DNA of 56,342 bases, filler included, from Bradymonadales bacterium (lineage in GTDB: Bacteria > Bdellovibrionota > UBA2394): assembly GCA_007693605.1 (NCBI GenBank). It is 4 parts of 4 records of this genome, joined end to end, with 100 filler letters (N's around TTAATTAATTAA, not from the genome) between each part and the next. Parts side by side here need not be neighbours in the genome. Positions count along the whole stretch, not along the records: positions 29,277 to 43,054 come from REDG01000016.1; positions 43,155 to 56,342 come from REDG01000050.1; 2 more parts are not named here. One strand, 5' to 3'. Of this stretch, positions 1 through 56,342 are shown in pieces; positions within the stretch are counted from its first letter, which is position 1, and every line of letters starts with the position of its first letter. The notes beneath the pieces were generated by a model. That model did not search any database and was not told the origin of the DNA. It saw only the letters and a list, made by a program, of their open reading frames with translations. The translations under genes were made by a program, and so were the position numbers.

Positions 1-6
1 GCCGAG

Positions 7-36
7 GCTAGTCTGGCACTTCCGTCTCCCGACCCC
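7..36. repeat. Dispersed 30-bp repeat, family A, copy 1
   Basis: GCTAGTCTGGCACTTCCGTCTCCCGACCCC; recurs at 6322-6351 (1 mismatch) and inverted at 36370-36398. Confidence 0.9.
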
Positions 37-74
37 ACTGACAATTTTTGTCCGTTCTCAAAATCGGCCTCTCG

Positions 75-90
75 GGCAAGCTTTATGCCA
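75..90 (-). promoter_or_regulatory. Putative sigma54 -24/-12 promoter firing out of the window
   Basis: Minus strand TGGCATAAAGCTTGCC = GG-N10-GC. Confidence 0.5.
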
Positions 91-231
91 GCCCAAATGC
101 CAAGCTTTTCAGGGCGTTAGAATTGAGGGCAGTTCTTCTGAGGGCCGATGTATTTTCCTTGAAATTTCGATAGCATAGAGGGTGAGGGGTGTGAGGCGAA
201 GTCACGATGACTCTCCGCCTTATCCTGTGCT

Positions 232-2904
232 GTGAGATTTAAGAGAATGGGTAATCTAAATTCATTTCGAATCAGTCGAGCCGTTAGTCTGGTCGAGTTA
301 ATGATTGGACTGGTGATCTTCTCGGGTCTTGCGATCTCGATTGTCCTTTTAATTACGCAAGGCAGTGAACAACGAAGAATCGAAACCGCTAAAGTTCAAC
401 TACGACAGCAATCTGATTTTGTTCGAAGCCGAATTCAAGAAGACTTTCAAAATGTCGCTCGAACCTACGGCTGGCCGGTAAACAACGCGCCAGACCACGA
501 CAATACTGCCACCGATATCTGGTGGGCCATTCAAAGAATTGACCCTTCAACAGGTGCGAGCCTTGGAGTTCGAACAGGAAGTGGTCCAGCCTTGGATAGC
601 TTCAGCCTCTACCTGGCAAGCCCACTCGAGTTAAGCTATGTGATCGAAGACATAGTTGCCGACTCCGATTCGTCTGGTGATTTTGATTGGTTTGTTCTCG
701 ATAACGCGCCAAGACTTTCAGTTCCAGAAGGCTTCAGCCTTTCAGATCCGGCAGTCGTGCTCGCTTGGAACGCAAGAAACTTTATGCGAGCCAAGGTCCA
801 AGATCCTGAACAAGAGCTCTTTCTATTGTATTCTGACGAAGATGTTTTGATTGTTCGCAAAGAAGATTTTGAAGTGGATGGAAATCAACTTCGTATTCGA
901 TTTGCCCTGCCTGGAGACATTGACCCGAGGCAGATTTTTCGAAGTAAGTCTCCAAGAATTCGTGCCGTGAGCCGAGTGGACTATCTCGCCACCGCCGATG
1001 GGCTGCGACGAATTGAAAGAAAAGCAAATGCCTTTAGCTCGGATAATGTTGTTTCAGACGAGTTTTTGACCGAGGCACTGACTGAGTTTCGAGCGGACTT
1101 CTTCTTTGCCAACCGCCGTGGAGTCTTGGATGTTCAAAGCGTCACCGCTCCAAGCTTCTCTTTGAGTCATCCAGTGGCCGCTCCAAGTGGATCAAATGTG
1201 ACTTGGTCTGAAGCCTCAGCCATCACGGGACAATTGTCCGCTCGCAGAGAGAACCTCTTTGACAATGCTCAGGATCAAGTCTTGGGGGGAAACTATATCC
1301 AGCAAGCCTCTGATCTCGTGATGAGGGCATCTCTTGGTAACTCTGTGGTTGGAAGTGAGTTTCGAATGGCGGGCTTTACCGGTGGGGATGTTTCAAGTGG
1401 CTGCATTCCAACAAATGTTAGCTCTCACTGCGACCCCAACTGCTCCCATCTATTCACTGATCCGAATCGAGATAGCCCAACCTGGGCTGGGTACGGCGAC
1501 CTCGACGGGGACTATTGCCTTTGTGCAAGAGCGCCGGATGGGAGCATACAGAACCTTTCAGACCCCGCTACTTTTGCAAGCATCCCCGCGCTGACTTGGA
1601 CTAACGGAAGCCTAGACAACCCGGGTGATCGAGAAAGAGTGGAGGCGTGTATTCGATCGATGATGACAAGCTGCGATAGTCCTTGGCGAGAAAGAGACCC
1701 CCGAACTCGTCTGATCTGCTCCACTTGTCTGCAAAGTGAATACAAACAATTGCTCGTGCCAGGCTATACGAATCACAATGAAAACTTCTCGCAGTATCGA
1801 CCCAGCCCACTTTCTCATTACAGCACGCATCAAGCCGCTGAGTGGAACCAACTAGAGAGCTTTCTGGGAGCCGTTCACAGTGCTTCTGATAAGGTCTCAA
1901 GAGAGGATTTTGCGAGCTCTTATCCCAACGCTCATATGGGAATGCGCTGCTGGCGCTGGAATAATCCAGGAATTGGTGGCTGTCATGATTTGATGATGAA
2001 TGCCTATCCGGCCCTCTCTCGAACTGTTCCCGGCTATCGCAGGCTCAATAATCAGGCCATCTCCCTTCAGGTCAGCCCCATTATGAGAATTTGCCAATGC
2101 GAGACGATTCGAACTCGTTGGGGCCGTACTGCTACAGGCGTCAATCTGGATACCACCAGTAGCGGCACGCCGGTACCGAATGATCGGGGAGCCTTTTACT
2201 GGAACGCGCTTTGCTCTCCCGATATCTGTCCTTTCGTAGAAGACACGGCTACGGAGAGACAATATCAACTTAAATCCCAATACTTAGAACAAGGCTTAAC
2301 TGAACTGGATGCCGCCTACTGCGCTTGCCGAAGTGGCTTGACCAGCCCCGCATTGAGTTCCTTTGAAGAAGTGCCGAGGCTCACCAATAACTGGTATGAC
2401 TTTCGTGATCAAAGCCTATTGCCATCGACCTATAGCCACCCCGCCCATTACCAGTTTACCGATATGCCCAATGCCGCTTCTCAGCCAGCCAATCAATTTG
2501 GAATTAGCCAACGAGAAGTTCGCTTTCGAGTGGTGGGTGAGGCCGAGCCTCGATCTCGACTTTGCGGAGAGGTAGAGTGTAGCCATCCTCAATCTCGTTG
2601 GCAGCCAAGCGTCGGCTGCTGCCTCTCTCGACAAATCAACGAATCCACTCATGATTTTCATACCACCGACGCAAGAGTCAATTTTAGAGGTTCGGACCCA
2701 GGAAGCGGCTTTCAGGGCGGGCCCTTCTCTGGCTACTGCAGTGGCTCTTGCTCCAAGATTGGGGGAACCCAAGCAGTTCGCGCTTCACTTTTTAGTTCTG
2801 CAACCCTGCCTTCCTACTGCTGCACAGGAAACAACTGCGCGGGCCCCCCGCCAGACGACGATGACGACGACGATGATGACGATGAGTCCATTTTTACGCC
2901 CTGA
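232..2904 (+). CDS. Large prepilin-type (PilW/PulJ-like) protein with Cys-rich C-terminal half and poly-Asp tail
   Basis: Class III signal RA|VSLVELMIGLVIF with Glu+5; about 26 Cys, all after residue ~390; start may be ATG 247. Confidence 0.75.
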   Translation: MRFKRMGNLNSFRISRAVSLVELMIGLVIFSGLAISIVLLITQGSEQRRIETAKVQLRQQSDFVRSRIQEDFQNVARTYGWPVNNAPDHDNTATDIWWAIQRIDPSTGASLGVRTGSGPALDSFSLYLASPLELSYVIEDIVADSDSSGDFDWFVLDNAPRLSVPEGFSLSDPAVVLAWNARNFMRAKVQDPEQELFLLYSDEDVLIVRKEDFEVDGNQLRIRFALPGDIDPRQIFRSKSPRIRAVSRVDYLATADGLRRIERKANAFSSDNVVSDEFLTEALTEFRADFFFANRRGVLDVQSVTAPSFSLSHPVAAPSGSNVTWSEASAITGQLSARRENLFDNAQDQVLGGNYIQQASDLVMRASLGNSVVGSEFRMAGFTGGDVSSGCIPTNVSSHCDPNCSHLFTDPNRDSPTWAGYGDLDGDYCLCARAPDGSIQNLSDPATFASIPALTWTNGSLDNPGDRERVEACIRSMMTSCDSPWRERDPRTRLICSTCLQSEYKQLLVPGYTNHNENFSQYRPSPLSHYSTHQAAEWNQLESFLGAVHSASDKVSREDFASSYPNAHMGMRCWRWNNPGIGGCHDLMMNAYPALSRTVPGYRRLNNQAISLQVSPIMRICQCETIRTRWGRTATGVNLDTTSSGTPVPNDRGAFYWNALCSPDICPFVEDTATERQYQLKSQYLEQGLTELDAAYCACRSGLTSPALSSFEEVPRLTNNWYDFRDQSLLPSTYSHPAHYQFTDMPNAASQPANQFGISQREVRFRVVGEAEPRSRLCGEVECSHPQSRWQPSVGCCLSRQINESTHDFHTTDARVNFRGSDPGSGFQGGPFSGYCSGSCSKIGGTQAVRASLFSSATLPSYCCTGNNCAGPPPDDDDDDDDDDESIFTP
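2854..2883 (+). repeat. (GAC/GAT)10 trinucleotide tract encoding poly-Asp
   Basis: gacgacgatgacgacgacgatgatgacgat. Confidence 0.85.
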
Positions 2905-2945
2905 CTTTAGGCAAGAAAAGAAACCGAGAGGAAAAAGGTGAACCT

Positions 2946-5162
2946 ATGAAATCACGAATGAATCAAGAACGAGCCTCTGTTCTCCCACTCGTTTTATTTG
3001 TATTGGCTGTTTCTACAGCCACACTCGCTTACTTTCTGCGAGATTCTGAAATGACTCTCATGCGGAGCGCCTCTCAACAAGCGCGGGCCCAAGCGGAAAC
3101 CAAATCGATTGGGATCTTTGAGGCCTTGGCCCAAGAGATCCGAACGGTTGTCAACAATCAGTTGGTGCTTGGTGGCCAAGTTCGACGAGTGCAGCACCCA
3201 GGCTTTTGCACTGGCTCCGCCGCATTTGATCTGTGCTTGAGTGGAGATAACTTGCGAAATCGCCTCATTGCCACGGGCTTGTCGGCCCAAGAAGTCTCTG
3301 GCCTCAACATCCGACTGACATGTATCGGGCAAGGAAATGAAGATCGCTTTCAGTCTCTCAACTGTGACACTCGATCGGATGTGGCCGCAGAAAGCTTTCC
3401 TAAACAACTTCGAGTTCACCTCAGTTATGCCGACAATCTGAACAGCAACAGTCGACTTGAGGTTTCTGGAACTCTCAACTTGGCACCCACGACCTTAAAT
3501 GCCTTTGCCGCTCTCTATCACAATGTTCAAGAGCCTGTAAATTTTGGGCCCGGCTCTTGGCTCGGGCAGGTGGGCGTCTACTTTGACCCGTCCAGCGCGA
3601 GCGTAGACTTTGACTCTTCGATGCTCAATTTTTACGCTGGCTCGGGCTCAAGTATTGAATTCGGTGGGCTCTTTAGCTCTAATTTTGATGTCACAAAATC
3701 AACGCTTCATGGCGGCGGTAGTGTGAGTTTTAAGGCTGGAGTTCAAGATCTACCGACAGCGACGAGCGCACTTAGCGAAGCCTATGCGGAGGCGAAGTTA
3801 GCCGCAGAAGCTAGAACCTTGGTCGCCTCAAACTTCAGCCCACCAACGAACCCCTTTACAGCTTTCTCTCCGCACGGATTCTACGATTACAGCTCGGCTG
3901 AGTTGAACTATTCCAATGTGGCCACACTGGAGCTTTATAGCGCAGGCAGCGGCCCAGCAAGCTGCGAAACCCGCATGCAGAGGTTTCTGACCACGGAGGC
4001 CCACTGGAGGATTAATTTTGCGGGATTGCTCCCCCGTCCACTCGATGTGGAAGCTGTGTTTCTAGCGAATGCTATGCAACCAAGTCCAAACGCACAACGG
4101 GAGAACCTCCAGAACGCAAACCCCCACCTCAATATTTGTGCTGGTGATGGCTGCCACTGCCATCGATCTTTTACAGAAGTCGACTCTGTGGTGAGTTACG
4201 GGCCTTGGGAGTGCAGGTATTCGAGTCATCAGACCAGCTCCTATGATCCGAGTCCAGTCGTCCTCCCTCGAGGTCAAGCGGTGGCCTTTGAGGGCTTTTC
4301 TCGTGTGGATCTCGCCCCCTACAGTGGAAGCCTTGATGACTTCAATGTGAGAATGTGTAATCACCCTCATGCCTTTATCTCCGATTCAAGCTTTCACCTC
4401 AAAGGCTCCGGAATCAAATACAATGCGAATTACGGAAGCCAGGCCGACCCGGTGAATACGGCTTTCTATGTTAATGGGGAAGGTAATCCCGATATCAAAT
4501 CAGCAATAGTGTTCGACAAAGAGACCCTGACTGCTGGGGGAGTTCCCTTTGGTGACTTACTGGCTTCTTATACGGGAGAAACAGAAGTGAACGCTCGAGT
4601 CTTTGCGCTCGGAGAATTGTCTGCCTTTAGCATCTCTTCTGATCTGTTCAATAGCGGAAAAGCTTTGGGCAGCTTTCTTCTGCGGGGGGGAGAAGCGGCC
4701 GCTGGCGTCTCGGCTCTTCGAGCTCTGAACAGCGCAGGAGCCGTGACAGGGGGATTCAATATCACCAATCGAGAGTTTCGAGCCGGAAATTTCATCGGCT
4801 CGAACGCCCAAGTCTCGGCCATTCTAGGTTATTCGATTGCCGATGTGAACTTCCGACGCACGGATCTTCCCGAACTTCTATCGAGTGTTGGTGAGAACTG
4901 GCGAACAGTAATTGGACATGGCGAAGTGGAATTTTATGTCCCTACGGCCCATTCGTCGAGTAGCGGAGGATCTTGGGGTGGTGGCGGAATGCACCCCGGA
5001 ATGTCTGAGGGATCGGATGGAGTCACCATCTTTGTGGGCGGAGGCGTCACGATAGATGGTGGCGGCTCCTCTAAGGCTGATGTGGGTGGCGCTGTGGGCT
5101 CAGGACCTAGCGAAATGGACAGCGGCCTTGGCGACGCGGGAATAGGAATGAGCTTTAAGTAG
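2946..5162 (+). CDS. PilX/GspK-like minor pilin or adhesin, Gly/Ser-rich C-terminus
   Basis: N-terminal ERA|SVLPLVLFVLAV without Glu+5, followed by SASQQARAQAE helix; follows the PilW-like gene. Confidence 0.65.
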   Translation: MKSRMNQERASVLPLVLFVLAVSTATLAYFLRDSEMTLMRSASQQARAQAETKSIGIFEALAQEIRTVVNNQLVLGGQVRRVQHPGFCTGSAAFDLCLSGDNLRNRLIATGLSAQEVSGLNIRLTCIGQGNEDRFQSLNCDTRSDVAAESFPKQLRVHLSYADNLNSNSRLEVSGTLNLAPTTLNAFAALYHNVQEPVNFGPGSWLGQVGVYFDPSSASVDFDSSMLNFYAGSGSSIEFGGLFSSNFDVTKSTLHGGGSVSFKAGVQDLPTATSALSEAYAEAKLAAEARTLVASNFSPPTNPFTAFSPHGFYDYSSAELNYSNVATLELYSAGSGPASCETRMQRFLTTEAHWRINFAGLLPRPLDVEAVFLANAMQPSPNAQRENLQNANPHLNICAGDGCHCHRSFTEVDSVVSYGPWECRYSSHQTSSYDPSPVVLPRGQAVAFEGFSRVDLAPYSGSLDDFNVRMCNHPHAFISDSSFHLKGSGIKYNANYGSQADPVNTAFYVNGEGNPDIKSAIVFDKETLTAGGVPFGDLLASYTGETEVNARVFALGELSAFSISSDLFNSGKALGSFLLRGGEAAAGVSALRALNSAGAVTGGFNITNREFRAGNFIGSNAQVSAILGYSIADVNFRRTDLPELLSSVGENWRTVIGHGEVEFYVPTAHSSSSGGSWGGGGMHPGMSEGSDGVTIFVGGGVTIDGGGSSKADVGGAVGSGPSEMDSGLGDAGIGMSFK

Positions 5163-5175
5163 GTCGAAGAGCTCT

Positions 5176-6123
5176 TCACTCTGAAATGCCCGCGACTTGA
5201 GCTTCACGAGCTTTCAAGAGACTATCTTTAAGGCTCGCCAGGGCGCGCTTGACGGGAGCCTCGCCTGTAGCAGTCGGGTAATTCTCTAGAGCCATTTGAA
5301 CTACAGCCCCATAAGAAGAATCTCTCTCCACCAGCTTCTTCAGATACTGAAGTGCCAAGACTTGGCTTTCTGCTTTGGGCTGAGGAAAATTTCTTTGATC
5401 AAGTTTGGGAATACGGAGAGAGTAACCGCTCTCGGTCTGTCCAATTCCAAACACAAGTTCAGAATCTCCTCGCAGTTCTTTCAAAAGAACCTCCAAAAGA
5501 GGGGCTGAGACACCGCGAAGTTCGCCCAACAGAGTTTCAGAAATGGCTGCCTTGCCCTGCCGATTTTTAATCGCTTTGATCTCTCCCAGAATTTCTGCTG
5601 AAGATCGGCTGGTCGCGGGGACATCGTCCTCGCGAAGAATGCCGTTTCGAAAGCCTCGGGGGCTTAAGTCCAATAGACCTACAAACTGCTCCACAATTTT
5701 GGTTCCGACTTGATCGCTTGAAGGATTTCCGTCTCCAGAGAAATCGTTCCGCCCCCCAGTCGTAGCCGCCTGAAGCAAAAGATTTCCCGCCCGAGAAGAA
5801 GGTCCCACTTCAGAGAGCATTCGATTCCGCAAGGCATCTAGAGCAAGCCTTTGCGCTTTGGAGTCTTCCGACAGAAGATTCTGAAGGAGCTGCTTTTGCG
5901 CCTCGCGCATCCTCCCCCAGTCGGTGCCATACAAATCATCTATTAGCTTCTGAATCCACTCCTCGCTGGGAGGAGGAGCAGAGGTTTCAGCCGCGACCAG
6001 CAATCTATCGAGCGGCTCAAGACCACAGGAGCTTTCAGAGTCAGCAGCTGACTCTGCCATATCAAAACTAAGGACAAAGAAAGTGATCAAAAGGCCTCGC
6101 ATCATAACCGACAAGGCTTGCAA
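5176..6123 (-). CDS. Hypothetical secreted helical protein
   Basis: 315-aa ORF with hydrophobic N-terminal signal; start may be a few codons downstream. Confidence 0.7.
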   Translation of the reverse strand: MQALSVMMRGLLITFFVLSFDMAESAADSESSCGLEPLDRLLVAAETSAPPPSEEWIQKLIDDLYGTDWGRMREAQKQLLQNLLSEDSKAQRLALDALRNRMLSEVGPSSRAGNLLLQAATTGGRNDFSGDGNPSSDQVGTKIVEQFVGLLDLSPRGFRNGILREDDVPATSRSSAEILGEIKAIKNRQGKAAISETLLGELRGVSAPLLEVLLKELRGDSELVFGIGQTESGYSLRIPKLDQRNFPQPKAESQVLALQYLKKLVERDSSYGAVVQMALENYPTATGEAPVKRALASLKDSLLKAREAQVAGISE

Positions 6124-6321
6124 GATTTAGGCCTAGAAAAAGCTGGAGAACAAGAGCCTAAAGGGCCCGAAAACTCCAAGCTTTTTCATCCGATGAGACT
6201 AGATGAATAGCCGGACTGGGACATAAATTCCTATAGTGAGACTACTTAAAAACCTCTAGCTGAATCGCTTTACTCGGCACGATCCTGTCTTCCGTCAACA
6301 AATCCTCAGTCCGGTCATTGA

Positions 6322-6351
6322 GCTAGTCTGGCACTTTCGTCTCCCGACCCC
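6322..6351. repeat. Dispersed 30-bp repeat, family A, copy 2
   Basis: GCTAGTCTGGCACTTTCGTCTCCCGACCCC, 3 bp past the stop of the 6355-8844 gene. Confidence 0.9.
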
Positions 6352-6354
6352 AAG

Positions 6355-8844
6355 CTATTGGTACTGAGTCTGATCGTCAATTTCTGAGAGATCGTTATCG
6401 GGGCCGCCCTCGCTGCCACTCTCCGCGATCATTTTCTCCGTCATCAGAGTGGCTCCGGTGCTCCTCACTCGGCTGACCATAATGAAAGCCTGGCCCTGAG
6501 GAAAAGCTATGGGATTGATGCTTGAACCATTATCTGGATATCGTTCATCAAATCGGAAATTGAAGCCATAGCCTGCCTGACCAGCCACTCCCATACCTCG
6601 GTAAATGTGAGCGGTATAACCCCCAAGTTGCGTGAACTCACCCAGCTCCTCGCCAACCCTATATTGTTCTCTAAAGACCCCGCAACCATCTTCTACTGCA
6701 GCTCCCGCCACACTGCAACCCAGGCCTCGCATTGGATCGTCCAAATTATCTTCGGTAGGCTCAACATAGCCTCCTTCAAAGCCTGCGTACAAAAAGGCCA
6801 TCAATACAGGGTTTGCAAACCTTGCTCTCTCTTCTTCGCTCGGTTCAGCCCCTCCGGCATAGGGGTTCCCAAAAATGACATCGCCAGCCACCGACACAGC
6901 CCCAAAAATGGTCTCAGAGGTTTCAGGAAGCGCTGGTTTTGAACAAGCTCCCTCTCCCCTACTCCAACAAGTCTTGGTGCCATCATAGCCACCCCAAGCA
7001 TCAGCAATCACCTTTTTGTCGTCTGCTGGATCTAAGAAAACCGAGTCGGAATAAGTCAGAGTCAAATCCTCAAAGTAAACTTGTCCCAAACTCCCAATAG
7101 TGAGCTGAGTACTCGAAGCAATCGAAGGGGCGGTCTTGCCGGCCGGCTTTACACTCAAGCGTCCGCTCCCCTCGTTGTGGACAACACCAGAAAAGGCGCC
7201 CCGAATCTTTTCCACTCTGGGCTGAACTGGTTCCGATTCAGAATTCGAAGCTGGGATGTAAGCCACGAAAGACTCCTGGCAAACCGGACTAGAGACAATG
7301 GCCACTTGCTCATACTGAGTATCTCCTTCAAAGGAAATTTCATGCTCAGAAAAAGCAGACTCTGGCCGAATCTTAACCACTTGAAGCTCTCGATCGTTGC
7401 ACCGAACATGACTAAAGGAGATGGCACTTCGCACTGACTCTGGCAATAAACTCTCATAGCGCTCTTGATGCCGAAGGACGCCCCTTGGACCAATGGCTTC
7501 CATCTGAACTTCGACGGCTTGTTCCCCAGACTGGATATACACACCGCCACCATCAAAATGCCGAGTTGCGAGAATACTGGGAGCAATCACATAAACCCCG
7601 GGAGCGGGTGGTAGGTTTTGATCTACATTGGTGTCTAAATAGGGCCCTATGGCAGCGGAGGCCAATCTTGAGCGAAGCTCAGCATTTTCGACTTCAGAGT
7701 ACGGCTGCCCCACCTGCTCCCGACCGATGCCTGTAGCCAAACGAACAAGATCATTCCTCGCATTAAATTGAGGAAGAGCAATATAGCTCGGAGATTGAGA
7801 GATGTGTTCTCCGCCAGCCGACTCATCCCAGGTGGTTCCAGTTCCATAGACAGGGGCCTTATACGGGTGGGCAAAGCTAGCATAGGACAAATGCTCTACA
7901 CCCTCTCGTCTCTCGGCTGTGATAAATCTTCCATGAAAAGTAGGGCTCGGCATCGACCCTACATTATCGGTATTTCTCCACATCCTAGCTCCAAAGCCCA
8001 CATAAACATCGCCGAAAAAGTCTCCCCAAAGATTGAATCGATTGCCATTCTCGTTCAGACTCACCTGTCTAAAAATCGCAAAACGACTAAAGGGCTCCTG
8101 CATTCCGGTCATACTGATCGTTCCACTATTCGACATGGCCTGAAAAGACTGACCCGAGCCGTAGCGAACCTCCAATTGGAACTGGGCAAGAAACTGAATG
8201 CTCACCGGAGACCATCGAGTCTGAGCCGGAAGATATGTGAATTGGTAACGAACTTCGATTTCCTCTTCATTGACTTCCTGTCCATTCACCCCCAAGACCA
8301 AATTCCGAGGGAAGCCTGGAATCTGAGTTGCCGGCGTCCAGCTATCTGGAAAGACCGTCTGAAAATCAAATGTGAAAGTTTGGCCATAAGGTAATTCTTC
8401 GTTCTCTTGAAGTAGGCTTCGAAGTGCTTCAAAATTGCTGAGATCGACAAACTGCGAGTCCCCATCCACTAAAGTCTCCACCAGCTCTTGCTGGCAATTG
8501 AAGTCGGAATCCTCAGGCATCTGCAGAATTCGACAAGCCGCGGCGACCGGAAGATAGGTTTGAAAAAAGGCTTGAGGGTCTAAGTTCTGAAGACTCGAAA
8601 AATTGTCTTGAGGCAACCAAATGGCGGCCTCTGCAACTTGTGCAAGATAGGCCTCGCCTGCCTCCGTGGCCGCTCTTACCACCTGCTGATCGACTTCTAC
8701 GCCTTGAAAGATAGAACTAACTCGACTCCAGTGATCCGATCGTGTCAGGAACTGAGATAGGATAAGAGCGGAGACGCCCACCACCAATAGAACAAAGACG
8801 AGAGCCCCTCCCCTGTTTGAATTTTTTTCTCTCCAGTGTTTCAT
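6355..8844 (-). CDS. PilX-like minor pilin or adhesin with large C-terminal domain
   Basis: NRG|GALVFVLLVVGV prepilin-like leader; 829 aa; SD GGAG upstream. Confidence 0.7.
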   Translation of the reverse strand: MKHWREKNSNRGGALVFVLLVVGVSALILSQFLTRSDHWSRVSSIFQGVEVDQQVVRAATEAGEAYLAQVAEAAIWLPQDNFSSLQNLDPQAFFQTYLPVAAACRILQMPEDSDFNCQQELVETLVDGDSQFVDLSNFEALRSLLQENEELPYGQTFTFDFQTVFPDSWTPATQIPGFPRNLVLGVNGQEVNEEEIEVRYQFTYLPAQTRWSPVSIQFLAQFQLEVRYGSGQSFQAMSNSGTISMTGMQEPFSRFAIFRQVSLNENGNRFNLWGDFFGDVYVGFGARMWRNTDNVGSMPSPTFHGRFITAERREGVEHLSYASFAHPYKAPVYGTGTTWDESAGGEHISQSPSYIALPQFNARNDLVRLATGIGREQVGQPYSEVENAELRSRLASAAIGPYLDTNVDQNLPPAPGVYVIAPSILATRHFDGGGVYIQSGEQAVEVQMEAIGPRGVLRHQERYESLLPESVRSAISFSHVRCNDRELQVVKIRPESAFSEHEISFEGDTQYEQVAIVSSPVCQESFVAYIPASNSESEPVQPRVEKIRGAFSGVVHNEGSGRLSVKPAGKTAPSIASSTQLTIGSLGQVYFEDLTLTYSDSVFLDPADDKKVIADAWGGYDGTKTCWSRGEGACSKPALPETSETIFGAVSVAGDVIFGNPYAGGAEPSEEERARFANPVLMAFLYAGFEGGYVEPTEDNLDDPMRGLGCSVAGAAVEDGCGVFREQYRVGEELGEFTQLGGYTAHIYRGMGVAGQAGYGFNFRFDERYPDNGSSINPIAFPQGQAFIMVSRVRSTGATLMTEKMIAESGSEGGPDNDLSEIDDQTQYQ

Positions 8845-8892
8845 CTCTTGATTCTCCTTCGGTCATCTACCGTCAACTAAGCGGCCCCTCGA

Positions 8893-10038
8893 CTAGAGGA
8901 GCTTGTTCGGGTCTTTCAAATGAAAGCTGTGAACCTCGTCTTGAGCGGTTCTGATCCTGAGGTTTTCAATGTCAGTAAGAACTCTTCCCGACATTAGATA
9001 TCTCTGAACAACAGGATTCCCTTGAGCATCTTCTTGAGCCATTTCTATTTGAAAGCGCTCAAGACCCGTTGCCACGACCTCCCATGGAGCTTTCGAAGCC
9101 CCTTCCGCATCGCTTGGTGGTACATTTCGAATCTCTCGTCTCTTTAAAGTCCCACCGCTGAAGGCATAGTCTACGAGATGAACTCGTCTTAAAAGAGGCT
9201 GGGAAGCAAAACGAAAGCCCATCCAGTTTAGACCCAAGCCTGTGTTCCAAGTGAATTGCAAACCAGCCGCTCCCTCATAACCATCTGAACCACCAACCAC
9301 AATTTCTCGAAGAGAGAGTTCTTCTCCCGCCGGCAGGTTGACCTCACTTACGCCAGGCAGGCTTCGGGCACCCAAGTCACTGTTAAAGACATTGATATCG
9401 TCATAGACTTGAGTCTCTGAAACCATAAACACATGGCTCCAACCATTGGCTTGACTAATCGCAAAGAAATCGCCTGCAGTCGCTGCACAATCTGCATTGA
9501 CCCAGATATAGCTTGTCGTATTTGAATCCGTGCCGTCGGCATCTTGAGAAATAGGATTCGTGGTCATCACCGGAGACAATTGACAAGCATCGAGATTAGA
9601 AGCTGATTCATCACTCCAAACCACCAATCGCAAAGCGTCAGAAGGTCCGTTTGGTGGACTCCCAAGCGCTAGCTCTGTGGGCGGGACCAGATCCCGACCC
9701 TCCAGATAACGAAAGTCTCTGCCAGGCAACGGAATCCATCCCGCAGGTAAAATCACATCATTGCAATCCTGAAAAGACTGGGAGTTAAATGAGTTCGGCC
9801 CTTGGGCTTCGCAAGCAGGATGAAAGCCCACGACCCGATCCAAATCTCTCTCGATCGTTCGCTTCAAAAGAAGCTGGTCGGTCGATTTGCGGTGATCTTG
9901 GGCCGTCTGTCGGACTTGATCCGCCCCAGATCGCAGATACTGAACCGCACCCACTGCGAGCACTCCCACAATCAACAGAGAGATACTCAACTGGACCATG
10001 GAAAAAGCCGCTTGTTCTTTAACTTGTAGAGTTTTCAT
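8893..10038 (-). CDS. Prepilin-type PilW-like protein
   Basis: AA|FSMVQLSISLLIVGV leader; IERDL helix; VDY..GTLKRR..VVATGLERFQI C-terminal pattern typical of PilW/PulJ. Confidence 0.7.
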   Translation of the reverse strand: MKTLQVKEQAAFSMVQLSISLLIVGVLAVGAVQYLRSGADQVRQTAQDHRKSTDQLLLKRTIERDLDRVVGFHPACEAQGPNSFNSQSFQDCNDVILPAGWIPLPGRDFRYLEGRDLVPPTELALGSPPNGPSDALRLVVWSDESASNLDACQLSPVMTTNPISQDADGTDSNTTSYIWVNADCAATAGDFFAISQANGWSHVFMVSETQVYDDINVFNSDLGARSLPGVSEVNLPAGEELSLREIVVGGSDGYEGAAGLQFTWNTGLGLNWMGFRFASQPLLRRVHLVDYAFSGGTLKRREIRNVPPSDAEGASKAPWEVVATGLERFQIEMAQEDAQGNPVVQRYLMSGRVLTDIENLRIRTAQDEVHSFHLKDPNKLL

Positions 10039-10070
10039 CTTATGATTTCCTCACTTCGGCCTTTAGGGCT

Positions 10071-10086
10071 TGCAAAGCCCGTGCTA
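10071..10086 (-). promoter_or_regulatory. Possible sigma54 promoter of the second pilin pair
   Basis: Minus strand TAGCACGGGCTTTGCA; one mismatch in the -24 GG. Confidence 0.35.
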
Positions 10087-10321
10087 GAGATTCGGCCAAA
10101 AAACTCGAATGATTACATTGACTTAGAAGAAGTGACAAAAATCGACCGCAGTCTTTTCAATGAGCAAAAACATAAAACGGACGCTTTTTGTCACTCTACC
10201 CGTTGAAGACATGCCTGACAGAGGAAGATCCGCCAGCGGTCTAGCTCAAAAAGAGCCGATCCATTAAGGGACTGTCGCCAAACTCTCGCTTCGGAAGTAT
10301 TGCTAAAGAAAAGCTGCTCAT

Positions 10322-11767
10322 CTAAGTGCCGCAAAAGGTTTGCTGAACAACTTCTTCAGGCTTGGGAGGCAGGCGATAGTCAGCAAACTCTTCTTGTGCG
10401 TCATAGGGCTTCTCTGAAAGCTTCAAGAGGCGCTTGAACTCCAGATTCGTTCCCTCTTCAACGGCCTCCTGAATCGCTCGCTCGACTAAATGATTTCTTG
10501 GGATATAAACCGGATTCGAATTTTTCATCAGATTTTTCGAGGCTTCAAGGCCCGCGGCCTGAGAGTCTCTTCTCTCTTGCCACGACTTCAGCCAATCCCG
10601 ATCCCATTCAGGCTCTGCTCTTTCTAAAGAATCAATCTCTGACAGACTTCGAAAGAAATTATTGAAGTCGGGCTTCTTTTTCTGCATCCACTCAAACAAG
10701 CTAAAAATCAAAGCTTCGTCTTTCTCTCGCTCTTCAATAAGACCGAGCTTCGAGCGCAGTAGCCGCAGCCACTCCCTTCGAAACAAAAGCTCAAAGTCCT
10801 TCAAAACTTCTTCGACTTGCTCACGAAATTCTTCCGCCTTTGTCGAAGCCAGAGGCGACAAGGCTTCTGCCAGGCAGCTCAGATTCCACTGCGCGATACT
10901 GGCTTGGTTGCCAAAGGCATAGCGAGCATGACGATCAATCGAACTAAAAACCTTCGAGGCATCAAATTCATCTAAGAAAGCACAGGGTCCGTAATCGATC
11001 GTCTCTCCTGAAATGCTGGTGTTATCTGTATTCATCACGCCATGAATAAATCCGAGACTCATCCATGTAGCCACCAATTGAGCTTGGCGAGCGGCCACCT
11101 CTCTCAGAAAATCCAAAGCCAAGTTTGCACTGTCTTGCAGTTCTGGCAAGTGTCTCCAAACACAATAGTCCAGCAACTTCTTGAGGTTCTCTTTCTCTCC
11201 TCGATATCGAAAGTACTCAAAAGTCCCAATGCGAATATGACTGGAGGCCACTCGCACAAAAATTCCACCAGGCAACAGACTCTCTCGAATCACCGAATCG
11301 CCCGTTCGAAGAGCCGCAAGAGCCCTCGTACTGGGCACACCTAAACGATTCATCCATTCACTTAAGATGTACTCTCGAATCACCGGCCCCAAAGCCGAGC
11401 GGCCGTCCCCTTGTCGAGAAAATGCTGTTCTGCCCGCCCCCTTCAATTGAATATCTCGGAGCTGCCCACTGCCATCTCGAAGTTCCCCCAATAAAATCGC
11501 CCTCCCGTCCCCAAGCTGGGGAACAAAGTGACCAAACTGATGCCCGGCATAGGCCATGGCAATCATCGAGGATTCTTTCAGAGCTCTATTTCCAGAAAAA
11601 ACGGCCAAGGACTCCTCAGAACCAAACTCCCGCAAGTCGAGATTGAGCTCAGCAGCTAAGGCCTCATTTCTCACGATCCACTCCGGACGACTCACAGGAG
11701 TCGGCGAAACTTCTTGATAAAACTGAGGACCCAGATCCTTATAGGTCTGTAAAAAATCCAATTTCAT
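10322..11767 (-). CDS. selO: Protein adenylyltransferase SelO (YdiU)
   Basis: YAGHQFG, LGDGRA, QLKGAG, GDGRS, HGVMNTDN, IDYGP motifs; C-terminal TFCGT. Confidence 0.95.
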   Translation of the reverse strand: MKLDFLQTYKDLGPQFYQEVSPTPVSRPEWIVRNEALAAELNLDLREFGSEESLAVFSGNRALKESSMIAMAYAGHQFGHFVPQLGDGRAILLGELRDGSGQLRDIQLKGAGRTAFSRQGDGRSALGPVIREYILSEWMNRLGVPSTRALAALRTGDSVIRESLLPGGIFVRVASSHIRIGTFEYFRYRGEKENLKKLLDYCVWRHLPELQDSANLALDFLREVAARQAQLVATWMSLGFIHGVMNTDNTSISGETIDYGPCAFLDEFDASKVFSSIDRHARYAFGNQASIAQWNLSCLAEALSPLASTKAEEFREQVEEVLKDFELLFRREWLRLLRSKLGLIEEREKDEALIFSLFEWMQKKKPDFNNFFRSLSEIDSLERAEPEWDRDWLKSWQERRDSQAAGLEASKNLMKNSNPVYIPRNHLVERAIQEAVEEGTNLEFKRLLKLSEKPYDAQEEFADYRLPPKPEEVVQQTFCGT

Positions 11768-11938
11768 AGCTGATTTTAGAAACCTATCGGATCTCGACCC
11801 AAAGCCAATGGAAATCCTCGGAAAATGAGGCTAGCCAGTGCCCCATTCGAGCCATTAGGTCGGCGGGGGCTATAGGCTCGTCCTTCAAGCAACATCTCCC
11901 TTGCTGCAATTTCTAAGTTATGTCAGGAAGGGGCTTCG

Positions 11939-13159
11939 ATGGGGCCTAGAAAGCTGAATTTTTCGGGATTTGGTGCTGTGTTGATCGTCGCGAGCGCCAT
12001 GGCCATGAGCCTCCCAACAAGCCTTCCCCTGTCGGCTTGCCCTCTTTCCAAGCTTATTAACGACCCAATTCAACCTGAAACCTTCCAGCCACTTAAGATG
12101 GCTGATGTCGCAGGTTTTGTGGATCGATTCCCGGTAAACCTCACGCCCGTTCAGGAATCTCTTGGGGGCGCAGGCAAGCCCTCGGTCATGGTTCCAGATA
12201 CCACTCGCTTTCGGTGGATAGAATTTGTTTACCAGTTGAGCCTGATCGACTTTAGCCAGCCAGGGGAGCCTGATATTGTGATGCGGGATCTGAGTGGCCC
12301 AAACGAAATATGGAGACCTCTGAAGATCTCTTCCGCACAAATTGAAGGATGGAGGCGATTGGGGCTTATTCAAGACAACGGAGACTTTAATCTTCAAGTG
12401 ACCTCCCACGAGCTTGTTCACAAGTTTGAAGAAGAGTCTGTCAAGTCCAGACAAGTTCAGTCCCCGATCTTTAGAGAGTTTAGAGAAGGCAGACATTGGC
12501 AGGCTTATCTTCGACCTTCCCGAACTTCTCACTATGAAGGAGGCTTCGACAGTGGTTTGTATTTTGCAAAACTGATAGTCAGCTCTGAGATTCCAATGGA
12601 CGATCTTCATATCGTCTTTTTTCATTTGCCCGATCTTTTAGACCCCGTTCGACAATCTCTGTTTTATCTTTTGGAGCGATCCGTTTTGCTAGAGGCGAGG
12701 TGGCGCAACTCGCACTCTGAAACACTTGAAGGACCCCCAGCATTTGAGTCTCTGATCACCCAATTCTTCGAGGGCGCCACCATTTTAAGAGAGCAGAATC
12801 TTCTGAATGGCTTTATCAACTTTATTAACCCGGCAGGTCGAATTCTTTCGACTTCTTCAGCTAAGGTGCCAAGCCTTAGCGATGTGATTAAGGGAATCAA
12901 CAAAGCGGCTGAAGGGAGCGCATTGGCTTACCATCGTTGGTTGGCCAGTGAAAAAACCATTCCCGTTTATCATTCAGAACAGCACTGGATCCTCATCAGC
13001 TATGCGGTTGAACGATTCCTCCGAAAAATCGAGAAAGACGGATTCGAAGACTCATGGCTCAGGCTCTTGATCGATCAATTCAGAACGAATCGCCTCTGGC
13101 TTCAAGAGCGCCTGGAGTTTTCAAAGGAAGACGAGGCGCTCTTTGTTTTCCCTGACTGA
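11939..13159 (+). CDS. Hypothetical secreted protein
   Basis: 406-aa ORF with N-terminal hydrophobic signal; no family recognised. Confidence 0.7.
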   Translation: MGPRKLNFSGFGAVLIVASAMAMSLPTSLPLSACPLSKLINDPIQPETFQPLKMADVAGFVDRFPVNLTPVQESLGGAGKPSVMVPDTTRFRWIEFVYQLSLIDFSQPGEPDIVMRDLSGPNEIWRPLKISSAQIEGWRRLGLIQDNGDFNLQVTSHELVHKFEEESVKSRQVQSPIFREFREGRHWQAYLRPSRTSHYEGGFDSGLYFAKLIVSSEIPMDDLHIVFFHLPDLLDPVRQSLFYLLERSVLLEARWRNSHSETLEGPPAFESLITQFFEGATILREQNLLNGFINFINPAGRILSTSSAKVPSLSDVIKGINKAAEGSALAYHRWLASEKTIPVYHSEQHWILISYAVERFLRKIEKDGFEDSWLRLLIDQFRTNRLWLQERLEFSKEDEALFVFPD

Positions 13160-14228
13160 GGGCTTGAGCAATCTGCTCTCCCACTTTTCGCCCCAGTACG
13201 GGAGGAACCGCATTGCCAATCTGCAGGTTCTTTGAAGTTTTGCTTCCGACAAATCGGTACGAATCGGGAAAGCCCTGCAAACGAGCGCCCTCTCGTGTCG
13301 TCAGGGCTCTGTTTTGAAAGGGATGAACACAACGAGAAGAAGAGGGGGTTGAGAAATTACGAGTAATCGTCGGAGAGGGCTGATCAGGCAGGAGTCGAGC
13401 GTAAGTGTTGGCAAAATAACTCTTTGGACGAAGCCTTAAGGGCAGATCTTTGACCGAGCCCCCAGGAGGAATTCTTCGAAGAATCTCTCTCATTTTCTTT
13501 CCGTATTGACTACTAGAATGCTCGGTCAGTTCTTGAGAGCCCTTTCGAAGATTCATCTGGTATTCGTTCTGGGGCGCACACAGGTATTGGGAGCTTGCCT
13601 CTCCCGCTTCAAGCGGAGGCAGATCTCCAATGGCATCCATTAGCGATAGTCTTTTTCCTTTTGCAGAAGGCGTCGGCAGCTCAACGGCAGCAGAGTCCTT
13701 TCGCCATCCCACAATGATGCTTCGAAGCCGTCGCTGAGGAAGCCCAAAATCAAAAGCGTCAAGAACCCCCCAACAAAAGGAATAACCTAAAGAGCGAAGC
13801 TCGCCAGTCAAAGCCTCAAAGGCTCGGCCCTCATAGAGCCTTTGAAATCCAGACACATTCTCAAACAAAATGAAGCGAGCCTGAAGTTCGTACACGGCAC
13901 GCAGGTACTCATAGAAAAGATTGTTGCGGGGGTCTCGTTCTCGCTTTGAACCCACCGTGCTAAATCCCTGGCATGGCGGGCCTCCCGCCAACAGATCCAG
14001 CCCCTCAGGAAAAAACTTCCGAGCCAAAGCCTTAAAGTCCAGATCGTGAATGTCTCGACAGTCCAGCTCGGTCTTGGGATGGTTCGCACGATAAGTCTCA
14101 CAAGAATCAACATCAATATCATTCGCATAAGCAATCTGAAACCCGGCCTGTTCGAGCCCAAGACCGAGACCTCCTGCCCCACAAAAGAGCTCTAAGCAAT
14201 TCGCCTTTCGCCCAGAGGCCTTCATCAA
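13080..14228 (-). CDS. DNA (cytosine-5) methyltransferase of a type II R-M system
   Basis: Motifs LFCGAGG, GGPPCQGFS, ENV, PQRRLR, REGARLQGFPD, QIGNAVPP. Confidence 0.95.
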   Translation of the reverse strand: MMKASGRKANCLELFCGAGGLGLGLEQAGFQIAYANDIDVDSCETYRANHPKTELDCRDIHDLDFKALARKFFPEGLDLLAGGPPCQGFSTVGSKRERDPRNNLFYEYLRAVYELQARFILFENVSGFQRLYEGRAFEALTGELRSLGYSFCWGVLDAFDFGLPQRRLRSIIVGWRKDSAAVELPTPSAKGKRLSLMDAIGDLPPLEAGEASSQYLCAPQNEYQMNLRKGSQELTEHSSSQYGKKMREILRRIPPGGSVKDLPLRLRPKSYFANTYARLLPDQPSPTITRNFSTPSSSRCVHPFQNRALTTREGARLQGFPDSYRFVGSKTSKNLQIGNAVPPVLGRKVGEQIAQALSQGKQRAPRLPLKTPGALEARGDSF

Positions 14229-14992
14229 TCAAGCTCCAAATCTTCAAGTCTTGGCAAGGGCTCTAAAAATTTCCACACAAAGCCTTCCTCTGGAATGGCC
14301 GCCACCTTTTGGCCCTCCATCTGAGATTGAAACTCCCACTTTAACCAAGCCAATCTGTCCGGCTGATCCAGCCTAAAAAGGGCCGCTTGACCATTGAATA
14401 TATCAAGATGGGCGCAAAGGCTGGGAACATTTTCTTTCATTAGAACTCGCCTAGCCTCTTCTACTTTGTGAAACTTAATGTCATTCATTCCTTGAAAGCC
14501 TGCTTGAACTTCTAACCTAAGCCTGCCACGAGGAGTCTGCAATAAATAATCAGCCTTCGGAAGTCTTCGAAAGCTCTTAAGGCTTGAGATATCATCTTCT
14601 CCGATGCTCTGAGATTCTGAGGCCTTCAACAGAGTCTTGATCGCCGGCAGAAAAAACTCAGCGGTCACATGGCCACGCAACCAATTAAACAAAACTTGCT
14701 CAGGCCGTCGACCCTGATTGGTAAACTTGGCGATCAGTCCGTTGGAATCTAGGCTTTCATAAACAGCATAAATCTTTTCTTGAATAAATCTCTCAACAGA
14801 TTCTGGCCGAACAGAGTTCTCTAGAATCTTGTCGTAGGCAAAAACCAAATCTTCTAATCGCTTGAGGAGCTTTGAGATATATTCTTGATCAATTTTTGGC
14901 TTGATATCTTTTGCAGCAAAAAAATTTTTTGCAGTCGCCTTGCTCGCGAGACCGAAGCGGTCTCGATAGGCTTGTTTAGAGTCCTTGGTCAA
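14225..14992 (-). CDS. Type II restriction endonuclease (PD-(D/E)xK-like)
   Basis: Translationally coupled to the MTase (4-bp overlap); PKAD...LEVQAG catalytic-like motif; TTG start with SD. Confidence 0.75.
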   Translation of the reverse strand: MTKDSKQAYRDRFGLASKATAKNFFAAKDIKPKIDQEYISKLLKRLEDLVFAYDKILENSVRPESVERFIQEKIYAVYESLDSNGLIAKFTNQGRRPEQVLFNWLRGHVTAEFFLPAIKTLLKASESQSIGEDDISSLKSFRRLPKADYLLQTPRGRLRLEVQAGFQGMNDIKFHKVEEARRVLMKENVPSLCAHLDIFNGQAALFRLDQPDRLAWLKWEFQSQMEGQKVAAIPEEGFVWKFLEPLPRLEDLELD

Positions 14993-15046
14993 AGACCCAC
15001 TCCTTCGCTCTCTTTGTTTGACCCTTTTCCTTTCGGATCGCTCCGT

Positions 15047-15146
15047 NNNNNNNNNNNNNNNNNNNNNNNNNNNNNNNNNNNNNNNNNNNNTTAATTAATT
15101 AANNNNNNNNNNNNNNNNNNNNNNNNNNNNNNNNNNNNNNNNNNNN
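15047..15146. other. Artificial contig linker
   Basis: N44-TTAATTAATTAA-N44. Confidence 0.98.
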
Positions 15147-15182
15147 ATGCCACTTGAGAAGCGCAGCGACGAAGCCGCCAAA

Positions 15183-15208
15183 GCAGATGGGCTTTTAGCG
15201 ACAGTCCC
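15183..15208. repeat. Dispersed repeat, family B (MITE/REP-like end)
   Basis: GCAGATGGGCTTTTAGCGACAGTCCC; related copies at 16354, 18599, 20290, 48193. Confidence 0.8.
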
Positions 15209-15210
15209 AT

Positions 15211-15239
15211 TTGACAGCCCCTGTTTCGCTTCCTAAGTT
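15211..15239 (+). promoter_or_regulatory. sigma70 promoter of dnaJ (probably leaderless)
   Basis: TTGACA-N17-TAAGTT, 6 nt before the GTG start. Confidence 0.6.
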
Positions 15240-15245
15240 CGTCTA

Positions 15246-16340
15246 GTGAGCGCTTCCTATTATGAAATTCTTGGGGTTTCGACCCAAGCCTCAGAGGATG
15301 ACTTGAAGAAGGCCTATCGTCGTTTAGCTCTTCAGTATCACCCCGACCGAAATTCCGAGGCAGAAGCCGCCGAAAAGTTTCGTGAGATCCAAGAGGCCTA
15401 TTCCGTTTTAAGCGATCCAGAGAAGCGGCAGATTTATGACCAATATGGAAAGGAAGGTCTGCGGGCCGGGGGATTTCGAGGTCCGAATATCGAGGACATT
15501 TTTGGAGGCTTTAGCTCCATTTTTGAGGACTTTTTCGGAGGAGGGGGCCGAGCAAGAGCTCGAAAGGGTCCAGACCTCTTGTACCGACTAGAGATTGAGT
15601 TTCGAGAGGCTGTTTATGGGGTCAAGCGAGAGATTGAAGTTCAACGCTCGAAGATTTGTAGGACTTGTCAGGGCAGTCGCTGTGAGAAGGGGTATCAGCC
15701 CGAGCAGTGCATTCATTGTGGAGGAAGCGGGAAGCTGAGGCAACAACGAGGCTTCTTTATGTTCGAACAAGAATGTCCTTCATGTCGCGGTGAAGGCAGT
15801 CTCGTTCGAAAAGCTTGCAAGGCCTGCCACGGCGAGGGTTTAGAGAGAGAAACGGCTAAGCTAGAGGTCAAAGTGCCGGCTGGAGTCGAAACCGGCCTTC
15901 GCTTAAGAATGATGAATGAGGGGGAACTTGAACTCGGTGCTAGCAGCCGAGGGGATCTCTATATTGAGCTTCAAGTACAGGCTGACGAGAGATTTGAAAG
16001 AGACGGAATTGACTTGGTGACGCAGATTCGATTTCCCTTTGTCGAACTCGCTTTAAAGCGAAACTTTGAAGTGGAACTCTTAAACGGCGAATTGAAGGCA
16101 CTTCAACTTCCAAAGAGTTTTCAACTTCCTCTTAGCCTTCGAATTCAGGGTGAAGGGGTGAAGGACCTTCGGACGGGTCGAAAGGGAGATTTGGTCGTGG
16201 AAGTTTTGACTGAGTTTCCAGAAAAGCTTCCAGCAGAACTTCAAGAGGCCCTAGAAAATCAGCTGGCCAATCTTGAAGAACCGAAAAAGAAAAAAAGAAA
16301 AAAGAAAAAGTCCGGCCTCTTTTCAAAATTTCAGATCTGA
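15246..16340 (+). CDS. dnaJ: Chaperone DnaJ
   Basis: J domain with HPD, G/F region, four CxxCxGxG-type zinc motifs. Confidence 0.93.
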
Positions 16341-16353
16341 TCCGACGCTTGGA

Positions 16354-16378
16354 GCAGATGAGCCCTTAGCGGCACTCT
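16354..16378. repeat. Dispersed repeat, family B
   Basis: GCAGATGAGCCCTTAGCGGCACTCT between convergent genes. Confidence 0.7.
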
Positions 16379-17555
16379 AGAAGGAACCGGCGATCCTCAC
16401 CCCAAATGTCCTCTTCTCCTGTAGTCGAGCAAAGCGCCCTGTCTCTTCGGCAGTAATGAAGGCGTCGAAGCGAAAGAAGCGGAAGTTAACACCCGAGCCG
16501 ACAGTCCAATAACCCTGTGAGAGCCCTGCTCGGATTCCCCAAAAACCAAAAAGCAAAGCCTCTGCCCCCAAATGCAGATGATTCAAGAACTCCTTTTTCT
16601 GGTTAAGGTTTCGAGCGTCGGCGCTCAAGCGAAATTTGGCAAAACCAAACTCTGGATGAAAGGCCAGGCCAGCAGAGAGGCTTTGTGGAATATCTTTTGG
16701 AAAGCGATTCTCTCCCGATCGAAAGAATCGAGTGTTCCCGACATCCTGCCATGTCAGACCGACGGCAGGACGCCAACGGCTCAAGAAATTTCGAAGGGGA
16801 GCATTAGAAGTCAAAGAATCTGGAACCCAGTATTTCACTCCTAAATCCACCCCCATTCCAAGGGCCTTTGATGAAAAGACCCCATCCCCAATGATCTGGT
16901 CTTTCACCTCAAGGCCCTCGTTCATGCCAATCAGAATGGCATCGAGTCGTTGGGCCTCGTCCTCAAAGGGGCTCACCCGATAGAGAGCCTTTAGGGTCGC
17001 TCCTACCTGAAGACTGTTGTCCAAGAAGGGATAAGCACTCCCGAGAACTAAGCCTGCCGTCATATTGCTATCCCCAGCTTCCACCAATTGGTTGGAGCCA
17101 AAACCGCCTAAGCGAAGGTCAGCGTCTAACTCCATATCAAGCATCATGCCGATATGCCAACGGCTTCGACTATAAGAGGGATTGAAGAGAACGCGAGCTC
17201 GGTTAGAAGCGGTGGCTGCTTTCTCTAAGAGTTTTTCGAGGGCGGCTCTTTGTTCTGCTGTTGGGGAATCGCGATCCACAACTCGCACATAGTTTCGGGT
17301 CTCGTTCGCTACACCCATATTCAAAGGCAGCTCCACAAGAATCGGAAACTCGAATCGAGCTCGGGTGACATCCGCCAAACCCGCTGGGTTAAGGGCGGCC
17401 GAATAGTGATTGCCGCGAGCCGCCAAACCCGAATGCCCCATTCCCATCGATTCAATCGATCGATTCACCGCGGAAGGGTCCGCTAGGCTAAACTCGGGCC
17501 AGGCAAGAGCGAGGCTCAGAAGCCCTAGAACAGACGAAATCAAAATTCTATTCAT
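16377..17555 (-). CDS. TraF-like outer-membrane beta-barrel protein
   Basis: Signal peptide, MGMG...NPAGL motif, amphipathic strands, C-terminal Phe. Confidence 0.7.
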   Translation of the reverse strand: MNRILISSVLGLLSLALAWPEFSLADPSAVNRSIESMGMGHSGLAARGNHYSAALNPAGLADVTRARFEFPILVELPLNMGVANETRNYVRVVDRDSPTAEQRAALEKLLEKAATASNRARVLFNPSYSRSRWHIGMMLDMELDADLRLGGFGSNQLVEAGDSNMTAGLVLGSAYPFLDNSLQVGATLKALYRVSPFEDEAQRLDAILIGMNEGLEVKDQIIGDGVFSSKALGMGVDLGVKYWVPDSLTSNAPLRNFLSRWRPAVGLTWQDVGNTRFFRSGENRFPKDIPQSLSAGLAFHPEFGFAKFRLSADARNLNQKKEFLNHLHLGAEALLFGFWGIRAGLSQGYWTVGSGVNFRFFRFDAFITAEETGRFARLQEKRTFGVRIAGSF

Positions 17556-18453
17556 TTATTGCTCCTTGCAAATAATCGCAAACCAACTTCGCCTTGTCCT
17601 CATCCACTTCCTCTCGAAACTCCCCATTGAAGGCATCGGGGCTATCTGGATCGTTTGCGTCTGGGGCATCAGAGTCAAACTGAGCTTGAAGCTCCTCAAT
17701 GAACTCTAGAATGTCGTGATTTGAAGCGGCCGAGCCAAAGAATGTATCGTCAAGGCCTCCTCGATTGTAAAACCAGCGGGCTCGGTAGAGAGACCTCGTT
17801 AACTCATCTAAAAACTCGAGACCTTTAAGTGCATTCTCGCACTCGTCAGGATCGAAAAGATCTTCCTTGTTGAAGTCCGTCTCATCAATCAAAATCAAAA
17901 GAGACTGAAAGAATAGGAGCTGAGCGACGGCCAGGTCCACTCTTCTCTGAAGAGATTCGGAAGCTCCGCTATAATCTTCGCTGGGGGTTCTAGCCACAAA
18001 ACCCGCCTCCCCGAAACGAGGGTCTTGACTCCCCAGATTTCCAATCACGAGGGTCAATCGGTTGATTCCATCTTGAAAAACATCAAAGCGCTCAACATCC
18101 TGTAGAGTGGAATCCTGAATGACTGGATCGATGGCTTGACGAAAAGCATCTCGAACTTTTTCGTTGTCTTCTTTGTGTAACAGACGACTTAAGACCCGAA
18201 TCGGATCCACCCCCGCTCGACCCAGTTGCGCCCCGGCATAAAGCTCCAAGGCCTCCAACAATTTCTCACCAGTGACTCGGGGCGGTTGACCCGCAAGGGG
18301 AACAACGAGAGGCTCCAAAATATGAAAGGCCTTGCTTGCAGCCTCCTGTCGGCCCGTGCCTAAGAGAAAGCGAGCCTTTTCAAGATCGGCGTTCACCCCT
18401 CCCCCACAAGAAAACTGAATTGCTGCCATTAAGATCAAAGGCCAAAGTCTCAT
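17548..18453 (-). CDS. Hypothetical lipoprotein, partner of the TraF-like barrel
   Basis: MRLWPLILMAAIQFS-C lipobox-like signal; SD GGAGG; overlaps the next gene. Confidence 0.7.
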   Translation of the reverse strand: MRLWPLILMAAIQFSCGGGVNADLEKARFLLGTGRQEAASKAFHILEPLVVPLAGQPPRVTGEKLLEALELYAGAQLGRAGVDPIRVLSRLLHKEDNEKVRDAFRQAIDPVIQDSTLQDVERFDVFQDGINRLTLVIGNLGSQDPRFGEAGFVARTPSEDYSGASESLQRRVDLAVAQLLFFQSLLILIDETDFNKEDLFDPDECENALKGLEFLDELTRSLYRARWFYNRGGLDDTFFGSAASNHDILEFIEELQAQFDSDAPDANDPDSPDAFNGEFREEVDEDKAKLVCDYLQGAINE

Positions 18454-18598
18454 CAAAAATACCCCTCCACTTGACCTCTTTATTGCAACCAAGATAGCCG
18501 TCGCTGTCTAGTTTTCATTCTAAGAGATTCTCGGCCAAGTCCCTCTGAGAGAGTGACGCTTCCAATAAGGGAGGGGCGGTCGCCAAACTCCTGATTTA

Positions 18599-18624
18599 GG
18601 GAGTGTCGCTAAAGGCTCATGTGC
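18599..18624. repeat. Dispersed repeat, family B (inverted)
   Basis: GGGAGTGTCGCTAAAGGCTCATGTGC. Confidence 0.75.
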
Positions 18625-18697
18625 GGTGCTGGAGAAGTTGAGCCTGCCCAGCCTCTTAGGTTGCCTGAGAGTTTGCGGGGGCTTAGACTTAAGTCTC

Positions 18698-20233
18698 ATG
18701 AAAGATTGGCTGAAGCTCCAAAAAGATCTCTATGTCACTGCGCGTTCAGAATTAAAAAAGATGACGCAGCCAAAGCCTCGAAACTTTCAGGCCTACGAGA
18801 GACGCTACCTTCGCGACCTAGATGGTCTTAAGAAATCGAGCTTTGAAGAGTTTTATCGCTCCCAACGAAGGGCAGATTGTTTCTTGATCGGTGACTTTCA
18901 CAGTTTTCGGCAGAGTCAGAAACAGCTTTTGAGGCTTCTTAAAGACCCGCGCGTCCGGAAACCCAAGAGTTTGGGCTTAGAGACGCTTCCTCTCGAGCTC
19001 GAAAGCGAGCTCCAGGGGTATCTGAAGAAGCCTAGCCCTCAAAAACTTAAGAAGTTACAACGAGCCTGGAATCTGGAGGAACATTGGGGGAGCAGCTGGG
19101 ACACCTACAAAGCAATTCTCAGTCTCTGTCAGGAACTGAAGATTCAAGTCTATAGTTTAGGATCGACTCAAGCCTCCCTTGAAAAGCGAGACCAAATGGC
19201 CGCCCGCCGGGCCTTGCAGCAAGCTCGACCGAGTTGGCTCTTCATCGGAGAAATGCATTGTGCACGACCCCACTTAGCACGCCTCTTGCGATTGAAGAGT
19301 CCTGATCTGGAGGTCTTGAGTCTTCAGCAAAATGAAGATCGACTCGCTTTAAAGCATTTGAAGCAAATGAAAACGAAGAGTTCTCTGATGTTTCTCTCTC
19401 AACACCCTAAGCTGGGTGAAGTCTTTTGTCTGCTTCACACGCTGCCCTGGGTGAAGTGGCAGAGTGATTTGAATTTCAAGATTCGACAAGAAGAGGGCTA
19501 CTCGGAGCTCGATCCTCACGATCAAATTTTGTGGTCTCTTCGAACCCTGAAAGACTTTTTTGAAGATCGTCGCTATCCATCGAGCATCATCTCTAAAGAA
19601 GCCTTTGACTTTCAGGCCATCAGCTCTTCAGACGAAGACTTTCTAGAAGCTCTTGAGAAACTTTCTGCTGCCGAGCAAAACTGGGTGCTCGAACAGCTTG
19701 AACTCGAGCATGTGGCCGTTCTTTCAAGACAAAGACGGATTTTTCTTTCAGAAGTGAGCCTAAACTCCTGCGCGCAGGCGGCCTCTTTGCTTTTGATTAG
19801 CCATTGGCAACAGAAGCAATATTTTGAGTTTAATTTCTATCGAACGAGTTTTCTTCATGCTTTGAGCTTTTTTCTTTCGAAGATTTTGAACCATCGCCGA
19901 AAGAGCCCCAGTTGGGATGAATGGAGAAAGAGCCTCAAACGAAACGGAGAGCAACACAAACTGGATGTTTTGTGGCGTTCAAGAAACTTCTATCGTTGGG
20001 GGCTCAAGGCCGAGGAGCTCCGGTTTCAGAAGCAGGAAGGCTTGAATTTTGCCGCTCATGCGCTCGGACGATGGTTGGCCGATCAATGCTTTGAGGCCTT
20101 CTTGGCCGGAGAGTTTTCAAAGCAACGACTGACACGAATTTGCACCAGCTCCTTTCAGAGTGAAGAGATTGCCTACCTGCGGCTTTGCGAACTCTGGAGT
20201 CTCGCCCGTGACTTTCGTTCAGAGCCCAACTAA
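18698..20233 (+). CDS. ChaN-like (TIKI/EreA superfamily) domain protein
   Basis: LIGDFH, LGLE, RDQMAA, IGEMH motifs; ATG 18698 preferred because it follows TTGCCT-N17-TAGACT. Confidence 0.6.
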   Translation: MKDWLKLQKDLYVTARSELKKMTQPKPRNFQAYERRYLRDLDGLKKSSFEEFYRSQRRADCFLIGDFHSFRQSQKQLLRLLKDPRVRKPKSLGLETLPLELESELQGYLKKPSPQKLKKLQRAWNLEEHWGSSWDTYKAILSLCQELKIQVYSLGSTQASLEKRDQMAARRALQQARPSWLFIGEMHCARPHLARLLRLKSPDLEVLSLQQNEDRLALKHLKQMKTKSSLMFLSQHPKLGEVFCLLHTLPWVKWQSDLNFKIRQEEGYSELDPHDQILWSLRTLKDFFEDRRYPSSIISKEAFDFQAISSSDEDFLEALEKLSAAEQNWVLEQLELEHVAVLSRQRRIFLSEVSLNSCAQAASLLLISHWQQKQYFEFNFYRTSFLHALSFFLSKILNHRRKSPSWDEWRKSLKRNGEQHKLDVLWRSRNFYRWGLKAEELRFQKQEGLNFAAHALGRWLADQCFEAFLAGEFSKQRLTRICTSSFQSEEIAYLRLCELWSLARDFRSEPN

Positions 20234-20235
20234 TT

Positions 20236-20315
20236 GATTGTCACCAAGCTGCTGAATATTGAGTCAATGTAGGTGCAGCAGCCGCCGAAGCAGATGGGCC
20301 CTTAGCGCCAGTCCC
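20236..20315. repeat. Family B element, about 80 bp
   Basis: GATTGTCACCAAGCT...GCAGATGGGCCCTTAGCGCCAGTCCC between convergent genes. Confidence 0.7.
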
Positions 20316-20317
20316 AG

Positions 20318-21358
20318 CTAGCGACTTAGGCGAAGCCTAGTCTCATAATCCTTCCCATCTCGACGATAGGTCAAATGCAGAGCCTCTTGCTCCTGCATAC
20401 TCCAAAGCTCGGGCCAGTCTAGATAGCTTTCTAATGTCTTGCCGTTCCAGACCAAGATTTCATCCCCTACCTGAAGTCCAGCTTCTTGAGCGAGGCCACC
20501 GAGGGCGATTTCTTGAACGACAAAGCCCTCTTCTTCTTCAAACTGGAGCCTCAGACCCAAATAAGCTCGGTCTGCTGAACCCGTATTCAAAATCCTTCTT
20601 ACCGCCACCGATAGCTTCGAGAAAGAGATGGCCGTTCCCCAAAGCTCCGAATTCTTCGGCGCAATCCAGGCCTGAATCTGACCGTTTGGAAGGCTCAAAA
20701 CTCCTCCCCAATAGAAGACTGGAAGTGAAGGCCGCACGAGTACCAGAAGAGAGTCGATTCCGGTATGCAAAGGCTCCCTCAAACTGCCGGCCAGAACCTT
20801 TTGCCTTAGAACAAGCCCCGGATAGGGTCTTGTTAGAGCGTAAAGATCCACTCCAATGGGCAGAGAGCTTGTGTTAAAACTCTGCCCAAAACGATGTGAA
20901 GGTCGAGATTCAGAGCTTCTTGCAAGCAAACTGAAACCCAGTGCATCGTCTTGCCCGATCAGCTCCACTCGCTCCCAATCACGACTGGCCTCTTGCCGGC
21001 ACTCCAACGAGCGGGCGGTCGCAACAAAAGGGCTTGCGATCAAAAAAACTTCAAGCTCTTCCCAGTAAAAGGCGGTCCCCAGCCAAGATTTCTCCGAAGC
21101 ATCCGACAATATCTGTAAGCCGCTCCGTTTGTAAGACTCGATATAATCAGACAGAAGCTTTCCGAAAAAGGGATGCTCTTGATCGATCGGTCTCTCTAAT
21201 TTCCCTCGACAGCTCCAAAGAAAGCTTTCGACGGACTCGAGGGCTCTTTCCGTAGCGTCTTGCTCTCGAAGAAGCTTTTGAGCTTCCCAGTCAGGCGTTC
21301 GCTCGCAGGCATAGAGGCTGACGAGTAAGCCCAAGACCAAAGCCTTTCTCAAAACCAT
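20318..21358 (-). CDS. HtrA/DegS-like lipoprotein with PDZ domain and degenerate protease site
   Basis: LYAC lipobox; C-terminal RAYLGL...AGLQVGDEIL PDZ; trypsin-like layout without catalytic motifs. Confidence 0.65.
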   Translation of the reverse strand: MVLRKALVLGLLVSLYACERTPDWEAQKLLREQDATERALESVESFLWSCRGKLERPIDQEHPFFGKLLSDYIESYKRSGLQILSDASEKSWLGTAFYWEELEVFLIASPFVATARSLECRQEASRDWERVELIGQDDALGFSLLARSSESRPSHRFGQSFNTSSLPIGVDLYALTRPYPGLVLRQKVLAGSLREPLHTGIDSLLVLVRPSLPVFYWGGVLSLPNGQIQAWIAPKNSELWGTAISFSKLSVAVRRILNTGSADRAYLGLRLQFEEEEGFVVQEIALGGLAQEAGLQVGDEILVWNGKTLESYLDWPELWSMQEQEALHLTYRRDGKDYETRLRLSR

Positions 21359-21849
21359 AGAGTTAACCCCCCAATCAAAGAGAAACTATGATTGGCCTCC
21401 CAACTTCCTCCTGAAGTCTCTCCAAAAACCATATAGGCCGAGTAGCGAACAAGGGCTTGAGCCGAAAAATGATGAGAGATGCCCAACTCTGCGCCAAGAC
21501 TCAAGCTGGGTCGTGGTCCGTAGGCCAAGCCACCTGAATCACTCAAAATCGCAAAGCCCAGACCTGCTTCAGCGAAAGGTCTCAGGCTTTCCTGAGAGAA
21601 AAAGTGCTTGCGAGCCAGACTTAGACTGAAGAGAGAACTGCCCGGATCGGCATATTCAAAGCGGATCTCGTAAGGATCTCTTCTGACATGAGCCTCAACC
21701 TGAACCCCCTGATTCAGCCGCTCTCTGTGGGCCAGGGAAAACGCGGCTCCAATACTGGAGCCCACACCCACCGGGCTGGCCTGCAAGCCGGAAGACCCCA
21801 TCATGGTAAACAAAAGGAGCAAGCCCAAACAGCGAAAGCCTGAATTCAA
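21349..21849 (-). CDS. Small outer-membrane beta-barrel protein
   Basis: Signal peptide, RPFAEAGLG strand, C-terminal LTLWF. Confidence 0.7.
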   Translation of the reverse strand: MNSGFRCLGLLLLFTMMGSSGLQASPVGVGSSIGAAFSLAHRERLNQGVQVEAHVRRDPYEIRFEYADPGSSLFSLSLARKHFFSQESLRPFAEAGLGFAILSDSGGLAYGPRPSLSLGAELGISHHFSAQALVRYSAYMVFGETSGGSWEANHSFSLIGGLTLWF

Positions 21850-23606
21850 CGACTGCCTCCAATCTCTTCTAATCTTTCTTTCATTTGTCCCTTCTCGCTT
21901 TCGATCAAGTCGACGAGTTTTGACACTTCTTCACCGAGTGCCACCCAATCTTTGGTTTTAGACTTTCGAACTTTTAACTCACATTGCGACTTCTGATAAG
22001 CCTTGTCTCCGTAGATTAGCTGAAAGGGGATTCCAATCAAATCCATATCCTTCAGCTTCACACCGGGGGACAGTTCTCGATCATCCCACAGAACCTCAAA
22101 ACCCTTGCTCGTCAATTCAACATAAGCCATTTCAGCCCGCTCTTTGGTCTCTACACCCCCAAGATGAGCGATTCCCACTTGATAGGGGGTCAAGCCCAGG
22201 GGCCAGACAATCCCCCACTCATCATGATTTTGTTCGATGCAGGCCGCCAGACTTCGACCCACCCCGATGCCGTAACAACCCATCTCGACCAGAGCTTCTT
22301 TTCCCGACTCGTCCGTAAAGCAAAGGCCCATCGCCTCAGAATACTTTTTACCCAGGTAAAAGACATGCCCGACCTCGATACCCCTCAAAGACTTCAATCG
22401 GCCTCCACATCTGGAGCAGCACTCTCCATCCTGCAGGTTTCGAAGAACCGCTTGCCGAATCTCTGACAGATCTCGATTGAGTTGTATATTTCTCGTGTGA
22501 AAGCCATCTCGGTTGGCTCCACAAATATAGGAGGCTTTTACATCCAAAGCTTCATCCACCAGAAGTTGATGCTCTATCGGAAAGCCCTGGGGGCCCAAAC
22601 TACCCGCTGGCAACTTCCAGGCCTGAAGTTCATCCTCACGAGCAAAGCGCAAACCTTTGTAGCCAAACTCTCGATCCGCCACGGCCTGCGCTTTCACCAG
22701 ATTTAGCTCGTGATCGCCTCTCAACAGAAGCACCAGAACTCTTTGCTCTGAGTCTACAAGAATCATCGTCTTCACCAGATCAGACGCTGAACAGGACAAA
22801 AGCTTTGCAAGCTCCTCAATACTGCGAACCCCAGGGGTTGCAAACTCCTCCATCTCTGGCACAGAACTGGCCGAATCGGAATGTTTGGTCTTCGCCACGG
22901 CTTTCTCTTGATTGGCTGCATAGTCACAATCCTGACAGGCAATCACCTCGTCCTCTCCTGAATCCGCCAGAACGACAAACTCCTCTGAGTCGCGACCCCC
23001 AATGCTGCCGGTGTCAGCCTCGACCGCTCGAAACTCCAAGCCAGTGCGAGTGAATATTCGTCGGTAGGCCTGTCGCATTCTCTGGTAGGCTTCTTTTGCC
23101 TCATCGGAAGTGCGGTCGAAAGAGTAAGCGTCTTTCATAATGAACTCGCGACAGCGCATCACCCCAAATCGAGGGCGAATCTCATCTCTAAACTTCAACT
23201 GAATCTGAAAGAGATTGAGGGGCAATTGCCGATAGGACTTCAGATCTCGCTTCAACAGATCGGTAACCACCTCTTCGGAAGTGGGCTGAAGGCAGAACTC
23301 GTTCTCATGTCGATCTTTGAAGCGAGCGAGCTCTTTTCCGTAGATTTTCCAACGACCGGACTCTTCCCACAGCTCTTTCGGTTGCACCATCGGCATCGAG
23401 ACTTCGAGAGCGCCCGCCGCCTCCATCTCTTCTCGTATAATATTTTCAAGCTTCCGAATCAGCCTCCAACCCAAAGGAAGGTAGCTATAGATTCCGCTGG
23501 CCAATCGCCGAATCATGCCCGCCCTCAACATGAGCTGATGACTGAGAACCTCGGCCTCTTGTGGGGATTCTCTCAACGTAGGAAAATGGGCCTTCGACCA
23601 CCGCAT
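21846..23606 (-). CDS. proS: Proline--tRNA ligase
   Basis: FRDEIRPRFGVMR motif 2, editing domain, IEVGHVF, MGCYGIGVGR. Confidence 0.97.
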   Translation of the reverse strand: MRWSKAHFPTLRESPQEAEVLSHQLMLRAGMIRRLASGIYSYLPLGWRLIRKLENIIREEMEAAGALEVSMPMVQPKELWEESGRWKIYGKELARFKDRHENEFCLQPTSEEVVTDLLKRDLKSYRQLPLNLFQIQLKFRDEIRPRFGVMRCREFIMKDAYSFDRTSDEAKEAYQRMRQAYRRIFTRTGLEFRAVEADTGSIGGRDSEEFVVLADSGEDEVIACQDCDYAANQEKAVAKTKHSDSASSVPEMEEFATPGVRSIEELAKLLSCSASDLVKTMILVDSEQRVLVLLLRGDHELNLVKAQAVADREFGYKGLRFAREDELQAWKLPAGSLGPQGFPIEHQLLVDEALDVKASYICGANRDGFHTRNIQLNRDLSEIRQAVLRNLQDGECCSRCGGRLKSLRGIEVGHVFYLGKKYSEAMGLCFTDESGKEALVEMGCYGIGVGRSLAACIEQNHDEWGIVWPLGLTPYQVGIAHLGGVETKERAEMAYVELTSKGFEVLWDDRELSPGVKLKDMDLIGIPFQLIYGDKAYQKSQCELKVRKSKTKDWVALGEEVSKLVDLIESEKGQMKERLEEIGGSR

Positions 23607-23612
23607 GCCGCT

Positions 23613-24308
23613 CTAGCCTGACCCCTCAAGTCGGGCAATCAGGGCCCGAACCTTCGTTGCCTCAGGAGTGTCAGCAAACTCCGTTAAAAAAAACTGATAA
23701 CGGTCGAGGGCCTCATCTACCCGACCCAAGTCACGGAGGCTTCGCGCCTCTCCTAAGATGGCCCAAGGCCTCAGACTGGAACTCGAGATCTTCGCAACTT
23801 CTCGAAAGGCTTTTAGTGCGTCTTCCGTCTCGCCCAGTTCTTCATGAGCCACAGCAATCGGGTACCACGCCAAGTCTCGATGAGCGCGAACCAAAGATCT
23901 TCGGTAAAGATGAAGATCCTCCAAGGCCCCTTGCGGGTCGCCCAACTCCATCTTCATATTCGCTCGAAAGACGGATGCTAAACCCGCCGCCTTCGATCGA
24001 GGGAAAGCCTCCTGCAAAGACTCCCAAGCCTCGCTAAACTGTTCTTGAAGTCTCGCCCGGTCTGACTCCTCTTCTTCCATCTGCCACTGAGAAAATAGAC
24101 TCGCCACTTCCGCGTATTGGTGTTGAGCCTTCGTTTCCCTTTGCGACTGGTACTCCATCCAAAAGAGACCAAAGAACAAGGCCAAAAAGGAAATCACAAC
24201 AACTGCGAGGGACAGGAGCCAATTCTCTTTGATCCAATGATAAACCGAATAGGAGGTCTTCCATAATTCATCGGGAGCTTTTAATTCTTTTTTGGTGAGT
24301 CTAGCCAT
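23613..24308 (-). CDS. YfgM-like membrane-anchored TPR protein
   Basis: KKELKAPD N-terminus, one TM helix, TPR-like helices. Confidence 0.75.
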   Translation of the reverse strand: MARLTKKELKAPDELWKTSYSVYHWIKENWLLSLAVVVISFLALFFGLFWMEYQSQRETKAQHQYAEVASLFSQWQMEEEESDRARLQEQFSEAWESLQEAFPRSKAAGLASVFRANMKMELGDPQGALEDLHLYRRSLVRAHRDLAWYPIAVAHEELGETEDALKAFREVAKISSSSLRPWAILGEARSLRDLGRVDEALDRYQFFLTEFADTPEATKVRALIARLEGSG

Positions 24309-24317
24309 TTCCCTAAT

Positions 24318-25052
24318 CTAGCGAAGGCCGGCCTCTTTTTGCAATTGTCGATCCCAATATTGATAAGACTCCGGGCTCCCGAGATCGGCCCATGCCTTAA
24401 ATAGGCCCTGGTGACCCAACAATCTTGAGCCCTTCTGAAGCTGAGACAGCCAATAGTCTCTCACCAAACATCCTCGCTCTGGCAAAGCCTGCCAATCGAG
24501 GCGTGGAATATACTGAACGCCTGAAAAACAGAAGGCCTGAGACAAATCAGCAGGCTTTACTCCCTTGGCCTCCCACAGCTCCCCAATTTTTAGAACCCGA
24601 TGGTCGTCCCCCACAAAAACGGGAGTTTGGAGAGTTTTAAGCTCCGTCAAGGCCCAATGCCCATCAGCCTCAAGACTCTGAGCTCTCTCTAAGAAGCTTT
24701 TCCAGTCGAACTCACAATACACATCTCCATTGATCGTGAGAAGAGCTTGTTCTTTAAGCCAGCCTTGAGCAAACTTTAAGCCACCTGCTGTTCCCAAAAG
24801 CTCGAACTCTTCACTGATGCAGATCTCAAAGCTTCTCTTTTTTGCCTCTTCCTGCAAATAGTCTTTCAAGGGCTCCTTCAAATAGAACACATTCACGACG
24901 ACCCGCTTCAAAGAGAGTCTTTCCAACTGATCAAAGATCCAGGCCAAAATGGGTCGGCCCGCCAAGGGAAGAAGAGGTTTTGGGCAGCTGTCCGTCAGGG
25001 GTCTTAGCCTCTCCCCTCGACCTGCCGCAAAAACAAAGGCGTTCTCAATCAC
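24318..25052 (-). CDS. murU: MurU-like NDP-sugar nucleotidyltransferase
   Basis: AAGRGERLRPLT..PKPL, LLGTAGG, NGD; adjacent to amgK; GTG start. Confidence 0.8.
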   Translation of the reverse strand: MIENAFVFAAGRGERLRPLTDSCPKPLLPLAGRPILAWIFDQLERLSLKRVVVNVFYLKEPLKDYLQEEAKKRSFEICISEEFELLGTAGGLKFAQGWLKEQALLTINGDVYCEFDWKSFLERAQSLEADGHWALTELKTLQTPVFVGDDHRVLKIGELWEAKGVKPADLSQAFCFSGVQYIPRLDWQALPERGCLVRDYWLSQLQKGSRLLGHQGLFKAWADLGSPESYQYWDRQLQKEAGLR

Positions 25053-26052
25053 CCATCTCCTCCGAGAAGTTTGAACGAACCCATTGAGCCTCCGTCTCTT
25101 GACCCAATTCCTCAAAACTCTGAATGATTCTTCTCAGGCTAGGCGCCACAAAGCTTAAATGCGTGTCTTTCTGCTTCACCAGCGAGATGTAATAGAATCG
25201 TCCCACCGCCTTGAGATTTCGCTGAATACTGGTCCAAACGAAAAGTTCTCGATCCAGCTTTTCTTCTATCTGATGCTCAAAAAAGTCCAAGAGCTCGGCC
25301 TCCTCCGCATCTGAAAGCCGAACATAAGAGTCTCGAAGCAAAGAAGCTAAATCGTAGGTCGGTGGGCCCCACAGAGCGTCTTGAAAGTCAATGACCCCGA
25401 CCCCACCTGAGTCAAGAATCATCAAGTTTTTAGAGTGATAGTCTCGATGAAGAACACAAGCCGTTTGCGCCAAAACTCGCTGACCCGCATCTTGAAGGCA
25501 ACGCTTAAAAGCTTCCAAGGCCTCCGGCTCCACCTGTTTTTGTCTTTTCTCAATGGCATACTCAAAGAAGTGCTTCAACTCCCAATCCCAAAGCTCTTGA
25601 TTGAAGCGGCGACTCTTGATTCGCTGCATCGGCTTCAAAGCTTGAATCTTCGCCAACTCCCTCAGTGCCTCCTGATAGTGTCGAATCCGAGCGCTTGAGC
25701 TTCTCTCGTCAAAGAGCAAGCGAGAGCCTAAGTCCTCCAAAACCACGAAGGCCGGCTCCTCACTCACCAGAAAAATTTCTGGAACTCGAATTCCTTGTTT
25801 CTTCCAATCTCTTCCGATCGCCACAAAATCCATCTCTTTCGATTCCGGTACATGGCTGGAAGCCGAAAACTCTTCTGATTTAAAGGCCTCTCTCTCGTTT
25901 AAAATCATGAGAATTCGAGAGCCAGATGGAGTCGTCAAGCGAACATAGCGACGAACACTCGCGTCGCCCGGCAAGGCTTGCCACTCAAAAGGTTCTGAAA
26001 GACCGAAGCTTGAAGGGGGAAGATCTTTCAAATCAAACTGTGGGCTATTCAT
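25045..26052 (-). CDS. amgK: AmgK-like anomeric MurNAc/GlcNAc kinase
   Basis: GDASVRRY, EDLG, HRDYHSKNL, IDFQDA, YDLASLLRD. Confidence 0.88.
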   Translation of the reverse strand: MNSPQFDLKDLPPSSFGLSEPFEWQALPGDASVRRYVRLTTPSGSRILMILNEREAFKSEEFSASSHVPESKEMDFVAIGRDWKKQGIRVPEIFLVSEEPAFVVLEDLGSRLLFDERSSSARIRHYQEALRELAKIQALKPMQRIKSRRFNQELWDWELKHFFEYAIEKRQKQVEPEALEAFKRCLQDAGQRVLAQTACVLHRDYHSKNLMILDSGGVGVIDFQDALWGPPTYDLASLLRDSYVRLSDAEEAELLDFFEHQIEEKLDRELFVWTSIQRNLKAVGRFYYISLVKQKDTHLSFVAPSLRRIIQSFEELGQETEAQWVRSNFSEEMGD

Positions 26053-27578
26053 TAGAGGGGAATGTTCCCGTGTTTCTTCCACGGTAAATGCTCTCTTTTA
26101 TTTTCCAATCGGGCAATAGCTTTTGCCACTCGATCTCGAGCTTCCGAAGGCCGAATCACATCATCGACAAAGCCATAAGAGGCGGCTTGATAAGGGTTAG
26201 CAAATTGTTTCTTGTAGTCTTCGGCGTAGACCTTGGCCTGGCTTGGATCCTTCTCGATCTGTTTTCGATAAATAATCTGGCTCGCACCCTCGGGTCCCAT
26301 CACGGCGATTTCGCTGCCCGGAAAAGCGAAATTCGCATCGCCCCGAATATGCTTCGAACTCATCACATCATAAGCTCCCCCATAGGCTTTTCGGGTGATC
26401 ACCGTCACCTTGGGCACAGTGGCTTCCGCATAGGCATAAAGCAGTTTTGCCCCGTGAAGAATGATTCCACGATACTCTTGATCGGTTCCTGGCAAAAAGC
26501 CCGGCACATCCACCAAAGTCAGAAGGGGAAGATGAAAACAGTCACAGAAACGAACAAAACGAGCGGCCTTGATCGATGCCGCAATGTCTAAGCAGCCCGC
26601 CAAATGAAGAGGTTGGTTCGCCACAAGACCGATGGCGCGGCCCTCGATCCGAGCAAAGCCCACCAAGATATTCTTTGCGTAATCGGGTTGAATCTCAAAA
26701 AAGGAATCTTGATCGACCAAGCCCTCGACAATCTCCTTCATATCGTAAGGCTTTTGCGACTCAAGAGGGACAATCGAGTCGTCCAATTTTCTCTTCGGCG
26801 ACTTCGCCGGCCTTTTCGGAGACTTCTCTCGATTATTGAGGGGAAGATAACTCAGCAGTTCTCGTAAAGCCTCAATCAAACTGGCTTCGTCGGCAAAACG
26901 ACGATGTGCCACCCCCGACTTGACCGAATGAGTCTCAGCTCCTCCTAAAGCCTCTTTAGTCACCTCTTCGTGGGTGACCGTCCGAATCACATCCGGCCCA
27001 GTAATGAACATATAAGAGGACTTTTCGACCATGAAAACAAAATCAGTGATGGCCGGACTATAAACCGCGCCCCCCGCGCAAGGGCCCAAAATTGCGGAGA
27101 TCTGAGGAATCACCCCCGAAGCCAAAGTGTTTCTGAGAAAAATATCGGCATAGCCTCCGAGGCTTCGCACGCCTTCTTGAATTCGCGCCCCACCGGAGTC
27201 ATTCAAACCAATCACCGGCACACCCAACTTCATCGCCTGATCCATCACACGACAGATTTTTTGAGAAAAAGCATAACTCAAGCTGCCCCCGAAAACAGTG
27301 AAGTCTTGAGCAAAAACCAACACAAGACGACCGTCAATCAGCCCGCTTCCCGTCACGACCCCATCGCCGAGAACCTTTTGCTTTTCCATTCCGAAATCAG
27401 AACAATCGTGAGTCACAAAGGGGCCGAACTCTTCAAAGCTTCCGGGGTCTAGGAGCCTTTCGATTCGTTCCCTGGCCGTCCACTTGCCGGCGTCATGCTG
27501 TTTTTTGATTCGCTCTTCGCCGCCCCCCTTTTTGGCCTCTGCCCTCATTTTTTCAAGTTTCTGAAAAGCCTGATTCAT
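26052..27578 (-). CDS. pccB: Acyl-CoA carboxylase beta subunit (propionyl/methylmalonyl-CoA)
   Basis: [38 protein letters not shown]. Confidence 0.9.
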
Positions 27579-27731
27579 GCCCCCGAATCCTAGCGCAGCT
27601 TTTGAGGAAAAGTCTCGGCATAATTCGCTCAAAAGCCGAGTTTAGGGCCTATGTCCCGAAATTCAGGATCATCGAATTTTGGGAGTTTATCATTTTCATC
27701 CGCTGCCAAAGCCGTCTAGATTCCTGAGTGA

Positions 27732-29176
27732 ATGAAAACTCTTGTGAGACTCCCAAAAGACATTCCCTTAATCGAAGACCCCAAACAATTGAAGGCAGAG
27801 GGCGAAGCCTTGATGCAAAGCCAAGACAAGAGCCTTCAGAAGCTGAGGGAGCTTCCATCAGAGTCGCTCAGCTTTGAAAACCTCGCTCAGGAACTAGATC
27901 GCTTGGCTCACGAGGCGGCGAGTTTTTTTTCCTGTGTTTATCTCGTTCAGAATGTGCACGCCGATGAATCTCTGAGAAATGCCGCTCGAGAGCTGAGTAC
28001 GGCTTTTGACGAGTGGCAGATCTCTCGAAGTTACGACCCCATCATTTATCAGAAGTTTTGTGAGCTAAAGGCAAAGAAGCCAGAGCTCAAGCCCGAACAA
28101 CAGAGGCTCTTAGATCGTCAAATGAAAGATTATGAGCGCATGGGAATGTCTCTGCCAGAAAAGGATCGAGACGAACTCAAAGCTTGGCAAACTCGGCTTT
28201 CAGAACTCGCGATTCAGTACTCTAAGGCGATTAACGACTCGAACCTGAAACTTTTGGTGAACGAAGAGGAACTTCAGGGCCTAGATGAAAATTTCATCGC
28301 CTCTCTTCCGAGAGAGGACGGCAAGTGCCGGCTCAGTTTGGAGTATCCGATTTATGTCCCTTGCATGGAGTATGCAGAACGGGAGGAGCTACGAGAGAAG
28401 CTCTTTCGACTCAAGCTGCAGGTGGCCAAAGAAGAAAACCCCCGCCTTTTGAAGGAGGTTTTAGAACTGAGAAAGAAAATTTCTGCCAAGTTGGGCTATG
28501 CCTCTTGGGCAGACTTTATCGTGAGCGATCGAATGGCAAAGACTCCGGATAGAGTGGTGAGCTTTTTAGAAGACTTAAGTGAAAAACTCGAGGGCGTCTT
28601 TGAAAGCGAAAAGCAAGACCTTCAAAAGATGAAGCGAGAGCACACAAATCAGCCTCAGGCCGAACTTCAAATCTGGGATGTGAGTTTTTACAAATCTCTC
28701 GCCATCAAAAAGAGATTTCAGGTGGACAGCCTTAAGATAAAAGAGTTTTTCCCTCTAGAGGAAGTTCTCAAAAGAATGTTTAGGCTCGTGGAGTCGCTCT
28801 TTGGCCTGAAGATTGAAGAGGAGTCGCCAGAGAACGGCCCTCGATGGCACCCTGAGGCCAAGCTTTACCGAGTCAACGACCAAGATGGAGCCTTTATTGG
28901 GAGATTCTATTTGGATCTCCACCCGAGACCGGGCAAGTACAATCATGCGGCCGTCTTTGGACTTATCTATGGTCGGGCTCTCAGTCCGCAAGACTACCAA
29001 GCGCCTGTGTATGCCATGGTTTGTAATTTTCCGAGACCCCATGCCGATCGTCCCTCTCTTCTTTCTCATTCTGATGTGGAGACTCTCTTTCACGAGTTTG
29101 GGCATCTTTTGCATGGCGTTCTTACTCGGGCCTCTTTCTTTCAGCTCGCGGGCACCCATGTGACCAGAGATTTTGT
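27732..29176 (+). CDS. M3 family oligopeptidase, truncated by gap
   Basis: FYLDLHPRPGKY and LFHEFGH zinc motif. Confidence 0.92.
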
Positions 29177-29276
29177 NNNNNNNNNNNNNNNNNNNNNNNN
29201 NNNNNNNNNNNNNNNNNNNNTTAATTAATTAANNNNNNNNNNNNNNNNNNNNNNNNNNNNNNNNNNNNNNNNNNNN
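29177..29276. other. Artificial contig linker
   Basis: N44-TTAATTAATTAA-N44. Confidence 0.98.
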
Positions 29277-29334
29277 GCCGATCCCCCAAATCCCTAAGTG
29301 TTACCCCCTCCAGTCAAACGCCCGCAGTCCAGGA

Positions 29335-29350
29335 AGCAAGCTTTGTGCCA
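29335..29350 (-). promoter_or_regulatory. sigma54 promoter of a gene lost in the gap
   Basis: Minus strand TGGCACAAAGCTTGCT, near consensus. Confidence 0.6.
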
Positions 29351-29485
29351 GATCGATGTCCGCATTATTGAAGTCTAGGGCGGCCAGAGAGCTTGGTTCA
29401 AATCTGGGATCGAAGATTCTTTCACAGAATGATGACAAGTTTGCGTAGTAATCGATTCAACTGGGAATCGGGATTCAAGACAAAA

Positions 29486-30412
29486 CTAATAGAGTTCAGC
29501 CTGAAAGCTTTGCAGCCACTCGCCCTCAAACTCCTGCTCCGACATAGGAATCAGATTTTTTAGGTTTTGTTGACCTCGATACCTTCGAGTGTCGGAGCGG
29601 GCAGTCCTCCAGAACAGCTCTGCCTTCGAAGAAAAAGTCCTAAAGCGCTGTCTTAGGTCGGGGTGAGTGGCAAAGTAATCCGCTAGCACGCCCCTGTCGC
29701 TAGCACGCCTTCTGGGCCTGGACTCATACGCATCCAGGAGCGCTTTAAAGCCAGCAGCCAGGCCGTAGGGATCGTAGCGGCTCTCTCTCATGAGTTTGAA
29801 AGCGTAGTCATCAGCTTCCGCCTCTTGGGTTTTGCTGAAACTCGTTCGAAGGACACCTCCAATGACCCAATCTGCCAACTGCCCCAGACTCTCCAACTTA
29901 ACTTTTTTGGCAAGAAGCTGAAACTTCACAGACGAGAAGCAGTGGCCAAGCTCCACATGAGCCAACTCATGAGCCATGATCCCGATCAAAGCCGCTTCTG
30001 CAGGAAGACCATCTAAAAGACCTTCGGTCACAACAATTACACCCCCCGGCATCGCAAATGCATTCAAGAAATGGCCGGGGCTCAAAAAGACTTCGTAGTC
30101 GAAGTCTTTTTTCTTGTAGATCATCAGGTCGTCCAAAAGCTTTTGAAGATATCTGGCTTTGTCTGATTCTTGATCGTAGAATGGGTAGCTTCTTAGCCTC
30201 GCCTTAATCGCCTCACCAAACTCTTTCTCATCGAGCTCCCCAACAGGCAAGACCCGCGACAAGAGCCGATCAGCACTCGCTGTTACATTTCCGGCCACCT
30301 CAAAAGACCTTTTCAAACTCGGGTCAATCGACTCTGTTCTGTCTTGCCGAACCAAAAATATGGAGAAGCCAATACCCGCCAGAAGGAATGCCGCCGCTAG
30401 CATCAACCTCAT
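29486..30412 (-). CDS. M48 family zinc metalloprotease
   Basis: NAFAMPGG, AHELAH, QEAEAD, THP motifs. Confidence 0.9.
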   Translation of the reverse strand: MRLMLAAAFLLAGIGFSIFLVRQDRTESIDPSLKRSFEVAGNVTASADRLLSRVLPVGELDEKEFGEAIKARLRSYPFYDQESDKARYLQKLLDDLMIYKKKDFDYEVFLSPGHFLNAFAMPGGVIVVTEGLLDGLPAEAALIGIMAHELAHVELGHCFSSVKFQLLAKKVKLESLGQLADWVIGGVLRTSFSKTQEAEADDYAFKLMRESRYDPYGLAAGFKALLDAYESRPRRRASDRGVLADYFATHPDLRQRFRTFSSKAELFWRTARSDTRRYRGQQNLKNLIPMSEQEFEGEWLQSFQAELY

Positions 30413-33396
30413 TTGGATGCCTCCAACTGGAGTTTATATCTTCGATAAACAAAGTTCATCCCCAACATCAAGACTCCCACACCGATAAAGACCAAGCCTC
30501 GTGTGAAAAAGTCTGTTTTTGAAAGATCATAAAAGACTAATCTTAGCATGCAAAGCCCAACCGCGACGAAACCCACACTCAAAAAGTTAGTCACCCGCAA
30601 TTGAGTGCCTAAAACGAAGACCATAAAACAGAGGCCCACCCAAGCAAGAGTGAGAACCGCGGAGTCAAGGCGCCAGAACAAGAACAAGGCTGCCGTAAAA
30701 AAAACGGGGTAGAAGAGAAGTTCGATCGGTCTCTTCTCTAACGCGGCCTTTATAGGCAAGAGCAGTTGACTGATCCCTTCTAGTTTTATGCCTCTCAGCT
30801 CAAGTTTTGAATGGTGGAGGTAGAGGTACAAACCAATCAAGGCATAGCTGACGAGCCCGATAAACCAAGGCTGAAGATGCCATTGCAGAAGAGGGGATTC
30901 GATTGCGCTTGTGATCGCTACGAGATGAATCGCCGAAGCCCACATAAAAAGCACCGAATACAATCTAAGCCGAGAGACAAAGTCAAACCAGAAGCCCAGG
31001 CGGAGACAGGCGAAGGCAATGCCCACCCAAAAGATAGGATGGTACAAGCGATAAACCTCCACAAAAACCGTGCTTACCAAAAGCAGAAGGCTCGCCTCCA
31101 AAACCAGGGGCTGAAAAATAACTCCCAAACCTCGGTCTGTCAGAGTTCGTCGATCTTTTAGATTAAAGTACCAAAAAATCAGCGCACCCATGCCCGCCAG
31201 CTCAACAATGAATCGAGCCTTCACAATGCCCACAAGGAGCTCAGATTGGATCGTCTGAAAGAAGTAGAATGTAAAGAATAGAATGAAGTAAGCAAAACCA
31301 ATATGACATAGGTGAATCGTCCAGTGCCGATGCTCACTCTTATCAAAGATGCGCACAAGCTCACTCATCAAAGGGGTTAAGAGAACCAAAACCAGTGGGA
31401 TCACGATCGTCATGATGGGTTGAAAAATGAAAAACAATGAAAGTGCTAGATGAGCGGCGGTCAGATACATAGAAGGCCATCTGACTTTCTCGTTCTTAAA
31501 CTCATAGGCCGGGAAGAAGCACGTCAAAAGACCTACAAACAGCAAGGGAGCCGCCAGTTTTAACTGATCTAACCAGAGCCCCGGATGGCTCTCTCCCATT
31601 TGAAACCAACTCACTCCAAACAATAGGGCCAAGCCAAAAAAACTGCCCAGGCCCAATCCTCTCGCCCGAACAACAAAGGCTACCATATAGAGCAACAGAA
31701 AGAGGCTGACAAAAACTCCCACTGCCCACTCGTACTCTCGAAAGCCAAAGAAGGCAGAGGCGGGAATCAGTGGTAAAAGAACTCCCGTCAGGCTGGCTTT
31801 TAGATTCTTCATCTTTGAGAAGAAGGCGCTCGTTGATTCAGAGTCTTCGGCAAATCGTTTGATCGTCCACAAATGGAGTAGAAGCCCCGCGAAAAAAATG
31901 ATCGGGGCGGTCATCACTTTCTCTAAGACCGCCGACGCCTCAGGATTGAAACTGCGTGCGAAAAAAGTTCCACAAAACAGCAGAATTGAAACTTGCGACA
32001 ATGCGAGGCTGACTTTGTGAATCAACCTTTCCCCCTCAGCCTGGTGGATGACGGCGAACAAATAACTCGTTAAAAAAATCAAACCAACGCGAATGCTCCA
32101 GTCCAAATCCAATTTCCCCAAACTGATCAGGGCCAGAATCAGGAGAGCTTGAGACAAAAGGGTGTCACAACGGTAGACCCAAAGAATCCCCCTTCTGCGA
32201 CCCTCGCGGGCAAGCAAAAAGGCTGCGAATGCTGCTGCAAAGAGCGAAACAAACAGAAACTGCCCGAGAATGCTCACAAAGGACAAGGAAACCCCCACCA
32301 TCAACCAGTTGGAAATGTGGACCACAAGAGCCCATCGATCGCCCTCCAAATTTCGATAGTCTCTTTTGTAGTGGATCAGGGCGGCAGTCAGACCAACCGA
32401 AAGCACGCCCAAGACATAGATCAACTTATCTTCAAAAAGCAGCGCTTGGGGGTCTTGATTAAACCACCAAAACAAAGAAAACAAAAAGAAGCCTGAAATC
32501 GTTGCAAAAAGGTGCTTCTCCCAAACATTTCGAACACTAAAAGCAAGCCCCCCAACGGCAACGATTGCCCCAATCAGATAGGTGACACTATCATGAACAA
32601 TTGCCAATGGAATCAAACTCAAAACAACATGCAAAGAAGCAAAACTTTGCGCGCCGGCAAGATAAGCCATCATGAAATTTGAGACAATCCCAAGACTTAA
32701 AAGGGCTACAGCGAAGTCGAAACGATCAATAAACTGAAGACCGGGAATGGCGCTAGCACCGAAGCAGGCCAACAAAAACACGGCGGCTCCTGCGCTTCCG
32801 AGCCAATGGGCCAATGGACGATAGGCCTCTTTTCGATGAAGAGCGAAATCCAGCACCCAGAACAAGACAGAAACTGCCACGAGCATTCCAAAACGAACCG
32901 CTGCATCATACTTAAAGGCCGCATAGGCAAACAGAAAGGTTAAACCAACGACTACGGCTATCGCTCCAAATATCCCCGTAAGACTTTCGCCGAAGAGCTC
33001 CTGCAATCTTCCCAATCTGGCCTTGGTGCTTGCGTGTAGCCGCACAGTCTTTGCCGACCGACGAAGGGGGCCTCTGGGCGAACCAGCCCCCACAGCTCTA
33101 TTCTTCGTTTCGGGGGGCTTATTGGCAGTTGCACTTAACGAAGCGGCTCTTGAAGCCTCAACATGACCCGAGCTGGTTTTTGTGCCGAAGTCTACTTTGG
33201 GAGCTTCCGGGGCCTTTGGTGTTGGAGCTGTCATCTTGCCAGCATTCGGAGCCCAATCCCCTTTTCTGCTCAAGCCAGATTCCATAAGATCGAGCCGCTT
33301 CTTTAAGCGTCGCACTCGAAGCCAGAGAACCAAAATGAGGAACGGGGAAACAAAAATGCTCGCCACGGCGCATGCCATCAAGAAATAAAAGCCCAT
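30409..33396 (-). CDS. DUF2339-like multi-pass membrane protein
   Basis: More than 20 TM segments, disordered N-terminal linker, C-terminal RLVFYDL...R.LVFIGVGVL. Confidence 0.8.
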   Translation of the reverse strand: MGFYFLMACAVASIFVSPFLILVLWLRVRRLKKRLDLMESGLSRKGDWAPNAGKMTAPTPKAPEAPKVDFGTKTSSGHVEASRAASLSATANKPPETKNRAVGAGSPRGPLRRSAKTVRLHASTKARLGRLQELFGESLTGIFGAIAVVVGLTFLFAYAAFKYDAAVRFGMLVAVSVLFWVLDFALHRKEAYRPLAHWLGSAGAAVFLLACFGASAIPGLQFIDRFDFAVALLSLGIVSNFMMAYLAGAQSFASLHVVLSLIPLAIVHDSVTYLIGAIVAVGGLAFSVRNVWEKHLFATISGFFLFSLFWWFNQDPQALLFEDKLIYVLGVLSVGLTAALIHYKRDYRNLEGDRWALVVHISNWLMVGVSLSFVSILGQFLFVSLFAAAFAAFLLAREGRRRGILWVYRCDTLLSQALLILALISLGKLDLDWSIRVGLIFLTSYLFAVIHQAEGERLIHKVSLALSQVSILLFCGTFFARSFNPEASAVLEKVMTAPIIFFAGLLLHLWTIKRFAEDSESTSAFFSKMKNLKASLTGVLLPLIPASAFFGFREYEWAVGVFVSLFLLLYMVAFVVRARGLGLGSFFGLALLFGVSWFQMGESHPGLWLDQLKLAAPLLFVGLLTCFFPAYEFKNEKVRWPSMYLTAAHLALSLFFIFQPIMTIVIPLVLVLLTPLMSELVRIFDKSEHRHWTIHLCHIGFAYFILFFTFYFFQTIQSELLVGIVKARFIVELAGMGALIFWYFNLKDRRTLTDRGLGVIFQPLVLEASLLLLVSTVFVEVYRLYHPIFWVGIAFACLRLGFWFDFVSRLRLYSVLFMWASAIHLVAITSAIESPLLQWHLQPWFIGLVSYALIGLYLYLHHSKLELRGIKLEGISQLLLPIKAALEKRPIELLFYPVFFTAALFLFWRLDSAVLTLAWVGLCFMVFVLGTQLRVTNFLSVGFVAVGLCMLRLVFYDLSKTDFFTRGLVFIGVGVLMLGMNFVYRRYKLQLEASK

Positions 33397-33499
33397 CGGT
33401 CGATGCTCTCACACCAAGTTCTCGAAAGAAAAGCTAAACTTCGGTCGCTTTGGGCCGACTCGATCGAGAGAATGTCCCTGACCAATCTGTATGTGCGGT

Positions 33500-33520
33500 T
33501 GAGTGCTCAGTTGGCGGAAT
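33500..33520 (+). repeat. Direct repeat of the tRNA-Leu 5' end (att-like)
   Basis: TGAGTGCTCAGTTGGCGGAAT, identical at 36553-36573 and 36685-36705. Confidence 0.88.
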
Positions 33521-33537
33521 GGTTTTAGAGAACCCCC

Positions 33538-34827
33538 TCAATCCAGACTCCTTAGACTACTTCGAAGCCCAGAAATGATAACCCCAATCAGATCACCCGA
33601 AACTGCAGAGGGGTAGCTTTGGAAAGATTTTTCCAATGACTTCGCCTTCTCACTGACTTCTTGGAGCATCTCTTCAAAAGCTTCTTTAGAAACATCAGAC
33701 GCCTTGGCGGATTCATACCAATGGCGGTTTTGAATTTCCGACAATCGGTAGTGCCTGGGAGACCCGACTCCCATAGCGAGTTTTGCTTCTTTTTTTTCGA
33801 TCTGGCGGGCCTGAAGAGCAGGGTGGAGGCTTAAGATGTCGTACAAAGGTGTTAGGCGAAAGCCTGACTTTGAAGGGAAAACACTGAAATTTTTCGCATG
33901 CCCATCTGTTCCGGCAAGCAAATAGAATAGGATCTGAGCTTTGAAAAAAGTAGCTCTATCTCTGTCCCTATAGTCAGAACTGTTTAAAAAATCCATGATC
34001 TGCTTGATCCCGACCCCGCCTCGATTTTCATACTTCTTTGTATAGGGAATGCCTAGGGCTTGGCAGAGATCTTCTTGAGGAAGTCTTGTCAGACGGGAGC
34101 CAATCCACTTTCTATCAAATCTTTCAACGACCAAACATCGAATGTCTTTGAAGTCCAAAACTTGCGACTGGGGCACCTCAAAACCAAAGTGTTTCGCAAT
34201 TTGAAGACATACCCACTCATTCTCTGCGCTCATGGTCATATCAATTCGATTCGGCAATATGCCCAAGCGAGGCTTCAAGATATGTGTTGAGGGTGTAACT
34301 CCCAAGGGACGACACCATCGATTATTCAAATAAAGAAGAGCGGTCTTTTCTTGAGCTCCTGCGATAGAAATTCGAAACTCATCACTCTCATTCATACCCA
34401 GGGGGGAGATCGAGAGATTCGAAAGAATTCTATGAATCTCCTCTTCATCAAGTGTCTTGAACTTAAGGCCTTCGGCCTTTGGAATCTCTTCATCTTTGGG
34501 GATAAACTGCAATGCCCCGACACAATCTCTTCCCATCAGGCTTAGAAGCTCGACAGGATCGGTGCTGTTTGCTTGAAACTTCTGCGCGAGTCTTTCGAGG
34601 ATGACTTCATTGTCAGGAAGTAGATTGCCAAAAAAAGAGCTGACAATGGCTCCCGTATAAGGCGCGTCCTTAATGGGCATGCTCAGCGATATTGGCAATG
34701 ACTTTCCGGCGATCCAGGCAGGCGTGTACTCAAAGCTCAATCTTCCTGAGCTCCCACGAACTAAAGTGCCGACCCTCTCGCCATTAAGAAGAACACTCAA
34801 ATGAATGCTGAGGGATCGCTTCGCCAT
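33538..34827 (-). CDS. hipA: HipA Ser/Thr kinase toxin
   Basis: LPISLSMP, NLLPD, GRDCVGAL, SIAGAQEK, ERFDR, DGHAKNFS, LTPLYD. Confidence 0.95.
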   Translation of the reverse strand: MAKRSLSIHLSVLLNGERVGTLVRGSSGRLSFEYTPAWIAGKSLPISLSMPIKDAPYTGAIVSSFFGNLLPDNEVILERLAQKFQANSTDPVELLSLMGRDCVGALQFIPKDEEIPKAEGLKFKTLDEEEIHRILSNLSISPLGMNESDEFRISIAGAQEKTALLYLNNRWCRPLGVTPSTHILKPRLGILPNRIDMTMSAENEWVCLQIAKHFGFEVPQSQVLDFKDIRCLVVERFDRKWIGSRLTRLPQEDLCQALGIPYTKKYENRGGVGIKQIMDFLNSSDYRDRDRATFFKAQILFYLLAGTDGHAKNFSVFPSKSGFRLTPLYDILSLHPALQARQIEKKEAKLAMGVGSPRHYRLSEIQNRHWYESAKASDVSKEAFEEMLQEVSEKAKSLEKSFQSYPSAVSGDLIGVIISGLRSSLRSLD

Positions 34828-35078
34828 TAGGTTTCTGGATTGCCTTTCGTTCTGGAGCGAATCACTAACTCAAGATCTAAGCCCGCCAAGAGTTTAAACA
34901 TTGTGGCCAGACGCGTTTTTTCGGCACCCCCTTCCACTTGAGAAATCGTGGGTTGTTTTACGCCTGATCTCTTGCTGAGCTCAACCTGCGGCCATTTCTG
35001 CTCGCTTCGAAATCGCTGAATGGCGGCGCCAAGTTGCTTCGCATTTCTAATAATGACTTTGGTTTTAGTCGGCTTCAT
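34827..35078 (-). CDS. hipB: HipB Xre-HTH antitoxin
   Basis: HTH QVELS..SGVKQPTISQVE; coupled to hipA. Confidence 0.9.
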   Translation of the reverse strand: MKPTKTKVIIRNAKQLGAAIQRFRSEQKWPQVELSKRSGVKQPTISQVEGGAEKTRLATMFKLLAGLDLELVIRSRTKGNPET

Positions 35079-35081
35079 ATC

Positions 35082-35153
35082 TATCCTTTACTGGGAATAA
35101 ATTGATTTTATCCTTTAATGGGTATAATTGCAACTTATCCCCTATTCGGCATA
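35082..35153 (-). promoter_or_regulatory. hipBA promoter with three HipB-type operators
   Basis: TATCC-N8-GnATA 18-mers at 35082, 35109, 35136 (27-bp period); minus-strand TTGCAA-N17-TAAAAT at 35105-35133. Confidence 0.8.
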
Positions 35154-35409
35154 GTCACAGCAAGAAAATGGGATAATTACAGCTCGTTACAAAACAATCT
35201 CCAGCAACTGCCCACTCCCGAAGGTCCGTCCAATGGGGCGCACAAACCGAGACGCGATACAGGCCCTCACTTACCAAGCCACCCCGTACTCAGGTACAGG
35301 CATGTTGCAGGATATCCTCATGAGACAAGGCAGCCCCACCTATGGGAGCTTGAGTCTCATCGAAATATTTGCGGGCCTTAGAATGACTAAGAAAAGTCGG
35401 CTCTCTGCT

Positions 35410-35425
35410 TGGCAAGGAGCTTGCA
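35410..35425 (+). promoter_or_regulatory. sigma54 promoter
   Basis: TGGCAAGGAGCTTGCA, 60 bp upstream of the 35485 start. Confidence 0.6.
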
Positions 35426-35484
35426 ATTTCATGAGGGTGGCCGTATGAGAGTGACGGGACTAACCTTAACTGTGGAGAACCGAT

Positions 35485-36282
35485 ATGAAAGCATTTACTG
35501 GAATCATTTCAACAGGCCTACTAAGCCTAACTTTTGCAACTCAAATCTTTGCTGAGGACGAAATCTTTGCTGAGGACGAAATCCTTGCTAAGGACAGTGA
35601 CCTTGCTGTGCTCCTTAAAATTTTGGGAAGGGAGAATATAAATCGCCTTAAGCGACCAGAGCCCCTCATTAGTGAGCTTAGTGAGCTTGCAGAAGAGTTG
35701 AGGAGAACAGGGTATGCCATGCATAGGTATGAATGGCGTGAAGATTCATACTCTGTTAGATTTCTTCAGGCCCCTCGGATACCATGGCAGGTAGAGGAAG
35801 TGTTGAAACGAGATCGAGCAGGACTCCTAAAGCGTCTACCAGATTCGCCTGAAGTTGTTGCCTTCCGCTGGGTTGCCCGTAGGATGTGGTCTACCAAAGA
35901 GGGCTTGTCAGCTGATCCGGGTGAGCTTTTTTTCAAGAATCTTGAAGCCGCAGTGACGGATCAGACGCTTAATCCAAAGGCAAGAGCGACTGTCGTTAAG
36001 ATCCTTAAGGAACTTTTCCCGGAAGAGGTAGAGGAATCTGGCTTCAGGGGAGTCATCGCACCTACAGAGGACGGCATGCTCGATGTTTCCGAAGCCGTAA
36101 TTGAATTGATTGAAGGCGCCTCTGCGGGAAACATTGTGAATGTGACCGTCATCCATAAACATGGAAGTTCACAGGATAAACATGGAAGTTCACAGACTGC
36201 GACTTTTGTGGTCGGCCCCAAATCCAACACAGGGGAAGCAGACGATTTTTACGACCCCGCGCCAAAGAAACAACAGAGATAG
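35485..36282 (+). CDS. Hypothetical secreted protein with short internal duplications
   Basis: Signal peptide; IFAEDE x2 and KHGSSQ x2; SD GGAG. Confidence 0.75.
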   Translation: MKAFTGIISTGLLSLTFATQIFAEDEIFAEDEILAKDSDLAVLLKILGRENINRLKRPEPLISELSELAEELRRTGYAMHRYEWREDSYSVRFLQAPRIPWQVEEVLKRDRAGLLKRLPDSPEVVAFRWVARRMWSTKEGLSADPGELFFKNLEAAVTDQTLNPKARATVVKILKELFPEEVEESGFRGVIAPTEDGMLDVSEAVIELIEGASAGNIVNVTVIHKHGSSQDKHGSSQTATFVVGPKSNTGEADDFYDPAPKKQQR

Positions 36283-36320
36283 AGACCGCTCGCTGCCTCA
36301 GTTGCAGGTCAAAGATTGCA

Positions 36321-36357
36321 AAGAGAGGGCCTAGCCAAGCTAAGCCCTCTCTTTTTT
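36321..36357 (+). terminator. Intrinsic terminator
   Basis: AAGAGAGGGCCTAGC-CAA-GCTAAGCCCTCTCTTTTTT. Confidence 0.75.
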
Positions 36358-36369
36358 GCAAAAGAAAAA

Positions 36370-36398
36370 GGGTCGGGAGACGGAAGTGCCAGACTAGC
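36370..36398. repeat. Dispersed repeat, family A, copy 3 (inverted)
   Basis: GGGTCGGGAGACGGAAGTGCCAGACTAGC. Confidence 0.9.
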
Positions 36399-36438
36399 GC
36401 AGGCTGCCAGAGCAGGTAGGCCTTGGCGGTTCATGGGA

Positions 36439-36707
36439 AATTGCTCGGCCCGATCGAGGGCCGGTTTATTTATCCAGGGGCGTCTACCAATTCCGCCTGG
36501 TCTTTGCGAGTGAGCTGTATTATTCAATCCCCCTGTAGATTCCGCGATCTACTGAGTGCTCAGTTGGCGGAATTGCTCGGCCGGATCGAGGGCCGGTTTA
36601 TTTATCCAGGGGCGTCTACCAATTCCGCCTGGTCTTTGCGAGTGAGCTGTATTATTCAGTTTCCCTGTAGATTCCGCGATCTACTGAGTGCTCAGTTGGC
36701 GGAATTG
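36439..36707 (+). repeat. 2 x 132-bp tandem repeat with sense and antisense tRNA-Leu segments
   Basis: Units start at 36444 and 36576; near identical; the last unit runs into the tRNA. Confidence 0.92.
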
Positions 36708-36774
36708 GTAGACGCGCTAGATTCAGGTTCTAGTGGGGAAACCCGTGGTGGTTCGAGTCCACTACTGAGCACCA
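36690..36774 (+). tRNA. tRNA-Leu(CAG)
   Basis: Acceptor GCTCAGT/ACTGAGC, anticodon arm CTAGA-TTCAGGT-TCTAG, long variable arm, GTTCGA T-loop, encoded CCA. Confidence 0.97.
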
Positions 36775-37035
36775 AATCACTTCCGCAGGTCGCAATAAGC
36801 CCAAATTCGGTAGCCCTGCTCAAGCCTGAGAAGGCCTCAAGATAGCAATTTTAAGCCGATTTGAGCTTTTTACAAAATGTGATAAGCCCAGCCCTAAGAT
36901 GAGGGCTCGGTTGCTGTGGGCATTTCTTTTTTTTCTCCCCTTGGGGCGAGTGAGGGCCGTGGCGGCCGCCAGCACTCTCTTGCAGCTCGGATTCTCTTGC
37001 ACATTTTTGATAAGCCATCTGCCGAAAGGCTTTTA

Positions 37036-38112
37036 GTGAAGAAATCAGCCCAGCCTTCTTCTGAAAAAGCCGATTGGATGCGAAGCTGCCTTGAACTTGC
37101 TGACTCTCCGAAAGATTCTTGCCTGCCCAATCCCCGAGTGGGGGCTTTGATTCTTCATCGCAATAAAGTCATATCAAAGGCTTTTCATGCCGGCCCCGGC
37201 AAGGCTCATGCTGAGGCTTTGGCGATTCAGCGCGCACGAAGTAAGGGCTTTCGTAAGTTTTCTGAAGCCAGTCTTTACATCAACCTGGAGCCCTGTTGTC
37301 ATCTCAACAAACGAACTCCGCCATGCCTACCCCTCGTGCTCGACTGTCAGTTTAAAGAAATTTTCATCGCTCATCCCGACCCCAACCCTCAAGTGGCAGG
37401 TCGTTCGATTCGCGCCCTTCGTCGTTCAGGGGCAAAAGTCGAGGTCGGCCTTCTGAAAGAAGAGGCTGAGGATTTGAATCAAGCCTTCCTGAAAAACCAA
37501 CAGGAAGGCATGCCTTTGGTGAGACTGAAGGCGGCGATGAGTTTTGACGGGCGATGGGCCTGTCCGAACGGAGAGTCCAAGTGGATCAGCGGAGAGAGAA
37601 GCCGAGCGCTCGTCCATCACTGGCGCGCGAAATCGCAGTTTATTGGCATTGGCTACGAGAGCCTAAAAAGAGATGGCTCAAGGCTAAACGCCCGACTGGG
37701 TCGTCGATCGAAGCCAAAGAACATCCTTGTTTTTGGAGGCCCCAAACGGCTTGGCAAAAATCTGCCGGTCATCAAAGCTAACGGAATGGATCGCGTCCAC
37801 CAGATTCCCTCTGGGGTCGACCTTCGCAAGAGCCTCCAAACTCTCTATAAGGAGAAGGGAGTTTGTGAGATTTTCTTAGAAGGCGGGCCCCGACTTGCGA
37901 CCTCTTTTCTGGAGGCGGATCTCGTGGATCATTGGATGATCTTCTATGGTCGCGGTTTAATTGGGGGTTCTGCCCGCTATACGATTGGAGCAGACTGGGC
38001 ATTGAAAAGCCCTCAAGAATCGATTAAGTTTCAGCCGCAACGAGTGGAACTCCTCGGGTCGGATGTCTTCGTTGAAGGAAAACTTCATGTTTACAGGTCT
38101 CGTACAAAGTAA
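37036..38112 (+). CDS. ribD: Riboflavin deaminase/reductase RibD
   Basis: PNPRVGA, HAE, LEPCCH..RTPPC, EGGP; start uncertain (37036 or 37078). Confidence 0.93.
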   Translation: MKKSAQPSSEKADWMRSCLELADSPKDSCLPNPRVGALILHRNKVISKAFHAGPGKAHAEALAIQRARSKGFRKFSEASLYINLEPCCHLNKRTPPCLPLVLDCQFKEIFIAHPDPNPQVAGRSIRALRRSGAKVEVGLLKEEAEDLNQAFLKNQQEGMPLVRLKAAMSFDGRWACPNGESKWISGERSRALVHHWRAKSQFIGIGYESLKRDGSRLNARLGRRSKPKNILVFGGPKRLGKNLPVIKANGMDRVHQIPSGVDLRKSLQTLYKEKGVCEIFLEGGPRLATSFLEADLVDHWMIFYGRGLIGGSARYTIGADWALKSPQESIKFQPQRVELLGSDVFVEGKLHVYRSRTK

Positions 38113-38713
38113 GGGCATTATGCTGCGGTCTGAGCCGCTGGCGCAGGCTAGTCGTTGGCGCATTCGGTCTGAACTCGCCCAGAGAATCAAGGGGGGCGAC
38201 AGCGTCTCCGTCAACGGCGTTTGCCTGACCGCGCTTGAACCCACTCCCTCTGAATTCAGCGTAGAGATCTCGCCAGAGACTCTGCAAAGAAGTTCGTTCT
38301 CTCACCTAAAGCCCAATCAGAGCTTAAATCTTGAGTTGCCCGCCACCCCTCAGAGCTTTTTGGGGGGGCATTGGGTTCAGGGCCATGTCGATGGAGTGGG
38401 CGAGATTCTTCAAGTTGAAAAGCTCGGGGACTTTCATTCGATCGTCATACAGCTGCCGAAGGCTTTGATGATCTGGATGCCCCCGAAGGGAAGTGTCTGC
38501 GTTGATGGAGTAAGCCTGACGGTCAACGAGACTGAGTCAGAGAAAAATCAAATCAGTTTGATGATTATTCCACAGACTTGGCACTCAACCATCTTCTCGG
38601 GCTATTCGATCGGGACCCGGGTGAATATTGAGGCCGACAGTTTTGTGAAGTCCATCCACCATTTTTGGACTGAGCACCTACGCACTCAACCAAATTTAGG
38701 GAGTCGACCATGA
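38087..38713 (+). CDS. ribE: Riboflavin synthase alpha chain
   Basis: MFTGLV, GDSVSVNGVCLT, GGHWVQGHVD. Confidence 0.95.
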   Translation: MFTGLVQSKGIMLRSEPLAQASRWRIRSELAQRIKGGDSVSVNGVCLTALEPTPSEFSVEISPETLQRSSFSHLKPNQSLNLELPATPQSFLGGHWVQGHVDGVGEILQVEKLGDFHSIVIQLPKALMIWMPPKGSVCVDGVSLTVNETESEKNQISLMIIPQTWHSTIFSGYSIGTRVNIEADSFVKSIHHFWTEHLRTQPNLGSRP

Positions 38714-39933
38714 GTTTTGATCCAGTCCCTGAACTTCTTGAAGAGCTGGCGGCGGGTCGAATGATCATTCTTCTCGACGACGAAGATCGAGAGAATGAAG
38801 GAGATTTGGTTTGTGCGGCAGACAAAGTGACCCCAGAGCTCATTAACTTTATGGCGATGCACGGTCGTGGCTTGATTTGCCTAAGCCTTGCGCCAGAAAT
38901 TTGTGACCGACTGAAACTCCCTCTAATGGTGGATCAGAACCGCTCCCCGTTTCGAACAAACTTCACGATAAGCATCGAAGCAAGAGAGGGAGTGACGACG
39001 GGAATTTCAGCCGCCGATCGCGCCAGAACCGTTCAGGCAGCCGTTCAGCCTGATGCAAAACCAGAAGACTTAGTGTCTCCGGGCCATGTGTTTCCTCTTC
39101 GAGCTGAGATGGGAGGCGTTCTGAAGAGGGCCGGACAAACAGAAGGCAGTGTCGATCTTGCCAGTATGGCAGGCCTTCAGGGAGCGGGGGTGATTTGTGA
39201 AATCTTGAAAGAAGACGGCAGCATGGCCCGTCGACCCGAGCTCGAAGTCTTTGCGAAGAAGCATCAACTGAAGATGGGGAGCATCGCGGACCTGATCGCG
39301 TACCGGATGCGTCACGAGTCTTTGGTTCGGCGAGAAGCCAGTGCCGAAATCCCAACCGACTTCGGCAATTTTAAGATGATTGCGTATTCCAATGTACTCG
39401 ATGGCAATCAGCATGTGGCTTTGGTGAAAGGAGAAATATCTGAAGACAAGGCCTGCTTGGTTCGAGTTCACTCTGAGTGCCTCACCGGAGATCTTTTTTC
39501 ATCTCATCGCTGCGATTGTGGGGATCAGTTGTTTGCCGCCATGGCCCAAATTGGGCGGGCGGAATCTGGAGTGCTTCTCTATCTTCGCCAAGAAGGCAGA
39601 GGCATTGGTTTGGTGAATAAGCTTCGAGCTTATCAACTTCAAGACGAGGGACTTGATACAGTGGACGCCAACCACCGCTTGGGTTTTAAAGCGGATTTAA
39701 GAGACTATGGTATTGGCGCTCAAATCTTGAGAGATCTCTCTGTTCGCAAGATGCGTCTTCTCACCAACAACCCCCGAAAGATTGTGGGGCTTGAAGGCTA
39801 CGGAATGGAGCTGGTCGAAAGAGTGGCTCTCGAGATCTCTTCGAAACCCAAGAATCTGCACTATCTCCGCACGAAACGAGACCGATTGGGCCACCTGCTC
39901 AACTTGACTGAAAAGCAGAGACCGTCTTCATGA
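38710..39933 (+). CDS. ribBA: Bifunctional DHBP synthase/GTP cyclohydrolase II
   Basis: DDEDRENEGD, RVHSECLTGD, RCDCG, QEGRGIGL. Confidence 0.97.
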   Translation: MSFDPVPELLEELAAGRMIILLDDEDRENEGDLVCAADKVTPELINFMAMHGRGLICLSLAPEICDRLKLPLMVDQNRSPFRTNFTISIEAREGVTTGISAADRARTVQAAVQPDAKPEDLVSPGHVFPLRAEMGGVLKRAGQTEGSVDLASMAGLQGAGVICEILKEDGSMARRPELEVFAKKHQLKMGSIADLIAYRMRHESLVRREASAEIPTDFGNFKMIAYSNVLDGNQHVALVKGEISEDKACLVRVHSECLTGDLFSSHRCDCGDQLFAAMAQIGRAESGVLLYLRQEGRGIGLVNKLRAYQLQDEGLDTVDANHRLGFKADLRDYGIGAQILRDLSVRKMRLLTNNPRKIVGLEGYGMELVERVALEISSKPKNLHYLRTKRDRLGHLLNLTEKQRPSS

Positions 39934-40358
39934 TCGCTATTTTCACAACACGATGGAACGAGCTCTTCTGTCAGAAACTCGAAGCCGCCGCAAGAGCTCG
40001 ATTACAGGAGGCGGGCTATTCGGTAAAACACTGGGTTGTACCGGGCGCGCTAGAGATCCCCTTGGCGGTGGAGTGGGCTCTCGATCAGCATCCGAATCAG
40101 GTCGAGGCTGTGGTTGCCTGTGGTGTCATTCTAAAGGGGGAAACCTATCACTTTGAACTCGTGGCTAATGAAACTTCTCGCGCTCTCACCGACATTGCTC
40201 TCAGAAGAAAAATCCCGATAGGTCACGGAATTTTGGCCTGCTACAACTTACAGCAAGTTGAAGATCGAACTCAAGGCTCCAAAAATAAGGGGGCCGAAGC
40301 AGCCTTGGCCGTGCTGGAAATGCTTCAGCTGAAGAAAGAGATAGGAGAACCGAAATGA
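39930..40358 (+). CDS. ribH: Lumazine synthase
   Basis: VPGALEIP, GETYHFE, NKGAEAA. Confidence 0.95.
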   Translation: MIAIFTTRWNELFCQKLEAAARARLQEAGYSVKHWVVPGALEIPLAVEWALDQHPNQVEAVVACGVILKGETYHFELVANETSRALTDIALRRKIPIGHGILACYNLQQVEDRTQGSKNKGAEAALAVLEMLQLKKEIGEPK

Positions 40359-40735
40359 AAACTGAACTTCCTCCGGTTGTGATCACCCACGCTGCCGTCA
40401 AGGTGTCGAGCGTTCAAAAATCAATGCAGTTTTTTCAAGAGGCCTTAGGCCTAAAGCCCGCCTGGTCCGGCCAAAGTGACTGGGGCATGGCGAAGTCTAA
40501 CGGATCGACGCTCGCCTTTATTGAAAAAAATGAAGAAATCCATCCGCCGCATATTGGTTTTGTAGTACCCCAGAAAGAGGATGTTGATCTCTTTCATAAA
40601 AACCTTAAGGCCTTAGGCGCTAAAGAGGTCGGGGAGCCCAAGGATCATCGAGATCAAAGCCGATCCTTTTACTTTAAAGATCCTGACGGCAACCAGTTCG
40701 AGCTCCTGTGGCTTCCTGAAAATTTGACGCGATAA
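40355..40735 (+). CDS. VOC/glyoxalase family protein
   Basis: H..VKVS, HIGF, FYFKDPDGNQFE. Confidence 0.9.
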   Translation: MKTELPPVVITHAAVKVSSVQKSMQFFQEALGLKPAWSGQSDWGMAKSNGSTLAFIEKNEEIHPPHIGFVVPQKEDVDLFHKNLKALGAKEVGEPKDHRDQSRSFYFKDPDGNQFELLWLPENLTR

Positions 40736-40788
40736 AGCCGGCCGGCTCTTCTCGTGACAAGAAATGGAAATTGCGTAGACTTAAAAAC

Positions 40789-41604
40789 ATGAAGTCCTTT
40801 GTCCTATTGAGCGTTTTGATGATGGCCGCAGCCCCGTCCTTTGGGGCCCGAGTCAACATATCTTCAATGAAGACTCTTCATGACCACGAGACCGCCGCAA
40901 AAGCCGAGCTGGCCTTTGACAGAGATGTTTCAGTGGAGAGCTTCAAGGCCTGTAGCCCTCAAGAAAGCCGACCCTTTCCCTCTGAACTCTCCGAAGAGCT
41001 TCAGTCCACGATCTTTATCTCTAGAGAAATGAGAGATCTTCGCAACTGCAGCAGAGACTCCTGCCCTTTCAATTTCACCCCCGACGAAAGGGAGTTGATC
41101 GGCAAGCAATCTTCAGATGCTGAAATTAAGAAAACTTTTTTTCAGTTCTACAATGAGCGAGTGAGTGGAGAGAGAGAGATTGACATCTTTTTTCAAAAGT
41201 TTCTTATTCAAGACGCTCGAAAGGCCTTCTCTGTTTGTGAGTCGAAGGAACTCGATCAGCTCGTTAAGGGGCGGCCCCTAGCATCCTGGCCTTTTTGGCT
41301 ATCTGCCGTTCGATACGATGGTCAAATGCGCCCGACCACGCGACTCACACAAGGCAAACATTTCGTCACGGGCAACGAGCAATGCTTCGCAGAGGCCCTG
41401 GTCTTTTCGAATCATTACGATGTCGAACTGATTAAGGTCTGGTCTTTTCTTCCAAAGGAAAGAAAACTCACGGTGGAGGTACGACATCGAGTGGACTTTT
41501 TAACCACCTGGTTTCGTCGCCTCCAAAAGCCCAGACTCCAATCCGCCCTGGAAGAGGCCCTAGAAAGCGAAGTTCGTCAGTTCTTAGCCTGCCTGCCCAG
41601 TTGA
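40789..41604 (+). CDS. Hypothetical secreted protein
   Basis: Signal peptide MKSFVLLSVLMMAAAPSFG; long ORF. Confidence 0.7.
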   Translation: MKSFVLLSVLMMAAAPSFGARVNISSMKTLHDHETAAKAELAFDRDVSVESFKACSPQESRPFPSELSEELQSTIFISREMRDLRNCSRDSCPFNFTPDERELIGKQSSDAEIKKTFFQFYNERVSGEREIDIFFQKFLIQDARKAFSVCESKELDQLVKGRPLASWPFWLSAVRYDGQMRPTTRLTQGKHFVTGNEQCFAEALVFSNHYDVELIKVWSFLPKERKLTVEVRHRVDFLTTWFRRLQKPRLQSALEEALESEVRQFLACLPS

Positions 41605-41651
41605 GTCCTAAGCTTCAGGCCTGATGTTTTTTACGATCTACAGAGTTAACT

Positions 41652-43054
41652 TCAATCGGATCCATTGAAGGCTTTTGATCGTTCTTCAATGAAGCGCCTT
41701 TGATGGTCAAGGTTTTGGAATTCAGTATACTGTGTCACGCCAAGGATTCGGGGTTCTTGGTTGGGAACTACCTGAAAGACAACCAGATAAGTCCTCTCTG
41801 TATCTTTAACCAAGACTCCTGGCACATGTAAGTCGTTGTTAGAAGTGTGATTGCCATTGGCGATCCTCTTTAGTAGCTCCATGATCTTGGCTTTTCTAGC
41901 CCAATCCAGAGCCTCTATGTCTTCTGAAAATTTAGGATGGACATTGATTCGATTGAAGGTCGCTTGCCAGTCGCTTGCAACACCTGCGCGATCCATGGGT
42001 AGATCCAAGATCTGTTCTTCTGCACCAGGATTTCGCATTGTGACTTGTGGGGCAGTTTGGCGAGCCTCTAACTGATCATAGAGCGCCTCAAACATACTGG
42101 AAAGCTTATCCCTAAGGGCTTCGCTTTTTAGTTGCTTAATTGAATTCATCATCACTTCTCGGTCGGGGATGATTTCAAGTTGATTGACAATCGAGGCGAC
42201 ATGATCTCGATCAAGTGCAATCAGCTCTTCGAGTTCCTCTATGTGCCGAGCAAACTGTTCACTAATTTCCGTCAGTTGATGGGTGTAAATCAGATTGAAA
42301 TGAGATTCCAGCGCATCTAGGATTCGTATGAGTTTGTCTTCAGGAAACTCTTGGCTAATGTCTTCAGCCTCTTGTTGTCTGCTCAGACGAAAGATCACAA
42401 AGCGCCCGCCGTCCTCAGTTTCGACAAATCGAAGGCTCTCATGCCGCATAAATGTGCCCATGGGCACATTTCGATGAGGACCCGCTTCCTCATAAAGATA
42501 GCCATTATTCCAACCGAACCGTCGCAACTTTGAAAGAAAGTCAGATTGAAAAATTTCTAACTGGTACCCGTTGAGGCGAGAACGGTCGAATCTTGGCGAG
42601 CCGAAGGGAATCACGAGATAGTCAACATCTGATGCAGCATTCAACTCCCATATTGTAGGTGAATCCACAGTCAGCAGGGCCTCCAGCTTTGTATCAGCTG
42701 CCCCCTAAATTGATGCGACATCTGCCTGTTCTGCTGAAGGGCTTTCGACTGAGGGTTCAAAGATGAGAGAGTCTCGCCGGGAACTCCCGCGCTGCTGATC
42801 GTGGTCAATATGTGGATCAAGCAGCCTTGGATCCGCATTCTGATTTGTTTTTCTTCCCAGATTGATGACTACAATGCTGTATCGATTCCCCGAAGGTGTT
42901 TCCCATTGAATCTCCGTAGAAAGGTAGTGCTGTCCAAGATACTCAATTGGGGTCACTTTTTCTGTGTACTTCCCACGGTATGTAGATAAGGCATTAAAAT
43001 GGAGTGCGGTCGGGAAACTGGAGTCGAAGTCACTTAGCTTTTGAGCTCGGATCG
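41652..43054 (-). CDS. 5'-truncated protein with an in-frame TAG (42705-42707) and a RelE/ParE-like C-terminal domain; possible pseudogene
   Basis: One frame open from the contig edge to 41652 apart from a single TAG: ...ADVASI*GAADTKL... Confidence 0.6.
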
Positions 43055-43154
43055 NNNNNNNNNNNNNNNNNNNNNNNNNNNNNNNNNNNNNNNNNNNNTT
43101 AATTAATTAANNNNNNNNNNNNNNNNNNNNNNNNNNNNNNNNNNNNNNNNNNNN
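43055..43154. other. Artificial contig linker
   Basis: N44-TTAATTAATTAA-N44. Confidence 0.98.
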
Positions 43155-44326
<1,172 letters not shown>

Positions 44327-44479
44327 ATAAAGTAGCTCAGGTTGTTCACCTCAGCTCTTCAGTTAAATTACTGATGCATTGATTGAATTGAAAATTCCAA
44401 GAAACTGCATAAATGCAGATTTCTCGGCACTTGAGTCAAAACTTTAGACTCTTATTATACGCTCTATCACCTCTTCAAA

Positions 44480-44491
44480 TGTCAAAGAACA
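44480..44491 (-). promoter_or_regulatory. rrn boxA antitermination element
   Basis: Minus strand TGTTCTTTGACA. Confidence 0.75.
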
Positions 44492-44856
44492 CTTCACTCG
44501 CGTTGTTTTGTCACAATGCCGAATGGGAATAGTATGCTTCTACCCAAAACTGAAATCGAAAGGCAACGACGAAAATGAAAATTTTCTGAAATATTTTCAG
44601 GCCCTAGAAAACCCTCCGGAAGGCCTCACTCAAGGACCACATCGAGGGCCTTGATTTCTTGCATTTTGCCACCTACCAGAGTTCCGGACGGAGGCAATTT
44701 TGGGGAGTGGCGATCAACACCAAATAGTTTCAACCAGAGAAGGCCTGGCTCGGCGGATTCGATAGGCCCGCAAATCCTAAAGAGCGGAATGGACAAAATT
44801 TGTCATAAATGCGGGCTTGTTGGCGCCTAAGCCCCGAATTTTACTAGAAACTAGAG

Positions 44857-44872
44857 TGGCTTAGGATTTGCT
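44857..44872 (+). promoter_or_regulatory. Putative sigma54 promoter
   Basis: TGGCTTAGGATTTGCT (GG-N10-GC) upstream of 44911. Confidence 0.5.
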
Positions 44873-44910
44873 CTTTGAAGGACTAACAACGAGTTAAGGA
44901 GTATGGAGCA

Positions 44911-45492
44911 ATGAAATTTTTGATTTTGACCGTCACCAGTCTAATTGCACTAGGTATCGGCGAAGCGGACGCCAGAACGATTAACAAGGGCGACTCTTCG
45001 CTTTTGAGTCAAAGTAACGGGGGAGACCTGAGTGCTTTACCAGGGCCAGCAGAGTTTCAGAGCTGTAGATTGAGGGCAGCTGAGTCAATCCATGAATACT
45101 CACAGTCAAATGATCCTGATCAACTCCTTGAGTTTATAAGTGCAGTGGCAGACGGCCACTGCTCCGGGAGTCTAAACTGCCAGGAACTAATAAACGATTA
45201 CCTCAGCCTAAGACGCAACTGCTCTCGACACTCGAGAGGCATGCAGCACAACAATTATCAAGAGGGTGACTGCGAAACCTGCTCTTCTAAGGCGAATCAA
45301 ATCAATCAATCTTGTGGGGGCTTCGGCGGCGTGAATACGAACTGTGAAGACTGCCTACAGCACGATAGTGCCTGCCACACATGCGACAACAATGCAGTCT
45401 GCGAGTCGCAATGTGAGTATGAACAAACAGAGACCGCCTATCAGGAATGTATCTTAAGCTGTAATGCTCAATTCCCCTGCTTCAGGCAGTAG
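44911..45492 (+). CDS. Secreted Cys-rich protein (16 Cys)
   Basis: Signal peptide ending ADA; SD AAGGAG; CxxC and CxxxC pairs. Confidence 0.8.
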   Translation: MKFLILTVTSLIALGIGEADARTINKGDSSLLSQSNGGDLSALPGPAEFQSCRLRAAESIHEYSQSNDPDQLLEFISAVADGHCSGSLNCQELINDYLSLRRNCSRHSRGMQHNNYQEGDCETCSSKANQINQSCGGFGGVNTNCEDCLQHDSACHTCDNNAVCESQCEYEQTETAYQECILSCNAQFPCFRQ

Positions 45493-45512
45493 AACCGCTC
45501 GTAGTCAGAAAA

Positions 45513-45588
45513 TGGTGGACCCAGACGGGATCGAACCGACGACCTCCTGAATGCAAATCAGGCGCTCTCCCAGCTGAGCTATGGGCCC
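45513..45588 (-). tRNA. tRNA-Ala(TGC)
   Basis: GGGCCCATAGCTCAGCTGGGAGAGCGCCTGATTTGCATTCAGGAGGTCGTCGGTTCGATCCCGTCTGGGTCCACCA; G3:U70 pair. Confidence 0.97.
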
Positions 45589-45875
45589 ACTTCGTTCGGG
45601 CCCACAACTCAGCTGAACGCGCCTTCTGTTCAGGCGCTCCTCTTTCAAGTTCGCCTCCGGCTCAACCAGCTGCCCTATGGGCCCACTTCGTTCGGGCCCA
45701 CAACTCAGCTGAACGCGCCTTCTGTTCAGGCGCTCCTCTTTCAAGTTCGCCTCCGGCTCAACCAGCTGCCCTATGGGCCCACTTCGTTCGGGCCCACAAC
45801 TCAGCTGAACGCGCCTTCTGTTCAGGCGCTCCTCTTTCAAGTTCGCCTCCGGCTCAACCAGCTGCCCTATGGGCC
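45589..45875 (-). repeat. 3 x 96-bp tandem repeat with sense and antisense tRNA-Ala segments
   Basis: Identical units at 45589, 45685, 45781 directly abutting the tRNA 5' end. Confidence 0.95.
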
Positions 45876-45987
45876 TTCCTTACTCACTTTCAAACAAATG
45901 AGTCGTCACCAAACTATTCCGAGCTTGGCTTCCTTGCCAAGTCAAATCCCTCTCAATTCAGAAGCTTTGCCAAGGGCCTAAAAAAAT

Positions 45988-47049
45988 CTACCTAGAATCG
46001 GCTGAAATGAGGGCCGTCAAATGGAGTCGCGCTTCCTCATATAGAATCCGCACCCTTTCTTTGGTCAGGGAGTGCCCGCCATTCACTCTCAAGAAGTCTT
46101 CGTGTTGTCCGATTTGTTTAAAGGTAAGACCAGGACCACCCTCCAAACCATGATACAAGACGAGGATGGTTCGATGCCGTTCATCCTTCAAACGAGGCAC
46201 GGCCCTCTTTAGTGCCCGCAAGGAATCTTCATCTTCGACACGGGCCGAAGGATCTTTCCCCCCACTGGGCAGAGAAAGCTCGCCACCTGCACCAAAAGCT
46301 CCTACCAGCTTCCTGCGCCTTGCGTCCTCGTTTAGCCAATCCGCGTATTCTCGATTCAAAACACGAGTCAAAGGGGTCGAAAGCTGCAGCTTCCTACTTG
46401 GCTGGAAAGTCTCAACGACTTTGACAAGAAGGATATTGCCGAGCCCCACAAGTTCATCAAAATAATAGCCCTTTTCCGGCAGGTTTTTCGAAACAAGGAA
46501 CTGGCGAGCTATCATCTTTACAAGACTAAGATTCTTCTCAACCAAAAGGTTTCGAATTTCCAGCCTCCCTTTCATTTTTTCTTGAAGCAGGCCTTCGTCG
46601 GCTTCTGACAGACCCCAGTCCTGCCAGCCCAAGGGTCCAAGGGAGTCGAGATACAGGAAAAGCCAGTACGAAGCCGTGCGATTGAACGATTCGTCCTCTT
46701 TGAAGAAATCATCCCAACTCTTCAGAATCAAACCAGTTTGCCTCGTCTTTTGAGCATTGATTCTCCCAAAAAATGCTTCGAGCGCTGCCTCCGGCACTCG
46801 CTCTTTTAAAAACTCGACAAGCTCTCTCTCTAAGCCCTCCATGGCGAAAAACACATCCGCTCTCTGCTCATGACTTAGATCTCCAAAGTTATCTGCCTTC
46901 CTAAGAGAGGCTAAGCTTTCGAGCCTCTCTCCTGCCAGAAGAATCTGGTCGGCGCAGCCGAAAAGCGGACGACCAATAGCCCCGGCATCAGTAAACCAAA
47001 GGCCAATGATCCCTATCAAGAAAACCAGTCGAGTACGAGAACCCCACAT
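45988..47049 (-). CDS. Sigma70-like protein (regions 2 and 4) with N-terminal signal peptide
   Basis: RNLLVEKNLSLVKMIARQF..DELVGLGNILLVKVVETF; LTFKQIGQ..LTKERVR; N-terminus MWGSRTRLVFLIGIIGLWFTDAGA. Confidence 0.75.
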   Translation of the reverse strand: MWGSRTRLVFLIGIIGLWFTDAGAIGRPLFGCADQILLAGERLESLASLRKADNFGDLSHEQRADVFFAMEGLERELVEFLKERVPEAALEAFFGRINAQKTRQTGLILKSWDDFFKEDESFNRTASYWLFLYLDSLGPLGWQDWGLSEADEGLLQEKMKGRLEIRNLLVEKNLSLVKMIARQFLVSKNLPEKGYYFDELVGLGNILLVKVVETFQPSRKLQLSTPLTRVLNREYADWLNEDARRRKLVGAFGAGGELSLPSGGKDPSARVEDEDSLRALKRAVPRLKDERHRTILVLYHGLEGGPGLTFKQIGQHEDFLRVNGGHSLTKERVRILYEEARLHLTALISADSR

Positions 47050-47160
47050 CACGCGACCAGGGCTAGTCCAAAGCGAATCGAAAGCCAAGCTCGTCCCACA
47101 GATATTTACAGGCAACCAGAGCGAAACGAAGGGGCCGCTCCGCCGTCAGCCGTCGGGGGC

Positions 47161-47715
47161 CTAAGCCCTTGAAACATACTCCCCCGACTCCGTGTTTATC
47201 ACAATCGAGTCTCCTGCATTCACAAAGGGGGGGACCCCCACCACAAGACCTGTCTCTAAAGTGGCGGGCTTTAGCACATTGGTGGCTGTCGCATTCTTTA
47301 TGCCCGGCTCTGTCTCGGTGACCTTCAAGGTTACCTTTTGAGGCAATTCTACCGAGATCGGTTTTTCATCCACAAAGACCACATCGATACTGGAGTTGGG
47401 CAAGATGAATTTCATCACATCCCCAACAATGGCGACACTCAAATGAATCTGCTCATAGGTTTCTGAGTTCATGAAGACAAAGAACTCCCCCTCTTGATAG
47501 AGGTATTCCATCTTCACATGATCGACGCTCAGTTTCTCGACATCATCTCCTGACCGAAAACGGTGATTGTAGTTAGTGCCCGTTTCGAGATCTTTCATCT
47601 CGACCTGCATCATCGCCCTTAAATTGCCCGGCGTGTGATGAGCCGAAGACACCACCTTCACGACTTTTCCATTAAACCGAATGACCTGACCTTTACGAAT
47701 TTCTGTGGCTTTCAT
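47161..47715 (-). CDS. efp: Elongation factor P
   Basis: YLY..G..FVFM..ETYEQ, TEPGIK, KPATLETG, VPPFV, GEYVSRA. Confidence 0.96.
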   Translation of the reverse strand: MKATEIRKGQVIRFNGKVVKVVSSAHHTPGNLRAMMQVEMKDLETGTNYNHRFRSGDDVEKLSVDHVKMEYLYQEGEFFVFMNSETYEQIHLSVAIVGDVMKFILPNSSIDVVFVDEKPISVELPQKVTLKVTETEPGIKNATATNVLKPATLETGLVVGVPPFVNAGDSIVINTESGEYVSRA

Positions 47716-47855
47716 GAAAAATCAAAATGCTTCGATTACCGAACGAAGTCAATCGACAGGGCCTCTTGAAAGCAGGAGGGACAAATTTTGCTGCCGGGCG
47801 TCAGAAATTGTCGTTTTTTTGGAGGCTTCCGATTGAAATCATTGAGAAAAATCGA

Positions 47856-47871
47856 CGGCATCCAATTTGCA
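47856..47871 (+). promoter_or_regulatory. Putative sigma54 promoter of a small peptide gene
   Basis: CGGCATCCAATTTGCA (GG-N10-GC). Confidence 0.5.
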
Positions 47872-47907
47872 ACACTTGTTAAGCTTGTAAACGGGAGGAA
47901 ATAAGAA

Positions 47908-48060
47908 ATGCGTAAATTTATGCTTAGTCTTTTATTGGCCTTTGGAAGTCTCGGCCTCAGCTCAAACGCCATTCTGCAAGCCAGCAGTGATGAGGGAGAG
48001 TCTGAAGCCGATTCTGGCAGTGGCTACGAAGAGCATTCATCCGCTGAGTTTATCTATTAA
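47908..48060 (+). CDS. Small secreted acidic peptide (50 aa), absent from the ORF track
   Basis: SD GGGAGG; MRKFMLSLLLAFGSLGLSSNAILQASSDEGESEADSGSGYEEHSSAEFIY; hairpin after the stop. Confidence 0.7.
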   Translation: MRKFMLSLLLAFGSLGLSSNAILQASSDEGESEADSGSGYEEHSSAEFIY

Positions 48061-48150
48061 GAAGGCGACTCCCCCAAGGGGATGCGCCTGCCGAGGGACC
48101 AAACACCCTCCAACTCAGAGCTTGAGCTTTCGAAAGAACAATGACTCGTG

Positions 48151-48192
48151 AAAATCCTGTGGGCGCTGTGGTGTGCTCACAGGATTTTTTTT
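48151..48192 (+). terminator. Intrinsic, probably bidirectional, terminator
   Basis: AAAATCCTGTGGGCGC...GTGCTCACAGGATTTTTTTT. Confidence 0.75.
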
Positions 48193-48270
48193 GGGAGTGT
48201 CGCTAAAGGCCCATCTGCCCCTTCGCTCATGTCGACCTTCGGTCGACACCGAGAGTTTGGTGAGAGTCTC
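48193..48270. repeat. Family B element, 78 bp with imperfect terminal inverted repeats
   Basis: GGGAGTGTCGCTAAA...GTCGACCTTCGGTCGAC hairpin...TTTGGTGAGAGTCTC. Confidence 0.7.
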
Positions 48271-48271
48271 T

Positions 48272-50527
48272 TCAGTATTTCGACGCAATTCTGCCCGACT
48301 GCATCTCGGTCCTTAGTGGAACTGGAGCCCGAAACACTTTACCCAAGATTCCCATGGCTCCCCCGCAAGAAACCGCAGCGGTTCTCGCTCCCTCTCCGGC
48401 CCCAGGCTCAAGCATCAAACTTGTCGAGGGGGGATTGTGATCAAATACAATTCCAATCAACTTAATCACGCCACTTCTTATATCTCTTTGCAAAACTGGA
48501 CCTCCCGAGTGACCCCCAAGAATGGGAGCGGTGGTCGAGAAAGTGACTGGGATCCTCTCTACCCATGGCTGGTCTCTCTGAGCCTGAAGCAAGGGCTCGG
48601 GCAAACTCCAATCTGGGTGGGAGCTCAATTCGCCGGGGCCCGACCTAGCCGCCTCTGCGGCTCTAAACAAATCGCCCAGCGTCGTGATCTCAGGGCCTCT
48701 CTGGCTCTCAGGATCAGCGTCTAAAGATCGAACACTGAGCCCTCCAAGGCTAAAGCGAATATCCCGATCAGGACTAGAGTCTCCGACCAAGCCCAACTCG
48801 CTTTGAATCTCATGGATCCTCTCTCTGGCATCCGTCTCTTGAGCCATTTCCGTCTGGTGATAGGCTCTCAAGAAGGTCAGCAGCTCCCCAACTAACTCGT
48901 AGGCCAGTGCCAAAAGAGGCTCGGCATCCGGATCAAAGCCCAGGGGAAGAGCTCCCGCCTTCGCTTGCTCCAGGAAATTCCGCAAAGCGCTAGGATCTGA
49001 AACAAGAGAACCCTCCAACAAAAAGCGGGCCCGCCTCTGAAAATAGGCCTCTGCCTCGGCGTGATCAACTCCCAACTCAGCGTGGCGGCCACCAGTCAAT
49101 TCCTCGCCATAAAGAAGCTCGAGAACTGGCTTCGCTCGTTCGTCGGTCCCCAAGCCAAACTCCTTCCAGATCCAGTAAAGAGATTGAGCCAGCCGCTTCA
49201 CTTCAAACTCAAAATCAAATTGAACAGGAGACATTTCCTGAATCTCGGCAATCCCAGAAGTATCGTGATCTCCTGAGTTTGCGGCTTCTGCCAGCTCGGC
49301 AATGGCTAGAGCCTGGGCAAAGAGTGGCGAGAGATAAAAACTCGGAGCTTCAAAAATTCTATAAAGTTTGGTCAGCTCAAGCAGATCGTCTGACACTTCA
49401 GGATTTAGCAGATTCCCAATGACAGAAAGGGCGTTCCGATAAGCGCGACGGTTTTCTGGAGACAGTTGACGAATAAACTCCTCTTCCTCCTGCTTTCGCG
49501 CTCTCATCCAAGGCCCTGATTCTTTCAATTGTTCCGACATCATCTTAGCCAGCCCAAGAGAGTTTTTTAGACTGCTTCGCTCGACTAAAAGCTCCTCTAG
49601 AGCCTCTTCGCCGAAGCTCTCAATTGCATTCGAAAGGAACTCCAGTCGGCTCTCCATAAAGCGAATATCGAAGGGCAAAATGACTTCTCGCTCAAACTCC
49701 AGCTCAGGAATCGTCTGCCGTTGATCGACAGGCGCAGGATAGCCGACCACCAAATGCTCAGCTTCCGGCGAAAGATCCCATGAGGACTCCATCACAATGT
49801 AATTCTCCGTCTTCAAGGGCTGACCGTTTTCGTCGTAGACTCGCAAAAGAGCAAAATCAAAGGCGAGCCCTGGCGCGCTAAAATTTTGTTCATCTCCCCC
49901 AAACCGGACCAGGCTTTGCTCGGGTAAAAAAACCAAGCGAACATCCTCGAACACTCGGAAAATCTCCAAAACGAATCGATCAGAATAGTCGAGTCTTCGA
50001 ATTCTTGCCACACGGCCAGGCGATTCATTCTCCGCCTCAAGCCGCGCAAGAACAGCCTCAAGATAGAAGGCCCCCAATTCAGCTTCTGCCCTCTCAATAG
50101 CTTGACTCACCTCATTCGAAAAATCGACTTGAGACTCAAGAAACCATACGCTCATCGGGAGCGGAATCTCTTCACTAAGTTCTCCAGCCAGAAAGCCATC
50201 CCGTAAGAGCCTTTGAGCCCTCTGGCTGCCGGCCCTCACGGCCGCCCAATCTACAGCATGCGCGGCTGTCGCCAAAAGACCGCCATTGGAAACAGTGACC
50301 GCCGTTCCCCCCGACTCTGGAAGGTGTACGACCGCCTTTTGAATCCACTCTCGTTCGCTAGGCCGAAGTCCAAAAATAGGAGTCTCAGCCACTTCCTCTA
50401 AACTCAAAAGACTTGGACGCCTTTGGTCCGAATCCGTCCCGAAAGCCTCGAAGCACGGCCCGAAGATTAAGAGAACAAAACAAGCCACAAAAGACCGCTG
50501 ACGCCTAGAGACCTGAAACACCCCCAA
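48272..50527 (-). CDS. S46 family (DPP7/DAP BII-like) peptidase
   Basis: GGTAVTVS..GLLATAAH, DVRLVFLPE, FGGDEQNF, DFALLRVY, GYP, GGHSGGPV, IGIVFD. Confidence 0.85.
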   Translation of the reverse strand: MGVFQVSRRQRSFVACFVLLIFGPCFEAFGTDSDQRRPSLLSLEEVAETPIFGLRPSEREWIQKAVVHLPESGGTAVTVSNGGLLATAAHAVDWAAVRAGSQRAQRLLRDGFLAGELSEEIPLPMSVWFLESQVDFSNEVSQAIERAEAELGAFYLEAVLARLEAENESPGRVARIRRLDYSDRFVLEIFRVFEDVRLVFLPEQSLVRFGGDEQNFSAPGLAFDFALLRVYDENGQPLKTENYIVMESSWDLSPEAEHLVVGYPAPVDQRQTIPELEFEREVILPFDIRFMESRLEFLSNAIESFGEEALEELLVERSSLKNSLGLAKMMSEQLKESGPWMRARKQEEEEFIRQLSPENRRAYRNALSVIGNLLNPEVSDDLLELTKLYRIFEAPSFYLSPLFAQALAIAELAEAANSGDHDTSGIAEIQEMSPVQFDFEFEVKRLAQSLYWIWKEFGLGTDERAKPVLELLYGEELTGGRHAELGVDHAEAEAYFQRRARFLLEGSLVSDPSALRNFLEQAKAGALPLGFDPDAEPLLALAYELVGELLTFLRAYHQTEMAQETDARERIHEIQSELGLVGDSSPDRDIRFSLGGLSVRSLDADPESQRGPEITTLGDLFRAAEAARSGPGELSSHPDWSLPEPLLQAQRDQPWVERIPVTFSTTAPILGGHSGGPVLQRDIRSGVIKLIGIVFDHNPPSTSLMLEPGAGEGARTAAVSCGGAMGILGKVFRAPVPLRTEMQSGRIASKY

Positions 50528-50661
50528 CCACTAGAGTTTTCTTACGGCCCGAGTCAAGCCCAATCCATCGCCTGCTGCGGCCCCTACAGCTTCAGCGCTT
50601 TGTCCAGTTCCCTTAAGAGCCCTGTACAAAGTCGCTTGACCAGTGAAACGAATTTGCCTAC

Positions 50662-51369
50662 TTGAGCAAGCTTATGTTGAGAATGGTCGGAAAGCTTGGG
50701 GCGCTCCTCTTCATCGCCTTTGTCCTGAACTCGAGCCTCGTGGCAGAAAACACTTCGAGCTGCCCAGAGAACATAGCGATGGCGGGTGAAGGAAGCCTAG
50801 CTCATGGAGTAGAATTCTCGTTTTCTGCCAAAGGCAGTCGAACTAAACTGAGCGAACAGATTAAGACGATAAAAGATGCTGACGGCAATTTTAGCTTTCA
50901 GTTTTCTTCTGAAGGTCCAAGATGTCCAAGATGGAAAGATTTAAGGGCTCTTCTGCAGCTAGGACGCGGCCCGATCACCCCCCTGGAAGAATGGCATGAA
51001 CAAATTGTAAGGACCCTTCAAGATCTTGACGGGGTTCTTGAGTTGTCAGATCTAGCATCCTTTCAATTGGAGACTCTCAAAGCTCATTCTGTGGTTCAAG
51101 AAAGAGTGGCGACGCTTAGGGAACTTCTTGATGACCTGAAGGATCACGGACTCTGTTGGTGGGATGGCGCGGGCCTGATCGAAGCGCATATTCGATTTCA
51201 ACTATCGGAGACGACCATGGCCCGATTCTCAACCAATGCCCGATCTAAGAATCAAGAGGATGAAAGGAGGCAGCTCTCAGCAAGCACCTGGCTGCTTGCC
51301 CTACAAAGTCTACGAGAACAAGAAGCAAAACTTCGAACCAGCCCTCCCAAAACTGCGATATTCAAGTAG
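50662..51369 (+). CDS. Hypothetical secreted protein
   Basis: Signal peptide; 235-aa ORF. Confidence 0.65.
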   Translation: MSKLMLRMVGKLGALLFIAFVLNSSLVAENTSSCPENIAMAGEGSLAHGVEFSFSAKGSRTKLSEQIKTIKDADGNFSFQFSSEGPRCPRWKDLRALLQLGRGPITPLEEWHEQIVRTLQDLDGVLELSDLASFQLETLKAHSVVQERVATLRELLDDLKDHGLCWWDGAGLIEAHIRFQLSETTMARFSTNARSKNQEDERRQLSASTWLLALQSLREQEAKLRTSPPKTAIFK

Positions 51370-51433
51370 CCCCTTCCCAGGCAAATTTGTTGATGCCCTG
51401 ACCACAGGATCGACTCGAAAACTCATTGGACCA

Positions 51434-52525
51434 CTAGTCTTGGCGATCGTAAGATAGCAGATGCTTCCGAATTCTCATCTTCAAGCCGGCAAAGAGCCGT
51501 TCGTCCCTTTCCGAAGCATCAAGATATTCTTGCTCTAGCCCAGTTCGATATTGAACCAATTTCCGATCAGGATGCACAATCAACGGCCCTCCGTTAATCG
51601 GCATCCAACGAGCTATTCCACGCCCGGTACTCTCGTACATGGACCGGCCTTCCTGAAGGAATTCATCCCAAACTTCTTGGGTGAGACTCCAGAAACCCGA
51701 TCTCTCCTCTACAAACGAGTCGACGACAGAGCAGTCTCCTTCGGGCAGTGGATGATGCCAGTTTCGTCCGAGTTCTCTTGCGAGATCAATCCGTTCGCCG
51801 TTCTGCTCTCGCACCTTTACATTCTCTTGGGCATCTAACCAGGAATACGGATAGACCGTGATGCGGTGAGTGCGGTCTAAGCCCTGATAATCTCGGCGAC
51901 CCATATCTCGATACTCCCGACCGGGAATCGGAGAATAGTTCGAACATTCCCACCTAGGAAACTCCTGAGAGTGCTCCCAAGCGCCTGTGCATGAATACCT
52001 GGGGCTGTCATCTAATGCCTTCACTTCTCTCGTCCAACGACCAGCAGTATCTTCCAAATTTTCAACCTCCCAAAGCATTCCGCCCGAGTAAGTATAGGTT
52101 CTGTCGGCCTCGTAACGCCAGCGCTGGCTATGATGCTTCATCACAAAATCAAGCTCGCCCTTCTTATTGGTCAGAAAGATGATATGTTGCAGATGAATGA
52201 CATTCTCTTCGTCTGTTCTGACCCAGATCTTTTCCTTCACATTCAGCTGATAGTTCTCGGGCGTCACCGAGCTATCCAACAGGGGATACATTCTAACAAA
52301 GCGTTGAAAGTCTGAATTGACAGAAGCATGATACTCTCGATGGTCAAGCTGGTAGCCCTCAAGTAGCGCCTCAACCTCGTGGTAGTTGTAATCCACCATA
52401 TAACAGCCAGACATCCCCAAAATCGCCTGACGATCCTTCTCCCTTTGCAAATTTTCGGCCTTTGCCGAACCGAAACTCACAGAAACCAAGAACAAAAACA
52501 AAAATTGAATACGAAATACAGTCAT
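51434..52525 (-). CDS. DUF6607-like secreted protein
   Basis: DRQAILGMSGCY.V, LQHI, KHH.Q.W.YE, DDSPRY, P.PGREY; SD before ATG 52525. Confidence 0.7.
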   Translation of the reverse strand: MTVFRIQFLFLFLVSVSFGSAKAENLQREKDRQAILGMSGCYMVDYNYHEVEALLEGYQLDHREYHASVNSDFQRFVRMYPLLDSSVTPENYQLNVKEKIWVRTDEENVIHLQHIIFLTNKKGELDFVMKHHSQRWRYEADRTYTYSGGMLWEVENLEDTAGRWTREVKALDDSPRYSCTGAWEHSQEFPRWECSNYSPIPGREYRDMGRRDYQGLDRTHRITVYPYSWLDAQENVKVREQNGERIDLARELGRNWHHPLPEGDCSVVDSFVEERSGFWSLTQEVWDEFLQEGRSMYESTGRGIARWMPINGGPLIVHPDRKLVQYRTGLEQEYLDASERDERLFAGLKMRIRKHLLSYDRQD

Positions 52526-52933
52526 GACTCTCCCTTTTCTTTCACAAGCAACTCTACTGATACAGATTATCAATATCAAAACAAGCTCGGGGTCAAACTG
52601 AATCTAAAGGTTTTGATGGGCTCATTCAAAAAAGCTCGAAGACCCGCCTTGGTCGGCCTCGCTCGTTGGTCGCTTCGCCCCGAGCCCCTACAAAGCGCTT
52701 TGTCGAGTAAGCTCTCACAGCGAGCCAGGACTTAAGTAAGTTTCTCTTGCTCTGAAAGAAGCCTATAACCAACTCAAGTAATCGAGAATTTTTCTTCTGA
52801 GACGATAGCGATCTCACCTAGAACACTCCCCTTACTAGTTTACGAGTCTAATAAACCAAAGGTTTGGGCAGCTGACTGCGCACTAAAGCTTCAGCCGCTT
52901 AAATCAGCTCCACGAGCACTCAAAGGAGAACAC

Positions 52934-53194
52934 ATGAACCAACCAGAAACCAACAAAAACCTCAAGACTGGCAACCAAAATGCCGACAACAAAAACCAGT
53001 CGGGCAATCAGAACCAACAAGAGTCTAAAAACCAGTCTGGCAGCCGAGAAGACCTTAAGAACCAATCAGGCAATCAGAACCAACAAGGCTTCAAGAACCA
53101 GTCTGGCAATCAGAATCAACAAGAGTTCAAAAACCAGTCCGGCAATCGAGAAGATTCTAGACATGAAGGAAGAGACAAACCGACTGCTAATTGA
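52934..53194 (+). CDS. Small Q/N-rich repeat protein
   Basis: SD AAGGAG; five KNQSG units with synonymous codon variation. Confidence 0.8.
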   Translation: MNQPETNKNLKTGNQNADNKNQSGNQNQQESKNQSGSREDLKNQSGNQNQQGFKNQSGNQNQQEFKNQSGNREDSRHEGRDKPTAN

Positions 53195-53475
53195 CCGACA
53201 AATCAGCTCAATAAAAAATGAGCACTCCCTCTTCGAGAGGAATTCTACAGAGAAAAGCCTTTCGGAGATAAACTTCAAGATCTGTCGACGAGCTTGAAGG
53301 GCCTGAGTCATTGATCCGTCGAATGAAATCTCTGAGGTGCAAACTCGATTAAATGACCGGGTCTTGCACTTCAGCTTTCAACTTCAACTGAAATGACTCT
53401 CGATAAAAATCGTCACGAAAAGGCATAAAGCTAAATAGGAAAAAACATGAAGCTAAATAGAAAGAATACAAGTTT

Positions 53476-54873
53476 ATGAAATCGACCTCTCAAAGAAAAC
53501 TCATAGAGTTCCTCAGTTTTTGGTCGCTGGCCCTGATTATAAGCGGTTGTGCTAGCTCAAAACAAGAGGCGATGCTTGACACGATCGGGAGCCCTCAAAC
53601 TAGACCAGCGACCTTTAACGCTCTCGAACAAGATTTTCGTGCAGCCGAAAGAGATCGCGTCCACCTCATTTCTCCCGCTAGATATATGGCCGCTCAAAAG
53701 TCTTTTTCAGAAGCTCGAGCGATTCAATCTACAGGAGAACCCGAGAAGAGTTTCTCTGGCAAACTAGAGAACGCCCGATCGGAATTGGATGCGGCGATCA
53801 TTTTCTCTAGGCAAAATCGAGACCGAATGAATCCCCTCATCAATGCGCGCGAGATCGCCCTTGAATTCAGCGATGCCGAGCCTGCCAACCGAGAACTGAG
53901 AAATCTTGAAACCCAGTACTTGAGTCTTGTTAAAGATCTAGACGGCCGAAATTCTAGAAATCGCGCTTTGAACCGCATCCCAGCGCTCACAGAGAGATAC
54001 CAGAACCTGACAATCAAAACCCTTCAAGAAAAGCATCTGGGTGAAGCGACCAACAACCTGCGTATTGCGAAGAACGAAAGAGCAGACAGACTCGTCCCCT
54101 CGACTCTTGCAGAAACGGAACAGACCATTAAAACGGCAAGAGAATTCATTGCTCTGAACGCCAATCTTGAGTCTGAGCGAAGAATCACCCAGATGGGCGA
54201 AGAAGCCTCTACAGCTTCACGCCGGCTTTTGAACTTAACCAGACAGACCGCCTCTTCGAGAGATCTCTCTCCTGAAGACCGAGCCTTAAGAACAGAGGCA
54301 ATGATGCGCACTGCAGGTCAAGACTCTGAGCGGCTTCAAGATGAACTTTCTGGATCTGAAAGAAGATTGTCGGAAGAACAAGCGAGATCATCGGAGTTGA
54401 AAACAAGATCAGAAGACTATGCGAGTCTTGAACGAAGGTTAGAGCAAGGGGATCGAAAGACGCAGCGCTTTCAAAAAGTCCAAGAACTCTTCCAAGAAGA
54501 AGATGCAGAAGTATCTCGACAAGGCGACAACCTGATCATCCGGCTCAAGAAAATGAATTTTGAGGTGAACGAAAGCAATATTCCGAGCCAATCTTTCGCT
54601 CTTCTGAGGAGAGTGCAAACGGCAATTCAGAGCTTCGACGACCCCTCCATCGTGATTGAGGGACATTCTGATTCGACCGGAGATGCGAGCTTGAATATGG
54701 CGCTTTCTGAGAGACGGGCTCAGGCTGTAAAAGAATACTTTCTATCGAGCGAAGCGCTGAGACCGGAAAGAGTCGCCGCGAGGGGATTCGGGTCAGAGAG
54801 ACCCTTGGCCTCCAATCAATCAAGCGCAGGCCGAGCCATTAACCGCCGAATCGACATCGTGATCAAAAACTAA
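53476..54873 (+). CDS. OmpA-family peptidoglycan-binding lipoprotein with coiled-coil N-terminus
   Basis: ISGC lipobox; IEGHSD, LSERRA, GFG, NRRIDI. Confidence 0.9.
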   Translation: MKSTSQRKLIEFLSFWSLALIISGCASSKQEAMLDTIGSPQTRPATFNALEQDFRAAERDRVHLISPARYMAAQKSFSEARAIQSTGEPEKSFSGKLENARSELDAAIIFSRQNRDRMNPLINAREIALEFSDAEPANRELRNLETQYLSLVKDLDGRNSRNRALNRIPALTERYQNLTIKTLQEKHLGEATNNLRIAKNERADRLVPSTLAETEQTIKTAREFIALNANLESERRITQMGEEASTASRRLLNLTRQTASSRDLSPEDRALRTEAMMRTAGQDSERLQDELSGSERRLSEEQARSSELKTRSEDYASLERRLEQGDRKTQRFQKVQELFQEEDAEVSRQGDNLIIRLKKMNFEVNESNIPSQSFALLRRVQTAIQSFDDPSIVIEGHSDSTGDASLNMALSERRAQAVKEYFLSSEALRPERVAARGFGSERPLASNQSSAGRAINRRIDIVIKN

Positions 54874-54892
54874 GAAGGAAAGACTAAAAAAT

Positions 54893-55627
54893 ATGAAAAA
54901 TTTAAACACCACTCGTATGAAACAAAATCCAAATGTCATGGGCCTGCTTGGGCTTGGCATCTTCACTTTTCTCGTGGGCTGCGGAGACGATCAAGCCTCG
55001 CTGAGTCAGAGGGCCGACTCTGCCGCTGATAGCATTGCCAAAACAGCGGGTGATGTGAAGGATGCAATTGTGGGAGAAACCGAAGAGACGCGAGAAGAAG
55101 CCGAGGCAAGATTCGCAAACGAAGAGGCCGATCTAAAGAAGAAGATTGCTGAATTGGAAGCCAAAATAGAGAATGAAACTGTACGCGAAGTGAGAACGGC
55201 AGAAAGAGCTCGCCTCAAAAAGCTCAATGAGTCTCTGGCCAAAGCCGAAAAGGATATTCAGAGCTTCCTTGATTCTGGCTCCGCCCAGTGGAAAGGAAAG
55301 CGAGAGGCGGCCTCTGCTTCTCTAGAAGACGCAAGAGACAGAGCCTCGTCTGAACTAGATCGACTCGAACTCAAGGAAGATATCCGCTCGAAACTCGAAA
55401 GCCTTGAGTCGAAGATCGATAGCATCGAGGAAGAAGCCAAAAAGGCCAGCCCCGCAAGAAAACGAGTTCTCGATAATCGACGAGCAGAACTCGAAAAGGC
55501 CCACAAGGATTTAGAAAAAGAATCGTATCTCTTTCAGATCTCGGTCAAAGAGGAATGGGATGATTTTCAAGACTGGTTCTCTGAATACTTTGAGAGTCTA
55601 TCAGACTCCGTAAAGGAACTGTTCTAA
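54893..55627 (+). CDS. Coiled-coil lipoprotein
   Basis: LVGC lipobox; charged helical repeats. Confidence 0.75.
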   Translation: MKNLNTTRMKQNPNVMGLLGLGIFTFLVGCGDDQASLSQRADSAADSIAKTAGDVKDAIVGETEETREEAEARFANEEADLKKKIAELEAKIENETVREVRTAERARLKKLNESLAKAEKDIQSFLDSGSAQWKGKREAASASLEDARDRASSELDRLELKEDIRSKLESLESKIDSIEEEAKKASPARKRVLDNRRAELEKAHKDLEKESYLFQISVKEEWDDFQDWFSEYFESLSDSVKELF

Positions 55628-55676
55628 AGCCCTCAGGGTAGAGCCATCTGATAAACTTTTTTATCCAAGCATCAGC

Positions 55677-55706
55677 AGGGCAGCGTCGGCAACGGCGCTG
55701 CCTTTT
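55677..55706 (+). terminator. Intrinsic terminator
   Basis: AGGGCAGCGTCG-GCAA-CGGCGCTGCCTTTT. Confidence 0.7.
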
Positions 55707-55773
55707 ATGTTGGTGGGGAGACCCCCCATGAACTTTTCGGCCTTGGGGGCACTGGAGGGGCCAAGAAAGCGAT

Positions 55774-56268
55774 CTAAAGTGACTGAGGCTCAAGTCCCCC
55801 CTCTTCGACAATTCTTACCGAGCCTCTGAGCGCCCTTAGTGTTTTCTCCAACCTCCCCTGAACAGCTGCTTTGCCCATGCCCTTCCCGTCATTCAGTCGA
55901 ATGAGCTCCGGATCTTGGCCAATGCCTTCGAGTGTCATGGGCCCTCTTCCACCCAAGCCAAAATGGGCTTCAACGATAAATCGGTCTGTAGGGCTCAAAA
56001 GACCCAAGATTTCTTGAACCACTACCGACAAGCGATAGTCTCGATGAAGTCGATCGACCCCCCTCAAAAGAACTGGTTCAGGCTCAGGCTCGGGTGCCTG
56101 CGTTCTTGAAAAGTCCCAATCGGATGAAACCTGTCGTCGAGCGTTCCTTCGAAAGCGCTCCAACTCATCGGAGAGATCACGAAGCATACTGAAGACTGCG
56201 AATGTCGAGAACTGAGCCCCATGGTCTGGATGAAAGCGATCAATGGCCTTCAGAAGCGATAGATGCAT
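55774..56268 (-). CDS. Sigma70-like protein fragment (regions 2.2-4), paralogue of 45988-47049; 5' part disrupted or missing
   Basis: LLKAIDRFHPDHGAQFSTFA; LSPTDRFIVEAHFGL..MTLEGIGQ; in-frame stops upstream of 56268. Confidence 0.7.
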   Translation of the reverse strand: MHLSLLKAIDRFHPDHGAQFSTFAVFSMLRDLSDELERFRRNARRQVSSDWDFSRTQAPEPEPEPVLLRGVDRLHRDYRLSVVVQEILGLLSPTDRFIVEAHFGLGGRGPMTLEGIGQDPELIRLNDGKGMGKAAVQGRLEKTLRALRGSVRIVEEGGLEPQSL

Positions 56269-56342
56269 AAGCTGCGGTAGTTAGGGTAAGCGTTGACAAG
56301 ACGCGCTTGGTCAGTGGCGTATTTGTCTACGATTTTTACGCA

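Follow-up and report, generated by a model that had tools for sequence, protein, structure and literature searches.

Why should a tRNA gene be preceded by tandem repeats that carry a perfect antisense copy of its own D-arm? The question is raised by the tRNA-Leu(CAG) gene of a 2.19-Mb genome in 79 contigs (G000 in the following), which lies in the stretch of 56,342 nucleotides analysed here (the window), four contigs of this genome joined via N linkers. The array and its tRNA gene are located entirely within one of these contigs (C58), between an orphan ORF and ribD. The original prediction described tandem 132-bp units, each with a GC hairpin, an exact reverse complement of tRNA nt 9-26 and a GTAGAT/ATCTAC hairpin, as well as a sense copy of tRNA nt 1-18, and all of these are present. 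There are two units (36439-36570 and 36571-36702), which are 97% identical and differ at four positions; the GTAGAT/ATCTAC hairpins and the sense copy can be read directly in the sequence. The features of the locus are as follows:

36371..36438, plus strand: REP (RAYT family) with REP tail, unrelated to the Leu cassette; truncates the tRNA copy of the first unit
36439..36443, plus strand: remnant of the left tRNA copy of unit 1, nt 14-18, AATTG
36445..36464, plus strand: GC hairpin of unit 1 (scaffold hairpin P2), with an atypical 6-nt loop and a T-rich linker after it, terminator-like
36480..36497, plus strand: antisense to tRNA-Leu nt 9-26, unit 1
36498..36557, plus strand: spacer of unit 1 with the GTAGAT/ATCTAC hairpin (36535-36552), unique to this locus within the genome
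36558..36575, plus strand: perfect copy of tRNA-Leu nt 1-18, ending at G18
36577..36596, plus strand: GC hairpin of unit 2 (P2)
36612..36629, plus strand: antisense to tRNA-Leu nt 9-26, unit 2
36630..36689, plus strand: spacer of unit 2, 60 nt, with the second GTAGAT/ATCTAC hairpin (36667-36684)
36690..36774, plus strand: tRNA-Leu(CAG), intact

The antisense match at this locus is far above chance. On its strand, the antisense 18-mer occurs twice in the 2.19-Mb genome, both times here, and an antisense score of at least 16 is reached by about 1 in 10,000 random 150-nt windows. Pieces of the Leu unit were found only at this locus in a genome-wide search. The complementarity had also been proposed to extend into the anticodon and acceptor stems. 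Here, ATCCAG does match in five of six bases, but one base out of register, and TGAGC is indeed present, but the pairing of spacers with the 5' strand of the acceptor stem (P0) is not cognate-specific over 73-74 cassettes of the kind described below (p 0.14-0.95). The decayed sense copy thought to begin at 36423 is probably a misreading, as the sequence is explained by a 28-bp REP (36371-36398) that has 42 copies in the genome, together with its tail (at 36418-36438, 17 of 21 bases are the same as in the tail that follows another REP copy); only the AATTG at 36439-36443 remains of the copy.

The regions of the spacer hairpins (36535-36557 and 36667-36689) contain GTAGA, corresponding to tRNA nt 19-23, and a 7-nt antisense to nt 10-16, and the final 8-10 nt of each unit are similar to the tRNA's own 3' acceptor strand. 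The hairpin region is possibly a scrambled older cassette; GTAGA, the short antisense and the acceptor-like end are no general trait across cassettes. In the surroundings, a hipB-hipA-type toxin-antitoxin pair lies at 33538-35078, 1.3 kb upstream of the array, and an orphan ORF containing short tandem repeats at 35485-36282.

The arrangement is not confined to leucine. On a separate contig of the window, three units precede a tRNA-Ala(TGC) gene:

45589..45875, minus strand: tRNA-Ala(TGC) array of three 96-bp units with a C-GGA-G hairpin
45598-45624, 45694-45720 and 45790-45816, minus strand: Ala antisense arms, complementary to the tRNA's own 5' half
45513..45588, minus strand: tRNA-Ala(TGC), intact

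The read depth given for the repeat contig of this array, possibly from the source run, is 25.8, against 10-12 in the flanks. Throughout G000, 9 of the 30 tRNAs with enough flanking sequence scored at least 14/18 for a cognate antisense D-arm, compared to 0.27% of random windows, and counting the Arg(TCG) array, located at the end of a contig, as well as a decayed copy at Thr brings the tally to 11 isotypes.

Read on the tRNA-sense strand, these cassettes share one order: a copy of tRNA nt 1-18, ending at G18/G19; a T; the 6-bp hairpin P2; a purine-rich linker, 11-12 nt long in 30 of 40 measured cassettes; a sense copy of nt 21 to 25-28; a 3-4-nt loop; the antisense of nt 27 to 10-15; and a spacer of 18-66 nt that leads to the intact tRNA gene. 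Units are 90-145 bp long and contain no ORF. The only part common to different sites is the hairpin-linker scaffold of ~30 nt, the arms being the adjacent gene's own sequence. Accordingly, when arms were ranked against tRNAs, the neighbouring tRNA came first or tied for first in 21 of 28 tested cassettes, and the others preferred a near-identical D-arm. All six pairs of P2 show two-sided changes, and its pairing is at 99.3%; the further helices P3 and the outer P1 are paired at 92% and 67%, respectively. The cassette alone is predicted to fold into a three-way junction, in which the bases opposite the D-loop GG are the least paired.

The left tRNA copy occupies the former start of the gene, either after the -10 box or 6 nt past the previous tRNA, and it is the copy that decays. 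In 53 entries it never out-pairs the real 5' end with the 3' strand of the acceptor stem, and we rejected a self-splicing tRNA intron with the left copy as exon 1 on these two grounds. The direct repeat begins at or just before nt +1 and extends 0-15 nt beyond, with an identity of 0.45-0.72 at positions -1 to -7 versus 0.21-0.35 (29 single units); this extension fits target duplication and array turnover equally well. The motif TT(G/T)ACA, chosen after inspection, occurs in the last 22 nt of 9 of 52 cassette spacers and of 1 of 201 cassette-free tRNA flanks.

Within this scheme the Leu cassette of the window is atypical. Its loop is larger and its linker T-rich, triloop, purine linker and sense arm are missing, and a scan with our covariance model (R1) did not recover it, while the Leu cassettes of relatives have a normal scaffold. 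The two units are best explained as a worn, atypical copy that was duplicated recently. An assembly artefact as their source is ruled out by the independent genomes in which cassettes occur, by the covariation and by the four differences between the units.

A covariance model built from 26 cassettes had matches in 13 of the 14 genomes of the family (71 matches, training set counted in) and in none of 137 other sampled genomes of the phylum. We inspected 31 new matches, 25 of which lie 5-61 nt before the cognate tRNA and 6 at contig ends. Cassettes were found at 23 isotypes in the family in total and at 1-14 per genome, with sets that differ even between congeners; among the best 30 or so tRNA loci in each of six relatives, 9/30, 4/31, 2/28, 2/28, 1/32 and 0/30 scored positive. 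Some cassettes are located within rRNA and tRNA operons. Two distant genomes carry cassettes at 1 of 34 and 2 of 35 tRNAs, and exact-pattern scans of GTDB returned 19 loci, all with the cassette layout, some of them from duplicate family genomes and not all independent. Twelve of these loci are from Saccharibacteria or their kin and the rest from Peribacteria, Oscillospiraceae, Christensenellaceae, Bacteriovoracaceae and 'Deltaproteobacteria'; further pattern scans found cassettes in Flavobacteriales, and Bacillota are among the groups that have them.

In searches with other patterns, the scaffold alone gave 33 matches (16 cassettes, 16 chance minus-strand tRNAs and one palindromic chimera) and the Leu pattern five (three cassettes, two head-to-head pairs), and Leu-type cassettes are present in Saccharibacteria. 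Of 25 matches in a metagenome scan, at least 11 were cassette loci and 8 were tRNAs in a head-to-head or inverted arrangement, the remainder being removed as duplicates; two viral-contig scans gave no cassettes. The form of the scaffold is lineage-specific: one form is found in the family of G000, another is common to the Met and Val cassettes of one Saccharibacteria genome. There were no orphan or ORF-bearing copies among the inspected loci and matches, and neither the 31 model matches nor 16 cassette loci inspected with flanks of 2.5 kb included a longer, gene-bearing form. Of 518 apex-matching hairpins in G000, four have both target copies, every one at tRNAs. The many decayed copies and the cassette-free relatives argue against an essential function.

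Does the cassette act as DNA or as RNA? The P2 loops are of a DNA type and carry the signature of mini-hairpins. Of 53 entries, 47 could be parsed (three were decayed or misparsed and three had no hairpin), and their loops comprise 24 C-NNA-G triloops (15 C-GNA-G and 9 other), 8 C-GNAB-G, one GNRA and no UNCG, counts that are not statistically independent because the cassettes are kin. In controls, C-NNA-G loops were found in 0 of 108 terminator-like hairpins and in 31 of 1500 random hairpins. Loops of the AAA and GNAB types are stable as DNA, too. GNA mini-hairpins are described as far more stable in DNA than in RNA and as occurring at ssDNA priming and N4 promoter sites (PMC13037366).

Strand polarity is seen in mirror cassettes, which lie behind tRNA genes and show the cassette order when read on the template strand. 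They were found in 7 of 386 tRNA entries, all in the family of G000, to which the Ser(TGA) mirror cassette of G000 is additional. Their order is a copy of the gene end up to a G, a T, a 6-bp hairpin, an 11-nt linker, the sense arm, the antisense, a spacer and the gene, and the loop, again on the template strand, is C-NNA-G in seven of eight. Mirror cassettes break in or beside the T-loop, 5' cassettes at G18/G19 of the D-loop. A search of five genomes with the scaffold pattern yielded 14 matches (4 with the reversed pattern as control), all of them at tRNA ends, ten at the 5' and four at the 3' end. In G011, one and the same 11-nt linker is found in an Arg cassette at the 5' end and in a Leu array of three units at the 3' end, and the two units of one Arg array are unlike. 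As the same scaffold stands on the template strand at 3' ends, its polarity is set by the element and not by the transcript; and because the targets in the D-loop have no sequence in common with those in the T-loop, we infer that the arms must be written from the target. The wobble direction showed no G-U bias to the transcribed strand (9 G-T versus 11 A-C; the top strand folded better in 25 of 50), and no tie to the replication strand was seen in local skews, which are noisy (five positive, three negative, two neutral). Two metatranscriptomes mapped on 43155-46400 of the window gave zero reads in the organism-specific 23S bins, for which reason the empty leader bins are uninformative, also with respect to the anti-tRNA small RNAs considered in the original prediction.

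In our view the cassette is probably a gene-less mobile micro-element that acts as folded ssDNA, inheriting its scaffold of ~30 nt and having its arms written from each target. A tiny element that targets tRNA 5' ends was one of the options of the original prediction and is the one favoured by the evidence, but T-loop mirrors and the template-strand scaffold show that it is not restricted to 5' ends, and neither is it restricted to leucine. From the layout, cognacy, covariation, strand polarity and distribution of cassettes we infer folding in vivo, mobility, arm copying and an enzyme, which may act together in the following way. As ssDNA, the scaffold strand would form a three-way junction in which the target is rebuilt as a duplex to either side of the break, with 3-4 unpaired antisense bases serving as a toehold. 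The mini-hairpin would be bound by an enzyme provided in trans, or by one of the host, which would join the scaffold to a loop G of the tRNA gene, after which fold-back copying of the target would write the arms (forward, inverted, forward) and restore the displaced gene end. The tRNA would survive, with RNase P trimming off the cassette. Arrays could arise via repeated insertion at the regenerated site or via slippage between direct repeats, and copies would afterwards persist vertically, decay and get lost. More tentatively, the cassette might be a self-programming DNA parasite of ~30 inherited bases, copying its guide arms from whichever tRNA loop it has entered, on either strand, duplicating and restoring the end of the gene, and served by a postulated ssDNA enzyme that reads the mini-hairpin instead of a target sequence. 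If true, cassettes would represent a site-specific mobile element of a new class and offer a way to insertion programmed by base pairing; if the arms are written from the target, they imply a new target-recognition logic with an undiscovered enzyme behind it.

Part of the inheritance of cassettes is vertical. The variable stem tracks isotype (p 0.028) and not genome (p 0.14; two misparsed rows left out), and spacers are most similar at the same isotype. A genome effect (p 0.001) stems mainly from the composition-sensitive linker, and recent hopping is weakly supported.

Searches for the mobilising enzyme gave no candidate among the families tested one at a time (RT, Y1/RAYT, IS110, tyrosine recombinases, GIY-YIG), and no neighbouring gene recurs beside cassettes in 315 loci. 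An RT is found in 5 of the 14 family genomes, which are 76-98% complete, and is absent from G000. Y1/RAYT proteins are found in ten, among them the cassette-free G008; four genomes with cassettes lack them. The RAYT (REP-associated tyrosine transposase) of G000, downstream of tRNA-Gln, is flanked by two inverted copies of its own 28-bp REP, a repeat other than the cassette (C78:26350-27160), and RAYT does not co-occur with cassettes. IS110 is present in 2 of the 14; in G000, an IS110-family transposase is located at C64:40595-40816, 500 bp behind tRNA-His. The one GIY-YIG match in G000 is a 616-aa frame that we took as UvrC, and no GIY-YIG gene recurs beside cassettes. Tyrosine recombinases show no pattern of co-occurrence with cassettes. 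Most family genomes, including cassette-free G008, have a third Xer-like tyrosine recombinase, which was not found in G000; those in G003:C15, G008:C1 and G011:C142 (L505, L508, L512) score below the XerC, XerD and IntI cut-offs.

The original prediction also offered a cis anti-tRNA leader, which is physically plausible. As a switch in the RNA, the three-way junction of the leader would hide the antisense; on failure, the D-arm would be invaded, the left copy would take the acceptor strand and RNase P would be blocked. In equilibrium folds the antisense takes the D-arm of the real tRNA in 48 of 50 precursors, the predicted probability of the native acceptor stem drops from 0.94 to 0.07, and the swapped fold is favoured by a median of 10.3 kcal/mol, and by 20.8 kcal/mol at the Leu locus of the window. 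Cassettes inside rRNA and tRNA operons, an RNase P RNA in 13 of 14 family genomes, inheritance at some isotypes and the terminator-like hairpins of the window are also in accord with a switch, and a synthetic RNase P riboswitch, in which leader structure governs 5' processing, demonstrates the principle, but is engineered (PMC7897497). Left unexplained, however, are the mirror cassettes, which lie behind the gene and have the same scaffold on its template strand, the DNA-type loops and the isotype sets, which are patchy and vary even among congeners, and the absence of a G-U bias to the transcribed strand also speaks against a switch, which we regard as unlikely. An RNA-level effect, even if incidental, is likely nonetheless, since the precursor RNA prefers the swapped fold in these predictions; tRNA output would depend on the leader folding first and on a fast RNase P cut. 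RNA could alternatively be the intermediate of a parasite: the leader, released by RNase P, would dock with its antisense arm on a tRNA, and reverse transcription with template jumps would return it to tRNA genes. The duplicated part does start at or just before nt +1, and template jumping would yield cognate ends; yet no RT was found in G000 and eight other family genomes (the genomes being 76-98% complete), mirror cassettes would require an antisense transcript, and the mini-hairpin loops would lie on the wrong cDNA strand, which makes this route quite improbable.

Two further readings dispense with a mobile element. The cassette might be a DNA structure made by the host, or a repair scar, with a host enzyme nicking the stem-loops of tRNA genes and repair capturing a fixed primer-like hairpin, or it might be kept as a decoy or backup of gene ends. 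It encodes no gene, persists vertically for long, has a direct repeat extending 0-15 nt past nt +1 and, judging from the 0 of 137 other genomes of the phylum, a scaffold confined to one family, as if fitted to a host protein; we nevertheless find this unlikely, as no donor copy of the scaffold was found away from tRNA ends (14 of 14 pattern matches are at tRNA ends, as are the 4 of 518 hairpins) and many copies are decayed and relatives cassette-free. Neutral debris of slippage and template switching at tRNA palindromes would be expected to leave arrays of near-identical units, such as the 97% alike Leu units, and inverted copies from snap-back. It would not account for the recurrence, at unrelated loops and on both strands, of a scaffold that is not tRNA sequence and has fixed stem and linker lengths and full covariation, and is strongly disfavoured by the covariation and the recurrence of the scaffold on both strands; we consider it very improbable.

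Other inserts were observed at tRNA and rRNA genes. Gene-less inserts of 110-190 nt, bracketed by 23-32-nt copies of tRNA 3' ends, have no antisense arm and different hairpin scaffolds, and form at least two families. In G000 they are located behind tRNA-Ser(GGA), Ser(GCT), Arg(ACG), Arg(TCT), Phe and Gly(GCC), and similar inserts occur in G011, G004, G002 and G010. An rRNA operon appears to be split or padded (window 44330-45513; G000 C28:23200-24078); a tRNA-Ile with a cassette comes after the 16S gene, and ~1.1 kb separates tRNA-Ala from the 23S gene. In Saccharibacteria, a longer hairpin-rich insert (L499:566-726) follows a 14-nt copy of the 5' end of tRNA-Val(TAC) and adjoins a Leu cassette. 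A perfect tRNA-half fold-back at a contig end (L157) is probably an assembly chimera.

Among integration targets, tRNA genes have been studied best, yet our literature searches found no account of the cassettes, which occur in several phyla and at as many as a third or more of the tRNA genes of some genomes. The perfect anti-tRNA sequence inside tRNA precursors makes the competition between co-transcriptional folding and the speed of RNase P directly testable, and cassettes explain contig breaks and missing tRNAs in assemblies of carrier lineages (6 of the 31 inspected matches are at contig ends).

We compared the cassette with known systems of similar appearance. Its hairpin with tail has a likeness to type I-C/I-E CRISPR repeats and its junction to hammerhead and pistol ribozymes, but the cores mismatch; a simple repeat scan of G000 found no CRISPR-like array, and no Rfam leader, riboswitch or small ribozyme matched the cassettes of the window or six loci at E up to 1. 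Integron attC sites are gene-free sites formed by a folded single strand, with a strand-specific purine-rich unpaired part, conserved core boxes and extrahelical bases, and build arrays by serial insertion. The cassette resembles them as a gene-free, putatively folded site with a purine-rich unpaired part and arrays; unlike attC, it has no conserved core boxes and no extrahelical bases between antisense arm and tRNA, the arm being a continuous perfect complement of isotype-specific sequence. None of five recombinases scanned for an integron integrase exceeded the IntI cut-off. REP/RAYT and IS200/IS605 peel-and-paste elements use small ssDNA hairpins, choose their target by base pairing and, in contrast to the cassette, produce no long target duplication. 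Small hairpins and a target choice via base pairing would be shared by the cassette, but in place of dispersed copies of a single sequence that flank a RAYT, the pieces of the Leu unit are local only.

In archaeal split tRNAs, complementary leaders flank the tRNA pieces and pair with each other at a BHB motif (PMC3293823), whereas the partner of the cassette arm is the body of the tRNA, and such arms are also present behind genes, on the opposite strand. Islands that target tRNA genes have, like cassettes, a restored tRNA and a displaced end fragment as direct repeat, and form tandem arrays (PMC4383910). Fragments of 5' ends are described for 159 of the 3919 islands of Islander (PMC4383910) and for the tRNA-Thr of Caldiarchaeum (PMC3293823), and the crossover subsites listed for islands are the anticodon loop, the T loop and the junction, the D-loop not being among them (PMC4383910). 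Unlike islands, which are >2 kb long and contain a tyrosine integrase gene, cassettes have ~100 bp and no integrase and include an inverted target copy within the unit; they break in the D-loop at 5' ends and, as mirror cassettes, in or beside the T-loop.

In the CTX-phage attP(+) and in IMEX, as in the proposed cassette fold, a single strand folds between inverted target copies into a duplex attachment site of ~100-150 nt, and the element encodes no integrase and integrates in tandem (PMC4246890). Of the systems compared, this is the one that the proposed action of the cassette would resemble most. The corresponding fold-back of the cassette is a predicted three-way junction with covarying helices, which, with its mini-hairpin, takes the place of the central region. 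The cassette differs from CTX and IMEX in that it targets the D- or T-loop of tRNA genes and not dif, has neither XerC/XerD boxes nor phage genes, and has arms that differ per site, all sites being tRNA loops and all arms tRNA sequence. The literature searched, mostly open-access and at abstract level, contained no description of it, and overall the cassette resembles mobile DNA of an undescribed kind more than it does a leucine tRNA switch.

Follow-up and report, generated by a model that had tools for sequence, protein, structure and literature searches.

REP/BIME elements are gene-less hairpin units that are amplified in tandem, with the RAYT (Y1 HUH) enzyme acting on them in trans. A guide that pairs with both sides of a junction is found in the bridge RNA of IS110, in TIGR arrays and in the internal guide of group I introns, and the RtT repeats of E. 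coli tyrT are tandem repeats that contain a tRNA end. As described in the accessible portion of the SsnA report, in which the word 'tRNA' does not occur, this small GIY-YIG protein binds single-stranded DNA hairpins and cleaves a few nucleotides upstream of them, depends on a C immediately following the palindrome, and ignores RNA and double-stranded DNA (PMC11893778). For tRNA islands, 5′ fragments are given for 159 of 3919 in the accessible part of the Islander survey (PMC4383910), and the GIY-YIG homing endonuclease SegB of phages is, in the part of its report that could be accessed, tied to tRNA loci and to segmental amplification (PMC13096335).

The Leu and Ala arrays and a census of the genome

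The window, that is the whole 56,342-nt stretch of DNA that was analysed, contains two intact tRNA genes, each preceded by tandem copies of a short structured unit. An architecture common to two tRNAs on different contigs had been proposed in the initial annotation, and both arrays were confirmed, on separate contigs (C58 for Leu and C59 for Ala) of a 2.19-Mb, 90%-complete genome; the folds of the two array regions are more stable than those of any shuffled sequence (z −5.7 and −8.7). Their features are as follows.

33500–33520, + strand: extra copy, five leader bases plus tRNA-Leu 1–16
36435–36557, + strand: Leu unit 1, decoy worn, spacer at its end
36444–36464, + strand: hairpin of Leu unit 1
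36480–36497, + strand: antisense of Leu unit 1
36558–36689, + strand: Leu unit 2, 132 nt
36558–36575, + strand: decoy of Leu unit 2, equal to tRNA 1–18
36576–36596, + strand: GC hairpin of Leu unit 2, U-rich tract next to it
36612–36629, + strand: antisense of Leu unit 2, exact to tRNA-Leu 9–26 and spanning the junction between positions 18 and 19 (18/19)
36630–36689, + strand: spacer of Leu unit 2
36690–36774, + strand: tRNA-Leu(CAG), intact
45513–45588, − strand: tRNA-Ala(TGC), intact
45589–45684, − strand: Ala unit adjoining the tRNA, 96 nt
45684–45666, − strand: decoy of the nearest Ala unit, equal to tRNA 1–19
45664–45650, − strand: hairpin of the nearest Ala unit, with tandem G-A pairs and a GGA loop, followed by a purine linker
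45639–45630, − strand: sense copy of tRNA positions ~21–30 in the nearest Ala unit
45624–45598, − strand: antisense of the nearest Ala unit, followed by a 9-nt spacer
45685–45780, − strand: Ala unit 2
45781–45875, − strand: Ala unit 3, decoy beginning at tRNA position 2
45913–45940, − strand: sigma70-like match upstream of the Ala array (9/12, a consensus match only)

The Leu array is made of two 132-nt copies that are 97% identical and carry two 18-nt antisense stretches with exact complementarity to tRNA 9–26, while the Ala array comprises three copies, likewise 97% identical, at a spacing of 96 nt, the antisense of which pairs with tRNA 1 to ~29 by way of G-U pairs and a 2-nt gap. The Leu unit, a variant form, contains a U-rich tract resembling a terminator and is not matched by covariance model R2, and the Ala unit represents a second subtype, with tandem G-A pairs within the hairpin (P2). 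Decoy, hairpin and antisense were thus all recovered as first described, but the second sense copy (~21–30 in Ala) had been overlooked; similarly, the two to three repeats correspond to two Leu and three Ala copies, except that the decoy of Leu copy 1 is worn. The exclusion of CRISPR was upheld, the units being 97% identical over their full length with no pattern of constant repeat and variable spacer, as was that of T-box leaders, and no other Rfam family applied either, only tRNA and rRNA models having reached their thresholds in a scan of the window and 12 related loci. The extra copy at 33500–33520 lies 3.2 kb upstream of tRNA-Leu and, together with the Leu array, brackets a hipA cargo stretch.

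After removal of a spurious ARAGORN call, the census of this genome counted 31 tRNA genes, of which 28 are preceded by 120 nt or more of flanking sequence. At 10 of these 28, the antisense score was above that of all 150 random windows in the upstream alignment suggested at the outset. The carriers are Leu-GAG, Leu-CAG, Pro-TGG, Arg-ACG, Arg-TCT, Ile-GAT, Phe, Asn and Ala-TGC, plus a remnant at Thr-GGT that consists of antisense only; Arg-TCG is an eleventh, its array standing at the end of contig C49 and its tRNA at the start of contig C15. A unit or remnant, in one to three copies, therefore accompanies 11/31 tRNA genes, and the suggestion of a genome-wide, templated mechanism stood in that many tRNAs are affected and the antisense follows the cognate tRNA, but about one third of the genes are concerned, not all. 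The tRNA genes with units appear to be single-copy in the assembly, and five of the six P2 motif matches in the genome fall inside tRNA units.

A three-way junction at the core of the unit

Units are arranged in the order decoy (tRNA 1–18), 6-bp hairpin, A-rich linker, sense copy of ~21–28, antisense and spacer, and are mostly about 95–140 nt long (84–168 nt overall), the antisense running from position ~26–30 of the cognate tRNA down to 10, which corresponds to the D-arm. The core is a three-way junction, with the old tRNA 5′ end upstream as the decoy and a new tRNA 1–18 after the element. In this junction P1 is formed by decoy 10–18 with the antisense and P3 by the sense copy with the antisense, while P2 follows the consensus GT-NNNRCC-NAA-GGYNNN-C, that is a T, a 6-bp stem with a CC top, a 3–4-nt loop, the return strand and a C. 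The covariation check that had been called for came out in favour of this structure: in an alignment of 12 sequences, 87.1% of cells were paired with 24 double-sided changes, a level that none of 500 shuffles reached, although the test is inflated by kinship and the structure was derived from the same 12 sequences. Double-sided changes were found in five of the six P2 pairs of this alignment. Across 49 family loci (the hairpin being absent in 4/53, and the doubtful picks L002, L452 and L457 retained), the CC top was present in 42, the C after the stem in 39 and the GT before it in 35, with 28 different yet paired stem sequences. Triloops were GAA or AAA, which are DNA-type loops, in 25/37.

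The antisense tracks the cognate D-loop, including positions 19–21, which are unpaired in the junction. Its mismatches comprised 11 G-T against 2 A-C among 442 cells, a count biased toward perfect matches as many elements were found by exact pattern, and this asymmetry suggests that the sense strand is the pairing strand. Folding energies of sense and antisense strands showed no bias (15 and 19 of 31), and internal promoters were not enriched in 50 spacers (p 0.54). A rule whereby the antisense would reach tRNA position 1 was rejected (84/324 pairs versus 75 expected, p 0.12), and a putative third sense copy in the spacer was weak (6/31 at p<0.05). Partial duplications vary in length. Linker similarity was higher inside a genome than across genomes (0.47 versus 0.40, permutation p 0.0015), which fits spread among tRNA genes.

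Occurrence in other genomes

Relatives also carry these leaders, covariance model R2 yielding matches in 13/14 family genomes, at differing tRNAs; twelve carriers were confirmed by inspection of R2 matches and a thirteenth separately, with none confirmed in the remaining family genome, G008. Among 32 inspected R2 matches, 24 stood before a called tRNA, six at contig ends and two were false, and elements were present in 16/20 further matches inspected. When applied to another phylum, R2 matched 5/93 genomes, four of the matches being real. Exact patterns were matched in 3/301 genomes of this bacterium's own phylum and in 3/401 Patescibacteria genomes, one of the latter representing a true element, while a decoy-plus-hairpin pattern returned nothing in 251 Patescibacteria genomes and none of the 32 and 13 pattern matches in viral contigs was an element. 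Searching genome contigs with the exact pattern yielded 21 loci with the decoy before a tRNA in every case (14 Saccharibacteria-type, one Peribacteria, two Bacillota and four titled Deltaproteobacteria or Bacteriovoracaceae), and a metagenome scan added at least five clear elements and at least one worn among the 120 stretches listed.

The set of filled tRNAs varies between genomes, even inside one genus, where a tRNA that carries the element in one species lacks it in another. Only 3/28 Saccharibacteria Lys-CTT loci are filled, and a Lys-CTT locus with decoy and hairpin but without antisense exists. No filled locus could be matched precisely to an empty site. In other genomes most units stand singly, tandem copies recurring in some assemblies, and tandem arrays are thus secondary. 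Horizontal homing, considered on the strength of near-identical Lys-CTT copies, was set aside, the carriers being close kin (96% marker identity for three); a more distant Lys-CTT carrier (78% marker identity) was 94% identical over element and tRNA. In two genera the Asn element retains P1, P2 and the antisense although decoy 1–9 has been lost, a retention that is compatible with host selection too.

Origin of the unit and comparison with known systems

With confidence that is evenly balanced, we read the unit as a selfish DNA element of ~100 nt that has no gene, is non-autonomous, sits in the tRNA D-loop at 18/19 and uses its antisense as a splint. More tentatively, it may belong to a self-guided family in which the splint, whether DNA or RNA, matches both junction sides, is rewritten for each tRNA gene and serves an enzyme borrowed in trans, which would make it a natural and reprogrammable insertion system with a nucleic-acid guide. 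In the mechanism that we infer, P2 on single-stranded DNA would be the handle for a nuclease or strand-transferase from trans, the antisense would pair with target 10–26 as a splint aligning decoy G18 with target G19, and insertion would rebuild the tRNA 5′ end. Since the splint would align G18 with G19, insertion and excision would amount to one strand exchange. The identity of decoy 10–18 with true 10–18 implies that branch migration of the antisense would set decoy G18 beside true G19, which would be a splint geometry. In the transcript, P1 and P3 would form first and delay pairing of the antisense with the tRNA until RNase P has acted, and the 18-nt direct repeats would allow recombination by which tandem arrays grow and shrink. 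The recurrence of one layout across several phyla and at tRNAs of many types supports the DNA-element reading, which could, on an even assessment, account for the topology of the loci, the constancy of the junction, the patchy occurrence and the rules seen in the hairpin.

The weak point of the DNA-element reading is its missing enzyme. Small GIY-YIG genes were found in 89/151 Patescibacteria genomes, 79 of 97 matches (92 loci) having a same-strand tRNA within 350 nt, and in 35 gene–tRNA pairs a 5′ copy with an inserted hairpin precedes the gene, which precedes the intact tRNA; some of these cassettes harbor 6-bp CC-NNN-GG hairpins in the D-loop. The left end of the unit resembles such tRNA-lodged cassettes, and their small Ssn-like GIY-YIG protein would be the leading enzyme candidate, an HUH enzyme being the alternative. 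D-arm antisense was close by in none of the 35 cassettes (one high score lay 421 nt away), and R2 retrieved nothing in 100 GIY/Y1 loci. Small GIY-YIG genes were detected neither in the 14 family genomes, where all 22 Pfam matches fell in frames of 217–640 aa, nor in this genome with a 94-sequence HMM, and four relatives gave weak matches in one only; among carriers outside the family, one has a small GIY-YIG away from tRNA and another has cassettes. Y1 transposases are missing from four element-carrying genomes, and Y1 genes do not track the element. The search for a co-occurring protein proposed in the initial annotation came back empty, the 78 neighbouring ORFs being ordinary genes with no nuclease or reverse transcriptase family and no tyrosine integrase, nor was an IS110-type recombinase or Tas gene found beside the guide among the neighbours. 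Reverse transcriptase was not found in this 90%-complete genome and is present in four other carriers; DUF559 was found in 0/5 genomes. Among the neighbouring ORFs are two serine recombinases, situated downstream of two tRNAs, and the single IS110 seen is within a 3′ element at tRNA-His.

Three functions had been envisaged for the arrays, of which mobile DNA fits best, tRNA maturation control is the main rival and a decoy against anticodon nucleases is unsupported because the unit has no anticodon arm. As a host RNA switch on tRNA maturation, which we consider unlikely, the leader would toggle between the junction, leaving the cloverleaf free, and a capture fold, with the D-arm held by the antisense and the acceptor stem occupied by the decoy, and this toggling would set the amount of mature tRNA. 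Predicted equilibria agree with such capture, since the antisense pairs with the true D-arm in 31/31 single-unit precursors, decoy 1–7 occupies the acceptor stem in most, and the capture fold lies 6.6–22.9 kcal/mol (median 16, n=26) below junction plus cloverleaf, but these energies leave aside tertiary structure, modification and kinetics. The unit also stands downstream of a promoter-like site, its structure is retained in genomes with no detected partner enzyme, and RNase P has been brought under the control of a leader in synthetic constructs, as far as the accessible text of PMC8925977 goes. A switch is at odds with a filled tRNA set that varies by genome with no amino-acid logic and with P2 loops that are mainly 3 nt long, with no ligand-binding features. 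With carrier tRNA genes apparently single-copy, the productive fold must be reached, probably through the earlier transcription of P1 and P3. Two RNA runs covered, in the Ala region, conserved rRNA/tRNA patches only, with foreign letters, and gave no coverage specific to this organism.

Somewhat less plausible is a scar, namely the left end of a GIY-YIG cassette minus its gene, with an inverted copy added by template switching at insertion or repair and retained solely since P1 and P3 neutralise it. The topology and hairpin type are shared with GIY-YIG cassettes, worn copies are known (Thr-GGT with antisense only, Lys-CTT without antisense) and the partial duplications are of varying length; a scar would not, however, be expected to keep its geometry fixed across phyla, to show 28 different but paired P2 stems, or to have antisense bases facing D-loop 19–21, unpaired in the junction, that still follow the cognate tRNA. 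More doubtful again is a tRNA intron of very small size or an RNA-mobile element, whose antisense would be either an internal guide aligning decoy 1–18 with tRNA 19–76 for splicing or reverse splicing, or a primer-binding site for a tRNA 5′ fragment. That the antisense straddles 18/19 and the decoy makes the acceptor stem in the stable fold is in keeping with this proposal, which is countered by the intact tRNA that follows, the loss of decoy 1–9 in some units, alignments with no conserved catalytic core, the failure to find reverse transcriptase in this 90%-complete genome and an antisense that does not as a rule extend to position 1 (84/324 pairs, see above). An assembly or fold-back artefact, to which several arrays at contig ends and a sole DNA run that is possibly the source sample might point, is excluded for practical purposes, since copies differ by substitutions, the collapsed piece formed by the Ala unit has a depth of 25.8 against 10.3–12.1 in its flanks (~2.3x, one DNA run), and the element recurs with compensatory changes in independent assemblies of many genomes.

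Were the unit a guided mini-element, it would rank among the smallest known site-specific parasites and imply an enzyme that inserts DNA at a short internal guide pairing, which could be programmable. As an RNA switch, it would provide a natural case of a leader governing tRNA maturation via the D-arm, a control otherwise known in synthetic form (PMC8925977, accessible text). On either reading, the unit is a recurrent reason why assemblies break and pseudo-tRNA fragments appear in uncultured bacteria.

Neither Rfam nor the accessible literature yielded a description or named element of this layout, in agreement with the initial annotation, and the unit fails a defining test of each family compared. 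Like T-box leaders and RtT repeats it is structured, non-coding and tied to tRNA, but it lies on the 5′ side, pairs with the D-arm instead of the anticodon or NCCA, and has no Rfam match. SegB is a gene-encoded double-stranded DNA nuclease of phages with no hairpin–antisense unit in the accessible part of its report (PMC13096335). In contrast to IS110, TIGR and group I systems, the unit has no protein gene or catalytic core, and its guide is in cis and retuned for each tRNA. It shares with tRNA islands the restored tRNA and the displaced 5′ fragment upstream, yet measures ~100 nt rather than >2 kb, has no integrase, contains an internal antisense and crosses over in the D-loop as opposed to the anticodon and T-arm subsites listed for islands (PMC4383910, accessible part). 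Compared to REP/BIME–RAYT systems, it occupies one fixed tRNA-gene site, with a long target-specific antisense and no dispersed intergenic copies; this genome's RAYT comes with distinct ends of its own, and the unit does not flank the RAYT gene. Set against the Ssn/SRM system, the unit is not dispersed and flanks no nuclease gene, an arm complementary to the target is absent from SRMs, and the published SRM pattern is matched by 0/30 unit cores. A C follows the palindrome in 39/49 loci, and putatively related small GIY-YIG genes with similar hairpins reside in tRNA genes. As in the NTS/SRM hairpin repeats of Ssn, to judge from the accessible portion of PMC11893778, GT(C) precedes the stem, a C comes after it and the hairpin is of the single-stranded DNA type.

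Sequences flanking the tRNA-Leu and tRNA-Ala leaders

A 28-nt repeat located directly 5′ of the Leu array, the two tandem leader units preceding tRNA-Leu(CAG), was found to match the inverted ends of the REP-associated tyrosine transposase gene of the source genome, which lies near tRNA-Gln. A copy of tRNA-Leu positions 1-16 and the Leu array flank a 2.9-kb stretch harboring hipA, a short HTH-like frame adjoining it and a 265-aa ORF; no integrase was seen in this stretch (33500-36400). An ordinary riboflavin operon immediately follows tRNA-Leu on its 3′ side. Its ribD was identified by Pfam, the remaining genes being presumably those expected from their position, and an Rfam scan returned no FMN riboswitch match. 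Between the 23S gene and tRNA-Ala (43155-45588) lies a 193-aa Cys-rich ORF of opposite orientation to tRNA-Ala; the 16S gene and tRNA-Ile are located on a different contig from tRNA-Ala.

Features of the window and of the transposase locus (L027, own coordinates)
33500-33520, copy of tRNA-Leu 1-16
33538-34827, hipA
36370-36397, 28-nt repeat
36916-40358, riboflavin operon
44911-45492, opposite strand, 193-aa Cys-rich ORF
L027 1335-1362 and 2118-2146, inverted ends of the transposase gene

Variant 5′ leaders

The leaders of tRNA-Gly GCC at two loci (L195, L196) are variants combining a decoy of positions 1-14 with a long perfect hairpin, and no clear D-arm antisense was found in them. Further 5′-decoy types, in which hairpins replace the anticodon arm, were observed among loci L313, L245, and L006 with L468, as was a second hairpin family inserted at decoy position 12-13.

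Elements on the 3′ side of tRNA genes

Many tRNAs of the source genome [Ser(TGA/GGA/GCT), Gly-GCC, Arg-TCT, Arg-ACG, Phe, His, Cys and Asn] carry in their 3′ flanks copies of the tRNA 3′ end with palindrome-rich inserts, some of them in tandem. The element of tRNA-His is interrupted by an IS110 transposase gene (L329 598-1716). Antisense to the T-arm is present in the 3′ elements of tRNA-Ser-TGA and tRNA-His, a mirror image of the 5′ unit design.

Follow-up and report, generated by a model that had tools for sequence, protein, structure and literature searches.

Upstream of a tRNA-Ala(TGC) gene lies a tandem array that is one instance of a noncoding module, real, widespread, and apparently undescribed, which forms a 5' mirror of the repeats linked to tRNA 3' ends. 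Each unit repeats the beginning of the tRNA gene that it precedes and adds an arm antisense to that tRNA's D-arm. The module looks more like tiny selfish DNA than a purpose-built RNA switch, and we give roughly even chances to the reading that it is a small, nonautonomous DNA element living only at tRNA D-loops, although our searches turned up no enzyme that mobilizes it. The stretch of DNA analyzed here (56,342 nucleotides; hereafter, the window) consists of four contigs joined through runs of N. It comes from a 2.19-Mb genome of 79 contigs with 49% G+C, in which the array lies on contig C59.

The array (45570-45875) has a period of 96 nt and 3.2 copies, and it abuts tRNA-Ala(TGC) (45513-45588, minus strand, as are all features of the array). 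The unit fused to nt 1 of the tRNA (unit 3, 45589-45684), delimited by the repeat and its fold, is identical to unit 2 (45685-45780), and each is 96 nt long. The remaining copy (45781-45876) deviates at its first base only; by repeat and sequence comparison, unit 1 spans 45781-45875, without the first base of the tRNA head. The initial annotation had described three identical 96-nt units. The array is real and two of its units are identical, but the third is a base short, and read depth fits two copies better. Within unit 3, a decoy head (45666-45684) is a direct repeat of the real tRNA start, matching nt 1 to 19 with changes at 11 and 12. It is followed by a mini-hairpin with a C(GGA)G loop, predicted by DNA folding at the point where the D-loop is interrupted (45653-45661), by a sense copy of tRNA nt 22 to 31 (45630-45639; unit nt 46 to 55), by an arm antisense to tRNA nt 1 to ~29 (45598-45624), and by a 9-nt spacer that contains a C(GAA)G motif (45589-45597). 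Sequence comparison placed the head, sense copy, and arm where they had been described. The long contiguous helix proposed between arm and tRNA was borne out as well, with 20 contiguous pairs to tRNA nt 1 to 20 (four of them G:U) across the 9 nt, and its deviations within nt 1 to 18 (positions 8 and 10) are both G:U-compatible, as had been noted. None of 200 shuffles equalled the pairing of the arm with tRNA nt 1 to 36, nor did any of 200 match the fold of a single unit (-48.1 kcal/mol, z = -6.6). The Ala unit is unusual in its family in having an arm that extends to nt 1 and a spacer of 9 nt, and its body is confined to its own array within the source genome.

A possible promoter (45911-45940, minus strand), a candidate of the sigma-70 type, had been placed upstream of the array, and the array does lie between a promoter-like site and the tRNA. 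Our scan preferred a register with a 16-nt spacer (TTGGCA-16-AATAGT at 45940-45913, minus strand; 9/12 matches; one found versus 0.2 in shuffles), although the 18-nt register given initially is likewise present. Between this site and unit 1 is a small hairpin (45881-45900, minus strand) whose loop we take to resemble boxA. Farther upstream, a 375-amino-acid open reading frame (45988-47115, minus strand) resembles, by eye, a divergent sigma factor and has no Pfam match. The tRNA-Ala(TGC) gene is located outside the 16S-23S spacer, the 23S gene starting at ~44312 and tRNA-Ile(GAT) being on another contig. Within 43155-45588, what parts tRNA-Ala(TGC) from the start of 23S is a 193-amino-acid cysteine-rich open reading frame on the opposite strand together with a promoter-like sequence.

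Copy number was estimated from one DNA read run (X1, possibly the source) with short sequence pieces, which makes the following depths noisy. Depth was 10.3 and 12.1 in the flanks, 25.8 (~2.3x) in the piece common to the units, and 11.4 (~1x) at the unit-unit junction, where three units would predict 2x. Pieces spanning the unit-tRNA and unit-unit junctions were both present at ~1x. This suggests that the bulk population carries two copies, perhaps three, or a mixture, and that one of the three copies may be missing in bulk. Because the depth of the common unit is ~2.3x, the repeat is no assembly artifact. That explanation was also rejected on the grounds that the junction pieces have reads and that the same design recurs in many independent assemblies. 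Two RNA runs contained only tRNA reads of other organisms and none in the Ala leader, and they are uninformative either way on expression.

The general anatomy was described from 77 curated units, after weak rows (L058, L080, and L146) had been removed. From 5' to 3', a unit consists of a tRNA head (nt 1 to 18/19), a mini-hairpin, a linker rich in purines, in many cases a copy of nt 21 to 26, the arm, an A/T-rich spacer, and the intact tRNA. In 75 of the 77 units the decoy begins with tRNA nt 1, so that a stretch of the target gene is directly repeated at both ends, as in integrative elements that target tRNAs; it ends at nt 18 or 19 in 40 and at nt 13 or 14 in 17. Since the head is a direct repeat, the unit could be excised precisely or amplified in tandem. 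Typically the arm is antisense to nt ~26 to 10 of its own tRNA, with nt 15 to 26 as its steadiest section, and nt 1 to 7 of the decoy are nearly perfect (811/826 positions). Unit length ranges from 81 to 161 nt, with 67/77 falling within 81 to 109 nt. Among a larger set of 119 units, arrays of one, two, three, and four copies number 89, 22, 7, and 1. A TTGA motif in the spacer (55/119 versus a shuffle mean of 37.9 and maximum of 50) is weakly enriched, and its spacing does not fit a promoter role; boxA and IHF are candidate roles.

In the source genome, ARAGORN called 32 tRNA genes, 31 of which had enough upstream sequence for an arm to be sought. Nine of them (Pro, Arg-ACG, Ile, Phe, Asn, Thr-GGT, Leu-CAG, Ala-TGC, and Arg-TCT) have an antisense arm that none of 200 shuffles equalled, and for Leu-GAG 5/200 shuffles were equally good. 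A Leu-TAG unit stands apart from its tRNA, and the Arg-TCG units end one contig while the tRNA begins another, which illustrates how, in practice, assemblies are broken or inflated where such arrays precede a tRNA gene. In all, the module heads ~12 tRNA genes of this genome, and each arm fits its own tRNA, including the differing D-arm of Leu. A second instance in the window is a 132-nt unit with a Leu-specific head and arm (36558-36689, plus strand) before tRNA-Leu(CAG) (36690-36774, plus strand). It is preceded by a partial Leu unit with a degenerate head (nt 7 to 13 and 14 to 18, with 9 nt between; 36423-36557, plus strand).

The module extends well beyond this genome. A pattern scan of GTDB returned at least 120 loci, and among those listed 39 divergent tRNA pairs were set aside. 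An objective test for decoy plus arm was passed by 66 of the listed loci (two doubtful), including, among these matches, records titled Gastranaerophilales, Saccharibacteria, Peribacteria, Clostridia, Pseudobdellovibrionaceae, Limnocylindria, Francisellaceae, and Cyclobacteriaceae. A covariance model built from 44 units had matches in 12 of the 14 home-family genomes over which it was run. Of 20 new hits inspected, 17 were true units and three were false; 16 of the true ones directly precede their own tRNA and one is cut by a contig end. True units occur in 10 of 13 other home-family genomes, often at orthologous tRNAs, and intact modules adjoin their own tRNA except at contig ends and, once, at an intervening island. 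A strict pattern matched only 4 of 401 genomes of the phylum, a count that gives no measure of absence because the pattern misses most home-family units; likewise, an orthologue test in Saccharibacteria matched 1/71 with a pattern that was too specific. Only tRNA rose above threshold when Rfam was searched with the window (gathering scan) and with 15 unit loci (E-value scan), and no description of the module was found in the open-access literature searched. In sum, many uncultured bacteria carry, at their most conserved genes, a widespread noncoding module that Rfam lacks.

Evidence on the nature of the module comes from its hairpin loops. On the tRNA-sense strand, 30/77 units carry a C(GNA)G loop on a stem of at least 3 bp (shuffle mean 1.6, maximum 5), compared with 1/77 on the opposite strand. 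GNRA loops are not enriched (5/77 versus a shuffle mean of 2.8 and maximum of 6), and UUCG loops occur in none of the 77 curated units. As a genome-wide control, C(GNA)G loops were found in 30/619 long G+C-rich hairpins. One report (PMC13037366) gives a melting temperature of 76.5 C for d(GCGAAGC) and d(GCGAAAGC) compared with 39 C for r(GCGAAAGC), and it places mini-hairpins of the C(GNA)G type in single-stranded DNA signals for primase (replication) and in N4 promoters. Because C(GNA)G loops are stable in DNA rather than RNA, we read the unit hairpins as DNA-type. Across seven Arg(CCG) orthologues, few and related sequences, the 13 pairs of the hairpin are 97.8% paired and three show changes on both sides; judging from such comparisons, the unit hairpin is under selection. 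Some hairpin sequences are also shared, base for base, by unlike tRNA genes of separate genomes, one of them by Ile in G001 and Val in G009/G013, another by Arg in G010 and His in G007.

How a DNA element of this kind might work can be outlined. As single-stranded DNA, the unit would fold so as to imitate the D-arm (nt 10 to 26) in double-stranded form, with the hairpin extruded at nt 18/19. A single exchange of strands within a tRNA gene's D-loop, resolved by replication, would give exactly the order of head, unit, and tRNA. The antisense arm would supply the second strand of the folded site or guide the unit to its target, and it might stay matched to the local tRNA through template switching or conversion, while arrays could expand and contract via recombination between heads. 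In the transcript, the decoy would pair with the arm ahead of tRNA synthesis and RNase P would still see a cloverleaf; the host may tolerate the unit because the decoy captures the arm before the tRNA is made. As the enzyme, the leading candidate would be a trans-acting tyrosine integrase of the 5' (D-loop) type, followed by an HUH nuclease. Should the module be mobile, few site-specific elements so far known would be smaller, and its existence would suggest an unrecognized, base-pair-targeted recombination at D-loops. Our fuller proposal is tentative and falls short of an even chance: a cross-phylum mobile DNA of ~100 nt, guided to D-loops by its antisense arm and hidden by its decoy, or, if an RNA function holds, a D-loop-invading leader that gates maturation.

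The main rival, which we consider possible but rather improbable, is that the unit is an RNA leader, maintained by the host to control tRNA maturation or set its timing, with a three-way junction as the sensor. With the arm on the decoy, the tRNA would mature; with the arm in the D-loop, an alternative cloverleaf would form with the decoy head in the acceptor stem. If so, the module would regulate tRNA processing in nature. In favor of this rival, units are always in sense orientation before their own tRNA and downstream of promoter-like sites, base -1 is T in 49/77, and the conserved arm core on D-loop nt 15 to 26 would form a natural toehold. The arm also tracks the D-loop of its own tRNA, with changes on both sides in 14/44 at one pair. 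In minimum-energy folds of 92 precursors (weak rows L058, L146, and L288 removed), decoy nt 1 to 7 lay on the tRNA 3' strand in 87, the Ala precursor being an exception, but this decoy acceptor stem stems from the exclusion of pseudoknots by the folding model. An engineered precedent is a synthetic RNase P riboswitch (PMC7897497), which indicates that leader structure can gate tRNA 5' processing, although that design has a ligand and masks the leader rather than the D-arm.

Several tests of folding speak against such a leader. The initial annotation had likened the arm to a switch between its decoy and the real tRNA. The arm is able to pair with either, but there is no energetic balance, and at equilibrium it sits on the tRNA D-arm, the trapped state, in 77/77 units, with a median advantage of 14.5 kcal/mol in a secondary-structure model that has no tertiary contacts. 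In trans, the dimer is still preferred by a median of 15.4 kcal/mol in a model without tRNA tertiary contacts or modifications. The median kinetic barrier is 18.5 kcal/mol, an upper-bound estimate, and in these models the tRNA can fold only thanks to a kinetic trap. Known riboswitches and T-boxes offer no closer parallel, as there was no match to a curated family and, in the model without tertiary contacts, one fold is preferred throughout. Furthermore, G:U wobble, which had been taken as a mark of selection on RNA structure, is not enriched. An apparent excess of 35 versus 3 arose from scoring with a G:U bonus and was discarded. With unbiased scoring of 119 units, G.T mismatches occupied 32/1109 G/T positions and A.C mismatches 14/746 A/C positions (Fisher P = 0.22; P = 0.11 for the 31 units that were not found by pattern), and there were 54 transversion mismatches as well. 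Together with loops that are not RNA-type, and with tandem copies that would contribute nothing to a switch, this leaves the case for a balanced RNA switch weak.

The distribution among orthologues bears on the same question. For an unselected sample of tRNA-Val(TAC), genomes were drawn evenly from the family of G405, the head was matched in 53/71 of them, and the first 30 of 54 matches were classified. Twelve loci were plain, with a promoter right before the tRNA, and 12 were decoy headed (eight with an arm and four without); two had an arm but a decayed decoy, and four had other long leaders. One armless unit (L380) is still tandem. In Gastranaerophilales, roughly half of the Val orthologues carry the module. 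The Ala(TGC) genes of five relatives, among them G002, G005, and G024, are without the module, and the idea of a leader dedicated to tRNA-Ala is not upheld, given that the module is of a general kind, occurs patchily across orthologues, and can lose its arm. The absence of a unit from 12/30 orthologues and of the arm from four also weighs against a host-maintained leader, and the pattern is one of birth, spread among tRNA genes, and decay, with no essential switch. Still, units are retained at orthologous tRNAs across genera. Palindromes flanked by short direct repeats are readily deleted, and because the unit is such an arrangement, its persistence at orthologous genes needs either reinsertion or a host benefit. 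The retention across genera and the compensatory hairpin pairs count against the mobile-element reading to the extent that they suit host selection equally well, and the near-perfect nt 1 to 7 of the decoy also count against it. The two views are compatible, since at some genes the host may have co-opted a passenger.

An unlikely alternative, in our judgment, is that units are neutral relics of template switching (sense-antisense-sense at tRNA heads), refined by quasi-palindrome correction, carried between similar D-arms through ectopic recombination, and served by no dedicated enzyme and no function. The Ala unit, as a full sense-antisense-sense structure with an arm to nt 1, is what this would produce, and the patchy, decaying distribution and lack of an enzyme among our findings agree with it. 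What it leaves unexplained are the hairpin at the same position in the D-loop, the restriction of C(GNA)G loops to one strand across phyla, the compensatory changes in the hairpin, and the narrow range of unit lengths.

Returning to the mobile-element reading, we looked for a mobilizer and for larger elements at tRNA 5' ends. In the literature, D-loop, 5'-end-targeting islands are described at Klebsiella arg2 (bioRxiv 2020.11.02.365908). Such islands and prophages (Klebsiella arg2, E. coli argW) resemble the module in that an upstream insertion duplicates the 5' part of the tRNA, but they are kilobase sized and carry an integrase, whereas the module is ~100 nt and noncoding. The module has no coding capacity, and 5'-type integrases are present in the family. 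Both tRNA genes of the source genome that have a kilobase-scale break at the D-arm also bear units. At Leu(TAG), the tRNA lies head-to-tail behind a tyrosine integrase, and the head, hairpin, and arm lie beside cysZ, which is the neighbor of Leu(TAG) in relatives G002 and G005; the join of the two contigs is taken from the gene order of these relatives. At Leu(CAG), hipAB lies between two heads in the window, the first of which (five leader nt plus nt 1 to 16; 33500-33520, plus strand) is an orphan severed by the 2.9-kb insert. This region (33500-36443), island-like in its placement at the D-arm, contains hipA (33538-34827, minus strand), an HTH antitoxin (34827-35078, minus strand), and a 265-amino-acid open reading frame. 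The three closest homologues of the Leu(TAG) integrase include two that also lie just 5' of tRNAs (5'-type), although in the wider family 18 of the top 30 homologues are 3'-type, one is 5'-type, and 11 are without a nearby tRNA. Elsewhere in the source genome, tRNA-Ser(TGA) nt 1 to 41 and ~200 nt of similar upstream DNA recur before an AbiEii-type gene (C56:938 and C11:31619-31708). From its sequence, this duplication probably marks a 5'-type island whose crossover lay in the anticodon loop. Recombination at D-loops does take place in this lineage, and we infer its tie to the module.

That the module is an internal-deletion derivative of large D-loop-targeting islands, their left end joined to their right, is very improbable: one break in the source genome does have head, hairpin, and arm on the promoter side and an integrase on the tRNA side, but an island entering a preexisting array accounts for this case, the other 4 of 5 left ends examined are without a module, and none turned up among 49 metagenome stretches. 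One of these left ends (G119) is a fragment of nt 1 to 36 without a module, the E. coli argW left end that was read has no hairpin and no antisense arm, and the 5'-type islands of G001 have no left end assembled. In E. coli, 235 of 5,426 genomes had no single place covering 80% of an argW query (the yfdC-argW junction), and in the two such matches listed the break is at about nt 23 to 25. A prophage at the 5' part of argW was seen in E. coli NZ_CP071002.1 near 3953370 (L368:14111-14135). The 49 metagenome stretches comprised 22 units before a tRNA, two contig-end cuts, two plain tRNA pairs, and 23 fold-back palindromes or chance matches, with no orphan or autonomous copy and no island left end. 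We also considered and rejected the idea that the unit is a decoy attachment site protecting the tRNA, as an island in the decoy would still part the tRNA from its promoter.

Other searches for a mobilizer were negative within their scope. Scanning metagenome and viral contigs for integrase neighborhoods gave no hits, and two scans of viral contigs for the module pattern gave 0 and 0. Y1_Tnp genes occurred in 6/12 genomes with a Val unit and 5/12 without, and the home family had no clear pattern either. The source genome has no reverse transcriptase and one copy of IS110, considered as a candidate mobilizer. REP, REPIN, and BIME sequences are moved by RAYT Y1 transposases and combine short hairpins with GNA or CTTG loops, inverted arms, and tandem amplification. 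The module shares the short-loop hairpins, inverted arms, and tandem growth; however, it is never dispersed, follows the local tRNA sequence, and shows no Y1_Tnp association. Dispersed copies are lacking, as the Ala unit body occurs in its own array only and there are no orphan units, and the Y1 gene of the source genome is flanked by another repeat. This Y1 (RAYT-like) gene, recorded at C78:26515-26841 and at ~36370 of the window, has flanking inverted copies of a 29-nt repeat that has 26 hits in the genome and is unrelated to the module. A further, mosaic REP-like family has ~50 copies in the source genome.

Other analogues in form are integron attC sites and CTXphi attP, which are folded single-stranded recombination sites. 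Like them, the module would be an imperfect inverted repeat able to rebuild a double-stranded site with an extruded part, and it occurs in tandem arrays. The difference is that the module has no IntI or Xer site and its target would be the tRNA D-arm, its fold being predicted from DNA parameters. In three metagenome contigs, the same imperfect palindrome of the tRNA-Arg 5' half was observed (L244:1637-1692, L248:9275-9330, and L264:1653-1708), internal to the contigs, unlike perfect fold-back artifacts.

The nearest described repeats are the tRNA-linked repeats (TLRs) of E. coli, which (PMC8144298) occur within the tRNA transcription units of tyrT and nine other loci in 1 to 5 tandem copies that repeat 18 to 19 nt of the tRNA end, and for which the function of the tRNA-linked copies is described as unknown. 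Both consist of tandem units repeating 18 to 19 nt of the adjoining tRNA end. TLRs, however, lie 3' of the tRNA and repeat its 3' end, whereas the module lies 5', repeats nt 1 to 18, and adds the D-arm antisense and the D-loop hairpin. Rather than the 3' end of the unit matching the 3' end of the upstream tRNA, it is the 5' end that matches the downstream tRNA, at nt 1 to 18/19. The module is thus a testable parallel to repeats whose function has been open since 1978. The source genome also contains a second repeat family of ~140 nt on the 3' side of Ser, Trp, Cys, Gly, and Arg tRNAs (C18:2250-1816, minus strand; C18:26912; C46:17161-17018, minus strand; C53:517; C61:24112-23970, minus strand; and C75:40825-40968). 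Its body, common to several tRNAs, terminates with the T-arm and 3' end repeated, as in TLRs.

Follow-up and report, generated by a model that had tools for sequence, protein, structure and literature searches.

Predicted export of a sigma70-family protein and research into sigma domains

The gene at window positions 45988–47049 (minus strand) raises a simple question: what work might a sigma70-family protein do when its N-terminus predicts export? The window is the whole analyzed stretch of 56,342 nucleotides. It consists of 4 contigs of one 2.19-Mb genome, 90% complete, and the gene lies on the last of them (43155–56342). N spacers at 15047–15146, 29177–29276 and 43055–43154 separate the contigs, so gene order across these joins is meaningless. 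The organism probably belongs to Bdellovibrionota, judging by its EF-P: the ten closest named sequences, 57–86% identical, carry the labels Bdellovibrionota, Deltaproteobacteria or Bacteriovoracaceae.

An intact gene with a predicted export signal

Based on translation, profile matches and codon score, the gene encodes a sigma70-family protein of 353 aa with a predicted export tag, hereafter P0001. Its translated frame is intact across 353 codons, running from an ATG at 47049 to a stop codon that ends at 45988. Upstream lies efp on the minus strand, and downstream are tRNA-Ala and three 96-bp repeats; no anti-sigma gene adjoins P0001 among these neighbors. The repeat array (45570–45875; 3.2 copies of a 96-bp unit with 99% identity) extends over the 5′ end of tRNA-Ala, and a 111-aa open reading frame (ORF) over it is probably spurious. 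A similar tandem repeat is found beside tRNA-Leu near 36439–36707. On the plus strand, a gene for a 193-aa secreted protein with a Cys-rich C-terminal half (44911–45492) is convergent on tRNA-Ala.

Signal-peptide calls were made by rule-based scoring and by eye, for P0001 and its relatives alike. The first-pass annotation had described a sigma70-like protein with a Sec signal peptide, and both the translation and the rule-based scores agree with that description. Residues 1–24 (46978–47049, minus strand) score as a Sec/signal peptidase I substrate, with a basic n-region (R5 and R7), an uncharged 12-residue h-region (residues 8–19) and a c-region (A22-G23-A24) forming an AxA site; by the AxA rule, cleavage would fall after A24. 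A true start downstream of the hydrophobic segment had been named as a possible objection. Codon score, however, is below zero upstream of codon 1, ranks codons 0, 1 and 11 as the best starts and puts the start upstream of that segment; conservation of the signal in the family (see below) likewise opposes a downstream start. Shine-Dalgarno energies do not discriminate among starts (−3.0 at the P0001 ATG, a genome median of −3.3, and −5.9 and −5.6 at internal TTG codons 107 and 169).

While the signal features of the N-terminus stood, a lone Cys had been overlooked. C32, the sole Cys in P0001, is followed by the start of an amphipathic helix (I36, L37 and L38), and we refer to this segment (46933–46956, minus strand), recognized by sequence and pattern match, as the lone-cysteine tag. 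The strict form of the tag, derived from sigma factors of relatives (15/21 match), was defined as Cys with a hydrophobic residue at +3 or +4 and another at +7. P0001 has Ala at +7, failing the strict form and fitting the relaxed pattern only. A lipoprotein, processed by signal peptidase II, was considered and rejected: P0001 has no lipobox, and its Cys lies 12 residues past the h-region with D and R in between.

Sigma regions and a degenerate melting motif

The assignment of sigma regions 2 and 4 was borne out by several searches. Pfam profiles for regions 2 and 4 match residues 169–244 and 289–315, both at E ~1e-3 and below cut-offs, TIGR02937 scores 43.4 bits (cut-off 42.9) and the PDB sequence match has an E of 7.7e-08. 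The feature match to sigma70 clusters is 0.94. A structural model built from a 93-row alignment has a mean pLDDT of 78, exceeding 85 in the sigma2 and sigma4 folds. Its residues 123–243 match SigA domain 2 (4x8k_A; Z 9.1, rmsd 2.2, 115 aligned) and residues 275–353 match SigR region 4 (5fgm_A; Z 8.7, rmsd 2.0, 65 aligned); Z values of ~9 are modest for helical proteins, and the matches are partly circular because the input alignment consisted of sigma factors. The model obtained from the single sequence was poor (pLDDT 47), and a fold search with it gave no match at E 0.001.

The ~140-aa helical linker of the first-pass annotation holds for most of its length, except that the last ~40 aa are sigma region 1.2. 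The linker proper (residues 33–120; 46690–46953, minus strand) has no assigned family, and a fold search with it gave no match above background; its pLDDT is ~70–77 over residues 31–90 and below 50 over residues 98–113. Region 1.2 (residues ~123–161; 46567–46683, minus strand) is joined straight to region 2.1 in the RpoS-type style, as indicated by model superposition, phmmer and alignment: phmmer matches residues 136–229 to RpoS, and the model helix at 120–136 aligns with the first helix of region 1.2, which ECF sigmas lack. A profile test for region 1.2 on residues 33–160 gave no score, and the profile score obtained at the alignment step came from residues 154–175 and is not a clean test. 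An alternative placement at residues 57–98, where a profile made from linkers of relatives reached 5.7 bits (1/1000 shuffles), was dropped, as structure and alignment point to ~123–161.

Regions 2.1–2.4 occupy residues 162–246 (46312–46566, minus strand) according to profiles, the PDB sequence match and alignment. In E. coli sigma residue numbering, anchored on the RpoD of this genome, E199, K210, F215 and T225 of P0001 match D403, K414, F419 and T429, with the acid kept at 403. Region 2.2 departs from the consensus at conserved sites (G411L, Q406G and E407L), a divergence that could weaken core binding. The melting motif does read LSTPLTRVLN, as first annotated, at residues 223–232 (46354–46383, minus strand), with the changes F427L, Y430P, W433R and W434V. 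Among ordinary sigmas in the same alignment 65/66 have an aromatic residue at 430, whereas P0001 has P, R and V at 430, 433 and 434. The gap between regions 2 and 4 is 27 aa in P0001 versus 87 in the RpoD and FliA of this genome, which confirms the annotated absence of region 3. Region 4 itself (residues 274–351; 45997–46230, minus strand) was delineated by alignment, profile and model. Its HTH turn has 13 residues versus 4, in agreement with the ~9-aa insert described earlier (~46072–46098), and is accompanied by an RpoD-like recognition helix, TKERVR (46048–46065), whose E-R-x-R pattern is kept in P0001 and found in 9/40 family members.

Tagged sigma-like proteins in Bdellovibrionota

No close homologue or orthologue of P0001 was found in the databases searched (one search was limited to lengths 194–618), the best match having an E of 4.5e-10 and covering the sigma domain only. 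By eye, the signal-plus-Cys pattern was present in none of 175 database matches, and matches of SigK/SigE type have a hydrophobic start of their own. Within Bdellovibrionota, we found 43 sigma-like proteins with a signal peptide and Cys in 19 genomes from 5 families, including 11/14 genomes of P0001's family; these numbers show presence and not frequency, since candidates were hand-picked and judged by rule and eye. The P0001 genome also encodes three ordinary sigmas with charged N-termini and, on another contig, a second signal-plus-Cys sigma. From 13 same-family genomes, 40 sigma-match regions were taken, chosen for long frames or weak scores. They contained 28 region-2 ORFs besides a split RpoD. 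Four of these lack their 5′ end, and signal and Cys occur together in 23 of the 24 that remain. The suspicion that homologues lack the signal was thus not substantiated, given that 23/24 intact atypical sigma ORFs of the same family keep it. Ten regions from 21 other genomes of the phylum yielded 7 more signal-plus-Cys proteins in two families, 1 cut copy and 6 ordinary sigmas, and 20 regions from 25 further genomes held 23 ORFs (11 with signal and Cys, 2 with a signal and no nearby Cys, 10 without signal). In five single-contig genomes no candidate was found by size, and two ORFs checked there have no signal. A search of 151 genomes returned essentially RpoD alone, and one of 49 genomes had 142 weak matches beyond those listed; neither bears on distribution.

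The first-pass annotation had also considered an uncleaved anchor. This option is disfavored by the short h-regions (median 15 aa) and positively charged n-regions (26/30) of the 30 members scored, cleavage itself being a prediction. Lipoboxes and second membrane segments are absent from all 30, and in 24/30 the n-side has a more positive charge than the 10-residue stretch that follows the h-region. Cys is absent after the tag in 25/30 members and makes up 0.06% of residues versus 0.23% in ordinary sigmas of these genomes. The label of sigma mimic, on the other hand, suits P0001 and does not extend uniformly to its relatives. An acid is present at 403 in 34/41 members, and an aromatic residue at 430 in 33/41 and at 434 in 13/41; P0001 is one of 5/41 members without an aromatic at 430, 433 or 434. 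With 33/41 members still aromatic where E. coli has Y430, loss of melting is not a trait of the whole family.

Several other arrangements were observed among these loci. At L212 and L211 (G021:C35:23500-28500; C14:7500-12000), atypical sigma genes stand in tandem, four at the first locus and two at the second; signal and Cys are visible in five of them, and one gene is cut by the region edge. At L053, L055, L059, L067 and L230, tagged sigmas reach 800–1300 aa, their sigma domains being flanked by long stretches without an assignment. Loci L077-L080, in four same-family genomes, encode paired small region-4-only proteins without signal peptides.

The tag on other proteins and the secretion machinery

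We then looked at the tag outside sigma factors, using our own gene calls, which bring some false positives into the counts. The strict tag occurs at +4..+23 in 36/463 signal-like soluble ORFs of this genome versus 4–11/463 in four later position ranges, and in 19/900 non-signal ORFs. A scan of 40 tagged proteins (29 with the strict and 11 with the relaxed form) left 29 without a Pfam match and gave matches for 11: 8 cytoplasmic-type, 1 periplasmic S41 protease and 2 ambiguous. The cytoplasmic-type domains are SpoVR+DUF444, PrkA AAA, ATP-grasp, DnaJ, Pol-beta nucleotidyltransferase, NUDIX, GNAT and a sigma3/TetR-like HTH. Given the tagged S41 protease, the two ambiguous cases and the 29/40 without a match, the tag alone does not mean cytoplasmic delivery. 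Loci L171 and L174 (G000:C42:121537-132530) encode a tagged SpoVR+DUF444 fusion and a tagged PrkA AAA protein 5 kb apart, that is, a normally cytoplasmic three-part system bearing export signals. The 775-aa product of L172 (G000:C71:12002-14392) is tagged too and combines a phosphoesterase domain with HTH-like repeats (sigma3/TetR-like). On the contig of P0001, an unrelated protein with signal peptide and Cys by eye (50662–51369, plus strand; from translation) has no Pfam match over cut-off, and two further signal-plus-Cys proteins without an assigned family are encoded elsewhere in the window, at 5176–6123 (minus) and 11939–13159 (plus).

Matches over cut-off in the genome comprise 4 secretins, 8 ATPases of PilB/GspE/TadA type and 12 prepilin motifs. 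VipB and VirB4, searched as one marker per system, gave no match in this 90%-complete genome, and one FlhA-family gene lies beside fliA. The secretins, pilus/type II ATPases and prepilins, together with the lack of a VipB or VirB4 match, fit a Sec-first route. The histidinol dehydrogenase and purE families occur in 14/14 family genomes; by these two markers there is no sign of host dependence.

Origins, divergence and broken copies

Three orthologue pairs of tagged sigmas from one genus have pN of 0.13–0.30 versus pS of 0.72–0.76, with dN/dS of 0.05 and 0.11 for two pairs and saturation in the third (pN 0.30 vs pS 0.76). The same comparison for ordinary sigmas gave a pN of 0.023 for FliA and 0.008 for RpoD. 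Judged by these three pairs of relatives, tagged sigmas are under purifying selection, yet fast-evolving. A region 2+4 tree was built with FastTree from 81 rows, excluding 11 near-identical ordinary sigmas and rows without region 4. Seven tagged proteins of P0001's family fall within the FliA clade (support 0.98) and others among RpoD/RpoS-like sigmas, with weak deep nodes; terminal branches have a median of 1.24 in tagged versus 0.10 in canonical sigmas of the same genomes, ~12x longer. ECF-type tagged members also exist. As far as sequence comparison indicates, tagged sigmas derive from RpoD/RpoS-, FliA- and ECF-type sigmas.

The window also contains the 3′ part of a paralogous sigma gene (55774–56272, minus strand), whose HTH insert has, by alignment, the same length as that of P0001. 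A repeated element truncates this gene, and the missing 5′ part was not found in the assembly: 0/5 candidate flanks match the target duplication. The end of this multicopy insertion element, recognized by 7-bp target duplications at other copies, occupies 56273–56342 at the contig end. The element that splits the paralogous gene (G000:C27:2197-3465) is ~1.27 kb long and has, by eye, a 369-codon transposase-like frame. At L074 (G003:C3), a single in-frame stop separates region 2 from region 4 of a tagged FliA-type sigma.

Comparison with known systems

P0001 is similar to sigma70 group 2 (RpoS-type) and group 4 (ECF) in regions 1.2, 2 and 4 and in their folds, and shares with ECF sigmas the absence of regions 1.1 and 3. 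It differs from both groups by its signal peptide, Cys tag and 9-aa HTH insert, and by having neither melting aromatics nor an anti-sigma neighbor. Its domains make it a member of the sigma70 family, but it lacks a defining feature of groups 1 and 2 (region 3) and departs from the ECF group in having the region 1.2 helix and no adjacent anti-sigma gene. Pro-sigmaK and pro-sigmaE of Bacillota and pro-BldN are likewise compact sigmas whose N-terminus is extended by a hydrophobic or removable segment. These pro-sigmas act in the producer's cytoplasm, whereas the P0001 extension consists of an n-h-c signal and a ~90-aa linker, with an N-terminus common to non-sigma proteins. The alphaproteobacterial PhyR similarly has a sigma-like domain that may not initiate transcription, but it is cytoplasmic, ECF-like and receiver-fused, while P0001 ends after region 4 and has no receiver match. 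Phage T4 gp55, SPO1 gp28 and AsiA are foreign proteins that seize or block host RNA polymerase and, by analogy, P0001 would most likely work like a phage sigma or anti-sigma. Phage sigmas and anti-sigmas, however, are expressed from injected DNA within the infected cell, whereas P0001 is encoded on the chromosome and would pass through envelopes in protein form. Nucleus-encoded plastid sigma factors have an N-terminal targeting peptide and a polymerase in another compartment, as proposed for P0001; theirs is eukaryotic import within one cell, in contrast to the bacterial Sec export predicted here.

No report of exported sigma factors was found in the literature searched, which lay mostly outside subscription journals and bioRxiv supplements. 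In the sections covered, an ECF reclassification describes extensions at the N-terminus and one with a membrane helix at the C-terminus, none of them termed an export signal (bioRxiv 2019.12.11.873521), and a predation review makes no mention of sigma or signal peptide and describes effector delivery as hypothetical (PMC12428579). We rate the export-tagged sigma architecture as undescribed; the proposed reading of P0001 as a delivered sigma would be categorically new.

A proposed route into prey and its alternatives

We lean toward P0001 being a tagged effector that is exported by Sec, delivered into prey and binds RNA polymerase there. The partner of sigma domains exists only in the bacterial cytoplasm and the N-terminus predicts export, so delivery into another bacterium is the simplest joint solution; the co-cargo, dependent on ATP and acetyl-CoA, raises the same puzzle and leads to the same solution. 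Sec very probably carries P0001 to the periplasm, where signal peptidase I would cut after A24. The lone-Cys amphipathic tag, common to dozens of unrelated cargo proteins, would then probably direct it through the outer membrane and into a bacterium in contact with the cell, most likely by a type II, type IV pilus or Tad-type machine or a predator-prey junction. No route for a Sec substrate into the prey cytoplasm is known in this phylum, and predation by this organism is itself presumed solely from its phylum. In the prey cytoplasm, P0001 would quite probably dock on core RNA polymerase, with sigma2 on the β′ clamp helices and sigma4 on the β flap. According to the sections of PMC4598750 covered here, region 2.2 is the main interface to the β′ coiled coil, regions 2.3–2.4 capture the melted −10 strand, sigma4 binds the −35 element and the β flap, and ECF sigmas also have no region 3; the loss of region 3 is therefore no sign of inactivity. 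P0001 would most likely compete with prey sigma and park polymerase in non-opening complexes, a prediction made because it keeps an RpoD-like −35 helix without Y430, W433 and W434. Relatives with intact melting residues may redirect prey transcription. More broadly, and tentatively, it is possible that Bdellovibrionota predators deliver sigma repertoires via a Sec-plus-lone-Cys route, where melting-dead copies would silence prey and competent ones would switch on prey regulons.

Other readings place the protein elsewhere or give it another partner. P0001 might be a membrane-tethered pro-sigma for own use, freed into the producer's cytoplasm by proteolysis like pro-sigmaK and pro-sigmaE. Its best profile and database matches are indeed SigE/SigK, whose N-termini are hydrophobic, and removable N-terminal extensions are described in the covered sections of PMC4598750 and bioRxiv 2019.12.11.873521. 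Yet the SigK/E match begins at residue 148–149, leaves the N-terminus outside and stays far below equivalog cut-offs, the charge bias predicts an N-in, C-out topology (24/30), the same N-terminus occurs on non-sigma cargo, and ~12x longer terminal branches than those of canonical sigmas are unlike partners of the cell's own polymerase. We consider own use quite improbable. It is likewise unlikely that P0001 is delivered but bypasses core polymerase, either as a decoy for anti-sigmas or for activators, or by free binding to DNA, in PhyR-like mimicry. FliA- and ECF-type members do exist, region 2.2 of P0001 is partly diverged, and binding of an anti-sigma by a sigma mimic is established for PhyR (PMC4598750, sections covered). 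Against this, the acidic core-binding position is kept in 34/41 members, and P0001 combines region 1.2 with an RpoD-like region 4.2 and shows no ECF signature.

Export could also end at the periplasm or surface, in a non-transcriptional role such as scaffolding or extracellular DNA binding with the Cys as an anchoring handle. The tag on a periplasmic-type protease and the lack of type III, IV or VI marker matches other than flagellar FlhA in the 90%-complete genome would agree with such a role. We nevertheless give it little chance, as sigma2 and sigma4 are retained together across three sigma classes and ATP- and acetyl-CoA-dependent co-cargo would have no substrate outside the cytoplasm. The tagged sigmas might otherwise be by-products of tag shuffling, fused to an export cassette and then decaying, with P0001 inert. 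No orthologue of P0001 was found, it is among the few members without aromatics at 430, 433 and 434 (5/41), and two copies are broken (55774–56272 and L074); still, its intact 353-codon frame, the confident sigma2 and sigma4 folds (pLDDT > 85) and purifying selection in relatives make this very unlikely. Finally, the target might be a bacterial-type RNA polymerase in a eukaryotic host organelle and not a prey bacterium, a reading we find highly improbable. The genome is small (2.19 Mb) and nucleus-encoded plastid sigma factors travel with transit peptides, but the co-cargo PrkA, SpoVR and DUF444 are bacterial systems and no ATP/ADP translocase match was found, a weak point given that the control was also blank.

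Sigma factors are defined as cytoplasmic, and the repeated gain of export signals under selection implies work outside the producing cell. If the target of P0001 and its relatives is the prey polymerase, this would be a new way for one bacterium to control the gene expression of another and, if true, a phage-like transcriptional takeover carried out by a cell via protein transfer. The tagged proteins and their short tag offer concrete candidates for what contact-dependent predators deliver into prey, and how.
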